Of a DNA stretch of 64,000 nt, positions 1 through 64,000 are shown piece by piece (the stretch's first letter is position 1; each line of letters starts with the position of its first letter). This DNA is from Candidatus Thorarchaeota archaeon (GTDB lineage Archaea > Asgardarchaeota > Thorarchaeia > Thorarchaeales > Thorarchaeaceae), in the NCBI GenBank assembly GCA_019057475.1, contig DXJO01000007.1, positions 32,001-96,000 on the forward strand, given 5' to 3'. The translations under genes and the position numbers were made by a program. Below the pieces are notes generated by a model. That model was not told the origin of the DNA. It worked only from the letters and a program-made list of their open reading frames with translations, and did no database searches.

Positions 1-11
1 GGAAGCGATGA

Positions 12-731
12 CTAAGCTGGCTGGTAGCGCTTGATTTCCTTCTTCATTTCCTTCTTTATCTTCAGTATATCTCGTGCTTGCAGTTCCTTTCTGCGGGGCA
101 CAGCTGCCACGATACCATTCCACTTGTCAATTTTCACCATTATTGGATCACTTGGTACAATTTTGGTTATCTCCGCTTTCGAGGAGGCCATCTGATCCAA
201 GACTGCTCCGGCCTTGCAGCCCATCTTCAGTGTTGCGACCATTGCTTCAAGCTGAGCAGCAATCTGTATGCCTGCATGTGGTGACACCGACCCTCCTGTC
301 GCAATCGGATCTTCGACTGGTGCTGGAGCAACTTGAGCAGGTGCGGGTGCAGGTTTAGGTGCAGGGAGTGGGGAAGGAGTAGTAGCGGGAGCGATAGTCG
401 GAGCAGAGGTGGGAGCAGAAGCGGGAGCAGGAATGTTCTGAACCATCGTCTGTATCTCTTGGCGGAAACTATCCAGGGTTGAATTGACTGAAGTATTGAG
501 ACTTGCTAGATCGCCCCTGATTGCCGCAATTGCATCCTCCTGAAACGCCCCTTGTGCTTGGGTTTGAGGGATTGTCTGGATAGCCGTCATGATTTGTTCC
601 GTTGCTATCCGGACTTCAGACTTGATCTCGTTAAGTGCGCTCAGGAGCGTTACCATACGCTTGAGTGTTTCACCCAGAGACGCGATGCTAGATTCTATCT
701 CAGTAAGTCGACTCAGGAATTGCTCTGCCAT
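12..731 (-). CDS. Hypothetical protein: N-terminal coiled coil, Pro/Ala-rich linker, helical C-terminal domain
   Basis: Long ORF. Likely start is ATG 731 (MAEQFLSRL). Heptad-like N-terminus and a PAPASAPTSAP...PKPAPAPA linker. Confidence 0.7.
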   Translation of the reverse strand: MAEQFLSRLTEIESSIASLGETLKRMVTLLSALNEIKSEVRIATEQIMTAIQTIPQTQAQGAFQEDAIAAIRGDLASLNTSVNSTLDSFRQEIQTMVQNIPAPASAPTSAPTIAPATTPSPLPAPKPAPAPAQVAPAPVEDPIATGGSVSPHAGIQIAAQLEAMVATLKMGCKAGAVLDQMASSKAEITKIVPSDPIMVKIDKWNGIVAAVPRRKELQARDILKIKKEMKKEIKRYQPA

Positions 732-898
732 AGGTGCCACCCATTCATAGTTGACATCAGCTTGAGAGAATCCTAGCAATAAAGGCTTTGTCTGACGGGT
801 GTCAACGCATGCCCGCAAGATTGGGAGGACACACGCACAGAAGCGTTAAATGTCAAAGATTGGGAATCCACAAGAGAGGAATCTAGGACGGTAATAGG

Positions 899-1498
899 TT
901 GAACTCTGAACCAGTTTCGCACATGTTTAAGCTAGTTGCCCTAGGGGACGGGGCAGTCGGCAAGACTAGTTGCATTAAAAGATACACAGAGGACAGCTTT
1001 AGCGAGCAGTACATCATGACGATTGGTACGACCTTCGCGCTCAAGACAGTTGAGGTCGATTCGCCCGAGGGACATAAGATTACAGCACGAGTTGTTTTAT
1101 GGGATCTGGCAGGACAGCCCACGTACAACGAACTGCGTCGCCGTTACATGGCCGGCGCGTCGATGGGCATAATTGTCTATGATGTCACTCGTCCTCAGAC
1201 ATTTCTGGATATCGGCGAGTGGTTCACGAAATTCATCACAGTCTGCCCCAATGCTGTTGTTGCTGTGGTTGCCAACAAAATTGACAGGTCGGATAGGCTT
1301 GTGCCACCTGAAGCAGGCGATATGGTGAAGGAGTGGCTGGATGTTCTGCACTATGAAACTTCAGCCAAGAGCGGGGAAAATGTAGACACACTATTCACTG
1401 AGCTGGTTCTTAGGGCGATTGAGAAACAGAAGAAGCTAGGTCCGATGGAGCCAGGATTCCATGGTTCATCTCAATCGAAACCCTTTAAGACGACGTAG
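899..1498 (+). CDS. Rab/Ras-like small GTPase (eukaryotic signature protein)
   Basis: G1 GDGAVGKTS, G2 TIG, G3 WDLAGQ, G4 NKID, G5 ETSAK. No C-terminal Cys prenylation motif. Confidence 0.95.
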   Translation: MNSEPVSHMFKLVALGDGAVGKTSCIKRYTEDSFSEQYIMTIGTTFALKTVEVDSPEGHKITARVVLWDLAGQPTYNELRRRYMAGASMGIIVYDVTRPQTFLDIGEWFTKFITVCPNAVVAVVANKIDRSDRLVPPEAGDMVKEWLDVLHYETSAKSGENVDTLFTELVLRAIEKQKKLGPMEPGFHGSSQSKPFKTT

Positions 1499-1519
1499 AA
1501 TACTCCCAGATATGGGCTG

Positions 1520-2062
1520 GTGCCAATGGTTCAGAGAGGGCAAATTGTCAAAGGGGCTTTGGCTCACTTCTTGCTGTTGGTCATTAATTTCTTCGTCCTG
1601 CTTGGTGTGATTGAGAGTCTACAGATATTCACCGACGACTTACCGATTATCAACGCGATTATTCTTGGCTACATGTTGCTACACACGATATCTTTGCTCA
1701 CAATACAGTTGAGCATCCAGATTCTTCAACTGATTAGAATTAGGACGCCATCTTTTCTTATTAGCTACTACTTCAGATTCGATGATGATGAAGCCATCCC
1801 GATCTCCCTGCTAGACCCCACCAAGAGCAGGCTGGCTGTGGTCATTCTTCTTCTAATTATCAGCGGAGGACCAATACTCTATCCAATATTCGCTGTGTAC
1901 GGCTTCTTCCTAGCCTACGCGCATCTTGCTTCCATTATCATCGACCCGTTGACGATTCTCTACTACTTCGAGGTGTTCTTGAATTACATGCCACCTGTAC
2001 TTGTGATTATAGTAGCCATTGTGATCATCTCGATTGTGGCCATTGAGTTCAGACATGTCTAG
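1520..2062 (+). CDS. Hypothetical multi-pass membrane protein
   Basis: About 4 hydrophobic segments. Co-oriented 21 nt downstream of the GTPase. Confidence 0.75.
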   Translation: MPMVQRGQIVKGALAHFLLLVINFFVLLGVIESLQIFTDDLPIINAIILGYMLLHTISLLTIQLSIQILQLIRIRTPSFLISYYFRFDDDEAIPISLLDPTKSRLAVVILLLIISGGPILYPIFAVYGFFLAYAHLASIIIDPLTILYYFEVFLNYMPPVLVIIVAIVIISIVAIEFRHV

Positions 2063-2142
2063 TAAGCCCGGAAGAGCACCCGACACGCGTGTTGCGACGC
2101 ATGTGTTTATATCGCTACGAACTTCTTGCAGCCCGACTCACA

Positions 2143-3498
2143 TTGAAACGACCCGACGTAATAGTAGTTGGTGCAGGGACAGCAGGCTGTGTTACTGCGA
2201 AACGGTGCGCTGAACTGGGACTGAAGACCATGCTTCTTGACCGCAGACAAGAACCAGAGATTGGGAAAAAGGTCTGCGGGGATGAGATCAGCAAGTCACA
2301 CTTCGAGTTCACAGGAATCGAACCACCACACGGCAATGAAATATCATCTGAAGTCAAGGGTGCGGACGTCTATCCGCCCAACATGTCGAACGAGCTGCAG
2401 GTTAGAGGATGGGACGAATTCGATGGTTGGACAATTGACAGACCGCTATTTGGACAGCGGCTGCTCCAGAGAGCGGTGCAAGTGGGGGTGGTCTTCAAGC
2501 CAGAAGTTCACGTTATCGGGCCAATGCTCATGCAGGAGAGGGTGGCCGGAGTAGTGTATCTCGACCGCAACACCGATGAAAAGATGGCAATCAGTTGCAA
2601 GCTGGTAGTGGATGCAAGCGGTTTCGCTGGAGCAATCAGAAAGAAGCTGGACGATCCACTTGTTGAGCGCGACATTGCGAAGGAAGATGTCGCCTTATGT
2701 TACCGTGAGATACTGGACTTGAAGAATCCAATGGCAGAGCCAGAGGTGGCACGAGTATACCTGGGGGGTGATGCCGCTCCGCAAGGCTATGCATGGGTGT
2801 TCCCTAAGGGACCTAAGACAATCAACGCGGGTGTTGGAATCACTGGAGGGAAGGGAAAGGGGTCTCCCAAGAGTTACTTCGAGACCTTCAAGAAACAAAA
2901 CCCACTGTTACATGGCGCGCGTGTATTAGAAGGCGGAGGAGGAGCAGTGCCAATCAGGCGGCCAATGAAGAGCCTTGTGGCAGACGGAGTGGCTTTTGTA
3001 GGTGATGCCGCTTGGCAGGTTAATCCCATACATGGTGGTGGTATTGGAGCCGGAATGAGAGCTGGAATAATCCTAGGCGAAGTGGCAAAACAGGCCATAG
3101 CGAGGAAAGATGTGAGCGCAGGAGGCCTGTGGGGCTACAACACACTGTACCTTCGTAGATTTGGAAGAAGACTCGCTTCTCTAGAGGTATTCAAGAGGCT
3201 TCTCCAAGCAGTCAGTGACGATGATATGAACTATGGCTTCGAGAAGCGCCTGCTCGAAGCAAACGACCTGATGGCTGCAAATCGCGGTGACGGATTATCA
3301 ATTAGCATGAGAAACAAGATAGGCAAGGCAAAAAGAGGCGCCTCACGCGTCAAACTCCTATTGAAGCTGCAGAAAGCGGCCAGTCTTATGAAGAAAGTTG
3401 ACCGCCACTATGCTCAATACCCCGGAACTCCAGACGGTCTTGAGAATTGGGCACGTGGCACCGATAAGATTATGGCTTCAGCTAAATTTGGCTCGTGA
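2143..3498 (+). CDS. Geranylgeranyl reductase family (digeranylgeranylglycerophospholipid reductase-like)
   Basis: VVGAGTAG FAD motif, KVCGD, GYAWVFPK, VGDAA..VNPIHGGGI. Start inferred at TTG 2143. Confidence 0.92.
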   Translation: MKRPDVIVVGAGTAGCVTAKRCAELGLKTMLLDRRQEPEIGKKVCGDEISKSHFEFTGIEPPHGNEISSEVKGADVYPPNMSNELQVRGWDEFDGWTIDRPLFGQRLLQRAVQVGVVFKPEVHVIGPMLMQERVAGVVYLDRNTDEKMAISCKLVVDASGFAGAIRKKLDDPLVERDIAKEDVALCYREILDLKNPMAEPEVARVYLGGDAAPQGYAWVFPKGPKTINAGVGITGGKGKGSPKSYFETFKKQNPLLHGARVLEGGGGAVPIRRPMKSLVADGVAFVGDAAWQVNPIHGGGIGAGMRAGIILGEVAKQAIARKDVSAGGLWGYNTLYLRRFGRRLASLEVFKRLLQAVSDDDMNYGFEKRLLEANDLMAANRGDGLSISMRNKIGKAKRGASRVKLLLKLQKAASLMKKVDRHYAQYPGTPDGLENWARGTDKIMASAKFGS

Positions 3499-3511
3499 CG
3501 AGCCAGCTTTC

Positions 3512-4609
3512 TTAGGTGGTCATCCCGTCAACGTCCCTGATGCCATCCTTGCATACTCTGAAGATGGCTTCGCCTTCAGGCAAATTCGGTGAGTCTACCA
3601 GTCTGCAAATCCTACGTTCACCCTTGGACTTTCTTAGATAGCAACGTGTCTGAGGTACGTGAGCCAGAACATGCCCACCGACAGGTGTTGTTGGATCACC
3701 AAAGAAAGCGTCGGGACGCGACATCACCTGATTCGTGATATAGATAGCCATATTGGCGACCTCTGCACCCCGCTGTAGATGATGCAGGTGCTTGTTGAGC
3801 TTCTGCTGTCGTGCCGCTAGAGTACCGCGACCTGTGTATTCAGCTCTGAAGTGACTGGTCACTGAGTCAAGAACGAGAAGCTTGGCATTTAGCTCTGTGG
3901 CCATCTCCAGTGCTTGGTCACATAACAAAATCTGATGATCGGAATTGAACGCTCGTGCCCACACCACGTTCTTCAGAACTTTCTTGGGATCAAGACCCAC
4001 AGCCTCAGCCATGTCAACAAGACGCTCCGGACGGAAAGTACCCTCGGTATCCACATAGATCGCTGTTGCGCTCAAGCCTCCCTTGTCAGGAGGTAGTTGA
4101 ACATTGACAGCCAGCTGGTGAGCCATCTGTGTCTTCCCCGAACGGAACGAACCGTACATCTCGGTGATACTCTGGGTTTCAAGACCGCCGCCGAAGAGCT
4201 CGTCAAGAGCCTTAGAGCCAGTACTGATTCTACCAGCCGTTCTGCGCCGCTCTAGCATTAGGTCAGCTGTTTCGAAGCCGATATCCAACATCTCTCTTGC
4301 TGCCTTGACGATTTTCGTCGCAGTTGTTTCGCCGATTGAGCCGGCTGCTGCAAGCTCTCTCGGTGAAGCCACTGCAATCGCCTCAACACTCTTGTAACCT
4401 GACTCAGCTAGCCTTTTTCCAATTGCAGGTCCGACGCCTGGAAGATCGGTCACATCGAGACTGGCGTTAGCTTCTGCACTGGCCTCTAATGTAGAATCTT
4501 TCCCTTCATCAAACTCCTCGTAGTCAACATCATCCTTGTCCTTCTTTGCTGGAATCCTAAAGACCTCCCTCAAGTGCTTGGTACGCTGAATTTCACCGAC
4601 GCAAAGCAC
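3512..4609 (-). CDS. radA: DNA repair and recombination protein RadA
   Basis: N-terminal HhH (LPGVG), Walker [41 protein letters not shown]. Start uncertain (GTG 4609 or ATT 4555). Confidence 0.97.
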
Positions 4610-4781
4610 GTGGCTAAGCTATGGTGGATTCATACAGTATAAAAATGGCACTAGTTGCGGCACCGAGTGAGTATGCGATGAAGACAGGATTCGACGAACC
4701 TAATCAAGCGAACCGTACAATGGGATTGGTCTGTCTTTAAGAGGCAGTGTGGTGCGTTTGTGAAACTGAGGTTCCGGTGAA

Positions 4782-5090
4782 TCAGAGCTTAGTCAGAGTA
4801 ACAAGAATAAACTCTTCTTGAGGAGCAATGCGAATTCCACCGAAGGTCGTTTGAACCTGGATGAAATGCAAATCACCGCCCTCATTGACCTGTCTGATGA
4901 TTTCTTTTGTCTTACCGATGAGGGCACTGAGCAGCGCCGATATCTCTTCAGCTCTTTCTAGACTTACGCCCCAGCTGTTTATCGGAAAGCCCTCTGGACT
5001 GATGAAGAGTGCGGCATAGACGTCCGGAAACTTGCTGGTAATATTCTGGATTATTCGTTCAAAGATCTCCCGCTTTGGCATTGCCGGCAT
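4782..5090 (-). CDS. Roadblock/LC7 domain protein
   Basis: 102 aa with ALFISPEGFPI...ISALLSALIG, the typical roadblock pattern. Confidence 0.85.
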   Translation of the reverse strand: MPAMPKREIFERIIQNITSKFPDVYAALFISPEGFPINSWGVSLERAEEISALLSALIGKTKEIIRQVNEGGDLHFIQVQTTFGGIRIAPQEEFILVTLTKL

Positions 5091-5160
5091 GAGTTACACA
5101 TCCGTGGTTGTCGCTGGACTTCCCGTATTAAGAAAAAGGGAAAATAAGAGAACAAAAGGT

Positions 5161-5281
5161 TTGCCATTGTAGACTTCTCGTATCAGCTTCGGAAATTCAC
5201 CACTTCCTCAAGACTGTCGGAGGAGCATCGAAGGGCTTCATGACCACACGGGATGCCTAAGCATTGCTCTACATCTGGCAA
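5161..5281 (-). ncRNA. Candidate structured ncRNA or leader RNA (121 nt)
   Basis: Ends pair (TTGCCA-GA-TGTAGA / TCTACA-A-TGGCAA) and there are nested internal stems. A pyrimidine/U-rich tract follows on the minus strand. No family recognised. Confidence 0.35.
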
Positions 5282-5446
5282 TACGTCTAAGCTATCCTTA
5301 TGAAACACCACAAATCTATTTCTGGTAAGGATTACCTGAAACGCCGAGCTGACGCTGCTACGCGTTTGGCCTTTCAGTTTCTCCGTAGGCGTGCTGTTCC
5401 TCAATGATGACCAGCCGCAGTCAGTAATAGATCAGATGTGTGTGCA

Positions 5447-6787
5447 ATGGCTGAGTTTATAGAATGCCCAGAGTGTAGCAAGAGAATTCGCAAAGGATCA
5501 ACCTTCTGCTTGCATTGTGGAATCAGAATCGGAAAGGATATGAAATCTATGGGCAGTCCTATCGTCACGGAGAATGCGCCAAGCACTGAAACTGCTGGCG
5601 TGGAGGGTCTTGAGGACAAGATGGCAGACATGCTAGCACAATCTGGTTTGCCGACCACAGTGCACTCTACAGAGGCACCGACCAGCTCAGATGCAGAAGA
5701 AGACGTTCTTCCTGATATCGATGACTCTGTTCTTCCAGAACCTGAAGAGGTTACACGAACTGAAGAAGAATCCACACTCGAAGCAACATCGCTCCCACCA
5801 GATAATGAACTGAGCTGGGAAGTTGATAATCCAGCCCCGGTAGAGGGGATGCCTGTTGTGGCAGCCGATGAGCTACCAGCCGCTCCTACCGAACCCGAAT
5901 CAGCTCGAGAGGTTGAAGTGCGCGATTACGATCATGTAAGTGCTGAGATGAATTGGGACACAGCGTCCATACCTGAGTTCTCTTCAGATGAAGTCAAGGA
6001 GGGCATGCCATTCAAGGAAGTGGCGCCTCCAAGGATTGCTGCAGATGACATAGCCACTTCAACAGATGATGCACTGCGGCACCTATTCCCGGATGAAATT
6101 GATGCTAGCACAACAGAAGCTGTTACACACCTATTCCCCAGGGGACGTGGAGATGCATCGCGTGACTTCGTCGACGTTGTGGTAGGAAAACCCAAGAAGA
6201 TTACCATCACATCCAAAATGCACGAACTGAAGACACCATCCTGTCCGAATTGCGGAACCACAATCACAGGAGATGGTTATGAGTACCCGTCTTACGTTTA
6301 CGAAGCCATGGGGAAAGCAAGGCTTGGACAGGGAGTTCAGAAGCAGAAGGAGAATGAGCACGAAAATGCCATCGAATCGTTCGAGATGGCCAAGACGCTT
6401 TTTGAGAGGGCGGAGAATCCCAAGGCGATTTTCGAAGCCCAGAAGAGAATAGATGGCGGCTATGAAGCAATGGCGGCGTCACATCTCACGCAGGGCGAGA
6501 TGCACTTCAAGGCTGGCGAGTTTGAATGGGCTGCAGTTCAATTCAAGAAAGCACGTGAGATCTTCATGTTTACAACTCGAGCCAAAATGAGAGCCAAGTG
6601 TTCCGAGAGGATACGTGCATCCTACGGTGCTTGGGGGAAGGCCATTGAATCTGATGGTGATCGATTGTCCAAAGAGGGTCGGTCAAGAGAAGCACTCGCG
6701 AAGTACCAACTTGCTGCCAGGAAGTACAAGGAGGCTGACGCTCCCAAGAGACTCAGGAATCTCGACAAGAAAATTCGCAAGGCATAG
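5447..6787 (+). CDS. Zinc-ribbon / acidic disordered region / TPR-like helical repeat protein
   Basis: CPEC..CLHCG at the N-terminus, long E/D/P-rich stretch, CPNCG, then TPR/alpha-SNAP-like helices. Confidence 0.8.
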   Translation: MAEFIECPECSKRIRKGSTFCLHCGIRIGKDMKSMGSPIVTENAPSTETAGVEGLEDKMADMLAQSGLPTTVHSTEAPTSSDAEEDVLPDIDDSVLPEPEEVTRTEEESTLEATSLPPDNELSWEVDNPAPVEGMPVVAADELPAAPTEPESAREVEVRDYDHVSAEMNWDTASIPEFSSDEVKEGMPFKEVAPPRIAADDIATSTDDALRHLFPDEIDASTTEAVTHLFPRGRGDASRDFVDVVVGKPKKITITSKMHELKTPSCPNCGTTITGDGYEYPSYVYEAMGKARLGQGVQKQKENEHENAIESFEMAKTLFERAENPKAIFEAQKRIDGGYEAMAASHLTQGEMHFKAGEFEWAAVQFKKAREIFMFTTRAKMRAKCSERIRASYGAWGKAIESDGDRLSKEGRSREALAKYQLAARKYKEADAPKRLRNLDKKIRKA

Positions 6788-6863
6788 ACTGCAGCTAAGC
6801 CTTGATTCGGACAACAAAGAGATAAGCCTTCAGACATACATAGAACCTGCGGGGAATCGTGTT

Positions 6864-7091
6864 ATGCTTGAGTACATCATCGCTGCGGCTTTGGCTATTC
6901 TTGTGGTGTCAGTAATAATAGGGTTTGGTGTCAAGCGATCTGAGGTTTCGTCTCGATCCTCTGCACCACCTAACGTGTACGACAGGTCCTATTTCCCAGG
7001 CATTACTGGCTCAACCGCGGGGCCATTGCCATTGGAAGGAAGGACCGAGAGGAAGAAGACAGAAACTTTCCGACAACATAGTGACAATTAG
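6864..7091 (+). CDS. Small single-pass membrane protein (75 aa)
   Basis: MLEYIIAAALAILVVSVIIGFGVKR: one TM helix followed by basic residues. Confidence 0.6.
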   Translation: MLEYIIAAALAILVVSVIIGFGVKRSEVSSRSSAPPNVYDRSYFPGITGSTAGPLPLEGRTERKKTETFRQHSDN

Positions 7092-7100
7092 TTGCGGAAT

Positions 7101-9218
7101 TCAAATCCAATCTCCGGTTTCCAGCTTCGTAGGCAAGTACTCGTCAGTCAGATACTTGAATGAATGGCTAGCAAAGGCCTGTATCTCAGCTTTCTCCTTC
7201 AATTGCAGCATGAGCTTCAAGTCCCTGACCCAAGCTTTGTTCTTCTGGATAAAGGGCTCCTTGAGCATATCCTTTACTCGCTTGATGTCTGTTGGCTCCA
7301 TTGGTATCCGAACAGCCTTTGGAATATTGTACGCGTCAAGGTCTCTGCTCAGGACACCAAGCAGTTTCAGCTCGGGGGTGGCTATGAATGGTGACTCGTA
7401 ACTGAGCCTCTTGCTGCCACGGAGAAACACCGAGTAGATATAATGTCCGTACGGATCTGAGTCGACAAGGGCGAAAGCAGGAATCTCAAGCTCCTTCACA
7501 AGCGTCTTAAGGAATGCTCTTGTTGCGATGTCACCACTACCTTTTCCTGTAAGGACAATGCACGGTTGTCGGTTCCAGTACTTGGCTTCAGAAAGGCGCA
7601 TTACGGCAGCATCCTTCTCGGAAAGTAGGATGAATTCTGCATCGCTTTCGAGAATTTCTACCTGATCGAGGAATGGTGTGATTGCCCACCCACCTGTACC
7701 CATCTTCGTCAAATCAATAGTGTCGCCGCCATCTCTTATGACCACACGGCCCATGGCTGATCCTCGGGCTGAAGCAACAACATGGACACTGTCTCGAGTC
7801 GTACGAAGCATAGATGCGACATCCTCAATGATCTTATCGCTATACTTCTGTTCCCGAAACAGGTTAACGTCACTGTAGAATACCTCTCGTTTCGTTGCGT
7901 GTAGGTTGGCCTTGAGCAACTCGAATACTATCTCCATTACTCGAGCAGTACGTGTGGCATCTACGACGGAAGCCAATGAATGATAGGGACGCGTGATGGT
8001 CTTCATTCCGAGGAGGAGAAGGTCTCTAATCTCGTCCCAGATGATGTTGTCTGCGGATCTGCGAGGAATCTCAAAAGCAGGGCGACCTGTCATCATAGTT
8101 TCGTTGAGGACCTCCATAGCAACTTGGATTAGCTTGTCCTGTGTTTCATCGGTTGTCAGACCAACAACTTGGACTGTGTCCTCTGTTGTCAATTCGCCCT
8201 CTTTAGGTTCCGCCCCACCTGCGAGAGCCTCAGCTCTCTTCTCAGCTTCCCTCCACTTCCTCTTCATCTGCTTGGCAACATGAGTGACAGCCGCAGGGAC
8301 GGGAAGGCCTGATTTTTTCTTCTTCGCTTTCGTCCTTTGAAGCTTCTTTGGAATCTGCTTTGCATCTTCTTCCATTGGTTTCTTCTTGGTTGGTGCCTTC
8401 TTGGACGCAGCTTTCTTTTGTGGAGCCTTCTTTTTGGATTCCACTTTCTTGGCCGCAACTGCTGCCTCCGTAGGAACCTCCTCCTTGGGAGCCACGGGTC
8501 TCTCCACGGGCTTCGGTTCTACCTTGGGAATAGCCATACCAGTTATTGCCTGCATCTCCCTATCTTGAACAGCCTTCTTCGCCGCGACAATTATCATCTT
8601 CGCTCGATTAACGCTCAAGCCGCTCACAAGTCGGGCAACACTTTGCGGACGTGCTCGCGATAATCGGGACACAGAATTGTAACCTGAGCCCTCGAGCTTG
8701 CGTACCATTTTTGCACCCACCCCTGGCAGAGAAGCAAGAGGAATCTCAGCGGGGCCTCGTGTGATTTCCACTGCTGCAGCATCCTCAGGCTCAATGTCCG
8801 CTACAGGCTTCGATTTGGTACTCTTCTCAGGCACCTTAAGAGATTCCTTTGCAGCCCGCACCAAGTTCTTCGCACCCGTCTTACTTAATCCGTTCACTTT
8901 CTTCGCAACGCTTTTCGATCTGGCTTTTGAAAGCTTGAGAACAGAGTCATATCCTGCAGCTACAAGTCGGTTTCTAAGCTTGGACCCAACACCTGGAAGT
9001 GAAGCCAGTGGTGGACCTGTTACAACTTGCGGCTCTTTCTTGACAGAGGGCTTTGCCTTAACCTTCTTAGCAAGTGCCTTCCTCTTGGTTGTCTTTGCTG
9101 AGGATTTCTTCTTGGTAGTCTTCTTCTTGCTAGTGGTTTTCTTGGAAGGCTTTTTTACAAGCTCACCCAATGTAGATTGGATGGTTTCCTTTTTTCTAGT
9201 CTTCTTTCTTGGACTCAT
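7101..9218 (-). CDS. top6A: DNA topoisomerase VI subunit A with ~350-aa N-terminal extension
   Basis: Catalytic-Tyr region TKREVFYSD, Toprim SEKDA and DSDPYG, KAEIQA. Overlaps top6B by 4 nt. Confidence 0.95.
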   Translation of the reverse strand: MSPRKKTRKKETIQSTLGELVKKPSKKTTSKKKTTKKKSSAKTTKRKALAKKVKAKPSVKKEPQVVTGPPLASLPGVGSKLRNRLVAAGYDSVLKLSKARSKSVAKKVNGLSKTGAKNLVRAAKESLKVPEKSTKSKPVADIEPEDAAAVEITRGPAEIPLASLPGVGAKMVRKLEGSGYNSVSRLSRARPQSVARLVSGLSVNRAKMIIVAAKKAVQDREMQAITGMAIPKVEPKPVERPVAPKEEVPTEAAVAAKKVESKKKAPQKKAASKKAPTKKKPMEEDAKQIPKKLQRTKAKKKKSGLPVPAAVTHVAKQMKRKWREAEKRAEALAGGAEPKEGELTTEDTVQVVGLTTDETQDKLIQVAMEVLNETMMTGRPAFEIPRRSADNIIWDEIRDLLLLGMKTITRPYHSLASVVDATRTARVMEIVFELLKANLHATKREVFYSDVNLFREQKYSDKIIEDVASMLRTTRDSVHVVASARGSAMGRVVIRDGGDTIDLTKMGTGGWAITPFLDQVEILESDAEFILLSEKDAAVMRLSEAKYWNRQPCIVLTGKGSGDIATRAFLKTLVKELEIPAFALVDSDPYGHYIYSVFLRGSKRLSYESPFIATPELKLLGVLSRDLDAYNIPKAVRIPMEPTDIKRVKDMLKEPFIQKNKAWVRDLKLMLQLKEKAEIQAFASHSFKYLTDEYLPTKLETGDWI

Positions 9219-18474: not shown

Positions 18475-19028
18475 CACCACATCAAGCACGAATGTGCCTG
18501 AAATAAGAATGAGGATTCTTCTCACAAATGAGCCGCGCTATTGGGAAACGCCGGTGAAACCCCCGAAGACAAAAGGTCGTGAGTTTCGGGTTCACAGGGG
18601 TAGGAAACTCTCAAGTAGAATGGACTGGCAGCCAGACACAGCGAAGAGTACCAAGAAAGGAAGAGAGAAGCCAATAAGGCTCAAGAAGGATTATCCTATA
18701 ATCTGGCGTCGATATCAGACCATACAAGGCTCCAAGAACAACGAGCTTTGGTATTTGATGATGAAGGTCTCATGATGCACCTCGCCGCACTTGCACTATT
18801 AGATTGTGACCACAAGATGTGCTTGAAAACGGTTCAATCTCATTTTGTTCACTGGTACTGTAGGTTGACGGATCAGCCAACTAGGAATTGTGGGGGAAAC
18901 ATCACAAAGTACTGCACCACCACAGACAGCAGGATGCCACTCAACACGAGCCCCTTTCCCTTCCCAGTGTTGATGTCAGTGAACCAGAGGATTGCTTCCA
19001 CAAGGACCACGATCACCCCACAGATGGA

Positions 19029-19232
19029 ATGTTCGAGGACACAGATGGCTCCCCAACGGGGTTAGACGATTGGCCTATCGAATGGGTTGACGTGGAAGAA
19101 GAGAAGCACATGCGAGATATGAGATCATGGACCTGTCCCAAATGTTGGGCATCCCTCCTGCCTGACCTTGTTGAATCCATTTTGGCGGGTAGAACTGGGT
19201 CCTGTCCATTCTGTGGCACCACCCTTGGTTGA
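19029..19232 (+). CDS. Small zinc-finger protein (CPxC...CPxCG)
   Basis: WTCPKCWASL...GSCPFCGTTL. Start uncertain; the ORF is open from 18888. Confidence 0.55.
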   Translation: MFEDTDGSPTGLDDWPIEWVDVEEEKHMRDMRSWTCPKCWASLLPDLVESILAGRTGSCPFCGTTLG

Positions 19233-19513
19233 GCAATGCATAGATTGCTATTAGATTAAGGCCACGCTGAAAAAGGGAACCGTTTATGTTTACTGGGTCA
19301 AGAAGTAGTTCTCCTACACTACAACGTCACATGTGAGTGAAGGCTGGGTGAAAAAATAAATCGCAAGAGTATTAGACCAAGAGACCCTTGACAACAAATA
19401 CTGACTCTCTGGGCCAGTGTTTCAGTGACACACGAAGTTCTCCATGAACAAACATATTACAGACCATCTTGCGAACCAATGACATACAAACCATCAACGA
19501 GAGGTTGTTAACG

Positions 19514-20395
19514 ATGGAGATAAAGAAGATAGCAGTTCTCGGAGCGGGTCAGATGGGCAACGGCATAGCCCAAGTCTGCGCACAGGCCGGCTACGAAGTC
19601 ACTATGCGAGACATCGCACAGAAGTTCTTGGATGGTGGCATGGCCACAATAAAGAAGAACCTAGAGAGAGGTCTCAAGAAGGGGAAAATCACTCAGGAAG
19701 AGGTTGACGCGGTTCTTGGCAGAATTAAACCAGTTCTTGAGATGAAGGATGCTGTGAAGGACGCGGACCTCATCATTGAGGCCATTCCAGAGATTGTGAA
19801 GCTTAAGCTCGATACTTGGAAGGAGGTCGACGAACTGGCTCCCAAAGAGGCGTACTTGGCATCCAACACGTCGAGCATCAGCATCACACAGATGGCTGCT
19901 GCAACAAAGAGGCCTGAGAAGTTCGTGGGTTGTCATTTCTTCAACCCAGTTCCAGTGATGGGTCTCATAGAGATCATCAAAGGCGCCGCAACGAATGACG
20001 AATCTGTCGAGGTCATAAAGCGGCTTGCCAAGAAGCTGAACAAGCAGACTGTGATTGTCAATGAAGCACCCGGCTTTGCAGTAAACCGCCTGCTAGTCCC
20101 AGCAATCAATGAAGCGATATTCGCAATCCAAGAGGGAGTCACCACGGTTGAGGACATGGACCTCTCAATCAAGCTTGGGCTGAACTGGCCGATGGGTCCG
20201 CTCACCTTGGCAGACTTCGTAGGTCTGGACACTCTGCTGTACATAAGCGACTACTTCGTCGACGAATTCAAGGACAGCAAGTACAGAGCACCGGCTCTAC
20301 TGAGGAAGATGGTGCGCGCAGGATGGATGGGACGAAAGACCCGGAAGGGCTTCTACGATTATTCCGGTGAAAAGCCCGTACCTCAGCGTTTCTAG
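19514..20395 (+). CDS. hbd: 3-hydroxybutyryl-CoA / 3-hydroxyacyl-CoA dehydrogenase
   Basis: GAGQMGNGIA, IEAIPE, SNTSS, HFFNPVP, PGFAVNR, PMGPL.LAD.VGLD. Confidence 0.93.
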   Translation: MEIKKIAVLGAGQMGNGIAQVCAQAGYEVTMRDIAQKFLDGGMATIKKNLERGLKKGKITQEEVDAVLGRIKPVLEMKDAVKDADLIIEAIPEIVKLKLDTWKEVDELAPKEAYLASNTSSISITQMAAATKRPEKFVGCHFFNPVPVMGLIEIIKGAATNDESVEVIKRLAKKLNKQTVIVNEAPGFAVNRLLVPAINEAIFAIQEGVTTVEDMDLSIKLGLNWPMGPLTLADFVGLDTLLYISDYFVDEFKDSKYRAPALLRKMVRAGWMGRKTRKGFYDYSGEKPVPQRF

Positions 20396-20404
20396 TTCAG
20401 GTCG

Positions 20405-20460
20405 AGGGTTGTGTGGACACCTGCAGGAAACCACAACACCCTCCCTTACTCTTTTTCTTC
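20405..20460 (+). terminator. Hairpin followed by pyrimidine/T tract after hbd
   Basis: GAGGGTTGTG...CACAACACCCTC followed by CTTACTCTTTTTCTTC. Confidence 0.55.
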
Positions 20461-20508
20461 GTCAAGATTAATTAGTGCAGTTCAACAGAATCATTGATAG
20501 TGCCCAGG

Positions 20509-21351
20509 ATGAAGCATGAAGAGAGTGAGTACATCGGATATGATGGAACCAGAATGTTCATGCATGTCTGGCTCCCCAGTCGCGAGAGACCTCGTGCTCT
20601 GCTAGTCGCAATACACGGACTAGGCAGCCACGGAGGAGGCTTGCAGGGCATTGGTGAGTATTTCGCAGAGAAAGGTTTGGCCGTCTTCGCGCCGGACATG
20701 AGGGGCTTCGGTCACTATTCCGGTTTGAAAGGCCATGTCATGAACTTCGATGAGTTTACCGAAGACCTGCAGAACATCATCATGCAAGTCAAAGACCGTT
20801 TCCTCAACACGCTCACATTCCTCTATGGAATATCATTGGGCGGCCTCCATGTGATAAGATACGTAGCGAGATATCCAAAAATGGTCGATGGATTGATGCT
20901 CACTTGCCCTGCAGTGTCTGAAACCCTAGATATTCCACTGGGCACGAGGATACTTGCTGAGCTGCTGTCTGTGCTGAATGTGAAGAAGTACTTCTCAAAC
21001 CTTGGCAGTCACGAAGATGGCACGCGTTCTCCCGAAGTGGTAAAAAGGCATGAAGAGGATCCTCTACGATTCGAATCTGTTACACCCCGATTCGGCATCT
21101 CCGGCCTAAAGGCCTCCAAGGATGCATTCCATGCTGCACCACAAATTACGTTGCCAATTCTTGTTCAACAAGCAGGCGATGACAAGCTAGTGTCACCGGA
21201 GAAGAGCAAGACATTCTTTGACAATCTCAAGTCCGAGGACAAGACCTGGCGACTCTACGAAGGCCTCTATCACGAACTTCCCGAAGAGCCGGAGAAGGCC
21301 ATGGTTCTAGGAGACATGAACGCTTGGCTTGAGAAGAGGCTGCCTAGATAG
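20509..21351 (+). CDS. Alpha/beta hydrolase, lysophospholipase/monoacylglycerol lipase family (paralogue 1)
   Basis: HGLG, DMRGFG, GISLG nucleophile, GDDKLV, YHE. Confidence 0.9.
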   Translation: MKHEESEYIGYDGTRMFMHVWLPSRERPRALLVAIHGLGSHGGGLQGIGEYFAEKGLAVFAPDMRGFGHYSGLKGHVMNFDEFTEDLQNIIMQVKDRFLNTLTFLYGISLGGLHVIRYVARYPKMVDGLMLTCPAVSETLDIPLGTRILAELLSVLNVKKYFSNLGSHEDGTRSPEVVKRHEEDPLRFESVTPRFGISGLKASKDAFHAAPQITLPILVQQAGDDKLVSPEKSKTFFDNLKSEDKTWRLYEGLYHELPEEPEKAMVLGDMNAWLEKRLPR

Positions 21352-21413
21352 GAGTTGCACTGAGTCCACAAGACAAATAGCGGGGGAAGCACTCTACCAG
21401 AGGGGTGGTCACA

Positions 21414-22253
21414 ATGAAGACTGAAGAGAGTGAATATATTGGATATGATGGAACAAAGATGTTCCTTCGCGCCTGGCTTCCTGACGCTGAACCGCGTGCG
21501 CTTGTGATAGGGATTCATGGACTCGGATCACACAGCGGCCTGATGTCGTTCCACGGTGAGAATTTCGCGGCGAAGGGTATGGCATTCTTCGCACCGGACC
21601 TGCGGGGTTTTGGCAACAATCCGGGTTTGAAGGGGCATGTCGAGAAATTCGATGATTACATAGAAGACATGAACAGCCTAGTTACACAGCTCAAGGACAG
21701 AATGTCGGACAAACCTACTTACATGTTTGGCCATTCTCTTGGGGGTTTGCATGTCATCAGATACGCCGCCACATATCCGGATGAGCTTGATGGGATTATT
21801 ATTCCGTGTCCTGCTGTTTCCGAGAGGTTAGAGATAAGTGCGGGGCTTAGGATCATGGCAAATCTTCTCTCCAAACTCAATATCAAGAAGACCTTCAACA
21901 ACGGTCTCAATTTCAATCTGCTTTCACGAAACCCAGAGGTTGTTAGGCGAAATCGGGAAGACCCGCTTAGAGTGGACGATGTGACTCCGCGCTTCGCCAC
22001 TGAGGGACTAGCAGCTCGCGTGGAAGGAGCCAAACTGGGTCCGAAGATCACACTGCCGGTTTTAGAGCAACAAGCAGGGGATGACCTCATACTTATTCCG
22101 GAGGAGAACAAGGCGTTCTTCGACACAATAGCCTCCTCTGACAAGACATTCAGGCTCTATCCGGGTTTCTACCATGACCCCTTCGAGGAACCAGGCGGGG
22201 AAGAGCTCGTTGCAGACATGTTCTCCTGGCTTGAAGAGAGGCTGCCGTCGTAG
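21414..22253 (+). CDS. Alpha/beta hydrolase, lysophospholipase family (paralogue 2)
   Basis: HGLG, DLRGFG, GHSLGG, GDDLIL, YHD. Tandem duplicate. Confidence 0.9.
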   Translation: MKTEESEYIGYDGTKMFLRAWLPDAEPRALVIGIHGLGSHSGLMSFHGENFAAKGMAFFAPDLRGFGNNPGLKGHVEKFDDYIEDMNSLVTQLKDRMSDKPTYMFGHSLGGLHVIRYAATYPDELDGIIIPCPAVSERLEISAGLRIMANLLSKLNIKKTFNNGLNFNLLSRNPEVVRRNREDPLRVDDVTPRFATEGLAARVEGAKLGPKITLPVLEQQAGDDLILIPEENKAFFDTIASSDKTFRLYPGFYHDPFEEPGGEELVADMFSWLEERLPS

Positions 22254-22262
22254 CCCGTCAAG

Positions 22263-25097
22263 CTATGTGATAGTTTCGGCAGCAGCTGCAAGTTTCTCTT
22301 CCTTGTGGTGACCAAACAGAATGTGAGGCGGTATCAAAAGCGCCGGTATGCATGCAAGAATAATCACTACCCAGTCCAGCGGATTTAGCGGAACACACTG
22401 GAACAAGACCGCCACAAATGGCACGTAAATGGTAACCAGAGTCAATACAAATGAGAACATAACCGCAATCATCAGCGCCTTCGATCCGGTGATGTGGGTC
22501 TTCCAGACAGGATGGTACTCATCCCGACAGTTCCATACGAAAAGCAGTTCAAAGAAGACAACACTTGCGAAAACTGTTGTACGTGCATGCGTTAACACAT
22601 AATCCCAAGTCAAACCAGTAACACTTGACACATCTGTAGCCCAGTTCACCACGGGTCCAGTAAGACCAGGAATCCAACCACCGTAGACAGTCAGAGACCA
22701 GAAGAATGCCGTAGCTGAAGCTAGGAATGCCACAAATCCAGCCACAAGGATGAAAGACATCATGCCTCGGTCCATCATCTTTTTGCCAGGTTTCCTTGGA
22801 GGCCGATTCATCACGCCCGTCTCAGGAGGGTCGACCCCCAGAGCCAGAGCAGGAAATCCGTCAGTGGCAAGATTCAACCAGAGTATCTGAATTGCAGTGA
22901 TTGGCAAGGGCAGACCAATCATTATTATTGTGAAGATGAGGAACACCTCGTCGAAGTTGGCCGCCAGCAAAAAGCGGACGAATTTGCGGATGTTGGAATA
23001 GATCTCCCTACCCTTCTCAACAGCTGAAACAATAGTTGCGAAATTGTCGTCAACCAGTATAACGTCAGAGGCTTCCTTCGTTACATCAGCTCCCCGTATT
23101 CCCATCGCGATTCCTACATCTGCGGCCTTTACGGCAGGAGCGTCATTGACACCGTCCCCAGTCATGGCAACGACTTGATTATGACCTTTGAGCGCCTCGA
23201 CGATACGTAGTTTGTGTTCGGGAGCTACTCTTGCATAGACGCTGCATGTATCAACAATGGCGTTAAACTCCTCGTCAGTCATATCATCAATCATGGCCCC
23301 GGTGATGACTTGACCATCACGTTCAATGAGACCGACTTCATGGGCAATGGCCCGTGCCGTGAGTTCGTGGTCGCCCGTTATCATGATTGGACGAATTCCC
23401 GCCTTTGCGCATGTAGCCATCGCTTCAAGAACCTCATCGCGCGGTGGGTCAATCATTCCCTGAAGCCCAACAAATACAAGGTCCTTCTCTACCTCCTCGG
23501 GTTCCCAATCGGGAATTTCGTGATCGAGGTCCCTGTAGGCGAAAGCTAAAATCCGGAGGGCCTTCGCAGCGAAACTGGCGACTGCTTCGAGGATGCTCTC
23601 GCGCTCATTCTCCTCCAATGGTCTAACAGTGCCATTCTCGTAGATGCGACTACAGAGGGACAAGAGGACCTCTGGAGCACCCTTGGAAAACGCCGTTAGG
23701 CTTTCTTCGGGACCCTTGCAGATGGATGTCATCCTCTTCCTGGCTGAGTCGAAAGAAATCTCTGTTATCTCCGTATACGTATTCCACGTTTGATCGTATG
23801 GTACACCAGCCTTCTCCGCCACCACCAATAGAGATCCCTCGGTCGGATCGCCTACAATGGTCCAATCACCTGCGCCCGACAGATCTTTCTGAAGCAAGGC
23901 GTTGCTGCAGAGCTGACCTATCTCGATTAGCTTGATGACGTGAGGGTCTTGATGAACGTCAAACTCCTTGTCTTCTTGGAAGAACTGCCCTTCCTTGTTA
24001 TACCCGACGCCTGTAACGTCGATAGTCATCCCATTGCTGAAGAAATTCGTCACTGTCATTTCATTCTTGGTGATGGTCCCTGTCTTATCAGAAGCAATGA
24101 CAGTTGTAGAGCCTAGGGTTTCGACAGACGGGAGTCTACGGACAATTGCATTTCTCTGAACCATTCGCTGAACTCCGATGGCAAGCGTTATGGTAACAAC
24201 CGCAGGGAGCCCCTCGGGGATGGCCGAGACTGCAAGGGCGATTGCCGTCAGAAGCTCCTCCATCAGCCCGCCTACATTGCGAAGTATCTCTGCAGCGAAA
24301 ACGATAACAACTAGTATGATCACAATGATTCCCAGCTTCTTCCCCAGGTCTTCAAGGTCATACTGGAGAGGAGTCATGTCCTTCTCGCTCTCTTGAACCA
24401 TCTCGGCGATTTTGCCAAACTCAGTATTCATTCCAGTTGCTGTGACAACAGCTCGGCCCTTGCCGGACACGATGGTAGTGCCAGAGAATACCATGTTGGT
24501 CATGTCAGCTATTATCGGGTTGTGAAGATGAATTGGGTCGTCAATCTTACGTACTGCCATCGATTCACCGGTGAGAACTGCTTCGTCTACGCCGAATCCA
24601 ACAGCATAGACGACCCTGCCATCCGCAGGAACGCGGGCTCCTGACTCAAGCGCTACTACATCACCCGGGACCAATTCTTTCGAGTCGATCTCTATCCACA
24701 GGCCATCTCTCATGACAAGGGCTCGCGGTGCAGCCATCTCTTTGAGAGCCTCAAGCGCCTGCTCCGACTTATACTCCTGGACAAAACCAAATACTGAATT
24801 GAAGACGACAATCGCAGAGATCACGATTGCGTCAATGAGCCCATGACCCCCATCATCGCCGAACATTGATGCGAAAACGGAGATGACTATGGCAACTAGA
24901 AGGATAATGACCATGGGGTCAGTGAACTGTCGCAGGAACATTCGGAGGGGGCTGATTCGGCCAATGGCGATTAGCTCATTGTACCCATGGGTCTCAAGAC
25001 GTGTCTGCGCCTCGGAACTGGAGATTCCGTCCATCGTGGTGTCAAGATGTTTAATTGCGTACTCGACGTCGTTGCTGTGCCACTCATGTTCGGACAT
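22263..25097 (-). CDS. Cation-transporting P-type ATPase (type IIA, Ca2+-ATPase-like)
   Basis: TGES, IPEGL, DKTGT, KGAPE, DPPR, TGDGVND, WLNLATDG. Confidence 0.95.
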   Translation of the reverse strand: MSEHEWHSNDVEYAIKHLDTTMDGISSSEAQTRLETHGYNELIAIGRISPLRMFLRQFTDPMVIILLVAIVISVFASMFGDDGGHGLIDAIVISAIVVFNSVFGFVQEYKSEQALEALKEMAAPRALVMRDGLWIEIDSKELVPGDVVALESGARVPADGRVVYAVGFGVDEAVLTGESMAVRKIDDPIHLHNPIIADMTNMVFSGTTIVSGKGRAVVTATGMNTEFGKIAEMVQESEKDMTPLQYDLEDLGKKLGIIVIILVVIVFAAEILRNVGGLMEELLTAIALAVSAIPEGLPAVVTITLAIGVQRMVQRNAIVRRLPSVETLGSTTVIASDKTGTITKNEMTVTNFFSNGMTIDVTGVGYNKEGQFFQEDKEFDVHQDPHVIKLIEIGQLCSNALLQKDLSGAGDWTIVGDPTEGSLLVVAEKAGVPYDQTWNTYTEITEISFDSARKRMTSICKGPEESLTAFSKGAPEVLLSLCSRIYENGTVRPLEENERESILEAVASFAAKALRILAFAYRDLDHEIPDWEPEEVEKDLVFVGLQGMIDPPRDEVLEAMATCAKAGIRPIMITGDHELTARAIAHEVGLIERDGQVITGAMIDDMTDEEFNAIVDTCSVYARVAPEHKLRIVEALKGHNQVVAMTGDGVNDAPAVKAADVGIAMGIRGADVTKEASDVILVDDNFATIVSAVEKGREIYSNIRKFVRFLLAANFDEVFLIFTIIMIGLPLPITAIQILWLNLATDGFPALALGVDPPETGVMNRPPRKPGKKMMDRGMMSFILVAGFVAFLASATAFFWSLTVYGGWIPGLTGPVVNWATDVSSVTGLTWDYVLTHARTTVFASVVFFELLFVWNCRDEYHPVWKTHITGSKALMIAVMFSFVLTLVTIYVPFVAVLFQCVPLNPLDWVVIILACIPALLIPPHILFGHHKEEKLAAAAETIT

Positions 25098-25273
25098 GCT
25101 ATGCGCTCCGAGGTCTAGTCAGATTGCAGACCTTTGCTAGGTGAGGTGCGGCAAATATTCGATAGAAATACCTTTCGGCATAGACTGGCCCCTTCAATCC
25201 ATTCCTCTGACGAAAGGATTAAGAGATTGCCAGAACACGCAGCCGACCGGTTCCAGAAGAAAGGTGACTAGAT

Positions 25274-25870
25274 ATGAGTGAGAAGTCCAAGTTCAGCTTC
25301 AAGTGCCTTGAACAGAAATGCGACACAAAGGCATGCCACATTCGAGCGCGCATCAATGTCACCATGGGTGATATCGCAAGATGGACAAGCCAGAACTACC
25401 TTTCTCAGATCATACCTGGTATAACTCTGAGCATGCCATCCAATGAAAACGAACCTCTTGCTCTTACTACTCTTCGGAAGCCCTTGGAGAGCGACCCAGA
25501 GCAGACTGCATGCATCTTCTACCATGAGGAGTCAAACGGGTGCACAATAAGGTATTCGCGACCAATCTCCTGCAGAGCATTCCCACTTGAATACAACGGC
25601 GAGAAGTACTTCTTGAGCGATAAGAACTGTCCCGGTGTTGGGGAAGGAGAAGTCAACAAGGACGCCTTGAAGGAGGTAAGAGACCTTGCCGAACAAGAGT
25701 ACAGGGAGAAAATCGAAACGCTAGCGGCCTTGCCAGGCGTCTACTCCATCTTTATGGGAATGATGATAAGACAGTCCGCAGAGGCAATGAAGGACTTGTC
25801 AGAAGACGATAAGAAGCACATTGAAGACATCATGTCCAAACCATCGGAAGATGAGAAGCATGACGAATGA
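25274..25870 (+). CDS. YkgJ-like cysteine cluster protein
   Basis: FKC...C...C, CIFY, CTIRYSRPISCRAFP, CPGVG. Confidence 0.8.
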   Translation: MSEKSKFSFKCLEQKCDTKACHIRARINVTMGDIARWTSQNYLSQIIPGITLSMPSNENEPLALTTLRKPLESDPEQTACIFYHEESNGCTIRYSRPISCRAFPLEYNGEKYFLSDKNCPGVGEGEVNKDALKEVRDLAEQEYREKIETLAALPGVYSIFMGMMIRQSAEAMKDLSEDDKKHIEDIMSKPSEDEKHDE

Positions 25871-25880
25871 CCATTCAGAT

Positions 25881-26990
25881 TTATACATCAATCTGAATTA
25901 GGTTCCTTGGCGAGTAGGTCAACACCTCAGGTCCGCCGTCCTTCACGCAAACCAGGTCTTCTACCCTGATTCCGAACTTACCTTCCAGGTATATGCCAGG
26001 CTCAACACTGTGAGTCATGCCCACTCTGAGTTCACACGGATTCCCTCGAACGAGATAAGGCGGTTCATGTACTTCGATGCCAATACCGTGTCCCAGTCGG
26101 TGCGTGAAGTACTCGCCATATCCGGACTCTTCGATTATGCGGCGCGCAATGCCGTCGGCTTTGCCGCAGGCAAGTCCGGGGGCTATCTTCTCAATGGCAG
26201 TCTGTTCAGCCTCCAACACTACAGAGTGGACCCGGTTCTGTTCGTCCGTGGGTTCACCAACAACTCCTACTCGAGTCATGTCAGTGTTATAGCCACCTAT
26301 TGAACAACCGCAATCCAAGAGAACGATATCGTGCGTAGTCAACTCTCTGAGAGAGGGATGAGCATGGGGGAGGGCACTATTCTCCCCAAACTGAACTGCT
26401 GCGAATGTTGGCTTGGCGCCTAGACGAACTATCTCATTTTGAACTATCTGCTTCATCTCCATCTCAGCCATTCCCAGCTGTGCCTTACTGAATGCCAGCA
26501 TGACTGCGTCATCAATAATTCGCCCTGCCTTCTTGATGAGGTCAAGTTCTGCTTGACTCTTGATGAGTCGCATCTCACCAAGATAGGGAGTCAGCGATAC
26601 AGCACTCTTGAACCCCCCAATAGATTTCTCAAGCGACCAGTATACGCCAAGGGGCAGACTGTTATCAAGAAGAACCGAGTAGCCTGATGTCTTTGAACTG
26701 AGTGTTTGTGAGATTAGCGAGTATGGGCTTTCCTCTTCCTCCCAAGGCAGAATCTCGTTAATCCAAGTCCCACTTGAGAGGTTGGAAACCTCAAATGCGG
26801 GAGCTATCATCTTGGGCACATCATCCGCTGTAAGAAGCAAACCAACAAGACGTTCACGCATCTCCAGATCCAGACCTGTGAGATACTGAAAGGCTGGCGA
26901 AGGCGTGAGAAACACAAAATCCGAATCAGTCTCCCGGATATGGTTTCTGATTCGATCCACTCTCTTCTGAAAGACCTTGTCTTCGAGCAT
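25881..26990 (-). CDS. Xaa-Pro aminopeptidase (M24B)
   Basis: DCG..D.TR, HRLGHGIG.EVHEPP, SVEPGIY, GIRVED. Confidence 0.93.
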   Translation of the reverse strand: MLEDKVFQKRVDRIRNHIRETDSDFVFLTPSPAFQYLTGLDLEMRERLVGLLLTADDVPKMIAPAFEVSNLSSGTWINEILPWEEEESPYSLISQTLSSKTSGYSVLLDNSLPLGVYWSLEKSIGGFKSAVSLTPYLGEMRLIKSQAELDLIKKAGRIIDDAVMLAFSKAQLGMAEMEMKQIVQNEIVRLGAKPTFAAVQFGENSALPHAHPSLRELTTHDIVLLDCGCSIGGYNTDMTRVGVVGEPTDEQNRVHSVVLEAEQTAIEKIAPGLACGKADGIARRIIEESGYGEYFTHRLGHGIGIEVHEPPYLVRGNPCELRVGMTHSVEPGIYLEGKFGIRVEDLVCVKDGGPEVLTYSPRNLIQIDV

Positions 26991-27093
26991 ATATCAGCTC
27001 TCTCTACGCTTCACACGAGAAGTGACCAAGCAGATAATGCTGACGGTCTGTATCTTCAAGCTGGTTTCCTAAGACCTAGAGTTAATAGGGGAG

Positions 27094-28470
27094 ATGTCTG
27101 ACCGAGGGTCTACTTCGGGAAGGTTACTCATGGAGCAGGATGCAACTCAACAACGCACCAAGAAGCTTCCGCCAAGAGCATACCTCCTAGGATCGCTGCT
27201 GAGTTCTGCTCAGGGCATGTATGCTCCGTTCATGATGACATACTTGATTGACATGAATGCCAGTTTTACTGAGTTGGGAGCTTTCCGCAGCGTGGGCAAC
27301 ATTGCGCCTGCCATACTGCAGCCAGCATGGGGCGCTGGTTCTGACAAGGTAGGGCACAGGAACCTATTCGTGGCGTTTGGTAGTCTAACTGGGCTTCTCA
27401 CGGTGTATCTGTTCCTCTGGGCCAAGACACCATTTGAGATGATTATCCTTTACGCAATTCAATCCATGCTTTTCAGCATTCAAATACCAACTTGGCTCTC
27501 CCTTGTGGGCAGCTTCATTGATGAAGACAAGAGAGGCAATGAACTAGGGCGTCTCGAAATGATCACTCGATTGACCGCTCTTGTCGCCACGTTAGTGTCC
27601 GGATTCCTCATCGGACTAGAGGGCATGGTCACCTTGCTACGAAATACGCTGGGCGGAGTGGGAGTTATTCTTTTGCCCCCATCAGAAGCACTGGGTGAGC
27701 CATACTACCTTTCGTTTTATCTTACTGCCATTCTGGGTATCGTAGCTGCGCTGATTTCAATCACAATCCATGAGAAGCCACTTGACAAGGTCAAGAAGAG
27801 AGAGTTTCCACCAATCATCCGGTTACTCAGGAAACCCGGAGACTTTAGGAGATTTTGTCTTGTCACCATATTATTCTCATTTGCCATGGCCATGTCGTGG
27901 CCGTATTTCACCGTGATTCTGTATGGTAGGCTAGGGGCTACACATTTTGGTGTAGGAATTGCATCAGCAATAATGGCCCTAAGCGTCATTGTATTTACCG
28001 TTCCATTTGGACGCCTCAGTGACCGAATAGGTAGAAAACCCCTAATCGTCTTTGGGCGCGGCATTCTCTTCCTTGTTCCATTACTCTATGCCTTCGCACC
28101 GAATGTATACTGGATTTATGCAGCCAACACAATTGCAGGTATCTCCATGGCGTCATCATGGAATGCACTCACAGCATACATCTATGACATTGCACCGGAG
28201 GAAGAAAGAGGGGCGCATTTGTCGGTCTACAATATGTTCATTGGAATTGTCTTTCTTTCAGGCTCGCTTGTAGCGGGAGTGCTCGGTGACGTCATTGGGG
28301 TTTTCATGGAGGAATACGCAGTCGCATTCACGATGCTAGTGGCAAGCGGAGTGCTAAGGTTTGTGGCTTCATTTTTCTACCTGCTGCTCCGAGAGCCTCG
28401 GGACTACACATCCAACTTCTGGGCAGAACTGAGAGGATTTGTTCACAGGGAGAGACTTGATTATCCGTAG
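27094..28470 (+). CDS. MFS transporter
   Basis: GRLSDRIGRK motif A, about 12 TM segments. Start may be 27130. Confidence 0.9.
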   Translation: MSDRGSTSGRLLMEQDATQQRTKKLPPRAYLLGSLLSSAQGMYAPFMMTYLIDMNASFTELGAFRSVGNIAPAILQPAWGAGSDKVGHRNLFVAFGSLTGLLTVYLFLWAKTPFEMIILYAIQSMLFSIQIPTWLSLVGSFIDEDKRGNELGRLEMITRLTALVATLVSGFLIGLEGMVTLLRNTLGGVGVILLPPSEALGEPYYLSFYLTAILGIVAALISITIHEKPLDKVKKREFPPIIRLLRKPGDFRRFCLVTILFSFAMAMSWPYFTVILYGRLGATHFGVGIASAIMALSVIVFTVPFGRLSDRIGRKPLIVFGRGILFLVPLLYAFAPNVYWIYAANTIAGISMASSWNALTAYIYDIAPEEERGAHLSVYNMFIGIVFLSGSLVAGVLGDVIGVFMEEYAVAFTMLVASGVLRFVASFFYLLLREPRDYTSNFWAELRGFVHRERLDYP

Positions 28471-28572
28471 GCTTATTAGGAGACGGAAAAGTACTTAGTG
28501 TCACTATGTACTGCCCGGTTACAGGACTAGCGAGAATATGTTGATAAGAACCTGTGTTTAAACACTAGAGGA

Positions 28573-28935
28573 TTGTGGGAATTGAGGAAGGCGCCAAGCT
28601 TCGAAGACAGTTGGAAGGTCGAGATTAGGAGAGGAATTCTTCAATATGCAATTCTAGTCATTGTCAGTCGGCACAAAGATGATGGCATTCACGGATATGG
28701 AATAGCTCGCGAATTGGAAAAGAAAACGGACGGTCTTCTTGAAGTTAAAGAAGGAACGTTGTACCCCATCCTGCATAGACTTCGCAAGGAGAGGCTCTTG
28801 AACGTCAGAACAGAGAAATCAGAAGCTGGACCGGTTCGTAAGGTGTATGTATTGACAGGGGACGGTGATCGGGTCTATCGGGAACTCACGCGTATTCTTG
28901 GTAGCATTTATGAAAAGTTGGAGGCTTTGCGTTGA
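28573..28935 (+). CDS. PadR family transcriptional regulator
   Basis: HGYGI, EGTLYPILHRL, GPVRKVYVLT..G. Confidence 0.92.
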   Translation: MWELRKAPSFEDSWKVEIRRGILQYAILVIVSRHKDDGIHGYGIARELEKKTDGLLEVKEGTLYPILHRLRKERLLNVRTEKSEAGPVRKVYVLTGDGDRVYRELTRILGSIYEKLEALR

Positions 28936-29399
28936 GTATGAGAGAGATTGCGGAGATTGTTGAGGACTACCTCAAGAGTGTTGGTCGAGTCCTGCCGTCA
29001 GGTTTTGAAACTGAAGACATGCTCGAGGAACTCGAGATACACATTGACGAAGCTTTTCAAGAGAAGGTTCAAAAAAACCCTCAGGCCAGCAAAGTCGATC
29101 TCTTGAGAGAGGTGTTGAACGATCTGGGTGAGCCAAAGGAGATAGCTGAGGAGTTCAAAAGAACTGGCATTCATCTTCAGGAGCAGGAGGAATACAAAAA
29201 GAGAATATTCCGGCTGGTGGTGCGATTCATCATCAACATGGTTGTGGTTGTTGCTGCATCATGGTTCGTGTCAAACCTCCCCGATGCTGGGATATCCTTC
29301 TATTGGGCACTTGGTGTGCTTCTTGTGTTTGGTCTTTTTGAGTGGTTCATCCGAGTTTGGCAGATGCGAGAAGCTGGTCGGATAGATGTACAAAACTAG
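28932..29399 (+). CDS. PadR-associated membrane protein (HAAS/DUF1700-like)
   Basis: YL......L...EELEIHI...LGEPKEIA helical domain plus 2 TM segments. Overlaps padR. Confidence 0.8.
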   Translation: MSMREIAEIVEDYLKSVGRVLPSGFETEDMLEELEIHIDEAFQEKVQKNPQASKVDLLREVLNDLGEPKEIAEEFKRTGIHLQEQEEYKKRIFRLVVRFIINMVVVVAASWFVSNLPDAGISFYWALGVLLVFGLFEWFIRVWQMREAGRIDVQN

Positions 29400-29414
29400 G
29401 AGATAGCAGCGAAC

Positions 29415-30452
29415 CTAATCGAAGACCTCTACAAAGCTCTCCAAGTACTTCTTCTGTTCCTTAGTGGGCTTTTTGGGAATGTGGATCTTGACTCGCACCC
29501 GCTGGTCACCTTGTCGCCCATCTTGGGCATGCACGCCTTTTCCCCTCAGGCGAAGAATCGTGCCACCCTTTGTGCCCTTCTTGATCTTCATCTTGCTTGT
29601 GCCCCACATCGTAGGTACATCAACATCGCCCCCGAGTACCGCCACCGAGAAGGGTATGTCCATCTCCATGTAGACATGCAACCCACGACGCACGAATTGC
29701 TTGTGGCGCTTAACTGAGAATATCACGATCAGATCGCCATTGAGGCCGCCACGTGCTCCCGCATCTCCACCGCCCTGAATACGCTGACCCATGCTATCCT
29801 CTACACCAGGTGGTATTGGAACTGTGATCTCCATTCGTTTCGATTGTAGCCCGGTTCCGCGGCACGTCTTGCATGGGCTGTCGATAATCTCTCCAAGACC
29901 TCTGCAGCTTGGGCAAGTTTGTGCTACCGTCATGAATCCTCCCATGGACCGCATGACTTGGCCTTGACCTTGGCACGTAGGACATCTTTTGGGGGTGGTC
30001 CCAGGTTGGGCACCTGAAGCGCCACAGGTTTCACACCGCTCCTTTCGTTTGAATGCGATTTCCTTTTCGGTGCCAAAGAACGCCTCTTCAAAGGTGAGCC
30101 GTATCGTTATCCTGAGAGTCCTGCCCGGTGGCGGTCCGGCTCGGCCTCTCTGGCCAAAACCACCAAAGCCTCCAAATCCTCGGAATATCTGGCTGAACAG
30201 GTCGCCAAAACCTTCCATGTTGATGCTCTGGAAGTCTGCAGTACCGTACCGATCGTAGTTTGAGCGCTTCTCAGGATCACTCAGAACAGTGTAGGCTTCA
30301 TTGATACGTTTCAGCTTTTCTTCGGATTCTTTGCTGTCGGGATTCCTGTCGGGGTGATGTTTCTTGGCTAGATTCCGGTAAGCCCGTTTGATTTCATCTT
30401 GGGTGCTACTCTTGCTGACACCCAAAATGTTGTAGTAATCATTCTCAGCCAA
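29415..30452 (-). CDS. dnaJ: Chaperone DnaJ
   Basis: J domain HPD, G/F region, four CxxCxGxG-type repeats. Confidence 0.96.
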   Translation of the reverse strand: MAENDYYNILGVSKSSTQDEIKRAYRNLAKKHHPDRNPDSKESEEKLKRINEAYTVLSDPEKRSNYDRYGTADFQSINMEGFGDLFSQIFRGFGGFGGFGQRGRAGPPPGRTLRITIRLTFEEAFFGTEKEIAFKRKERCETCGASGAQPGTTPKRCPTCQGQGQVMRSMGGFMTVAQTCPSCRGLGEIIDSPCKTCRGTGLQSKRMEITVPIPPGVEDSMGQRIQGGGDAGARGGLNGDLIVIFSVKRHKQFVRRGLHVYMEMDIPFSVAVLGGDVDVPTMWGTSKMKIKKGTKGGTILRLRGKGVHAQDGRQGDQRVRVKIHIPKKPTKEQKKYLESFVEVFD

Positions 30453-30475
30453 TCTACGTCACCCAAACAAGGATT

Positions 30476-32350
30476 CTAGTCGAGGTCCTCAAAATCAACG
30501 TCAACTACGTCTTCGTCATCTGAGTCCTTCGACTTTGTCTTTTCACTACCTGGCATCTGGGTTGCATCAAAGCCCATCTTACTTGGGTCCATTCCAGCCG
30601 CGCCCGGTCCCTGAGCACCGTAGGCCTTCTCTGATATCTTGAATATCACTTGCTGCAGTGCGTCTGTTCCGGTCTTCATCTTCTCGTAGTCATCCGCTTC
30701 GATGGCTTTCTTGAGACCCTCAGACTCCTTCTCGAACTCCGTCTTGAGGTCTGCAGGGACCTTATCGCCGAGATCCTTCAGTAGCTTCTCTCCCTGGTAG
30801 ACCATCTGATCTGCATTGTTCTTGGTTTCCACCTGTGCTTTCCTCTTAGCGTCTTCTTCAGAGTACTTCTCCGCATCCTGTACCATTCTCGCAACGTCGC
30901 CATCAGATAGGTTAGTGCTTGCAGTGATGGTCATGGACTGCTCGTTACCTGTTGCCTTATCCTTGGCTGCGACGTTGACAATGCCATTGGCATCTATGTC
31001 AAATGTGACTTCAATCTGTGGGATGCCTCTGGGTGCAGGCGGGATACCAACTAGCTGGAAACGCCCAAGGGTCATGTTGTCCGCAGCCATTGGACGCTCG
31101 CCCTGCACAACGCGGATATCGACGGCGGTCTGGTGGTCTGCAGCAGTAGAGAAAATCTGACTCTTCCGCGTCGGAATCGTAGTGTTCTTGTCGATAAGAG
31201 GTGTTGCTACACCGCCCAGTGTTTCAATGCCAAGTGTCAGCGGAGTGACGTCGAGCAGAAGAATATCTGTGACTTCTCCAGACAGCACACCTGCCTGTGC
31301 GGCCGCACCCAATGCGACACATTCGTCTGGATTGATGCTCTTATCCCCTACTTTGCCGAACATGGCACGGATAATGTCCTGAATCATTGGCATCCTCGTA
31401 GCACCTCCAACTAGAAGTATCTTATCGATGCCTTCTGGTTCGACCTTGGCATCAGTGAGGGCTTGTCTAATTGGACCCAGTGTGGCCTGTACCAAGTCAT
31501 CTGTCATCTGCTCAAGCTTTGCCCGCGTGAGGTCTAGATTCAGATGCTTTGGACCACTCTGGTCAGCGGTTATGTAAGGAAGGTTGATTGTTGTCTGTTT
31601 GACAGTAGAGAGCTCGATCTTCGCCTGCTCAGCAGCATCCTTGATTCTCTGCATAGCAGATAGGTCCTTTGAGATGTCCATGCCAGTCGCTTTCTTGAAC
31701 TCCGCAATCATCCAGTCCATGACACACTGATCCCAATCATCGCCTCCCAACTGGGTATTGCCACTTGTGGAGAGTACCTCATAGACTTCTTCACCAATTT
31801 CGAGTATCGATACATCAAAGGTACCACCTCCGAGGTCGTAAACAAGGACCTTTAGTTCCTCATCCTTGTCAAGACCATAGGCCAGAGCTGATGCTGTGGG
31901 TTCATTAACAATTCTTAGAACCTCAAGACCAGCAATCGTCCCCGCGTCCTTCGTTGCTTGCCGTTGACTATCGTTGAAATATGCAGGCACCGTGATGACA
32001 GCCTGCACGACCTTCTGTCCTAGAAACGCTTCTGCATCTTTCTTCATTTTAGCCAGGATCATTGCGGAGATCTCTTGTGGAGTGTATTCCTTATCTCCAA
32101 TCTTCACTTTGTAATCCTGCCCCATCTTGCGCTTTATTGACCGGACTGTCCTTTCTGGCAAAGAAACTGCTTGTCTCTTTGCAAGCTCCCCAACAACAAT
32201 CTCTCCATTTGGCATGATTCCCACGACTGACGCAGTGAGCCGTTTGCCTTCCGCGTTAGGGATTATCGTGGGCGTCCCGGCTTCCATGTAGGCAATGCCG
32301 CTATTGGTGGTTCCCAAGTCTATGCCGACAACTATGGTTTTCTTTGACAT
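30476..32350 (-). CDS. dnaK: Chaperone DnaK (Hsp70)
   Basis: [30 protein letters not shown]. Confidence 0.98.
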
Positions 32351-32352
32351 GT

Positions 32353-32970
32353 TTATTCACTATCCATTTCTGAGCTCTCATTAGCATCTTCTTCAATTTC
32401 ACTGGCAGAGGGACTCTCGTGTCGGTTCACACGAACCATCGCGGGTCTTAGAACCTTTTCCCTTAGCATGTATCCCTTTTGATAGACCTCGACCACTTTA
32501 CCATCGGGCAGGTCAGGATTAGAGGTTCTGCTAGCAGCATGCTGGTAGTAGGGATCAAACTCTTTGTTCAAAGACTCAATCGGCCGAACATCCTCCAGAG
32601 AGAGGATTTTGCTAATCTGTCGCTCGATTGCACCTATGCCCTCTTTGGCCGCAGCAGGGTCTTTCTTGAAGTCGACCTCCATTGCGCGCTCAATGTTATC
32701 ATAGACTTCAAGCAGTTTAAGAAGAACTCCTTCCCTGGCGAACTTGGCGGCCTCTTCAAATCTACCGTCTATGCGCTTCTTGTAGTTCTCGAATTCCGCC
32801 TGCAGCCTCTGGAGTCGGTCCAGAAGATCGTTGGCCTGGGCTTCATCTTCATCAAGGTCCTGCTCAGGCTTTTTCTCAGGAAGCGCTTCAAAAGATTCAG
32901 CGTTACTGAGCGCTCCTTCCTCTTCAGGAGTAACATCTGCTTCCTGACGTTCTTCATTATTCTCCGGCAT
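32353..32970 (-). CDS. grpE: Nucleotide exchange factor GrpE
   Basis: [28 protein letters not shown]. Confidence 0.95.
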
Positions 32971-33217
32971 TTTCGGTCACTCTGCCTGTCCATAGATGAC
33001 TCTAGCAAGCATAGCATGCACAGAAGTGCGCCGAGTTTAAAACATCGGCTGGGTTTGTTGCTGGATTGCAGCAATTCCCCCGGGTGACTCACCCAAAAGC
33101 TCGGTTTTCCCAAAATAAGGCTTTCGACTTGACCACGCTATGCAGAATCGTTGTTCCTCTTTGTGCAGAGTAGCAACCGAAAACAACTTTTATGCTGATG
33201 CCTAACAACCCGATGCA

Positions 33218-33970
33218 ATGCGCGATGAAAATGCTCTCGAGCAAGCAAAGAAACTTGTGGCCGCCGCCAAGAAGATCTCAGCACTGACCGGTGCTGGAAT
33301 CAGTGTTGATTCAGGGATTCCCGACTTTCGATCCGAAGGGGGAATCTGGGAACGTTTCGACCCGTATGAATACGGCACTTACGACTCATTCCTAAATGAC
33401 CCATCGAAATTTTGGACTATGGGACGGGAGCTTGCTAAGGTGATGCTCAAAGCAAAGCCAAATCCCGCTCACATAGCTCTAGCGGAACTGGAGCAGACAG
33501 GAAAGCTGCTAGGAGTCATAACACAGAACATAGACAATCTGCATCAAGCAGCAGGGAACACCAATGTCGTCGAACTGCATGGCAGTTACCTTCGCGCACA
33601 CTGCATGGAATGCAAGACAGATTACGTTGGCGAGGAAGTTCATCAGCGCGTTGCGGATGGTGAGATACCTCCTAGATGCGAGAAATGTGGAGGGGTCCTG
33701 AAGTCGGAGGCAGTACTCTTCGGCGAACCGATGCCTGAAGGCCCAATGGCAAGGGCGGTCGATATCTGCAATGATACTGACCTGATGCTGGTCATCGGAA
33801 CTAGCTTGAGTGTATACCCGGCAGCGTTTCTTCCGCAGTTGGCCAAGAACTCGGGAGCAAAAGTGATTCTCATCAATCTCGAAGGCGCGAATCGTGACGA
33901 TGTTGCGGATGTTATCCTGATGGGAAAAGCAAGCGACGTAGTTCCGAGATTGTTTGGTAGCTCCGAGTAG
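33218..33970 (+). CDS. cobB: Sir2 family NAD-dependent deacylase
   Basis: GAGISVDSGIPDFR, TQNIDNLH, HG, CxxC pairs, GTS. Confidence 0.93.
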   Translation: MRDENALEQAKKLVAAAKKISALTGAGISVDSGIPDFRSEGGIWERFDPYEYGTYDSFLNDPSKFWTMGRELAKVMLKAKPNPAHIALAELEQTGKLLGVITQNIDNLHQAAGNTNVVELHGSYLRAHCMECKTDYVGEEVHQRVADGEIPPRCEKCGGVLKSEAVLFGEPMPEGPMARAVDICNDTDLMLVIGTSLSVYPAAFLPQLAKNSGAKVILINLEGANRDDVADVILMGKASDVVPRLFGSSE

Positions 33971-34045
33971 GACATCAGCATCCCAGCAGAAACCACTGCC
34001 CAGTCACACTTCCTTCATGCGAACTCCTTAAACGGGCCTAGTTCC

Positions 34046-35032
34046 ATGCATTTTCGGCAGGTCATGAAGGCTAATCCATGGACACTGGCTAGTCTTGGTC
34101 AGCTGTCGATACTATTGGAGGCAAGCTCTCCCAAACCAGGCAATGTTAACCGCCTGCAGCCTTTTTCGGACACGGATTATCGCCATTTCCTTGCTAGTGC
34201 ATCACTAATGAGCCGGGGACTTCATTTAGCGGCTTCAAGGGGGGTAGCCCTTGCAGAAGACAAGTTGAAGCCAGAGGAGGTCAGGCTAGGTGAGATCATT
34301 TTAAGATGCGCAGAAGACGTTTTCACAGGGGTCAACAAAAGGAACACAATCTTGGGTACGATTCTGTTGCACGTTCCTCTGATTGTTAGTTCAGCAGCAG
34401 TTGTGCACCATGAATCGTGTTTTTCCGTGAAAGGAATCGCGCCCTGGATTAGAAAGGTCCTTGATCATACAACACCTGAAGACACCATCGACACGTATAG
34501 AGCATTTCACCTGTCCAACCTGGGAGGGGAGATGCACAAGGAAGCTGGCACATGGACCGAGTTCCATGACCGCTATGATATCCGGAATCCAAGTGTCTTC
34601 GACAATATTAGAGAAGATGAAATATCACTGCATCAACTCTTTCGTGCATCTGCCTCAGTTGATGAAATAAGCAGAGAGTGGTCTGAATACTTCACGCCCA
34701 CATTGTGCGAGGTATATCCTCGGCTCGAACGATATTCTGTGGGGCTCGAGGACTTGGAAGAGGGCATAGTGAAGCTTTTCGTGTGGCTTCTGTCGCAGCG
34801 CCCCGATGGACTAATTGTGAAAAAAGCAGGTCCCGTACGCGCCGAGGAAGTCAGAGTTCTAGCTGAAAAGACCATAAGAGAGTCTGGAGTCGCAGATGGA
34901 GCTAAGCTTATGCTTTTACTTGATAAGAAGCTGAGAGAGGAAGGAAACCTGCTGAATCCAGGTACGACTGCAGACCTTGTTTCTGCAGCGATACTTTGCA
35001 AACTTGTGGCTGGAGAATTCCCGTGTGTCTAG
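34046..35032 (+). CDS. Triphosphoribosyl-dephospho-CoA synthase (CitG/MdcB) family
   Basis: PKPGNV, NTILG, LNPGTTADL. Confidence 0.88.
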   Translation: MHFRQVMKANPWTLASLGQLSILLEASSPKPGNVNRLQPFSDTDYRHFLASASLMSRGLHLAASRGVALAEDKLKPEEVRLGEIILRCAEDVFTGVNKRNTILGTILLHVPLIVSSAAVVHHESCFSVKGIAPWIRKVLDHTTPEDTIDTYRAFHLSNLGGEMHKEAGTWTEFHDRYDIRNPSVFDNIREDEISLHQLFRASASVDEISREWSEYFTPTLCEVYPRLERYSVGLEDLEEGIVKLFVWLLSQRPDGLIVKKAGPVRAEEVRVLAEKTIRESGVADGAKLMLLLDKKLREEGNLLNPGTTADLVSAAILCKLVAGEFPCV

Positions 35033-35109
35033 CTCAGAACTTCGTTGAATAAGACAACGACTGGGATTAGCATGAAGGATGGTTGAAGGGAATCAGCGCG
35101 ACCCTGTTT

Positions 35110-35382
35110 CTACATGAGAAATTGACGGAAGATATGCTCGTACTTCGTACGAATCTCTCTCGCTCTGTCTGTGTCTGCCAAGTAGAGCGGTTGGCGCATG
35201 TCGTTAAGATTCGGGACCTTTCTGCAAAGTTGGTGGCCCAGGAGTTTGCGAAGGGCAAAGGAAACTGTTCGAGGAGCTAGGTCGACCTTGCTACTGAGGT
35301 CCTTTGGAGTCATAGGACCATCCACAGCTAGATGATTCAGAACTATGATTGCACTTCTTGGGAGGTCGAAATTAATACTCAA
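35110..35382 (-). CDS. Winged helix-turn-helix (MarR-like) protein
   Basis: GPMTPKDL...LAPRTVSFALRKL...VPNLNDMRQPLY. Start inferred at TTG 35382, downstream of a TATA-like ATATATAA at about 35421-35428. Confidence 0.85.
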   Translation of the reverse strand: MSINFDLPRSAIIVLNHLAVDGPMTPKDLSSKVDLAPRTVSFALRKLLGHQLCRKVPNLNDMRQPLYLADTDRAREIRTKYEHIFRQFLM

Positions 35383-35585
35383 CTTATCTACCCTATGAGT
35401 CCGTTCTCTGCGCAGCCTCGTTATATATCCCACGGCTCTGAATATAAAGCATAAGATGAACGCATGGTCTTGCAGTGGCGCGTGCTTACTAAATTATGAA
35501 CTCGCAATAGTAGGATTCAAGTGGCAAAATGCGCGTTAAACTAAAACACTCACGGCTTTGGCCATCCAGGAGGCGTTAGGAACAG

Positions 35586-36578
35586 TTGAAGGAGAAGGTG
35601 TTTGTAACAAGAGAGATCCCGTCTGAGGGATTGGATATCATCAGAAGCAATTTTGAAACCACAGTCTGGCAGCCAGAAGTGCCCCCCACACAAAATGAGA
35701 TAGTGGAGAAGGCAAAAGACTGCGCAGGGCTCGTGACTCTGCTCACCGATCCGATAGATTCCGTAGTCCTTCAATCATTGCCCGATCTGAAGGTGATTGC
35801 GCAATACGCCGTCGGGTTTGATAATATCGATGTTGAATTTGCAACATCTCGAGGAATTGTTGTTACCAACACGCCCGGAGTCCTCACAGAAACAACAGCG
35901 GACCTTACTTGGGCGCTCATAATGGCATCAGCAAGGGGGATACCCCAGGCAGACCGCTATGTCAAGGAAGGAAAATGGAAGGTGGGATGGGGACCTATGA
36001 TGCTGCTAGGCAATGATGTCTATGGCGCAACGCTCGGTGTGATTGGAATGGGCAGGATTGGCAGCGCCGTTGCGCACAGAGCCAAGGGGTTCTCGATGAA
36101 AATCCTGTATGTTGACGTCTTTGAAAATGAAACAACAAGAAGTGTTGAGAGAGAGTTTGGAGCATCAAGAACTGATTTGGAAACGCTTCTGAGAGAAGCC
36201 GACATTGTTACAATCCATGTCCCCCTAAATCCTGACACAAGGGAAATGATAGGCGAGAAAGAGCTAAGCATGATGAAACCGGGCGCAGTGCTCGTTAACA
36301 CGTCGAGAGGGGCAGTCATTAATGAAGCTGCACTTGCAGATGCTCTTCGATCCGGACATCTCCGCGGCGCTGGATTGGACGTATTCAACGAGGAACCACT
36401 TCAAGCGGACAGTCCGCTCCTCGAACTCCGAAATGTTATACTGACTCCACATATCGCCAGTGCCAGCTTCGCTACGAGAGCTAGAATGGCAACCATGTGC
36501 GCAGAGAACCTGACTGCAGCCCTCGGGAGAGAGAGACCGCCAAACATTGTGAACCCAGAGGTGTTGAATGTTGATTGA
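35586..36578 (+). CDS. gyaR: Glyoxylate reductase / D-2-hydroxyacid dehydrogenase
   Basis: AVGFDNID, TNTPGVLT, GMGRIG, NTSRG, LDVF..EP, PHIAS. Confidence 0.9.
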   Translation: MKEKVFVTREIPSEGLDIIRSNFETTVWQPEVPPTQNEIVEKAKDCAGLVTLLTDPIDSVVLQSLPDLKVIAQYAVGFDNIDVEFATSRGIVVTNTPGVLTETTADLTWALIMASARGIPQADRYVKEGKWKVGWGPMMLLGNDVYGATLGVIGMGRIGSAVAHRAKGFSMKILYVDVFENETTRSVEREFGASRTDLETLLREADIVTIHVPLNPDTREMIGEKELSMMKPGAVLVNTSRGAVINEAALADALRSGHLRGAGLDVFNEEPLQADSPLLELRNVILTPHIASASFATRARMATMCAENLTAALGRERPPNIVNPEVLNVD

Positions 36579-36853
36579 TGACTGTAGCAGCATGTTAGAA
36601 TCAAGAATCTCGATTCGTAAGTTTAGGAAAGCCACAATCCCCGATAATGACATCAACGAGATTATCGAGATTGGTACCAAAGCTCCCTCGGCGGGCAACT
36701 GTCAGCCTTGGAGAATTGTTGTTGTGAAGGATGCAGCTACCCGCGAAAAGTTGGCTGAGGCGGCGTGGGGTCAGGGCTTCGTAGCGAAGGCGCCGGTCAT
36801 ATTGGCAGTCTGTGCGGTGCCCGCCGAATCAAAGGAGAGGTATAGCGAAAGAG
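36568..36853 (+). pseudogene. Nitroreductase, 5' part (disrupted)
   Basis: RISIRKF, APSAGNCQPW. Homology stops at RYSER, where TnpB sequence begins. Confidence 0.85.
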
Positions 36854-36878
36854 TCGCAGTGAGAAAGAAATTAGAAAA

Positions 36879-37748
36879 ATGAAGGCGGAGGTCCACGATC
36901 TCAGGGGCAGCCGTCGGTGTGCTCCTCCAAGACTTCTAGTTAAGGGACAGAGGGTCACGCTCCAAGTCCCATTCTTACCTCCTAATGAGGAAATGCTCAA
37001 CGATGTCATTGGTGAGCAGACTTATGATGCACTCGCAGGGGCTGACAGAGGAATCAGAGTTCCAATGGCTCTCTCAGTGCTCAACGAAGGTCAGTATGAA
37101 GACAGGCTAGTGTCATGCAACCATCTTATTGACAAGAGAGAGCGACTTAGAAAGCAAGCATATGCGCTCAATTCACAGATTGATAGGAAGAGAAACAACT
37201 GGGAGAAGAAACGGAAGGGATCGTTGCCCACAGTGGTTCTAAGGAAGCAGCGTCACCTTGATGCACTGTGGAGAAAAGTTCGTCGTCTCGACCGTGAGGT
37301 AGCCCGGCAGGTTGCTTCTGAAACTGTCTGGTGGTGTGAACAGCATAATGTCAAGACCCTGTTCTTCGAGGACTTGAGGAGTTATCAAGCTCCCGGAGGA
37401 CGGGGCGACCTATCATGGGCGCTGAATACAAACCTGTGGGGAAGGATATTCGATACAGTGAGGTATATGCGTGAAGCCCTAGGCCATAGATATGGTGGCC
37501 TCTGGAGCGTCAATCCATACCATACAAGCAAGAGGTGCCATGTGTGCGGTAAGGTGGGAATCAGAGTAGAGGGTAAGTCCTCAACCACTCAGAGAATGGG
37601 AGGAGAGTACTTCTATTGCTCCCACTGTCAGACCCACATGCATGCAGACCTGAACGCTGCGCGAAACATAATTCATGTTCAATCAAGGTCCAGTGCCGCT
37701 CCTGGACGGACAAATGTGGCATGTCCATGTTTGTCCAATTTACAATGA
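36879..37748 (+). CDS. tnpB: TnpB (RNA-guided nuclease family), N-terminally truncated
   Basis: RuvC-I GADRG, RuvC-II FFEDL, VNPYHTSKRCHVCG...CSHC Zn finger, RuvC-III HADLNAARNI. The frame stays open upstream (SRSEKEIRK) to the junction. Confidence 0.9.
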   Translation: MKAEVHDLRGSRRCAPPRLLVKGQRVTLQVPFLPPNEEMLNDVIGEQTYDALAGADRGIRVPMALSVLNEGQYEDRLVSCNHLIDKRERLRKQAYALNSQIDRKRNNWEKKRKGSLPTVVLRKQRHLDALWRKVRRLDREVARQVASETVWWCEQHNVKTLFFEDLRSYQAPGGRGDLSWALNTNLWGRIFDTVRYMREALGHRYGGLWSVNPYHTSKRCHVCGKVGIRVEGKSSTTQRMGGEYFYCSHCQTHMHADLNAARNIIHVQSRSSAAPGRTNVACPCLSNLQ

Positions 37749-37750
37749 AC
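37688..37750 (+). ncRNA. Putative omegaRNA 3' scaffold / right-end hairpins
   Basis: GTCCAG/CTGGAC (37688-37707) and GGACAAATGTGG/CCATGTTTGTCC (37708-37736). Confidence 0.6.
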
Positions 37751-37751
37751 G

Positions 37752-37915
37752 GTAGGAGCGTTTGATGAAGAAACAGTCACCAGGTCCTCAACGTGCCTGC
37801 GGAAATGAGACCAGTTGCGTCAATTCCAATCGGAATCCCTGACAGCCCAGTTCCAAAGAAGCGAAAGCGACGCCCGCTATCGGAAATCGTGGCGAGAGAG
37901 TGCTTCGCCAAGTAG
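37752..37915 (+). pseudogene. Nitroreductase, 3' part (frameshifted)
   Basis: VGAFDEETVT, then a frameshift, then VLNVPAEMRPVASIPIGIP...RRPLSEIV. Confidence 0.8.
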
Positions 37916-38023
37916 GCATGATTCCGGAGTTATGGCATCTAGTAGCTCCAGAATGAATTAGGCAGTTAGCGGCGGAGTCAAATCCAAACGTCAAGCATAC
38001 TGCATTGTAATGTTGAAGACTCG

Positions 38024-38054
38024 AAAAAGAAAGGGGGAGGGGACTTTCGTCCCC
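38024..38054 (-). terminator. Hairpin and T-tract after the large subtilase
   Basis: Minus strand GGGGAC-GAAA-GTCCCC followed by TCCCCCTTTCTTTTT. Confidence 0.65.
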
Positions 38055-38068
38055 AAATATACTGTGAC

Positions 38069-41000
38069 CTACCGCTTCTTGACTAAGAAGAGGATGAGCA
38101 CAACAACAACACCGGCACCAATACCAGCAATCAAACCAATCCACAACGGGTCAAGAAACGGTTGAACCACCGTTGTTGTAGTCGTTGTAGGCGTTGTGTC
38201 TGTTGTGGTAGTTTCGGTGAGGGTTCCTGCACTAAAGACACTTGACTCGAGTGAGTCTGTCAGACCCATCCAGAATTCGCCGGTTGCTGCTGCATCCGGA
38301 TTCTCTGTTGGATCGTTGTCATAGACTCTCACCATTGCTCTGTAGGTATCGCGCGCCAAGAATGACGTGGAGTCCCATACGTATGAGCCAGTGGTGACGT
38401 TCGTGGCAATTAGCTGATAGCTCTCGCCGCTGTCCGCTGAGATCAGCACCTCGTAGAAGTGCTCGTCTCCAGCGTTCAGGTCGCTAGAAGTCCAGGATAT
38501 GGTCTTCGAGGCGCCTGTACCTGCGACAGTTACCGTCAGCATCTCTGGTGCGAAGAAGTTGTTGAACGTGAACGATGGATAGTTCACGTCGAAGTCGATG
38601 TTGGTTTCAGTCACGGCTGCGACTAGCACCTGGAAGCTACCGTTCTTGAGGAACTGGTAGGTATCGTAGGTGCACTCAGGACCGACTGCAGGGATATCTA
38701 GACCGACACGTGTGTCGACCGTCAATGTCCATGTTCCAGCCGCAAGATCGTAGTCGAAGCAACCGACTGCGATTTCACCATCGCGGTCAGCTGTGAATGA
38801 ACCGACCTCTGGATGTGCTCCAGTGGCCATCACAGATCCAACAAGGTTGTTGTCGTAGGTCCAAGTCGAGTTGTCTACCGACGTCCACCATACCATGACG
38901 TCACAGTCACCGTTGGTGAAGTCAACTTCTATGTCGACAGTGTCACCGTTCTTGATTCCATCTACAAACATCCAGTCGAACTCATCAAATTGAATTGGAC
39001 CACTGAATGGATCGTAGGATGAATCAGGAATGACTAGGTCCCGTGTCTCATGGAAGTACACACCTGCGAGGAACGAGATGGTTATACCCGTGACCTCGTA
39101 TTCAGGCATGTTGACTAGCTCGAACGCTGGATAGCTTGCGTTAATGACAACGTGGTCACCAGTAGCAGTATCCTCGTCGATAGTTTCCCCAACCGCCATC
39201 GGGATTGGGTTAGGCAGGTTGTCAGCATCGTAGGTTACGATAACTTCCTCAGTCCCCAGATCAGAGTACCACATTACTTCAACGTCGTACTCAACTGGCA
39301 AACCAAGAGTGCCGTTCAATGCTATCGGATGCAGGTGTAGGTAATAATCACCATCGCCTGTGACCGCAGCAATAACTGCAGTTGTCGTAGCTGTCATGCC
39401 GTGACCATTTGCTAGCTCAAGACCTTCTGAACTGAGCACTGAAACGTACATGTCGTTGCCAGTGTCGGCCCAGATGACGCGGATACCTAGGTAGCCTTCG
39501 CCCAAGTTGTTATGCACGACCAATGTTCTGAAGTCCCAGTCGTCCGGGTCTCCGTCCATGCAGCCGTACATCGCGTTGTCGTATGGCTCAAGCACAGCGC
39601 CGTAGCCTTCGACAATCGTGTTGACTTCGCCTTCATCAGCCGTCAGATTGGCCACTACAGTGTAGCTGTAGGGGATTTTCACAAACGGTGAAACGCCGTC
39701 AGAAACCATCGCGTAGCCAAGATGGATGCCCACCTCAGCAGGTGCAGTCAGAGTGACGTTGACAGTGTTGGTTGTACCACCAGCAGCAAATTTGAGTTCA
39801 GGTGCCTCAACGAAGCCCCAGAAGATCACAGTGCAGGTGAAGTCATTGCCAGGCATCGTCTGGTTGTAATCGTGGATCGGATCATGGATCACGAGTACAA
39901 TGTCTCCGTCGAGCCCGGCTCCGACGGGTACTCCCATCGGACGCGCGAAAGGCATCATGTTGGTGTTGCTGACATCGCTGGCGCTTGTAATGCGGCTCAG
40001 CTCGCTGCCTTCTCCACTGGATGCATTCCAGAGGTTGGGCATTCCGTCATCATTGAGGTCTTCCCAGTCGTACAGGAACATCCATGACTCGTTACCGGCA
40101 ACATCTCCAGCATCGAATGACACACCGACAGTCATGTACCAATACAAGCCTTCGGAAGCATCATAGGCACTGCCAATCTGCTCGCTCAGGTTGAAGTAGC
40201 CGTACATCTGTTCATCGATCACAACCGTGTCATTGTACGAGAAGGTCGTGCTCGTGAACATGTATGTTTCATTCTCTAACCAGTAGCCCGCGGCAGCGCC
40301 CCAATCGACATCCCAAGTCATTGGAGTGTCGTACATGTCGGCAGCGTTATCATACAACGAGAGATGGTTTGTGACAACGTCACCAGCCATGACCTGTCCA
40401 AAGAACAGGGAACCCTCGTAGTTGTCCAACGGGTAGGCTTCTGTGGTTGAGTTTACGTCTAGTCCAGTCCAGGACTCCGGTAGTACACCCCAGTAGGCCC
40501 ATGCGTCTCCGATGAAGTTCGCGAAGTAGTTCCAAGAGTCTGTGCTTGCACCCACCATGCCAATATCGTTCACCACAAAATTGCATGCCGCCTCAGCGTC
40601 AACTCGACCGAAGCCTTGAGTGGCTGGATCGTAACCGAGATCAACAGCAGTGTATTGTAGGATGTTCTTGACTTGAGCAGGGTTGACAACTCCACCTAAT
40701 GCTTCATAGACAAGTGCTGCCACACCGGCTGCTACCGGAGCGGCTTGGCTTGTGCCAGCAAACATTGTGTAGTTGTACCAGGTATGACCAGGCGCATGTC
40801 GATAGGATGGTAGCCAAATGTCGTTGAAGTATACTCCATACAATGGCATACCAGCATAGCCTCCAAGGCCTGGAGCCACTATGTCTGGCTTAATGTAACC
40901 AGAGAATGACGGCCCCTTGCTGCTAAAGCTAGCAATGCCTTCGTAGTCCATCTGATCGGGACCATACAAGTAGTCTAGCCAGTGGCTAGTTGTTGAAGCA

Positions 41001-42877
41001 CCAACAGTCAGCACACCAGGAGAACTGCCTGGAGGACCAGTTGTCATGAACCCTGAACCCTCGTTGCCAGCCGAAAAGACATGTAGCACGCCAGGATAAG
41101 CTGGATCAAGGAACAAGGGTGTCGACAGAATGTCCCATGTCAAGGAGTAGTACGCGAACTGACTGGAAGGCTCAGTGACCCAACCCCAAGAGTTGGTAAT
41201 CAGGTCGGCCCTGTGGTTGCCAGTGTATGTCATCTCCCTTGATGTGATGTTCGTCATGTCGAAACCACACGCCCAGATGTAGCTGAAGTAGTCCGATTCA
41301 CCAGTAAGTGCCTTGACTGACAGAATGTCTGCACCAGGCGCGATACCGGTCATCTGGAAGGTGCTCTCATTGTCGAAGTTGTAGTAGGTATTACCGATAC
41401 CTGCAATGTGGGTCGCGGTCGAAGTGCCGTGACTGTCATCGTCGTAGAAGAGACAAAACATGTCACGATCGGACCTGAAGCCATTGAAGATAGGATCGCC
41501 ATTGTATTCCCCGGTAGTAGCATTAACGACGAACCACCCGGCAGCATCATAACCCCAACAGAGAGAACCGAAGCTGACGTCATCTTTCAAGTCACCATCA
41601 TAGTCGTGAGTGACAATTGGATTGTTGAGATCGAAGATCTCACCCGCAGCGAACTCATCAGTGAAGTCGAAATCGAACTCCATGATGATCTCGTATGCGT
41701 CAAAGATGTCGGTAAGATCATAGTTTTTGTACCTGAAAGCACCGTTCCACATCTTCAACCAACCCATTGAGTCCTCCCAATTGAGGATGAGTTTGTTCGT
41801 ATTGTCAGCAGTAGCATTGTAGACCATAACAGGTGCGAAGAACTTCGCGTATGGAGTCCACCTCTGCTGGAATATCCAACCTACAGAGTAGTTACCCTGC
41901 ACGTTAGTTGGAGCAGGAAGCTTCCAGTCCTCTTGGATATAGTCCAGAATCTGGCCAACATCAACGCCCCAAGCTCCAGCATAGAGCCAGATGAAGCCGA
42001 CTCTATTTTTGTACCAAACACCTGGGCTTCCGTCACCGTAGAGGTATCGACCATAATTGCCTCCGTTCAGGAGTGGGTCCCAGTCGGTAACATTTAGGTA
42101 GATGTCGCCGCCTGACTCGTAGGTGAGCATATTGTATGGATCAGCAGTCCACTCAGTCAAGTTCGCTACTGGTGTCGAGTTTGCGTGATACCAGCTCATT
42201 GCCATGCCAAGTCCAGTTCCGTCATATGTGCCGGGATCTAATGCATGCCGTAGATCGGGGTTACCGAAGTCACAGCCTGTGTCTACGTGCCCGACAACAA
42301 CACCGGTGCCGTCATAATTTACCGCAGCACCTGATGTCGCACCAACGACCCCCTTAATGACTTCCATGTCGATACCCTCAGTCGGGGTTTCCCACTGGAA
42401 AGTCTGCGCAATGAGGTCGTCTTCCCTCTCGAATCTGTATAAATTAGAATCGATGAGACCGACACCTTCAATCTCAGCCAACATACTAATTCGGTCTGCT
42501 GATGGAATGGAAACCGACATTGTCGTAAAGATCTTGAGGTCCATAACCATCTCGACATTGACAAGCGCCTCGATTGCATCACGGTCTGCCCATGGGGCGA
42601 CCACAACCATTGCGCTGACACTGCCGTCACGCTTCGTTACCATTTCTTCACTTGCCTCGCCAGTCTCAACCCATTCGGCAAGGAGCGGTGCAACCGTGGC
42701 TGTATAGCCAGGCTGATTCAACGTGTCATACCACGTATCGATTTGCTCCATTGCTTCTGGAGTGAGTTCTGGTGAGCTTGCTAATTCCGCTCGAGGAGGC
42801 GCCGCGGGCGCCATGAAATATGAAAAACATAGTACGAACGCGAAGAGCAGAACTGCCGCTTTATTTGCGTAGCTCAT
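38069..42877 (-). CDS. Large membrane-anchored S8 subtilase (pyrolysin-like), ~1600 aa
   Basis: Signal peptide from MSYANK; triad VDTG, SHGT, GTSQAAP; SAGN; Thr-rich linker, C-terminal TM and KKR. Confidence 0.93.
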   Translation of the reverse strand: MSYANKAAVLLFAFVLCFSYFMAPAAPPRAELASSPELTPEAMEQIDTWYDTLNQPGYTATVAPLLAEWVETGEASEEMVTKRDGSVSAMVVVAPWADRDAIEALVNVEMVMDLKIFTTMSVSIPSADRISMLAEIEGVGLIDSNLYRFEREDDLIAQTFQWETPTEGIDMEVIKGVVGATSGAAVNYDGTGVVVGHVDTGCDFGNPDLRHALDPGTYDGTGLGMAMSWYHANSTPVANLTEWTADPYNMLTYESGGDIYLNVTDWDPLLNGGNYGRYLYGDGSPGVWYKNRVGFIWLYAGAWGVDVGQILDYIQEDWKLPAPTNVQGNYSVGWIFQQRWTPYAKFFAPVMVYNATADNTNKLILNWEDSMGWLKMWNGAFRYKNYDLTDIFDAYEIIMEFDFDFTDEFAAGEIFDLNNPIVTHDYDGDLKDDVSFGSLCWGYDAAGWFVVNATTGEYNGDPIFNGFRSDRDMFCLFYDDDSHGTSTATHIAGIGNTYYNFDNESTFQMTGIAPGADILSVKALTGESDYFSYIWACGFDMTNITSREMTYTGNHRADLITNSWGWVTEPSSQFAYYSLTWDILSTPLFLDPAYPGVLHVFSAGNEGSGFMTTGPPGSSPGVLTVGASTTSHWLDYLYGPDQMDYEGIASFSSKGPSFSGYIKPDIVAPGLGGYAGMPLYGVYFNDIWLPSYRHAPGHTWYNYTMFAGTSQAAPVAAGVAALVYEALGGVVNPAQVKNILQYTAVDLGYDPATQGFGRVDAEAACNFVVNDIGMVGASTDSWNYFANFIGDAWAYWGVLPESWTGLDVNSTTEAYPLDNYEGSLFFGQVMAGDVVTNHLSLYDNAADMYDTPMTWDVDWGAAAGYWLENETYMFTSTTFSYNDTVVIDEQMYGYFNLSEQIGSAYDASEGLYWYMTVGVSFDAGDVAGNESWMFLYDWEDLNDDGMPNLWNASSGEGSELSRITSASDVSNTNMMPFARPMGVPVGAGLDGDIVLVIHDPIHDYNQTMPGNDFTCTVIFWGFVEAPELKFAAGGTTNTVNVTLTAPAEVGIHLGYAMVSDGVSPFVKIPYSYTVVANLTADEGEVNTIVEGYGAVLEPYDNAMYGCMDGDPDDWDFRTLVVHNNLGEGYLGIRVIWADTGNDMYVSVLSSEGLELANGHGMTATTTAVIAAVTGDGDYYLHLHPIALNGTLGLPVEYDVEVMWYSDLGTEEVIVTYDADNLPNPIPMAVGETIDEDTATGDHVVINASYPAFELVNMPEYEVTGITISFLAGVYFHETRDLVIPDSSYDPFSGPIQFDEFDWMFVDGIKNGDTVDIEVDFTNGDCDVMVWWTSVDNSTWTYDNNLVGSVMATGAHPEVGSFTADRDGEIAVGCFDYDLAAGTWTLTVDTRVGLDIPAVGPECTYDTYQFLKNGSFQVLVAAVTETNIDFDVNYPSFTFNNFFAPEMLTVTVAGTGASKTISWTSSDLNAGDEHFYEVLISADSGESYQLIATNVTTGSYVWDSTSFLARDTYRAMVRVYDNDPTENPDAAATGEFWMGLTDSLESSVFSAGTLTETTTTDTTPTTTTTTVVQPFLDPLWIGLIAGIGAGVVVVLILFLVKKR

Positions 42878-43169
42878 TTTTTTTCTCTTTCTCCTCACTT
42901 CTGTTACTAGAGAACAAGTCGCTGAGCTATGCAAGCCATAAGACATGACATTGCGTCAACGATAACAACTTCCATGTTTGCCAGGTAGCAAACACATCTC
43001 CTCAATTTCGCGTTCTCTAGCTTCGATGTGATTGTTCCGTTTCTACAAAAGAGCGCAATAAAAGGATTGTGACTTGTTTTGGGCAAGCAAGAATGCGCAT
43101 TTCTGCTGAGATAAGATAAAACGAAACCCGAATGTTTCCAATCTACAGTTAATGGGTCTGAGATGCCTA

Positions 43170-44279
43170 TCAAGCCCGGGTCATTTTCTTGATGCTGTCA
43201 ACGATCTCGTGAGCCATCATAACAGCCCCAATCAGTTCGATCTTGGGCTTATCCCGCTCGCTAGGTGGACCGGTGATTCGTCCCATTGACTTATCAAGGT
43301 TCTCTATCAGATTAGTCAGGGCCACCTTGGCACTGCCATCAATGGAGCTGCCTTCAACCTGTGATATCAACAGCGCCAAGTCTGACATGACGCTGTCTGC
43401 AATCTCAGTTGCTGTTTGTGCGCGCCGGCTATAATCCTCAATCATAGATTCTCGGGTCTTCAGTGCATCTTCAAGCTGTGTGATCTTCTCGCCACCACCC
43501 ACTGTCGCATCCTTTTCGGCAGACTCCATGATGAGTCTAAGGTTGGCAAGTTCTGACTGAAGAATACCTATCCGCTGGTCCTTCGCGCTTATGGTCACCA
43601 AGAGCTCGTTTTCCTTGTCATCTAATCTCTCTGCCGGCGAAGCTGCTGCCTTTAGCTGGGCCTTCAGCTCCATGTGCGCAGCTTCACGCTCTGCAACCAA
43701 TGTTTTTAGAGATTCAATTTCTCCCTGGAACGTTGACAGATTTGCTTCCTTTTCTGATACGAACTCGCTAAGTTTCTTGTTTTCACTCTCAAGCCTCTGA
43801 ATCTCAGGCTTGTACCCCTTTGCATCATCCTTAGCTGCGGCCAACTCCTGTTTCAGACTAACGAAGTCCGGATTAGGAGGCGCAATGACACGGTTTGCTA
43901 ATACTGCGAACAGAACGCCGATGATGACTATGTATGCAACCCCTACGAACACTATTCCGAATACAGAATCCGTGACAAACTGAAGCACACGAACGAACAG
44001 ACTCCAAGAACCAAGTGTAAGTTCATCAGGTCCCCACCAGATGGATCCAAAGCCTGCATACAGCACCAGCATGAATGCCAGAGCGTAGCATACGATACCT
44101 CCTAGAACTAGTAGATTCCTATTGCGTTTCTCCCGTGGCATGTACCTCTGATACAACAGGAAGACAGTTCCCACGAAAATGAGTGGGAGCACATAGGGAA
44201 CCACTGCAGCGACATCGCTGCCTGGAAACTCGAAGTCAATTAGGGCGCCAATGCCCGATGTGATGCCAGGGCTAACCAA
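43170..44279 (-). CDS. Membrane protein with long C-terminal coiled coil
   Basis: Three N-terminal TM segments followed by about 200 aa of heptad-rich helix. Confidence 0.8.
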   Translation of the reverse strand: MVSPGITSGIGALIDFEFPGSDVAAVVPYVLPLIFVGTVFLLYQRYMPREKRNRNLLVLGGIVCYALAFMLVLYAGFGSIWWGPDELTLGSWSLFVRVLQFVTDSVFGIVFVGVAYIVIIGVLFAVLANRVIAPPNPDFVSLKQELAAAKDDAKGYKPEIQRLESENKKLSEFVSEKEANLSTFQGEIESLKTLVAEREAAHMELKAQLKAAASPAERLDDKENELLVTISAKDQRIGILQSELANLRLIMESAEKDATVGGGEKITQLEDALKTRESMIEDYSRRAQTATEIADSVMSDLALLISQVEGSSIDGSAKVALTNLIENLDKSMGRITGPPSERDKPKIELIGAVMMAHEIVDSIKKMTRA

Positions 44280-44538
44280 AGCGAATCCTCCTAGGAGAGC
44301 TGATTATAACTCCAGAACATAGGTTAAATCATTTCTTCCCGTGAACTAACCATGGCTCCATCAAGGATTTGTTGTTCAAACCACCAAAAGGAGGCAAAAT
44401 ACTGATGCGGTCCTACTCCCTCCAAAGATCAGCCTTCAGGGTTTCGTGATCCTCAACTATGAGGTCCAAACTCTTGATGAGCCTGCTTACCTCGTCGATC
44501 GAGAGCAAGAATGCCCCCTTGATGTCACGGTCCTCACC

Positions 44539-44633
44539 GTTCATTTTTTCTTGGACAAACTTAGACATCAAGCTGTCCGTCCAGGGACGGCACTGGACTC
44601 TACTCTCAGATTGATTATGTTGCACTTAAGGTC
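44539..44633 (-). mobile_element. Stand-alone remnant of the tnpB element right end (second omegaRNA-like copy)
   Basis: Minus strand GTCCAGTGCCGTCCCTGGACGGACAGCTTGATGTCTAAGTTTGTCCAAGAAAAAATGAAC|GGT aligns with 37688-37753. Translates NIINLRVESSAVPGRT vs TnpB NIIHVQSRSSAAPGRT. Confidence 0.8.
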
Positions 44634-44775
44634 GTATGAAAACTGCCAAAACAGCATCATCCAAACTTGTCAGAAGGCCTTCATTTGTCTGTCCAACTTG
44701 TTCCAGGTTCGTTGCAGCCGCAAGACAATCCTTATTTTGAGAAGGAAAACCCTCTGCACGGACGGAACCACCACA

Positions 44776-47664
44776 ATGTCGCTTATTCACAATAACCTCA
44801 TCAGGAAAGTCGCAGTCGCTGTATTCCTTGCGCTTCTTTTGATGCCCGTATCAATAGTGGTTGTAGAAGCTGCCACCACTGGAAGTACGGAGCAGACAAG
44901 CAAGATTAGCGCGAGCCTTAGCGAGAAGATGGCTAACATTCAGTCTAACGAATTGATACCCATTGTAGTGCAATTCCCTGATGGGTCCGAGTCTGATTGG
45001 ATGCGATACGTAATCGAAGCAAGCGACATTGATGATGTCGTTGTCAGGCACGTATTCCACATGATACCAACGGTATCGCTCTATGCAGCCTCCGATGAAA
45101 TCACTACATTGGCTACACTTCGTGATGTCAAGTTTCTCTCACTGGATGCGAAGATGTCCATTGACACCGAACTTTCAGACCAAGGAGAAGCTGCTGCTGC
45201 AGACGGTTTTGGCTATCAGCATCCAGACGAGGTTTTGGGCGTGGAGGACTTGTGGGCCCAGGGTTATGATGGTAGTGGCATCACGGTGGCGATACTAGAC
45301 AGCGGTGCGGATGCTTTGCACCCGGATCTCCAAGATAGCCTAGTTGGGTTCCGAGATTTCATCAACGACAATGAGGACCTAGATCCATCAGATGGAATCG
45401 ATGCCTATGACGACAACGGTCACGGAACTGCTTGTGCTTGGCTCGTGGCAGGCTCTGGAGCTGACAATGGAGGTAATTACACTGGAATGGCACCGGGGGC
45501 GGATCTCCTCATCATCAAGATTCTAGACGCCGCGGGAAATGGAGAAGATTCATTGATAGCCGCAGGCATTGAGTACGCTGTTGACCAAGATGCCGATGTA
45601 ATTAGCATAAGCGTGGGAGGTCAGTGGGTGGACACCGCAGAACCCTCGATAGCCATGGCGCAAGAGGCTGTATCCCAAGGAGTGACAGTTGTGATTGCAT
45701 CAGGAAATGAAGGGCCTTCTGCATATACTATGAACTCGCCAGGGGTGACACAGGAAGTCATAACTGTTGGCGCTACAGCGGGAGCCGACGGAGTTGTTGG
45801 GTTCAGCAGCAGAGGACCTGTTGTGAATCAACATACAGAGCCGTACGGCCACTTTGCTAAACCCGATCTTGTCGCACCGGGTTACAATGTGTTTTCAGGA
45901 AGGGCAGCCGATGCCTCGTTTGAGTACTCCATCTACAATCAATCACAGTATGGTAGCTCCTACACCATGTGGTCTGGAACCTCGGCATCAACCCCACAGA
46001 TTGCGGGTCTTGCTGCGCTCCTTCTCGACAAACACGTCGCTTTAACGCCTATCGAAACTAAGACGGCTCTGATGTCTGGGGCAACCGATCTCGGCGCAGA
46101 CCCAATGGAACAGGGTTGGGGCCTAGCTAATGCAACAAGGGCATCCGAGATTCTTGAAGAGTCATCGAGGCTGCTGACAATCGTGACTCCAAAGAGATAT
46201 CCCACGCTTCCCGGCGGTTCCAAGGTGTTCATTGTAGGTGACGAGCGGGCAGCACAGAATGTCACTGTAATGTCCACGGTGAACCGAGGTGCTCTTGACA
46301 TTGAGCTGACCGGAAATGTGAGTCAATTCATCGTTGTTGACGAGAGCGTTGCTGTAGCAGTAGGATACTCGTACTTCACCATAGACTTGGAAGTTCCAAC
46401 CAACCTATCACTCGATGCAGTCGGACCCTACGAAGGGCAAGTGGCGTTGATTTCAGGCACAGATACATTCGCTACAATGGACCTTCACCTCACAATCACT
46501 GTATTTGGCGGACGATTGCTTGTAGATATGGCGCATCACTCGTATGAAGACCCTGATGATCCATCACTCTATCAATACTTCAGGGAATACTTAGAAGAAC
46601 GCGGCGTGATAATGGAGGAATTCTCAAGCCCTGAGAATCCCCAACCCATTGACTCGGATGCATTAGCTGCCGCTGATACATTCATGATTATGGATACGGA
46701 AACCCCATATGACGCAGACGAGATTGATGCACTTCATCAACTTGTTCAGGAAGGCGGAACTCTGCTTGTCATGTCCGAGTTCTACAATAGCACCGACGGT
46801 ACCGCTGCATTCGCGATAGATTCATACAACGAGATTTTGGCTCCTTACGGAATCGAGTGTGAGGAGTATGAGATCGGTGTGGGTTCACTTCCCATGACAG
46901 GGGAGGTATATGGAGCAGATCACGGAGGAGCTGTGGAAAATCACTCGCTAGTGGAGGGTGTGGATAATCTATACATCACGTGGGGATCCACATTGCACGT
47001 TGATAGTGCAGTCGCAGGAGCGCAAGGGCTGCTCTGGGTGGATGCTGCAAAAACACACGCAATCGTAGCAACGGTTGATTATGGTCTTGGCAGAGTAATA
47101 GTTGTTTCAGATGGGTCAATACTATACGATACATGGCTGTATGATGCCATCCGCGAAGACGCTGACAACTTGAGGCTCTTGAAGAATATCGCATCTTCGC
47201 TTCTTTCAGTAAAGCCAAGAATTTACGACGTCGAAATGAAGGCCGGACAGATAGGTGAACCAGCGAATGTGACTGCATTCGTCTTCAGTGACAACATTGA
47301 GGAAGTCACAATCGAGGTGTATGCACCTAATGGCTTGAACATCACTGGAGCAGCTACGGAAACCCTAGGCTACAGATTCACTCAGGCATTCACCTTGAAG
47401 AGTGCTGGGTTCTATGAGGTGAAGATAGTTGCCACCGATGCAGATGGAAACACAAGGATTGTGGAACGGATTTTCTTGGTGCCAATCGACTTTGTACCTG
47501 ATGATGTTGTGATTGGGGTCATCGTTGCTCTGTTGGCAGTAGTTGTGACAGGGGTGGTATACGTCGGAATCAAACACTTTGGAATAGGCAAGCGAAGGAA
47601 GCGCCGAGTAGAACCCGAGTGGGAGATAAGTGTCGGAAACGGTGATCCTCCCACTATCCAATAG
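44776..47664 (+). CDS. Membrane-anchored S8 subtilase with C-terminal GATase-like domain
   Basis: Likely start MSLIHNN with signal peptide; LDSG, GHGT, SGN, GTSASTP; LVDMAH...GGTLLV...GRVIVVSD; C-terminal TM. Confidence 0.9.
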   Translation: MSLIHNNLIRKVAVAVFLALLLMPVSIVVVEAATTGSTEQTSKISASLSEKMANIQSNELIPIVVQFPDGSESDWMRYVIEASDIDDVVVRHVFHMIPTVSLYAASDEITTLATLRDVKFLSLDAKMSIDTELSDQGEAAAADGFGYQHPDEVLGVEDLWAQGYDGSGITVAILDSGADALHPDLQDSLVGFRDFINDNEDLDPSDGIDAYDDNGHGTACAWLVAGSGADNGGNYTGMAPGADLLIIKILDAAGNGEDSLIAAGIEYAVDQDADVISISVGGQWVDTAEPSIAMAQEAVSQGVTVVIASGNEGPSAYTMNSPGVTQEVITVGATAGADGVVGFSSRGPVVNQHTEPYGHFAKPDLVAPGYNVFSGRAADASFEYSIYNQSQYGSSYTMWSGTSASTPQIAGLAALLLDKHVALTPIETKTALMSGATDLGADPMEQGWGLANATRASEILEESSRLLTIVTPKRYPTLPGGSKVFIVGDERAAQNVTVMSTVNRGALDIELTGNVSQFIVVDESVAVAVGYSYFTIDLEVPTNLSLDAVGPYEGQVALISGTDTFATMDLHLTITVFGGRLLVDMAHHSYEDPDDPSLYQYFREYLEERGVIMEEFSSPENPQPIDSDALAAADTFMIMDTETPYDADEIDALHQLVQEGGTLLVMSEFYNSTDGTAAFAIDSYNEILAPYGIECEEYEIGVGSLPMTGEVYGADHGGAVENHSLVEGVDNLYITWGSTLHVDSAVAGAQGLLWVDAAKTHAIVATVDYGLGRVIVVSDGSILYDTWLYDAIREDADNLRLLKNIASSLLSVKPRIYDVEMKAGQIGEPANVTAFVFSDNIEEVTIEVYAPNGLNITGAATETLGYRFTQAFTLKSAGFYEVKIVATDADGNTRIVERIFLVPIDFVPDDVVIGVIVALLAVVVTGVVYVGIKHFGIGKRRKRRVEPEWEISVGNGDPPTIQ

Positions 47665-48937
47665 GACCAAGCATGTTCTCCAAGAGATCCTTGATGCGCT
47701 CATGTCTAGGCTTGAGAAGGGGCTTCTCGCTGAGCTTTGCTCCTGACTCAATCCGCTCAAGAATCTGATAGGCGATGGGAGCTCCCATTCTCGCGGAAAG
47801 AACCTGTCCTCCAATCAAACGATCATCCTTGGTCGTTACAAGTGCAATCTTGGCGAATTCAGCAGGATCATCCAGATAATGAGTTTTCGTTTTAATTCCT
47901 GCCCCAGAGGCGGTGATTGAAGAGTGTCCAATGCACACAATGTCTGTGTTGAAGATACGGTCGTATTGTAGCTTTAATGCCGTATCGCTGTAAACCTTCT
48001 TGCCGCCCACTGCAGTCACACCAGCCTGACGACCCGCACGAGCAGCGGCGCTACCAACCGGCAGCAGCATAGGTTTGCCAGATAGGCGATCCATCAGTTC
48101 AACGCAGTCACCCACTGCGTAGACTCCATCTGCAGAGGTTTCCATGGTCGGTCCAACTACTACGCCACCCAGGGAACCAATCTTCAAGCCAAGAGTCTTA
48201 GCGAGTTCTGTGTTCGGACTTACTCCAGTCATGAAGAGAACAGCGTCTGCAAGCATTTCTTCACTTCCGACGACCAGCCCCTTGACTCGGTCCGTCCCAG
48301 TAACTCGTTCGGGTGATGAGCCTTTGTGGACAATCACCCCAGGGGGGATGCGCGACTCCAACTCATCGCTCATTGGCTCTTCAAGAAGACGGCGCATGAA
48401 ACGTGAACGAACGATGAGATGAACATCCTTGCCCATCTCGCGTAGTCGATCAGCAGTTTCCAACCCGCTGAATCCAGCTCCCACTATAATCACGGTTTCC
48501 GCATCCCGTAGAGTCTCTCCGATTCTGCTTGCATCCACCATGGTCTGGATTGTGTGGACACCAGGCAGGTCTACGCCCGGCATCTCAGGAACTGCAGGTA
48601 CTCCTCCTGTGGCAAGAACCAGCTTGTCGTAGCTGATTGTGGAAGACTTGCCCTTCGAGTCAACTGTCTGGAGCGTACGTTCCCCAGTATCAGCGGAAAT
48701 GACTCGCACGCCAGGACTAACCTCGATCCGTTTCTTGCGTAGTGTATCATATGACCAATCAGCTATGAAGAGTTTTTCAGAATCAGGAAACTCCAGAGCT
48801 AGGGAAGAACCCGGCTTCCTGTGCGCCTGTATCGTTTCATCGGTAATGAGTAAAATCTCAGCATCTCTGTCGAAAGCTCTTGCGGCAGTTGCAGCTGCGA
48901 CTCCACCCGGTCCATATCCTATTATGACAAGCTTCAT
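47654..48937 (-). CDS. FAD-dependent pyridine nucleotide oxidoreductase (Nox/CoADR-like)
   Basis: GYGPGG, LATGG, GAGFSGLE, T....YAVGDC. Confidence 0.88.
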   Translation of the reverse strand: MKLVIIGYGPGGVAAATAARAFDRDAEILLITDETIQAHRKPGSSLALEFPDSEKLFIADWSYDTLRKKRIEVSPGVRVISADTGERTLQTVDSKGKSSTISYDKLVLATGGVPAVPEMPGVDLPGVHTIQTMVDASRIGETLRDAETVIIVGAGFSGLETADRLREMGKDVHLIVRSRFMRRLLEEPMSDELESRIPPGVIVHKGSSPERVTGTDRVKGLVVGSEEMLADAVLFMTGVSPNTELAKTLGLKIGSLGGVVVGPTMETSADGVYAVGDCVELMDRLSGKPMLLPVGSAAARAGRQAGVTAVGGKKVYSDTALKLQYDRIFNTDIVCIGHSSITASGAGIKTKTHYLDDPAEFAKIALVTTKDDRLIGGQVLSARMGAPIAYQILERIESGAKLSEKPLLKPRHERIKDLLENMLGPIG

Positions 48938-48942
48938 GGTTC

Positions 48943-51900
48943 TTAACCGCCTCTACGTCTTAAACGAATCTGGTAAATAACCGCTACTATAACAACTAAA
49001 CCCACGATTGGCAGCAGGAGCAAGACCATGGAGTTGTCTTCAATGACTGATAGCGTACCTAATTGGTGTTCGATTACATCGCCATCTAGGCCCTTGGCCA
49101 CGGCGTAGACGTCATAGTCACCCACCATGAATCCAGATGCAGAGATATCGAACACGTATTCTCCTTGAGACCCAGACAGCGTGAAGTTTAGCCAGAGTCC
49201 TTGTTGTGAACGGAACCCAATGTAGACTCTGTCCACCAGATGGTAGCCTTCCAGGACAATTGTGCCTGTTACGTAATCCTGAATCAATAACCCAACTCTC
49301 ACAGTATTCTGATCGAGAACAGCAGAGGCAAAGCGCAGAACATAACCAAGACCTGCCGAGAGGGCTACAATTGGCATCGTGAAGCTCTCTTCGGAATCAT
49401 TCACAACGAGAAGAACGCTGAGGAGATCATTTGCTTCCAGAATCTCAAGACCCACTTGAATATTCAGCGAGTTAATTCCCGATCCTAGTCCGGAGTCAAT
49501 CACAGACAGGCTTCCTGTGACTACACTCCACTGAATACTCAGCGAGGATGTAGGGTCATCTCGGTCGCTGATTGCCACATTGAAAGAGTATCCGATGTCT
49601 GAAGGCGTTATAGTAACACCATCAACAAGCGGACGCCACTGATTCATCAAGTCTGCCGGGTCTGTTACATCTGCAGGAGAAAGAGATTGGTTGTGAGTGG
49701 AAATAGCGATTGTACCACGCGTTGTGGAGTCTGAACGTTCAACCAAGAGAAAGACAGTACTCGCATCACTCCACCAGTCTGCGGCTAATGCTGAAGGTAG
49801 AAACGAGGATCCAAGCCAACCATAGGCGTGGGCTGCGCCTGCAGTCACATTTACCATGAGGTCCACACCACTTTGCCCAGTTGATGAATTCGAGTCAGTG
49901 TCCCATTTTAATGTCAATGTATTGCTGGAGGCAAAATCGGGAATTCCCCGCATCGTCACTGCCAGCCCAAGTTGATCTGCCTCTTGATATGCCTTCACAG
50001 AAAGAATGTCCAGGCTTGCATTCAATGCATTATCAACCGAGTCATCAATGACCTCAGTGAGTCCAACCCAATCTGCAGCAGTCATCCCAGTTTCGAAGGA
50101 GAGGTCGAGAACATGTCTGACTGACCAAAGTGAATCACAGAGGCCGTAGCCCCAATCAGTCAACGAAGGCGACTTGTGATCCTCCTCGCCTCCGGCACCC
50201 TCCAGCAGAGCTGTCATGCTCAACCAACCAGTATCACTCTGTGCTGCCTGCCGTATCAACGCAAGAACACCCGCCACGTGTGGAGCGGCCATGCTTGTAC
50301 CACTTTTCCCTATCCACAGAGATGTTATACTCCTGGATGCGGCTTTTATGTTGACTCCAGGTGCCGCCACTTCAGGCTTAGATACGCCGTCTATGCGGGG
50401 ACCCATGCTGGATGATGTACTGATTGAATGAGAGGCTTCCGAGTACGCCGCCACGGTCACACCCAAATCGGCGGTGCCAGGAGAACTGATTGTTCGCATA
50501 TCGTCAACGTGAGATGAGAATCTGAGATTCAACCCATCCCACCTGTTGTCCCATGCGTATCCGTCCACCCAGATGGATTCACCAGAGGGATTGCTAACTG
50601 AGATGGTCCAGGTTCCAGAATCCCATTCGTGATTCTCCGTTGAGAGTTGAATTATGAGCCTGTTCAAACCGCGCGTACTGACATCAGCAAAGACGTAGGC
50701 GCTGATGTTGGGTGCATTCAAAGGCAGAGCTGAACCAGCCAAGTCGCTGAAAGCGCCCAGATCTATCGAATCACCGCTTCCAGGAGGTGTGAGTATTACA
50801 TGCTCATCTCGGTCGGAGCTGTGCCACAGAAGGCTCACGAATCCATGCTGAGGGGGATTGAAAACCGACAGATTTACATCTGAACTTCCGCCAGCAGTAA
50901 CTTCAAACCCTGCGTGCTTTGACAGTCCACGCAGATTGCCAGCAGCCAATGTCGAAAGCGTTCCGTTAATCATGAGTGCTTCAGACACCGCCAAATCCTC
51001 AATGTCCGTCCCATCGAGGAAGCCCAGATAGCTTGAGAAGGACATATTGATTATGTCCGCGTCGTTCATAACGGCGAAGTGAATGCCATCCAGAATATCA
51101 CTTGATTCAAGGTCACTCTTGACGATAATGAGGTCCGCCCCAGGGGCAACTCCAACCAGTGAAGTGAAACCGGGCTGACCGCCCGCTATCGTTGATGCAA
51201 CGTGTGATCCGTGTCCATGATAATCGCTAACTGATGGACCTTGAGTTGTGAGGTTGACTCCTCTGACATAGACCGCATTGTTCGGCTGGTCATAGAAGAT
51301 GGATATCTTTGACTCTCCAAACACCACGACCTTCTCCGTTGGAAGTGAGATTACATTGTCGTGGTTTGCATCCACTCCACCAATCCATAAATCCCCGAGA
51401 TTGTATTGGAAGACGCCGTCATCATCAACGTCGATGTACATGTAATTCTCTGAGTACGCGAATGCCGTGAGATCCTGAGAAACTACCGAAGCAATAGGTC
51501 CCTCTTTAGGATCAGCTATTGTGTCATTGTCCAGGTCCACATAGAAATCTGCACCCTGTTGAATCACCGTCAGTTCACTGGTATTCTGACGCCAAAAGCT
51601 GGGATGACGCCACTCTGCACCCGTGTCAATCACCGCAACGGTGATACCACTGCCATTGATTGAGTTGCCATCTTCCTTGATGTTGTTCCATACCTCTGGA
51701 GCGTTCACAGCGGGCACGGAAGTACTGAGTGCTGGGATGAACTTCTTGCTACCGGAGGTGGCTTTCACCAATCCGAGTGAATCTAGCGCAGTTAATGCAT
51801 CAACACTTGGCACATATGCAGAGTAGATCCGCCCAACATTGACGATGGATGAGCCTCGACGGTCAAACACCACACCCATACCCTCAGCTATCTCTATCTC

Positions 51901-52116
51901 TGAAGGCAGTAGCTCTTTCTCAAACTCAAGCAGCGCTCTTGCTTGAGCCTCGTCTGCCAACGACGTGTTAGGTCCCTTAAAGAGCTCCATGCACAACATC
52001 GAACCGATGATTGGACCAGAAGCATCCGCTGTAATTGGCGTTGATGATGCTAACACAATGGGAGGCGCCAGCAATGAAGCAACTACGAGCGCAAGGACAG
52101 CGTAATGTCTAAACAT
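48943..52116 (-). CDS. Membrane-anchored S8 subtilase
   Basis: Signal peptide; IDTG, GHGSHVAS, AAGN, GTSMAAPHVAG; C-terminal TM followed by RLRRR. Confidence 0.92.
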   Translation of the reverse strand: MFRHYAVLALVVASLLAPPIVLASSTPITADASGPIIGSMLCMELFKGPNTSLADEAQARALLEFEKELLPSEIEIAEGMGVVFDRRGSSIVNVGRIYSAYVPSVDALTALDSLGLVKATSGSKKFIPALSTSVPAVNAPEVWNNIKEDGNSINGSGITVAVIDTGAEWRHPSFWRQNTSELTVIQQGADFYVDLDNDTIADPKEGPIASVVSQDLTAFAYSENYMYIDVDDDGVFQYNLGDLWIGGVDANHDNVISLPTEKVVVFGESKISIFYDQPNNAVYVRGVNLTTQGPSVSDYHGHGSHVASTIAGGQPGFTSLVGVAPGADLIIVKSDLESSDILDGIHFAVMNDADIINMSFSSYLGFLDGTDIEDLAVSEALMINGTLSTLAAGNLRGLSKHAGFEVTAGGSSDVNLSVFNPPQHGFVSLLWHSSDRDEHVILTPPGSGDSIDLGAFSDLAGSALPLNAPNISAYVFADVSTRGLNRLIIQLSTENHEWDSGTWTISVSNPSGESIWVDGYAWDNRWDGLNLRFSSHVDDMRTISSPGTADLGVTVAAYSEASHSISTSSSMGPRIDGVSKPEVAAPGVNIKAASRSITSLWIGKSGTSMAAPHVAGVLALIRQAAQSDTGWLSMTALLEGAGGEEDHKSPSLTDWGYGLCDSLWSVRHVLDLSFETGMTAADWVGLTEVIDDSVDNALNASLDILSVKAYQEADQLGLAVTMRGIPDFASSNTLTLKWDTDSNSSTGQSGVDLMVNVTAGAAHAYGWLGSSFLPSALAADWWSDASTVFLLVERSDSTTRGTIAISTHNQSLSPADVTDPADLMNQWRPLVDGVTITPSDIGYSFNVAISDRDDPTSSLSIQWSVVTGSLSVIDSGLGSGINSLNIQVGLEILEANDLLSVLLVVNDSEESFTMPIVALSAGLGYVLRFASAVLDQNTVRVGLLIQDYVTGTIVLEGYHLVDRVYIGFRSQQGLWLNFTLSGSQGEYVFDISASGFMVGDYDVYAVAKGLDGDVIEHQLGTLSVIEDNSMVLLLLPIVGLVVIVAVIYQIRLRRRGG

Positions 52117-52259
52117 CGATCAACCTCAATGACGGTTGTTCTCTTCGTTTCCCGTGCCGACCTGATATGCTTTTGCCTGACCGTAGATGACTGTATGTTT
52201 AGTGACATTGCGCACGCTCACCACAAAATCCAATACCATGAACTGTAACAATTCCCCAA

Positions 52260-54296
52260 GTGTGTACTGTGTTGCAGAAGGAGGTTCAACCTGAGTTCAG
52301 ACATTTTCTCAATGATGATGCCATACCGTGGGGCAATCTTATCAAAGCAGCCAGCAAACGCACAAAGAAGGATATTGGCCCTTTCGAAGCCTTCACTGAT
52401 GCAGCCATTGAGTTGGCATCAAAGGAGAGCATGAAAGAGAAATCAAACCCATCGATTATTCGGATGGGGGTAGAAGCGGGGCTCCTACGAGGGCGTCTGG
52501 CGGAGTGTCTGTTCATATCCGATGGTTCTAATGACCCGGACATCCTAAGCCTCAGAGCGATCTGCCTTTTTGTACTCTCTGATACCAAGGAAATCATAGA
52601 AGCTCTCAAGATAATGGAATCAATAATCGGGGCTGAGTCACCCCCAAGCCACCATGTAAAGCTCAGCACTGTCAAAATACTCTTGGCTGCCGCAGAAAGA
52701 GACACGAGTGTTATCACATGCATCATGGAGTTTGACAACCTGCTTGAAGCCCATCCCGAACAGGTCGAGAATCCCACCATAGAAACCATGTTCGCTCTCT
52801 ATGTAGTGGGGTTTTTGCTTAGAGAAGTAGGCCAGCTCGACAGAGCGGCACACATTGTTGATACCTTGGAAGAGATGGCACGATCCAGGAATCACAGAAT
52901 GATACTCGCACTGGTAGAGAATCTTAGAGGCAATATCTGCAGCTTCCGCGGAGAGTTCGATCGGGCAAAGGAGCATTACCTTCGCTTCCAGAGTGCAAGT
53001 GCTAAGCTGTCGTTTAGCCTCGGACATGCGATGGCTCTCAACAATCTTGGTAACTTGATGCTTAGCATGCTGAAACTTGAGGAGGCCTTCGATTATCTTG
53101 ATGGTGCCCTTGACCTGATGCAAGTAGAGTATGGCAAAATAATGCCACTGACGAATCTTGGTGAGCTTTCGATTATTATGGGCAGATATGAGGAAGCCGA
53201 AAAATATCTCACCCAAGCAATCCGCATAGATGAGAAAGTGAAACGAGGGGTATTGGAACCCTACACGTGGTATGCAGTACTCCTGACCAAGACCTCCCGA
53301 TATCCAGAAGCAAGGAAGTACTTGAAGAAAGCGATGGCTATGGCAAAAAGTTCTGAGAAGCCGCTTGAGCAAGGCGCATACCTGTATGCAATGGGCGTCT
53401 ATGACACATCACAACACAAGTTTGAGGCTGCCATCAAGCACTTCGAAAAAGCACTCCGAACAGCAAAAGAGAACAACATCCTCGAACTGCTTGTCCATGC
53501 AAAGCCCCAGCTTGCCAGGATGTATGTAGAATCGCACAGCGTTACACAGGACCCTGAGGACATAATAAGTGCGGCCTATCATATCGGCGACCTCATCCAA
53601 ATCTCGAAGGAACAGGGACTCCAAGATTTGTACGCAGAAGCGCTTCTGCTCCGCAGTGATATAATGAAACTTGCTGGAAAGAAGCTTGAAGCCAAAGGGG
53701 ATCTTGAGCGCGCGATGAGCGTTGCATCCTTCACTGGAAACTCTAGACTAGAAGAGAAGGTAGGCGTCAGACTCAAAGAAATCACTGCACCGGAAGCACA
53801 AGCGATGGAGATGGACCGCGAAGGATTCTCCAAAGCAATTGACCGCGTGTCTGCGTTCAAGTCTGCAGGAAGTCCGAAAAAAGTGCCCACTCCAACAGTG
53901 AGTGCCCTGATTGCAATAGATCGTATCTCTGGTTTGCCAGAGTACGTATACTATTTCGACACCAAGGTTCAGGTTGACAGCTCACTCGTCAGTGGGTTTG
54001 TCACAGCGATATCCTCATTCACAAATGAGCTAATGGAAACCCAGGGGCTTCTAAGGTCAATCAACCACGAAGGCTTCGCGCTTATTATGGAGCATACGGA
54101 ATCCAGAACAGTCGCATTGGTAGCCAGCGAAGAAACCTTTGATATCCGGTACCTGCTTCGTGAGTTCAGTCAAAAGTTTGACGAAAAGTATCCAGCGCCC
54201 AAAGTGTCAAGGCGTATTGATTCAAAGGATTATAATAACGCTGATGACTTGGTTATGCAGATCTTCGCTGCTGCTATGGGAACACGGGAAACATAG
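52260..54296 (+). CDS. TPR-repeat protein with C-terminal longin-like domain
   Basis: TPRs (ALNNLGNL, LTNLGEL). C-terminal IDRISGLP...DSSLVSGFVTAISSFTNEL...F.QKF.EKY. Confidence 0.82.
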   Translation: MCTVLQKEVQPEFRHFLNDDAIPWGNLIKAASKRTKKDIGPFEAFTDAAIELASKESMKEKSNPSIIRMGVEAGLLRGRLAECLFISDGSNDPDILSLRAICLFVLSDTKEIIEALKIMESIIGAESPPSHHVKLSTVKILLAAAERDTSVITCIMEFDNLLEAHPEQVENPTIETMFALYVVGFLLREVGQLDRAAHIVDTLEEMARSRNHRMILALVENLRGNICSFRGEFDRAKEHYLRFQSASAKLSFSLGHAMALNNLGNLMLSMLKLEEAFDYLDGALDLMQVEYGKIMPLTNLGELSIIMGRYEEAEKYLTQAIRIDEKVKRGVLEPYTWYAVLLTKTSRYPEARKYLKKAMAMAKSSEKPLEQGAYLYAMGVYDTSQHKFEAAIKHFEKALRTAKENNILELLVHAKPQLARMYVESHSVTQDPEDIISAAYHIGDLIQISKEQGLQDLYAEALLLRSDIMKLAGKKLEAKGDLERAMSVASFTGNSRLEEKVGVRLKEITAPEAQAMEMDREGFSKAIDRVSAFKSAGSPKKVPTPTVSALIAIDRISGLPEYVYYFDTKVQVDSSLVSGFVTAISSFTNELMETQGLLRSINHEGFALIMEHTESRTVALVASEETFDIRYLLREFSQKFDEKYPAPKVSRRIDSKDYNNADDLVMQIFAAAMGTRET

Positions 54297-54357
54297 GCGC
54301 AGTCAGCTGCGCTTATATTGGTGCCAGATTTCAGGTTGGCGTACAAGGTAAGACTCG

Positions 54358-56022
54358 ATGACATCAGAGCAGGAAATTCTGGAGATACTCCAGATTGGAG
54401 AAACCCAGAACGCGGAATTCAAGCAACGCCTTACGAAGGCTGATCTCAAGCAGGATAGACGCCAGAAGCTGGTCACGCGAATAAGATACATGACTTGCGA
54501 CAGTCCATTCGAGGGCAGATTCCTACTTGGGATAGAGGACGTCAGTGGGAGAGAATGGAAGGTAAGCGGGCTGACTGAGTCCAAGCTAAAGACTGCTGAA
54601 AGGGTATTGCTAGAAATCTGTGAGGAGGCTGACGTCGAGATAATTGAAGAGGAGCGCATCGAAACCTCTCAGGGTCTAGTGGGAGTCTATCTCCTGAAAC
54701 GTACCGCCGCTCCCGAAGTGAAGGAAACGTGTTCTATCAATGTTGCTGGCAGAGTGAACTCAGGAAAATCCACACTCATTGGGGCTCTTGTTACAGGTCA
54801 CCCTGATAACGGCAGTGGGCGTGCACGGGCATTCCTCCTGAAACATCCCCAAGAGATAACGCGCGGCCAGACAGCTGATATCCATCTGGCCTTCATGGGA
54901 TTCTCCGAGGACGGCGAATGCATACATCTTGAGAACCCTCTAAGCAAGGAGGAATCCGCCAGAGTACTAGATCAATCGGCAAAAATACTGACATTCTTTG
55001 ATGCGCCTGGACACGAGGAATACAGCAAGACTATGATTAGAAGCATTTTGGGTGCTGATGCGCAGTACGGTTTGGTTCTCATACCGGTTCCAGAAGAATT
55101 CAAGCTAATTCGGAGTGAAGAGAACAAGACGGGAATCAGACGACTCGATGATATCACAAGAGAACATATGATCCTCATGGCCAGTCAAGAAGCTCCTTTG
55201 ATTATAGTGATGTCCAAGATGGACAAAGCAAAACCGGAAGAAGAGATGCTAGTTACCAAGGTCATACGAAGCACACTGAAGGAAATCGGAAGGATTCCTG
55301 TCAACATCACAGAACCGGGGGATATTCCACCCCTCGTAAAGGAATTAAGCCACGGCACGATTGTACCAGTTCTGCAGTTGGCAGCAACTGAGCATGAGTC
55401 CCTAGAGCTCTTTACCAAGCTCCTGAAGCATCTTCCCTCGAGTTCAAGGAATGGGGACGTGACAAAGCCAGCGTGGGCATATATTGACAAGGTGTACCGG
55501 GGAATCAGAGGCACAAACATTGTTGTCACTGGGACCGTCAACTCAGGCGTCTTCAAGAAAGGACAGTCTGTAATATTGGGCCCCATTGAAAATGGAAATT
55601 TCGTTAATGGGCGCCTCTTTTCAATTGAGATGTTCAAGAAACGAGTAAGAGCTCTAAGGTCCGGAGACCTGTTTGGTTTTGACATCAAGGATGTTGACAA
55701 GCACCTAGTTCGTCGAGGACAGGTTGTCGCTGATCCTGATGATACCATAGTGAGTTGTCGAGTCTTTGAAGCTAACATAGTTGTCACTAGACACCCGACA
55801 CGCATCACGGTGGGATATGCGCCGGTCTTTCAGTCCCACACCATTCAACACACTGTAATCCTTCGGGATATTTATGATGCGGACTATCTCTGTGTTGGAG
55901 ATTTCGCAAGGGTAAGATTAGAATTCATGTCACATCCTGAGGCAGTCCAAGTCGGGGACAAGATAGTGCTGAGGGAAGCTAACACCAGGGCCATAGGTAC
56001 AATCGTGGAAACGATCAGCTAG
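54358..56022 (+). CDS. GTPBP1/2-like translational GTPase with N-terminal AlbA_2-like domain
   Basis: GETQNAEFK, G1 GRVNSGKST, HPQEITRGQT, DAPGHEEY.KT, SKMD, followed by EF-Tu-like beta-barrels. Confidence 0.88.
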   Translation: MTSEQEILEILQIGETQNAEFKQRLTKADLKQDRRQKLVTRIRYMTCDSPFEGRFLLGIEDVSGREWKVSGLTESKLKTAERVLLEICEEADVEIIEEERIETSQGLVGVYLLKRTAAPEVKETCSINVAGRVNSGKSTLIGALVTGHPDNGSGRARAFLLKHPQEITRGQTADIHLAFMGFSEDGECIHLENPLSKEESARVLDQSAKILTFFDAPGHEEYSKTMIRSILGADAQYGLVLIPVPEEFKLIRSEENKTGIRRLDDITREHMILMASQEAPLIIVMSKMDKAKPEEEMLVTKVIRSTLKEIGRIPVNITEPGDIPPLVKELSHGTIVPVLQLAATEHESLELFTKLLKHLPSSSRNGDVTKPAWAYIDKVYRGIRGTNIVVTGTVNSGVFKKGQSVILGPIENGNFVNGRLFSIEMFKKRVRALRSGDLFGFDIKDVDKHLVRRGQVVADPDDTIVSCRVFEANIVVTRHPTRITVGYAPVFQSHTIQHTVILRDIYDADYLCVGDFARVRLEFMSHPEAVQVGDKIVLREANTRAIGTIVETIS

Positions 56023-57721
56023 AACGCCCATCGCTCCACATGAGACCCTCATGGTTAATTGGAAACACATCTTCACAGCGGAGGAAACCTCGGGATGAAA
56101 CGATACGTATAATCGGGTAGACGCCTAGTCCAGCTGCAACAGCAGCTATGAGGAGCTCCTTCCCCCAGATATGTGGCGCTGAAACAATCGCATAACTGCT
56201 CTCAGAAACCTCAAAGACAGTAGCCTCGAGCGCATGGACTGAAATCGTGGCCCTGACTGCCTTTGTTGCTCCGACAATGAGATAATCGTGTCTGAGGCCA
56301 AGATGATTGAAGTCAGGAACGAGCACGACACACCCCTTCTTCATCAGAGCCTCTAGTCGTTGGGGTGAGCCAATCAGTGTATTCGAGAGAACATCCAATC
56401 GACCTTCTGCGAGACGGTCCAGTACCGCATGCTCTCCCGATTTGATCTCCGTGTCCTTCAGCATTAGACTGGCCTCGAAGGTTGCTTCTCTCTCTGACGG
56501 GACACCCAATGTGCGTAGAGCCCATCGCAACACATCCTTTCCATGCATCACTATCCCAGTGGGCTTAGGAAGGAAGTCTTCGATATTCAACATGTAATGG
56601 ATTGACTCCAAGGGAAAAGCGCTGCTTGGTCTGATGGTAAGGAATTGGTCTTTATTCCCCTCAAGGTACTCAACCTCAAGCCACGTCGAGTCGTCCTTCT
56701 GGGAAGTTTTTGAGGTCTCCACAGTCAGCTGAATTCCAAGTGGAGTGGGATTACAAAGCACTCTTGGTGCCAAGTGAATGGCATCAAGAATATGACGGCG
56801 TGCAGCTAGCTTCCGGGGTTTGGCTAGTGTCTTGCAGAATCCATGTATAACGTGATAATGTTCGGTTCCCAAAGCAATCTCCAGATTTCCGTGAATGGTC
56901 TTCAGAGCCTCAATCAGGGGTGCCCCAGCGATTGGCCTGTTCAGTTCCTGAAGGAGCGATAGAACCCAAGAAAAGCCCTGATCGCTGTAGCTATCGGAGT
57001 GCTTCACGAGATGATTGACAAGAGGATGAAACGGCGTGTTTTTCGTGTTCTCTCTCCAGATCTTCAGCCATTGCTTTCTGGTTGCGCCCTTAAGCAGCGA
57101 AAAGGCGAGTGCATTCCCGATTGAACTGGAGAACGCTAGATCTGCATTGTCATTTCTTAAGAGAGTGAGGAATGCAGCACGCATCACTATGCCTTGAGCC
57201 CACTCCTCCTTGAGCGTTTTCTCGGCGAAGAAGATAGATCCGTCATCGGCGACCTGAAGACCAAAGCTTTGCAGCCCGGACCCAACGACCTCCTTCGTAA
57301 CGAAGATTGTAGGAAAATCAGGTTCAGTCTGTGCGAGCACGCGGGAAACCCTTCGGATGGCGCGAGAGAGCGCGGACCTGAGCTCTTCGGTAGCCTCCAT
57401 GCGTAGCTCTTCTTCTGTGGGTGGTATGGGTTTCTCGAACTTGCTCAGCAGGCGGGAGGTCTTGCGAATTCGAAAATACTGGGTTTCTTCCAAGTTTTCT
57501 GCGCCCAACATGACGCCAGCCTGGTTGAACATGTAGATTCTTACGCGATCAAGACTGACAACAGCGACCAGAAATGCAGTCCCCTTCAGCGATTTGAAGT
57601 GCTTTCGGATCGTTGATGCTTTTACGCGGAGAATCTCAACAGCTGCGGCTCCTGTGTCATGAAACTGCTTCTCGCCGAAGGAGGCTAATTCCTTCGGAAC
57701 TCCTCTGCTACGCTTCTGCAT
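56015..57721 (-). CDS. Hypothetical protein (568 aa)
   Basis: Long ORF with GGAGGGA-like RBS (GAGAGGGA). No motif recognised. Confidence 0.75.
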   Translation of the reverse strand: MQKRSRGVPKELASFGEKQFHDTGAAAVEILRVKASTIRKHFKSLKGTAFLVAVVSLDRVRIYMFNQAGVMLGAENLEETQYFRIRKTSRLLSKFEKPIPPTEEELRMEATEELRSALSRAIRRVSRVLAQTEPDFPTIFVTKEVVGSGLQSFGLQVADDGSIFFAEKTLKEEWAQGIVMRAAFLTLLRNDNADLAFSSSIGNALAFSLLKGATRKQWLKIWRENTKNTPFHPLVNHLVKHSDSYSDQGFSWVLSLLQELNRPIAGAPLIEALKTIHGNLEIALGTEHYHVIHGFCKTLAKPRKLAARRHILDAIHLAPRVLCNPTPLGIQLTVETSKTSQKDDSTWLEVEYLEGNKDQFLTIRPSSAFPLESIHYMLNIEDFLPKPTGIVMHGKDVLRWALRTLGVPSEREATFEASLMLKDTEIKSGEHAVLDRLAEGRLDVLSNTLIGSPQRLEALMKKGCVVLVPDFNHLGLRHDYLIVGATKAVRATISVHALEATVFEVSESSYAIVSAPHIWGKELLIAAVAAGLGVYPIIRIVSSRGFLRCEDVFPINHEGLMWSDGRSS

Positions 57722-57840
57722 CTGAGGTCCCTCTCAGGAGGTAGCTTGTTCTCACTCCGCATTAGATAAGGATGACTGCACTAATGCCCTATGCGACATG
57801 CTTAATTCATTTGAATTCCCAAGAATGGTTAGTGTAAAAG

Positions 57841-57996
57841 ATGCAGATGGATATTTCATTCCTCGCTATATGGTGGGGATTACCAATAGCGATACTTCTG
57901 GGCAGAGCTGGATTGGCCGCTTACAGGACAAAGAAGAAGAGACAAGAACTCCAGGAATTGGAAAGGAATACAACTCCATTCACAAGAAAGCTATAG
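57841..57996 (+). CDS. Small single-pass membrane protein (51 aa, not in ORF track)
   Basis: MQMDISFLAIWWGLPIAILLGRAGLAAYRTKKKRQELQELERNTTPFTRKL. Confidence 0.6.
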   Translation: MQMDISFLAIWWGLPIAILLGRAGLAAYRTKKKRQELQELERNTTPFTRKL

Positions 57997-58001
57997 GATG
58001 A

Positions 58002-58478
58002 TCAAGCAGCTTGACTCGCAGATTCATGCTTTTCGTACGTTGGCATCAAGATGTCCCTCGTACTTTTTGTGTTCATGACAACGTCAAGAACCTCTTCATC
58101 TCTCATAAGGATACATCCCAAGAACTCGTACGTGAATTTGTCCAATCGTATGTTTACGCCCCTACGCGGAACTTGTGTTAGCAGCAAGACAATCGAGAAA
58201 TCTCCACGTGGTAGCTGATTGAGAACACCTCGTTTCATATCTGGTTCTAGTTCTTTCTCGAGCTGACGGGTCATAACGCCGCGTTCGATGAAGTTGTAAC
58301 GAATGCGCTCAAAGTCTCCAGTCGAGCTCTTCTTTGGTCTGATGAAGGAGATTGAATACCCAAGACGCTTGAGTGAATTGTAACCTATCACGGTCCTGTA
58401 AAGCGGAGGGCTCAGTGGTTCGAGCTCCACCTTTCTAAGTTCCACAATTTCATCATTCCGTCGAACTTTCAAGTTCAC
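58002..58478 (-). CDS. Hypothetical protein (158 aa)
   Basis: ORF with GGAG RBS that fills the gap between neighbouring genes. Confidence 0.7.
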   Translation of the reverse strand: MNLKVRRNDEIVELRKVELEPLSPPLYRTVIGYNSLKRLGYSISFIRPKKSSTGDFERIRYNFIERGVMTRQLEKELEPDMKRGVLNQLPRGDFSIVLLLTQVPRRGVNIRLDKFTYEFLGCILMRDEEVLDVVMNTKSTRDILMPTYEKHESASQAA

Positions 58479-58550
58479 GTGTTCACGCTCCCGATATGCA
58501 CAGGTCCCGATGGATAGGGATTCAAAGTCCGAATAAAGCCTTCTGAGTAA

Positions 58551-59126
58551 TCAATCCGCGAAAGCGCCTTCTTTCTTAAGGATCTTCACCTTGACGGAGA
58601 GTCCGGGACCGTATCCGCCAAGCCCAGTCGACGATACAACCCGATGGCAAGGAACTATCGGGCCAAGTCTGTTGGTCGCCATTACATTGCCCACGAATCG
58701 TGCTGCGCCGGGGACTCCGGCGCGGCTCGCCAGCTCACCGTAAGATGCCGTACTCCCTCGCGGAATCTTGAGTGCAGCTTTCATTACAGACTTCTGTTTC
58801 GGCGTAAGTCCGGAAAGGTCAAGCTTGATTCCAGCGACCTTTGCACTCTCATTTCCTTCCGCCACGTCGTGCACAGCAGAGAGAACGCTAATGTGCTCCT
58901 TCAAGGTGCTTAACTCAAGCTCGTCCCCATCAACCGCCTTGATTGCATCCTCAGTGGTGTTTCGAGGAAGGCATGTGGAATAGAGGCCAGCTTCAGTGAA
59001 TACTCCCGCTGCGAACTTGCCGTTGCGTTCTAGAATGGCAACAACTCTTTTGGATACATCCCAATTGATTCGGGTTTCAAATTCCATTTGTTCCAAACTC
59101 CAGTACTTGCAGAGCTCAATTCTCAT
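58551..59126 (-). CDS. ogt: Methylated-DNA--protein-cysteine methyltransferase
   Basis: IPRG...SYGELA, AARFVG, PCHRV. Start uncertain. Confidence 0.92.
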   Translation of the reverse strand: MRIELCKYWSLEQMEFETRINWDVSKRVVAILERNGKFAAGVFTEAGLYSTCLPRNTTEDAIKAVDGDELELSTLKEHISVLSAVHDVAEGNESAKVAGIKLDLSGLTPKQKSVMKAALKIPRGSTASYGELASRAGVPGAARFVGNVMATNRLGPIVPCHRVVSSTGLGGYGPGLSVKVKILKKEGAFAD

Positions 59127-59219
59127 ATCAAGTGTTCACTCAGTTCAACCGAGGGAGATTCCGTTTACACAACGGCACGTTATAATCATGGTCTATCCGG
59201 CGGATTTCTCTGAGTTTCC

Positions 59220-60101
59220 TCATGTATGAGCCGAACACCTGCTAACCACAAAGGCAAGAATTGAACTCAATTCCGGGTCGCTCTTCTTTGCACCCATTAT
59301 GCGCCATCCGCCATCGGGATTCTGTGATGAAACTACTAGGCCCACTGCATTCTTGACTAGTTCCCGTTCTTTCTTAGTCCCTGGTAGACCAACTGAGAGC
59401 AGATCAACCATGTCACAGGTCAATTCATTCTTTACAGATGCTTTTAGACGTTGCAGAAGTGCGGCACGACCATCCTTGTACACTTTGTTGTTGGAGTTCA
59501 CACCAATCGCTTTCAGTGCTGGAAGGATGTTCCCTGTGCCTAACGGATCTGATATGTTCTGACCTTTGAAGTCCGGCCAGTGTCCATCTTCATGCTGGGA
59601 GTGTAGGAGAAAATCTCGGGCTCGCCTTAGCCGCTCCTCGTCACCATATCCAACAAGACAGAGTGCATCCAATGCCTTTCCAGTGAGCCATGTAATGCTC
59701 TTACCTACAGGATACCATTCTCTTCCTGTGGTTGTGCCCCACTTGTCCTCAATCATATCGTTGAGATTCAAGGTTTCTGCAAACCCTCCATCATTTTTCT
59801 GTCTGGCCACCAGAAACCCAATCATCTGCTGAATGATATCCCGGTGCGAGTCTTTGTACTTGTGAATCAAAAGCAGTATCTCAGCAGTTTCCTTGACTGA
59901 GCTGGGATTCCCAGATGCCATGTTGAATGGAACTCCTCCATCAGGATTGAGTATGTTCCCTAACTGATCAAGTGGTTCTTCCTGAAGCTGCGAGTCCATC
60001 TCATATCCAGCTGAAAGCAGTCGTAGCTTGTCAGCGATACTACCATTGTTCGAAATGAATTCCTGAAGATTGTAATGAAGCTCGATTCTTGATTTTGTCA
60101 A
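59220..60101 (-). CDS. Prenyltransferase/squalene-cyclase (QW) repeat protein
   Basis: Repeats NPDGG, QKNDGGF, QHEDGHW, QNPDGGW. Confidence 0.8.
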   Translation of the reverse strand: MTKSRIELHYNLQEFISNNGSIADKLRLLSAGYEMDSQLQEEPLDQLGNILNPDGGVPFNMASGNPSSVKETAEILLLIHKYKDSHRDIIQQMIGFLVARQKNDGGFAETLNLNDMIEDKWGTTTGREWYPVGKSITWLTGKALDALCLVGYGDEERLRRARDFLLHSQHEDGHWPDFKGQNISDPLGTGNILPALKAIGVNSNNKVYKDGRAALLQRLKASVKNELTCDMVDLLSVGLPGTKKERELVKNAVGLVVSSQNPDGGWRIMGAKKSDPELSSILAFVVSRCSAHT

Positions 60102-60237
60102 CCCTTTTCCTCCTAGTAAGGATAGAATTTAGTGGTGATACAACAATCACCACAGAATAAGGATACAATTCTGACAGTTCATCCCGTCATCGAGTACATA
60201 CTGTATTCTTGCTAACTTAAAGCTTGCTCGCGGCAAT

Positions 60238-60498
60238 TCAGTCTTCAGAACTGAAATGCTCCAAGATGGCCTTTCGGCGCTCACGGCGCTCGTCTTCGGA
60301 CATCTCGTCCCCTGACTTGGCTTCTTCCTCTACAACGACTATCTTCTCGCGGGGGGAGTGTTTGATGCGATACTCAACCTTGTACGAGGGGGGCTTTCGG
60401 ACCACTCGCTCATGGCCGCATTCCCTGCACTTCAGGATTGTCTTTTTTCCCTCTTTCTTCGGCAGCATAAGTGCGCCACATTTCTCACAGAACTGCAC
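60238..60498 (-). CDS. TFS/RpoM-like protein with only the N-terminal zinc ribbon
   Basis: MQFCEKCGALMLP...LKCRECG. No C-terminal ribbon or acidic hairpin. Confidence 0.8.
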   Translation of the reverse strand: MQFCEKCGALMLPKKEGKKTILKCRECGHERVVRKPPSYKVEYRIKHSPREKIVVVEEEAKSGDEMSEDERRERRKAILEHFSSED

Positions 60499-60682
60499 GG
60501 CTTCTACTCCTACATTTTATAGGTTCTCGTGCTCGCAGCGGTTCGCAATTTAAGTTTGACGTTTTGCTGAAAATGGGAAAAAACCGTGTTGTTGGGGGCA
60601 ATGGGTGTCTAAAGAAACACTTATGAAAGAGGTCCGCACGCCCGTGGCCTGCAGCCACCCGTGAGATAGGACAGAACAGGTC

Positions 60683-62017
60683 ATGGTGCGAGTCATTCCA
60701 TTCAAGGCCTACAGATACGAAAAGTCCAAGGTCAAGGATTTGTCGCAGGTTGTAACGCCTCCATACGATGTGATGAAGGGCGAGAAGGTTGACGAGTTCC
60801 AAAGGCGTTCCGAGCATAGTATCGCGTGGATTATCAAGAATAAGCCAGAAGAGGGTGACACGAGCCAGAACAACCAGTACACTCGAGCTGGTAATATACT
60901 CAACAAGTGGATCGACGGCGGCATCCTAGTCCCCGACGATAGAGAGAGCTTCTATGTGTACGGTCAGGACTTCAAAGTTGATGGCAAAAGTCTATTCCGA
61001 TTTGGCTTCATCGGGCTCATCAAGCTTGAGGAATTCGCTAAGGATGTTCAGGTGAGCAAGAATGTTTTCAAGGGCGTTCTTCAGCACGAGGAAACCTTTC
61101 CAAAGGATATCCAAGATAGACTCAATCTGTCCAGGAACTGCATGGCACAGTTTGGTCAAATCTTCGTCATCTACCCGGATCACAAGGGGGATGTTGACAA
61201 AGTTCTGGAGAAGTACATGAAGAACGTGCCAACCACAGACATCACAGATTCCAAGGGCATACACCATAGATTGTGGCGCATTGATAATCCAGAAGATACC
61301 AAGATGATTACCAAACATATGGAGAATAAGTATGTCATTATCGCAGATGGACATCATCGCTATAAGACCGCATTGGCACTCTCCGAAGAGAATCCTGATT
61401 TGGAAACCGCCAAATACCGGATGCTTTCATTTGTGAACATGAGCAATCCCGGACTCGTAATCCTTCCAACTCACAGACGGATACAGAACCTCGAAGCCTT
61501 TTCCAAGGAGAAACTCTTGGAGCAGCTTAATGCTTACTTCAAGGTTGTTGAGTTCAAATCCAAAGACAGCATGTTTGAACTGATGAATAAACAGTTCGAC
61601 GAGGGCAATCATGCATTCGGACTCTTCATGGATGATGGCAAGTTCTACGCTCTCATCTTGAAGAACAAGCGAATCATGAACGATCTTCTTCCAGATAAAT
61701 CGGAAGAACTCCGCGGATTGGACGTAGCAATACTGCATACGTTGATTCTGGACAAGACGCTTGGAATTGACAAGAAAAAGCTCGCAGCTGGCAGCATTAA
61801 GGGCGGGGGCTACGTGTCCTACATCAAGGGAATCGGCGATGCAGTCGACGAATCAATAAGGGCAGTCGAGGGCGATGCCCAAGCCGTATTCTTCATGAAT
61901 CCAACTCGTATTGGAGAAGTAGAGGCGGTTTCCAGGAACTTCGAAGTCATGCCGCAGAAGAGTACATTTTTCTTCCCTAAAATCTACACAGGTTTTACGA
62001 TTAACAAATTGAAATAG
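60683..62017 (+). CDS. DUF1015 family protein
   Basis: PPYDV, HEET, IADGHHRY, PTHR, MPQKSTFFFPK. Directly upstream of serC. Confidence 0.9.
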   Translation: MVRVIPFKAYRYEKSKVKDLSQVVTPPYDVMKGEKVDEFQRRSEHSIAWIIKNKPEEGDTSQNNQYTRAGNILNKWIDGGILVPDDRESFYVYGQDFKVDGKSLFRFGFIGLIKLEEFAKDVQVSKNVFKGVLQHEETFPKDIQDRLNLSRNCMAQFGQIFVIYPDHKGDVDKVLEKYMKNVPTTDITDSKGIHHRLWRIDNPEDTKMITKHMENKYVIIADGHHRYKTALALSEENPDLETAKYRMLSFVNMSNPGLVILPTHRRIQNLEAFSKEKLLEQLNAYFKVVEFKSKDSMFELMNKQFDEGNHAFGLFMDDGKFYALILKNKRIMNDLLPDKSEELRGLDVAILHTLILDKTLGIDKKKLAAGSIKGGGYVSYIKGIGDAVDESIRAVEGDAQAVFFMNPTRIGEVEAVSRNFEVMPQKSTFFFPKIYTGFTINKLK

Positions 62018-62030
62018 CAAGGTGACAGTT

Positions 62031-63116
62031 ATGACAAAAAGAGCTTACAACTTCTATGCAGGCCCTGCAACAATGGCGCTCCCCGTCATAGAGCGGGCTA
62101 AGAAGGAACTACTGGATTTCCAGGGTACCGGAATGTCAATCATGGAGATTTCTCACAGGTCGAAGGAGTATGACAAGGTACACCATGATGCAATGGATCT
62201 TGTCACTGAGCTGATGGGACTCCCAAGCGACTACAAGGTAATGTGGCTACAGGGCGGAGCATCATCTCAATTCTACCAAGTGCCGCTGAACCTGCAGCTT
62301 CCAGGAAAACCCATGGAGTACGTGAACACGGGGGTTTGGTCCAAGAAGGCGATTGCTGAGGCAAAGCTGTACGGGGAGGTAAGGGTCGTTGCTTCATCGG
62401 AGGACAAGACATTTTCCTATATTCCAAAAGATTTGGACTTCAGCGATGACGCAGCATTTGTACATATATCCGGCAACAATACGATATATGGCACCGAATG
62501 GAGCAAGGAGCCCAAAGTCCCATCGGGCGTACCACTCGTATCTGACATGTCATCGAGCCTCATGAACAAGGTGATCGACCCCAAGAAGTACGGAGTCATG
62601 TACGCAGGCGCGCAAAAGAACTTGGGCCCGGCTGGAGTGACCTTGGTGATTGTTAGAGAAGACCTCCTTGGCAGAGTTCCAGAGAACGCACCAACAATGC
62701 TGAAGTGGAGTACACATGCTGCAAAGGACTCCATGTTCAATACACCTCCGGCGCTAGCGATTTATCTCTGCAAGCTCTCTCTAGAGTACACAAAGGAGAT
62801 TGGAGGTGTTCCAGAGCTAGAGAAGAGAAACAAGGAGAAAGCAAAGATTCTCTATGACCTGATAGATGGGTCTAACGGCTTCTACAAGGGTCATGCAGAG
62901 AAAGACTCGAGGTCCCTCATGAACGTGACTTTCAATTTGAAGGACAAGGACTTGGAATCCAAGGCAGTGGAAGAGGGCCTTGCAAGAGGTCTCGTGGGAC
63001 TCAAAGGACATCGTTCAGTGGGCGGAATGCGAGCATCAATCTACAACGCTATGCCTATTGACGGCGTTAAGGCGTTAGCAGAGTTTCTCAAGGAATTTCA
63101 AGAGAAGAACGAGTAG
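62031..63116 (+). CDS. serC: Phosphoserine aminotransferase
   Basis: NFYAGPA, EISHRS, QGGAS, DMSS, AGAQKNLGPAG, KGHRSVGGMRASIYNA. Confidence 0.96.
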   Translation: MTKRAYNFYAGPATMALPVIERAKKELLDFQGTGMSIMEISHRSKEYDKVHHDAMDLVTELMGLPSDYKVMWLQGGASSQFYQVPLNLQLPGKPMEYVNTGVWSKKAIAEAKLYGEVRVVASSEDKTFSYIPKDLDFSDDAAFVHISGNNTIYGTEWSKEPKVPSGVPLVSDMSSSLMNKVIDPKKYGVMYAGAQKNLGPAGVTLVIVREDLLGRVPENAPTMLKWSTHAAKDSMFNTPPALAIYLCKLSLEYTKEIGGVPELEKRNKEKAKILYDLIDGSNGFYKGHAEKDSRSLMNVTFNLKDKDLESKAVEEGLARGLVGLKGHRSVGGMRASIYNAMPIDGVKALAEFLKEFQEKNE

Positions 63117-63173
63117 AATCGTTTCAGAATTGGAGGAGGCCCAAAAGTCCCTCCACTTCTACTTCTTTACCGG

Positions 63174-63539
63174 TTACTTGCCTACACGCCTCTTTGAGAA
63201 CTTATCAACAACTAGGTGGAGCTGTTCATTCAGTTCAGGAATCGAAGCTTGCTCCAATATTCCGTTGTAGGTTCGCTTCATGATGAATCCGTCTACCTGC
63301 ACGTTCAGATTGCGCATGGACCTACTCTTGAAGAATCTCCTAAACACCGAAACGATGGGAATCAATACGCCACCAGGCAACTTATTCTTCAAGAGGTCAC
63401 GACAACTTCCACAATCCACCAACACAACTGTGTGCTCCCCATCGACGAGAATCTCGACTGGGATACGCTTCTTTGGACCTCTCGCAATGCGTCCAGCTCT
63501 CTCACTGTATTCCAGCTGGAACTCACCAAGTTGCTTCAT
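63174..63539 (-). CDS. Hypothetical protein (121 aa)
   Basis: ORF with a CxxC (DCGSC). Start uncertain. Confidence 0.65.
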   Translation of the reverse strand: MKQLGEFQLEYSERAGRIARGPKKRIPVEILVDGEHTVVLVDCGSCRDLLKNKLPGGVLIPIVSVFRRFFKSRSMRNLNVQVDGFIMKRTYNGILEQASIPELNEQLHLVVDKFSKRRVGK

Positions 63540-63669
63540 TGCATACCCCTTAGGAGCGTTCTATGGATAAGTGTACCTCATCTGATAGTTATGTGTTAGC
63601 AGCTATGAACAAAGGAAATGTGTCGATAGAGGAGAACCCCTCCATCAACACGATCATCGAAAGCGAACT

Positions 63670-64000
63670 CTAGCTCCCACGTGACTTTCTGCGGCCGAGA
63701 AGCATAGCAATCACTATGAACGCTAGGATAGCGCTGAGCATCATGGCGAGTAGGAGGTAGTCGGGTTCATCAGGCAAGGGCGGTGATGGAGTAGTTGTTT
63801 CAGTGGGAGTTGTTGGAGTCGTAGTTCCCGTCGAAGACTGCACAGTGTACATGTAGTCATCTGATACAGCCCAGTTGCCTAGGGTGTCAACTGCGTAGAT
63901 CCTGAACGTGACCTCGGTTCCAGCTGAGAACTGAGGTATTGCTCCTTCGTAGTGAGTACCATTGCACACCATCGTCACGTTGTTCCAAGCAGTTCCATTG
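63670..64000 (-). CDS. C-terminus of a cell-surface protein (truncated by the window edge)
   Basis: Ig-like FRIYAVDTLGN, Thr/Pro linker, TM helix and RRKSR. Confidence 0.8.
   Translation of the reverse strand, partial: NGTAWNNVTMVCNGTHYEGAIPQFSAGTEVTFRIYAVDTLGNWAVSDDYMYTVQSSTGTTTPTTPTETTTPSPPLPDEPDYLLLAMMLSAILAFIVIAMLLGRRKSRGS

Follow-up and report, generated by a model that had tools for sequence, protein, structure and literature searches.

A probable chimeric deletion scar of IS607-type TnpB elements in a Thorarchaeota genome and the pseudoknotted omegaRNA scaffold of its family

The closest described systems to the family reported here are the IS607 elements with a serine tnpA and a tnpB, e.g. 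CboIStron (10.1101/2023.11.20.567912), IS607/IS1535 (PMC6188088) and ISFba1 (PMC11061315). According to the work that set out the defining features of IS607 (PMC6188088; 10.1101/2023.11.20.567912), these comprise a GG crossover core, a preference for (G)GG targets, short direct repeats close to each end, a target duplication that is usually absent, a scaffold ending in GG with a pseudoknot, and a TnpA built of a MerR-HTH and a resolvase part, all of which the present family has in common with them. It differs from the listed IS607 systems in the size of its TnpB (about 710 aa versus 387 aa in ISFba1; PMC11061315), in a compact scaffold of about 65-105 nt, for which a search of Rfam gave no relevant match, and in the 5' coding region of its tnpB, which holds a second scaffold copy. 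Gene-less relatives have been described as PATE-like elements and stand-alone omegaRNAs (PMC10055086; PMC10691335). The mini-elements (minis) of the present family are likewise gene-less and keep both ends and the omegaRNA; the cited PATEs are IS200/IS605 (Y1) derivatives, whereas the minis are IS607-type and mostly have a TATA box and a 5' hairpin.

The window analysed is a stretch of 64,000 nt of Candidatus Thorarchaeota archaeon (GCA_019057475.1, contig DXJO01000007.1, positions 32,001-96,000). It contains an orphan right end, which by its sequence belongs to the known kind formed by PATE-like and stand-alone omegaRNAs (PMC10055086; PMC10691335). Unlike PATEs, it is a chimera of two elements and not a transposed unit.

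The orphan scaffold and copy 1

A genome-wide search aligned the orphan (44537-44601, minus strand) with the right end of a second copy in the window, copy 1 (37688-37761), at 80% identity over 75 nt (E 9e-10), and the orphan scored 77.2 bits with a covariance model made from 44 family copies from which it had been left out. This agrees with the initial annotation, which described a diverged minus-strand homologue of the copy-1 right end and proposed that it is the right-end/omegaRNA scaffold of an Asgard (here Thorarchaeota) TnpB family. The hairpin-1 stem is the same in both copies, the base of hairpin 2 is retained, both upper stems pair and AATGAAC-GG-T terminates both, again as described. 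About 20 tnpB codons were said to be left; a tnpB remnant is indeed present, with about 18 tnpB-like codons in register with the tnpB ends of the family, ten of them within the scaffold. The first eight belong to the old element, as they also occur in sister genomes with the old right end, and the rest overlap the scaffold.

Several details had to be revised. The hairpin-1 loop, reported as changed, differs at merely two of its eight nucleotides and is the most conserved part of the scaffold, because it pairs with the 3' tail. The upper stem of hairpin 2 had been taken for a replacement specific to the orphan. It belongs instead to the right end of a different tnpB subfamily (one mismatch in 46 nt to L031/L032), and on this comparison the differing stem is a subfamily trait that did not arise in the orphan. 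Instead of two copies the genome holds 23, and the feature does not stop at the limits 44537-44633 but reaches 44730, where its decayed left end lies. On its own, the 97-nt orphan stretch folds no better than shuffles (z -0.57); the structural evidence for its scaffold is the family covariation, not its own folding energy.

The features are listed in Table 1. The left-end HMM gave 7.3 bits at the decayed left end and 9.0 bits in G004, weak scores that are not significant genome-wide. The old left boundary was set independently by the empty sites of the old element in two more distant genera, G023 (L035) and G015 (L028), where the flanks meet at GG. A first guess for the left end, the GG at 44719-44718, was dropped since HMM and empty sites put it at 44730. 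The interior of the old element has a TATA-like remnant (44630-44623) and a predicted fold of -1.0 kcal/mol (z +1.9). From the left end to hairpin 1, the identity to three genomes of the same genus (G001, G004 and G005) is 81-89%. Loop base 44586 of the orphan disrupts one pseudoknot pair and is one of two private substitutions. By analogy to IS607 ends (PMC6188088), the repeats in the 3' arm of hairpin 2 are likely TnpA sites.

Table 1. Positions of the orphan, its flanks, copy 1 and the leader scaffold copies (positions are those of the window unless a locus is named)
Feature	Position	Strand	Remarks
Decayed left end of the old mini-element	44690..44730	-	Core dinucleotide 44730-44729 is GA, from GG
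Two subterminal TTGGACA-type repeats of the old left end	44706-44700 (degenerate), 44696-44690	-	
Interior of the old element, decayed	44622..44689	-	No TATA box at the family position, no 5' hairpin
Last ~18 tnpB-like codons	44568..44621	-	N-I-I...R-T-A-stop; in register with tnpB 3' ends
Hairpin 1	44579..44598	-	6-bp stem, 8-nt loop
Hairpin 2	44553..44578	-	3' arm is an inverted pair of subterminal repeats matching the left-end repeats
3' tail ending GAAC-GG	44537..44552	-	Pseudoknot partner of the hairpin-1 loop and GG crossover core
Flank/nominal guide	44517..44536	-	Starts TGAGGACC; from the middle of the host gene
Remnant of the 96-aa gene	44413..44538	-	3' codons 56-96; conserved in Thorarchaeota, no Pfam match
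Copy 1, 5'-truncated tnpB	36844..37748	+	Last ~300 codons of a ~720-aa protein
Copy-1 right end/scaffold	37688..37752	+	In nitroreductase Trp-Val codons, TG-GG-T site; 83.5 bits
Second scaffold copy in the first ~30 tnpB codons	L001:757-860, L002:6700-6790 and 30 further tnpB loci		

The host gene behind the orphan encodes 96 aa. Here it has lost its promoter region together with the first 55 codons, and no further copy of it was found in this assembly. Other IS607-type elements have landed in this gene in G004 and G005. Compared over the window remnant and the loci L018, L020, L028, L034 and L035, three genomes of this genus show hits by different IS607-type elements at different GG sites.

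The tnpB of copy 1 is 91% identical to the full gene in L045 and is joined by a microhomology of about 7-10 nt to the 5' part of a nitroreductase gene. The empty site is found in G005 (L047) as an intact nitroreductase gene with TG-GG-T. In the window, the insertion of copy 1 and a deletion of 89 nt destroyed this gene (36568-37915). Copy 1 is a parallel to the orphan, as its left end, the 5' part of its tnpB and these 89 nt were lost at the short microhomology.

An IS607-type TnpB family in Thorarchaeota

Gene-less derivatives of the TnpB family, which the initial annotation had envisaged, are plentiful, as 17 of the scaffold copies in the genome are gene-less minis that are complete and 187-189 nt long. 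Besides the truncated window copy there are three full-length tnpB genes (712, 766 and 719 codons), one of them on C42 (L001:751-2886). The covariance model matches 15 of the 23 sampled genomes of this Thorarchaeota family and none of the 117 other Asgard genomes searched; judged by these genomes, the TnpB family is found only within one Thorarchaeota family. The enlarged alignment of covariance-model matches holds about 300 sequences. A strict pattern scan of 86 genomes yielded nine matches and was too narrow, so the covariance model was used instead, and a metagenome scan yielded one locus only. In a literature search of incomplete coverage, no paper on this family or on TnpB self-repression was found.

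A protein search returned 267 homologues, the best 120 of which are mostly about 700-720 aa long. RuvC residues D486, E595 and D688 and four zinc-finger cysteines are invariant among 45 aligned proteins, and the predicted TnpB fold matches Cas12f/TnpB, with 10-15% identity to solved TnpB/Cas12f structures. Based on the invariant RuvC D/E/D and zinc finger, these nucleases of about 710 aa are presumed to be catalytically intact.

GG is found at 73 of 76 left ends and 66 of 76 right ends, preceded by G at position -1 in 66 of 76 and followed by a pyrimidine in 75 of 76, so the target motif of the family reads D-G-GG-Y. Empty sites of family elements join at the GG, confirming it as the core. At the left, TTGGACA occurs twice, some 20-40 nt into the element; at the right end it is inverted, and terminal inverted repeats are absent. 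There is no regular target-site duplication, with 73 of 76 elements sharing at most 3 nt between the start of the left end and the right flank; a systematic duplication was borderline (3 nt or more in nine elements, where 5.1 were expected) and is not claimed. An element on contig C53 has the family left end followed by a TnpA with MerR/HTH_17 and Resolvase domains, which covers 95 of 145 profile positions and looks truncated, and no match to Y1 TnpA (PF01797) was obtained in the 96%-complete genome. From its GG core, its subterminal repeats and a serine TnpA with an N-terminal HTH, the family is assigned to the IS607 type. It falls outside IS200/IS605 (Y1) and PATEs proper, as a Y1 transposase is lacking and the ends are GG cores with direct repeats.

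The element on C53 is L002 (G000:C53:670-9290), an IS607-type element of 8.6 kb with, in order, the left end, the truncated-looking serine tnpA, a divergent ORF of 1827 codons, a 766-aa tnpB and the right end. The 1827-codon ORF has no Pfam match, and a related large ORF also lies upstream of the tnpB on C54. At the ends of L002, in L059 (G000:C45) and in the old element in L018, the first 7-11 nt after the left GG repeat the right flank. Such 7-11-nt flank repeats, unusual for IS607, are possibly the footprint of break repair during homing; a flank repeat of at least 7 nt is seen in 1 of 76 minis. G000 also has a second IS607-type mini family of about 30 loci, about 275 nt long with related end repeats (e.g. 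C40:82916-83194), the right end of which is common to tnpB genes of about 410-430 codons on C18, C19 and C31. At G000:C19:31999-35434, a serine-recombinase gene is followed by a TnpB-like ORF of about 670 codons from a different family.

Structure and uses of the scaffold

In 44 sequences the hairpin-1 loop pairs with the final six bases (GAACGG) to form a pseudoknot. Both sides change in 11 of 18 pairs, which 0 of 500 shuffles reach; the sequences are related, and this shuffle result is strong support and not a p-value. Overall, 93.7% of cells are paired versus 29-53% in slid controls. As in TnpB omegaRNAs, the scaffold extends over the 3' end of tnpB and ends where the element ends, with a variable flank behind it. 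The comparative evidence thus identifies it as an omegaRNA with two hairpins and a loop-to-3'-end pseudoknot, the predicted partner of the TnpB of about 710 aa.

The guide had been read as starting with GGT, including the GG that is both IS607 core and pseudoknot partner. Since this GG covaries with the loop and ends the scaffold, the guide starts after it, and GG is likewise scaffold in CboTnpB (10.1101/2023.11.20.567912). The base after GG, nearly always U or C, could pair with a conserved loop G, which would shift the guide start one base further. By analogy to tested IS607 systems, empty donor sites would be cleaved under the guidance of this scaffold, behind a G-rich motif.

A TATA box lies 56-72 nt before hairpin 1 in 52 of 75 minis, and most minis have an extra 5' hairpin with compensatory changes. 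Because both are mostly kept, the minis look like self-contained guide cassettes. In the minis of L106-L165, the 5' hairpin contains an RBS-like GAGG and a TGACAC motif that resembles the tnpB start (ATG ACA C), which suggests that minis originated from the tnpB leader and that their ribosome site is sequestered. An initial interpretation of the 5' hairpin as a simple operator for protein binding gave way to the leader-guide reading. For one mini (G000:C40:76333-76521), an empty paralogous site with GGG and a 19/20 guide match is present at C40:402; the TATA box and loop of this mini are mutated, as if self-targeting were selected against, in this single case.

All three full tnpB genes of the genome begin with a hairpin-1 look-alike. 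Such a look-alike with at least 4 bp and 7/8 loop matches is found in 30 of 36 loci versus 2.5% of random 190-nt windows. A hexamer further downstream pairs with its loop; compensatory changes are seen, and the pairing is complete in 25 of 32 loci. The next 14 nt match the upstream region of the gene itself with a mean of 12.0, compared to 8.6 for other loci or shuffles, and the match is at least 11 in 28 of 32 loci. The leader guide has 12-14 nt and its target lies in the promoter region of the gene itself, directly before the TATA box and behind a TTG-N motif that is unlike the D-G-GG of the insertion sites. We infer that this guide would lead to self-repression of tnpB. Guide-based autorepression is known from the tracr-L of Cas9, a short guide of which matches the promoter of the nuclease itself. 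CreR RNAs (10.1101/2023.03.10.532045) resemble the tnpB leader in that a short guide matches the nuclease's own promoter. Unlike in Cas autorepression, the leader guide sits inside the coding sequence of a transposon tnpB; it is a feature of the family and not of the orphan. On balance, we lean slightly towards a scaffold used in three ways, as right-end guide, in TATA-driven trans cassettes (17 here) and as a leader guide for self-repression, with the orphan still a scar.

Origin of the orphan and its meaning

In G001, G004 and G005, the match to the window extends into hairpin 1 and covers its first half, after which the sequences diverge. Their right end is a different one and is decayed; behind it come 303-305 nt of host DNA, in which the first 55 codons of the 96-aa gene lie, and the match resumes only from the orphan GG onward, where the orphan right end adjoins codon 56. 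Orphan and G004 are identical at 137 of 154 positions before the loop and at 31 of 50 after it, while after the loop 48 of 50 positions are identical to the right ends of L031-type tnpB elements in G005. In these alignments there are two junctions, and the halves differ in ancestry. The MITE-like derivative of the initial annotation is therefore abandoned, since the orphan is a two-element deletion chimera and not a mobilised unit with its own insertion site. Its ends are asymmetric and duplication is not regular, as opposed to a strict MITE, and they come from different elements with sites about 300 nt apart, as opposed to a stand-alone omegaRNA of single origin.

Most probably, the orphan is an inert chimeric deletion scar of IS607-type elements, the formation of which destroyed a small host gene. 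As the empty sites and the orthologues show, an element shortened to about 200 nt by internal deletion first inserted at a GG lying between the S8 protease promoter and the 96-aa gene, in an ancestor from which several species in the genus descend, and then decayed. In the present lineage, a younger member of the L031/L021 subfamily would later have entered codon 56 of that gene, at a GG-T some 300 nt downstream and with the same orientation as the old element. The two elements would finally have recombined through their hairpin-1 copies, which share 12 identical nt, with the crossover placed in the 5' arm or loop of hairpin 1; this would have deleted the old right end together with the body of the new element and about 304 nt of host DNA. 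We infer this order of events and the recombination step from the two junctions. The outcome would be an intact-looking scaffold with a new flank, a broken left core, no good promoter and no target. The old element at the orphan site is decayed in all three sister genomes, and the locus is not maintained, because the old right ends score 40-48 bits there versus 77 for the orphan.

Against a scar, an intermediate with both elements was not found, both hairpin stems still pair, just two substitutions separate the right end from active copies, and a TATA-like remnant lies about 31 nt before hairpin 1, near the spacing of a mini subtype (L043, L111). If transcribed, the orphan RNA would fold. The intact stems and the remnant would fit an orphan that is expressed from the TATA-like remnant and acts in trans with a full-length TnpB, cutting intact alleles of the 96-aa gene on sister chromosomes or in DNA that enters the cell, which would favour the allele with the deletion. 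Three full-length TnpBs with the RuvC D/E/D invariant across the family are at hand, the intact allele of G004 has G-GG before a 19/20 guide match, and stand-alone omegaRNAs act in trans in other systems (PMC10691335). However, no TATA box is present at -72 to -56, only the degenerate remnant at about -31 is seen, a 5' hairpin is missing, one pseudoknot pair is broken and the chimeric junction occurs in one genome only. The own genome yielded no target flanked by GGG in which more than 10 seed bases match, and there were 0 exact matches of the guide in viral contigs. The trans-acting guide RNA of the initial annotation is thus very unlikely, and the orphan is probably not a working guide. A defence role was rejected on the 0 viral matches and the host-gene origin of the guide, and a self-target in the genome was rejected as well, the best off-site matches having three mismatches and no G-rich motif.

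The same chimera might also have been reached by gene conversion of the old right end from an active element, followed by a TnpA-mediated adjacent deletion from the GG to the GG-T 300 nt downstream. The exact junction at the GG core and the many donor copies in the genus speak for this route, but it requires two rare events, and an L031-type donor was not found elsewhere in the assembly, the nearest own copy having five mismatches in 46 nt; we consider it unlikely. As the genome is probably a metagenome assembly, like those of its relatives, and many contigs end in such repeats, the assembler could have merged two repeat copies. The sequence shared at the crossover is, however, about 12 nt, below usual k-mer sizes, and the far junction lies precisely at the GG core in a gene predicted by synteny, which makes an artefact extremely improbable. 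A deletion scar thus remains the preferred explanation.

Simple deletion of TnpB elements can leave convincing-looking 'stand-alone guide RNAs', and therefore orthologues and empty sites should be checked before a function is proposed. For the Asgard IS607 family, the ends, the target motif D-G-GG-Y, the compact pseudoknotted scaffold and the nucleases of about 710 aa are now defined, which suffices for direct tests of cleavage, trans-loading from minis and self-repression. Such a well-defined family is more useful than the orphan copy.
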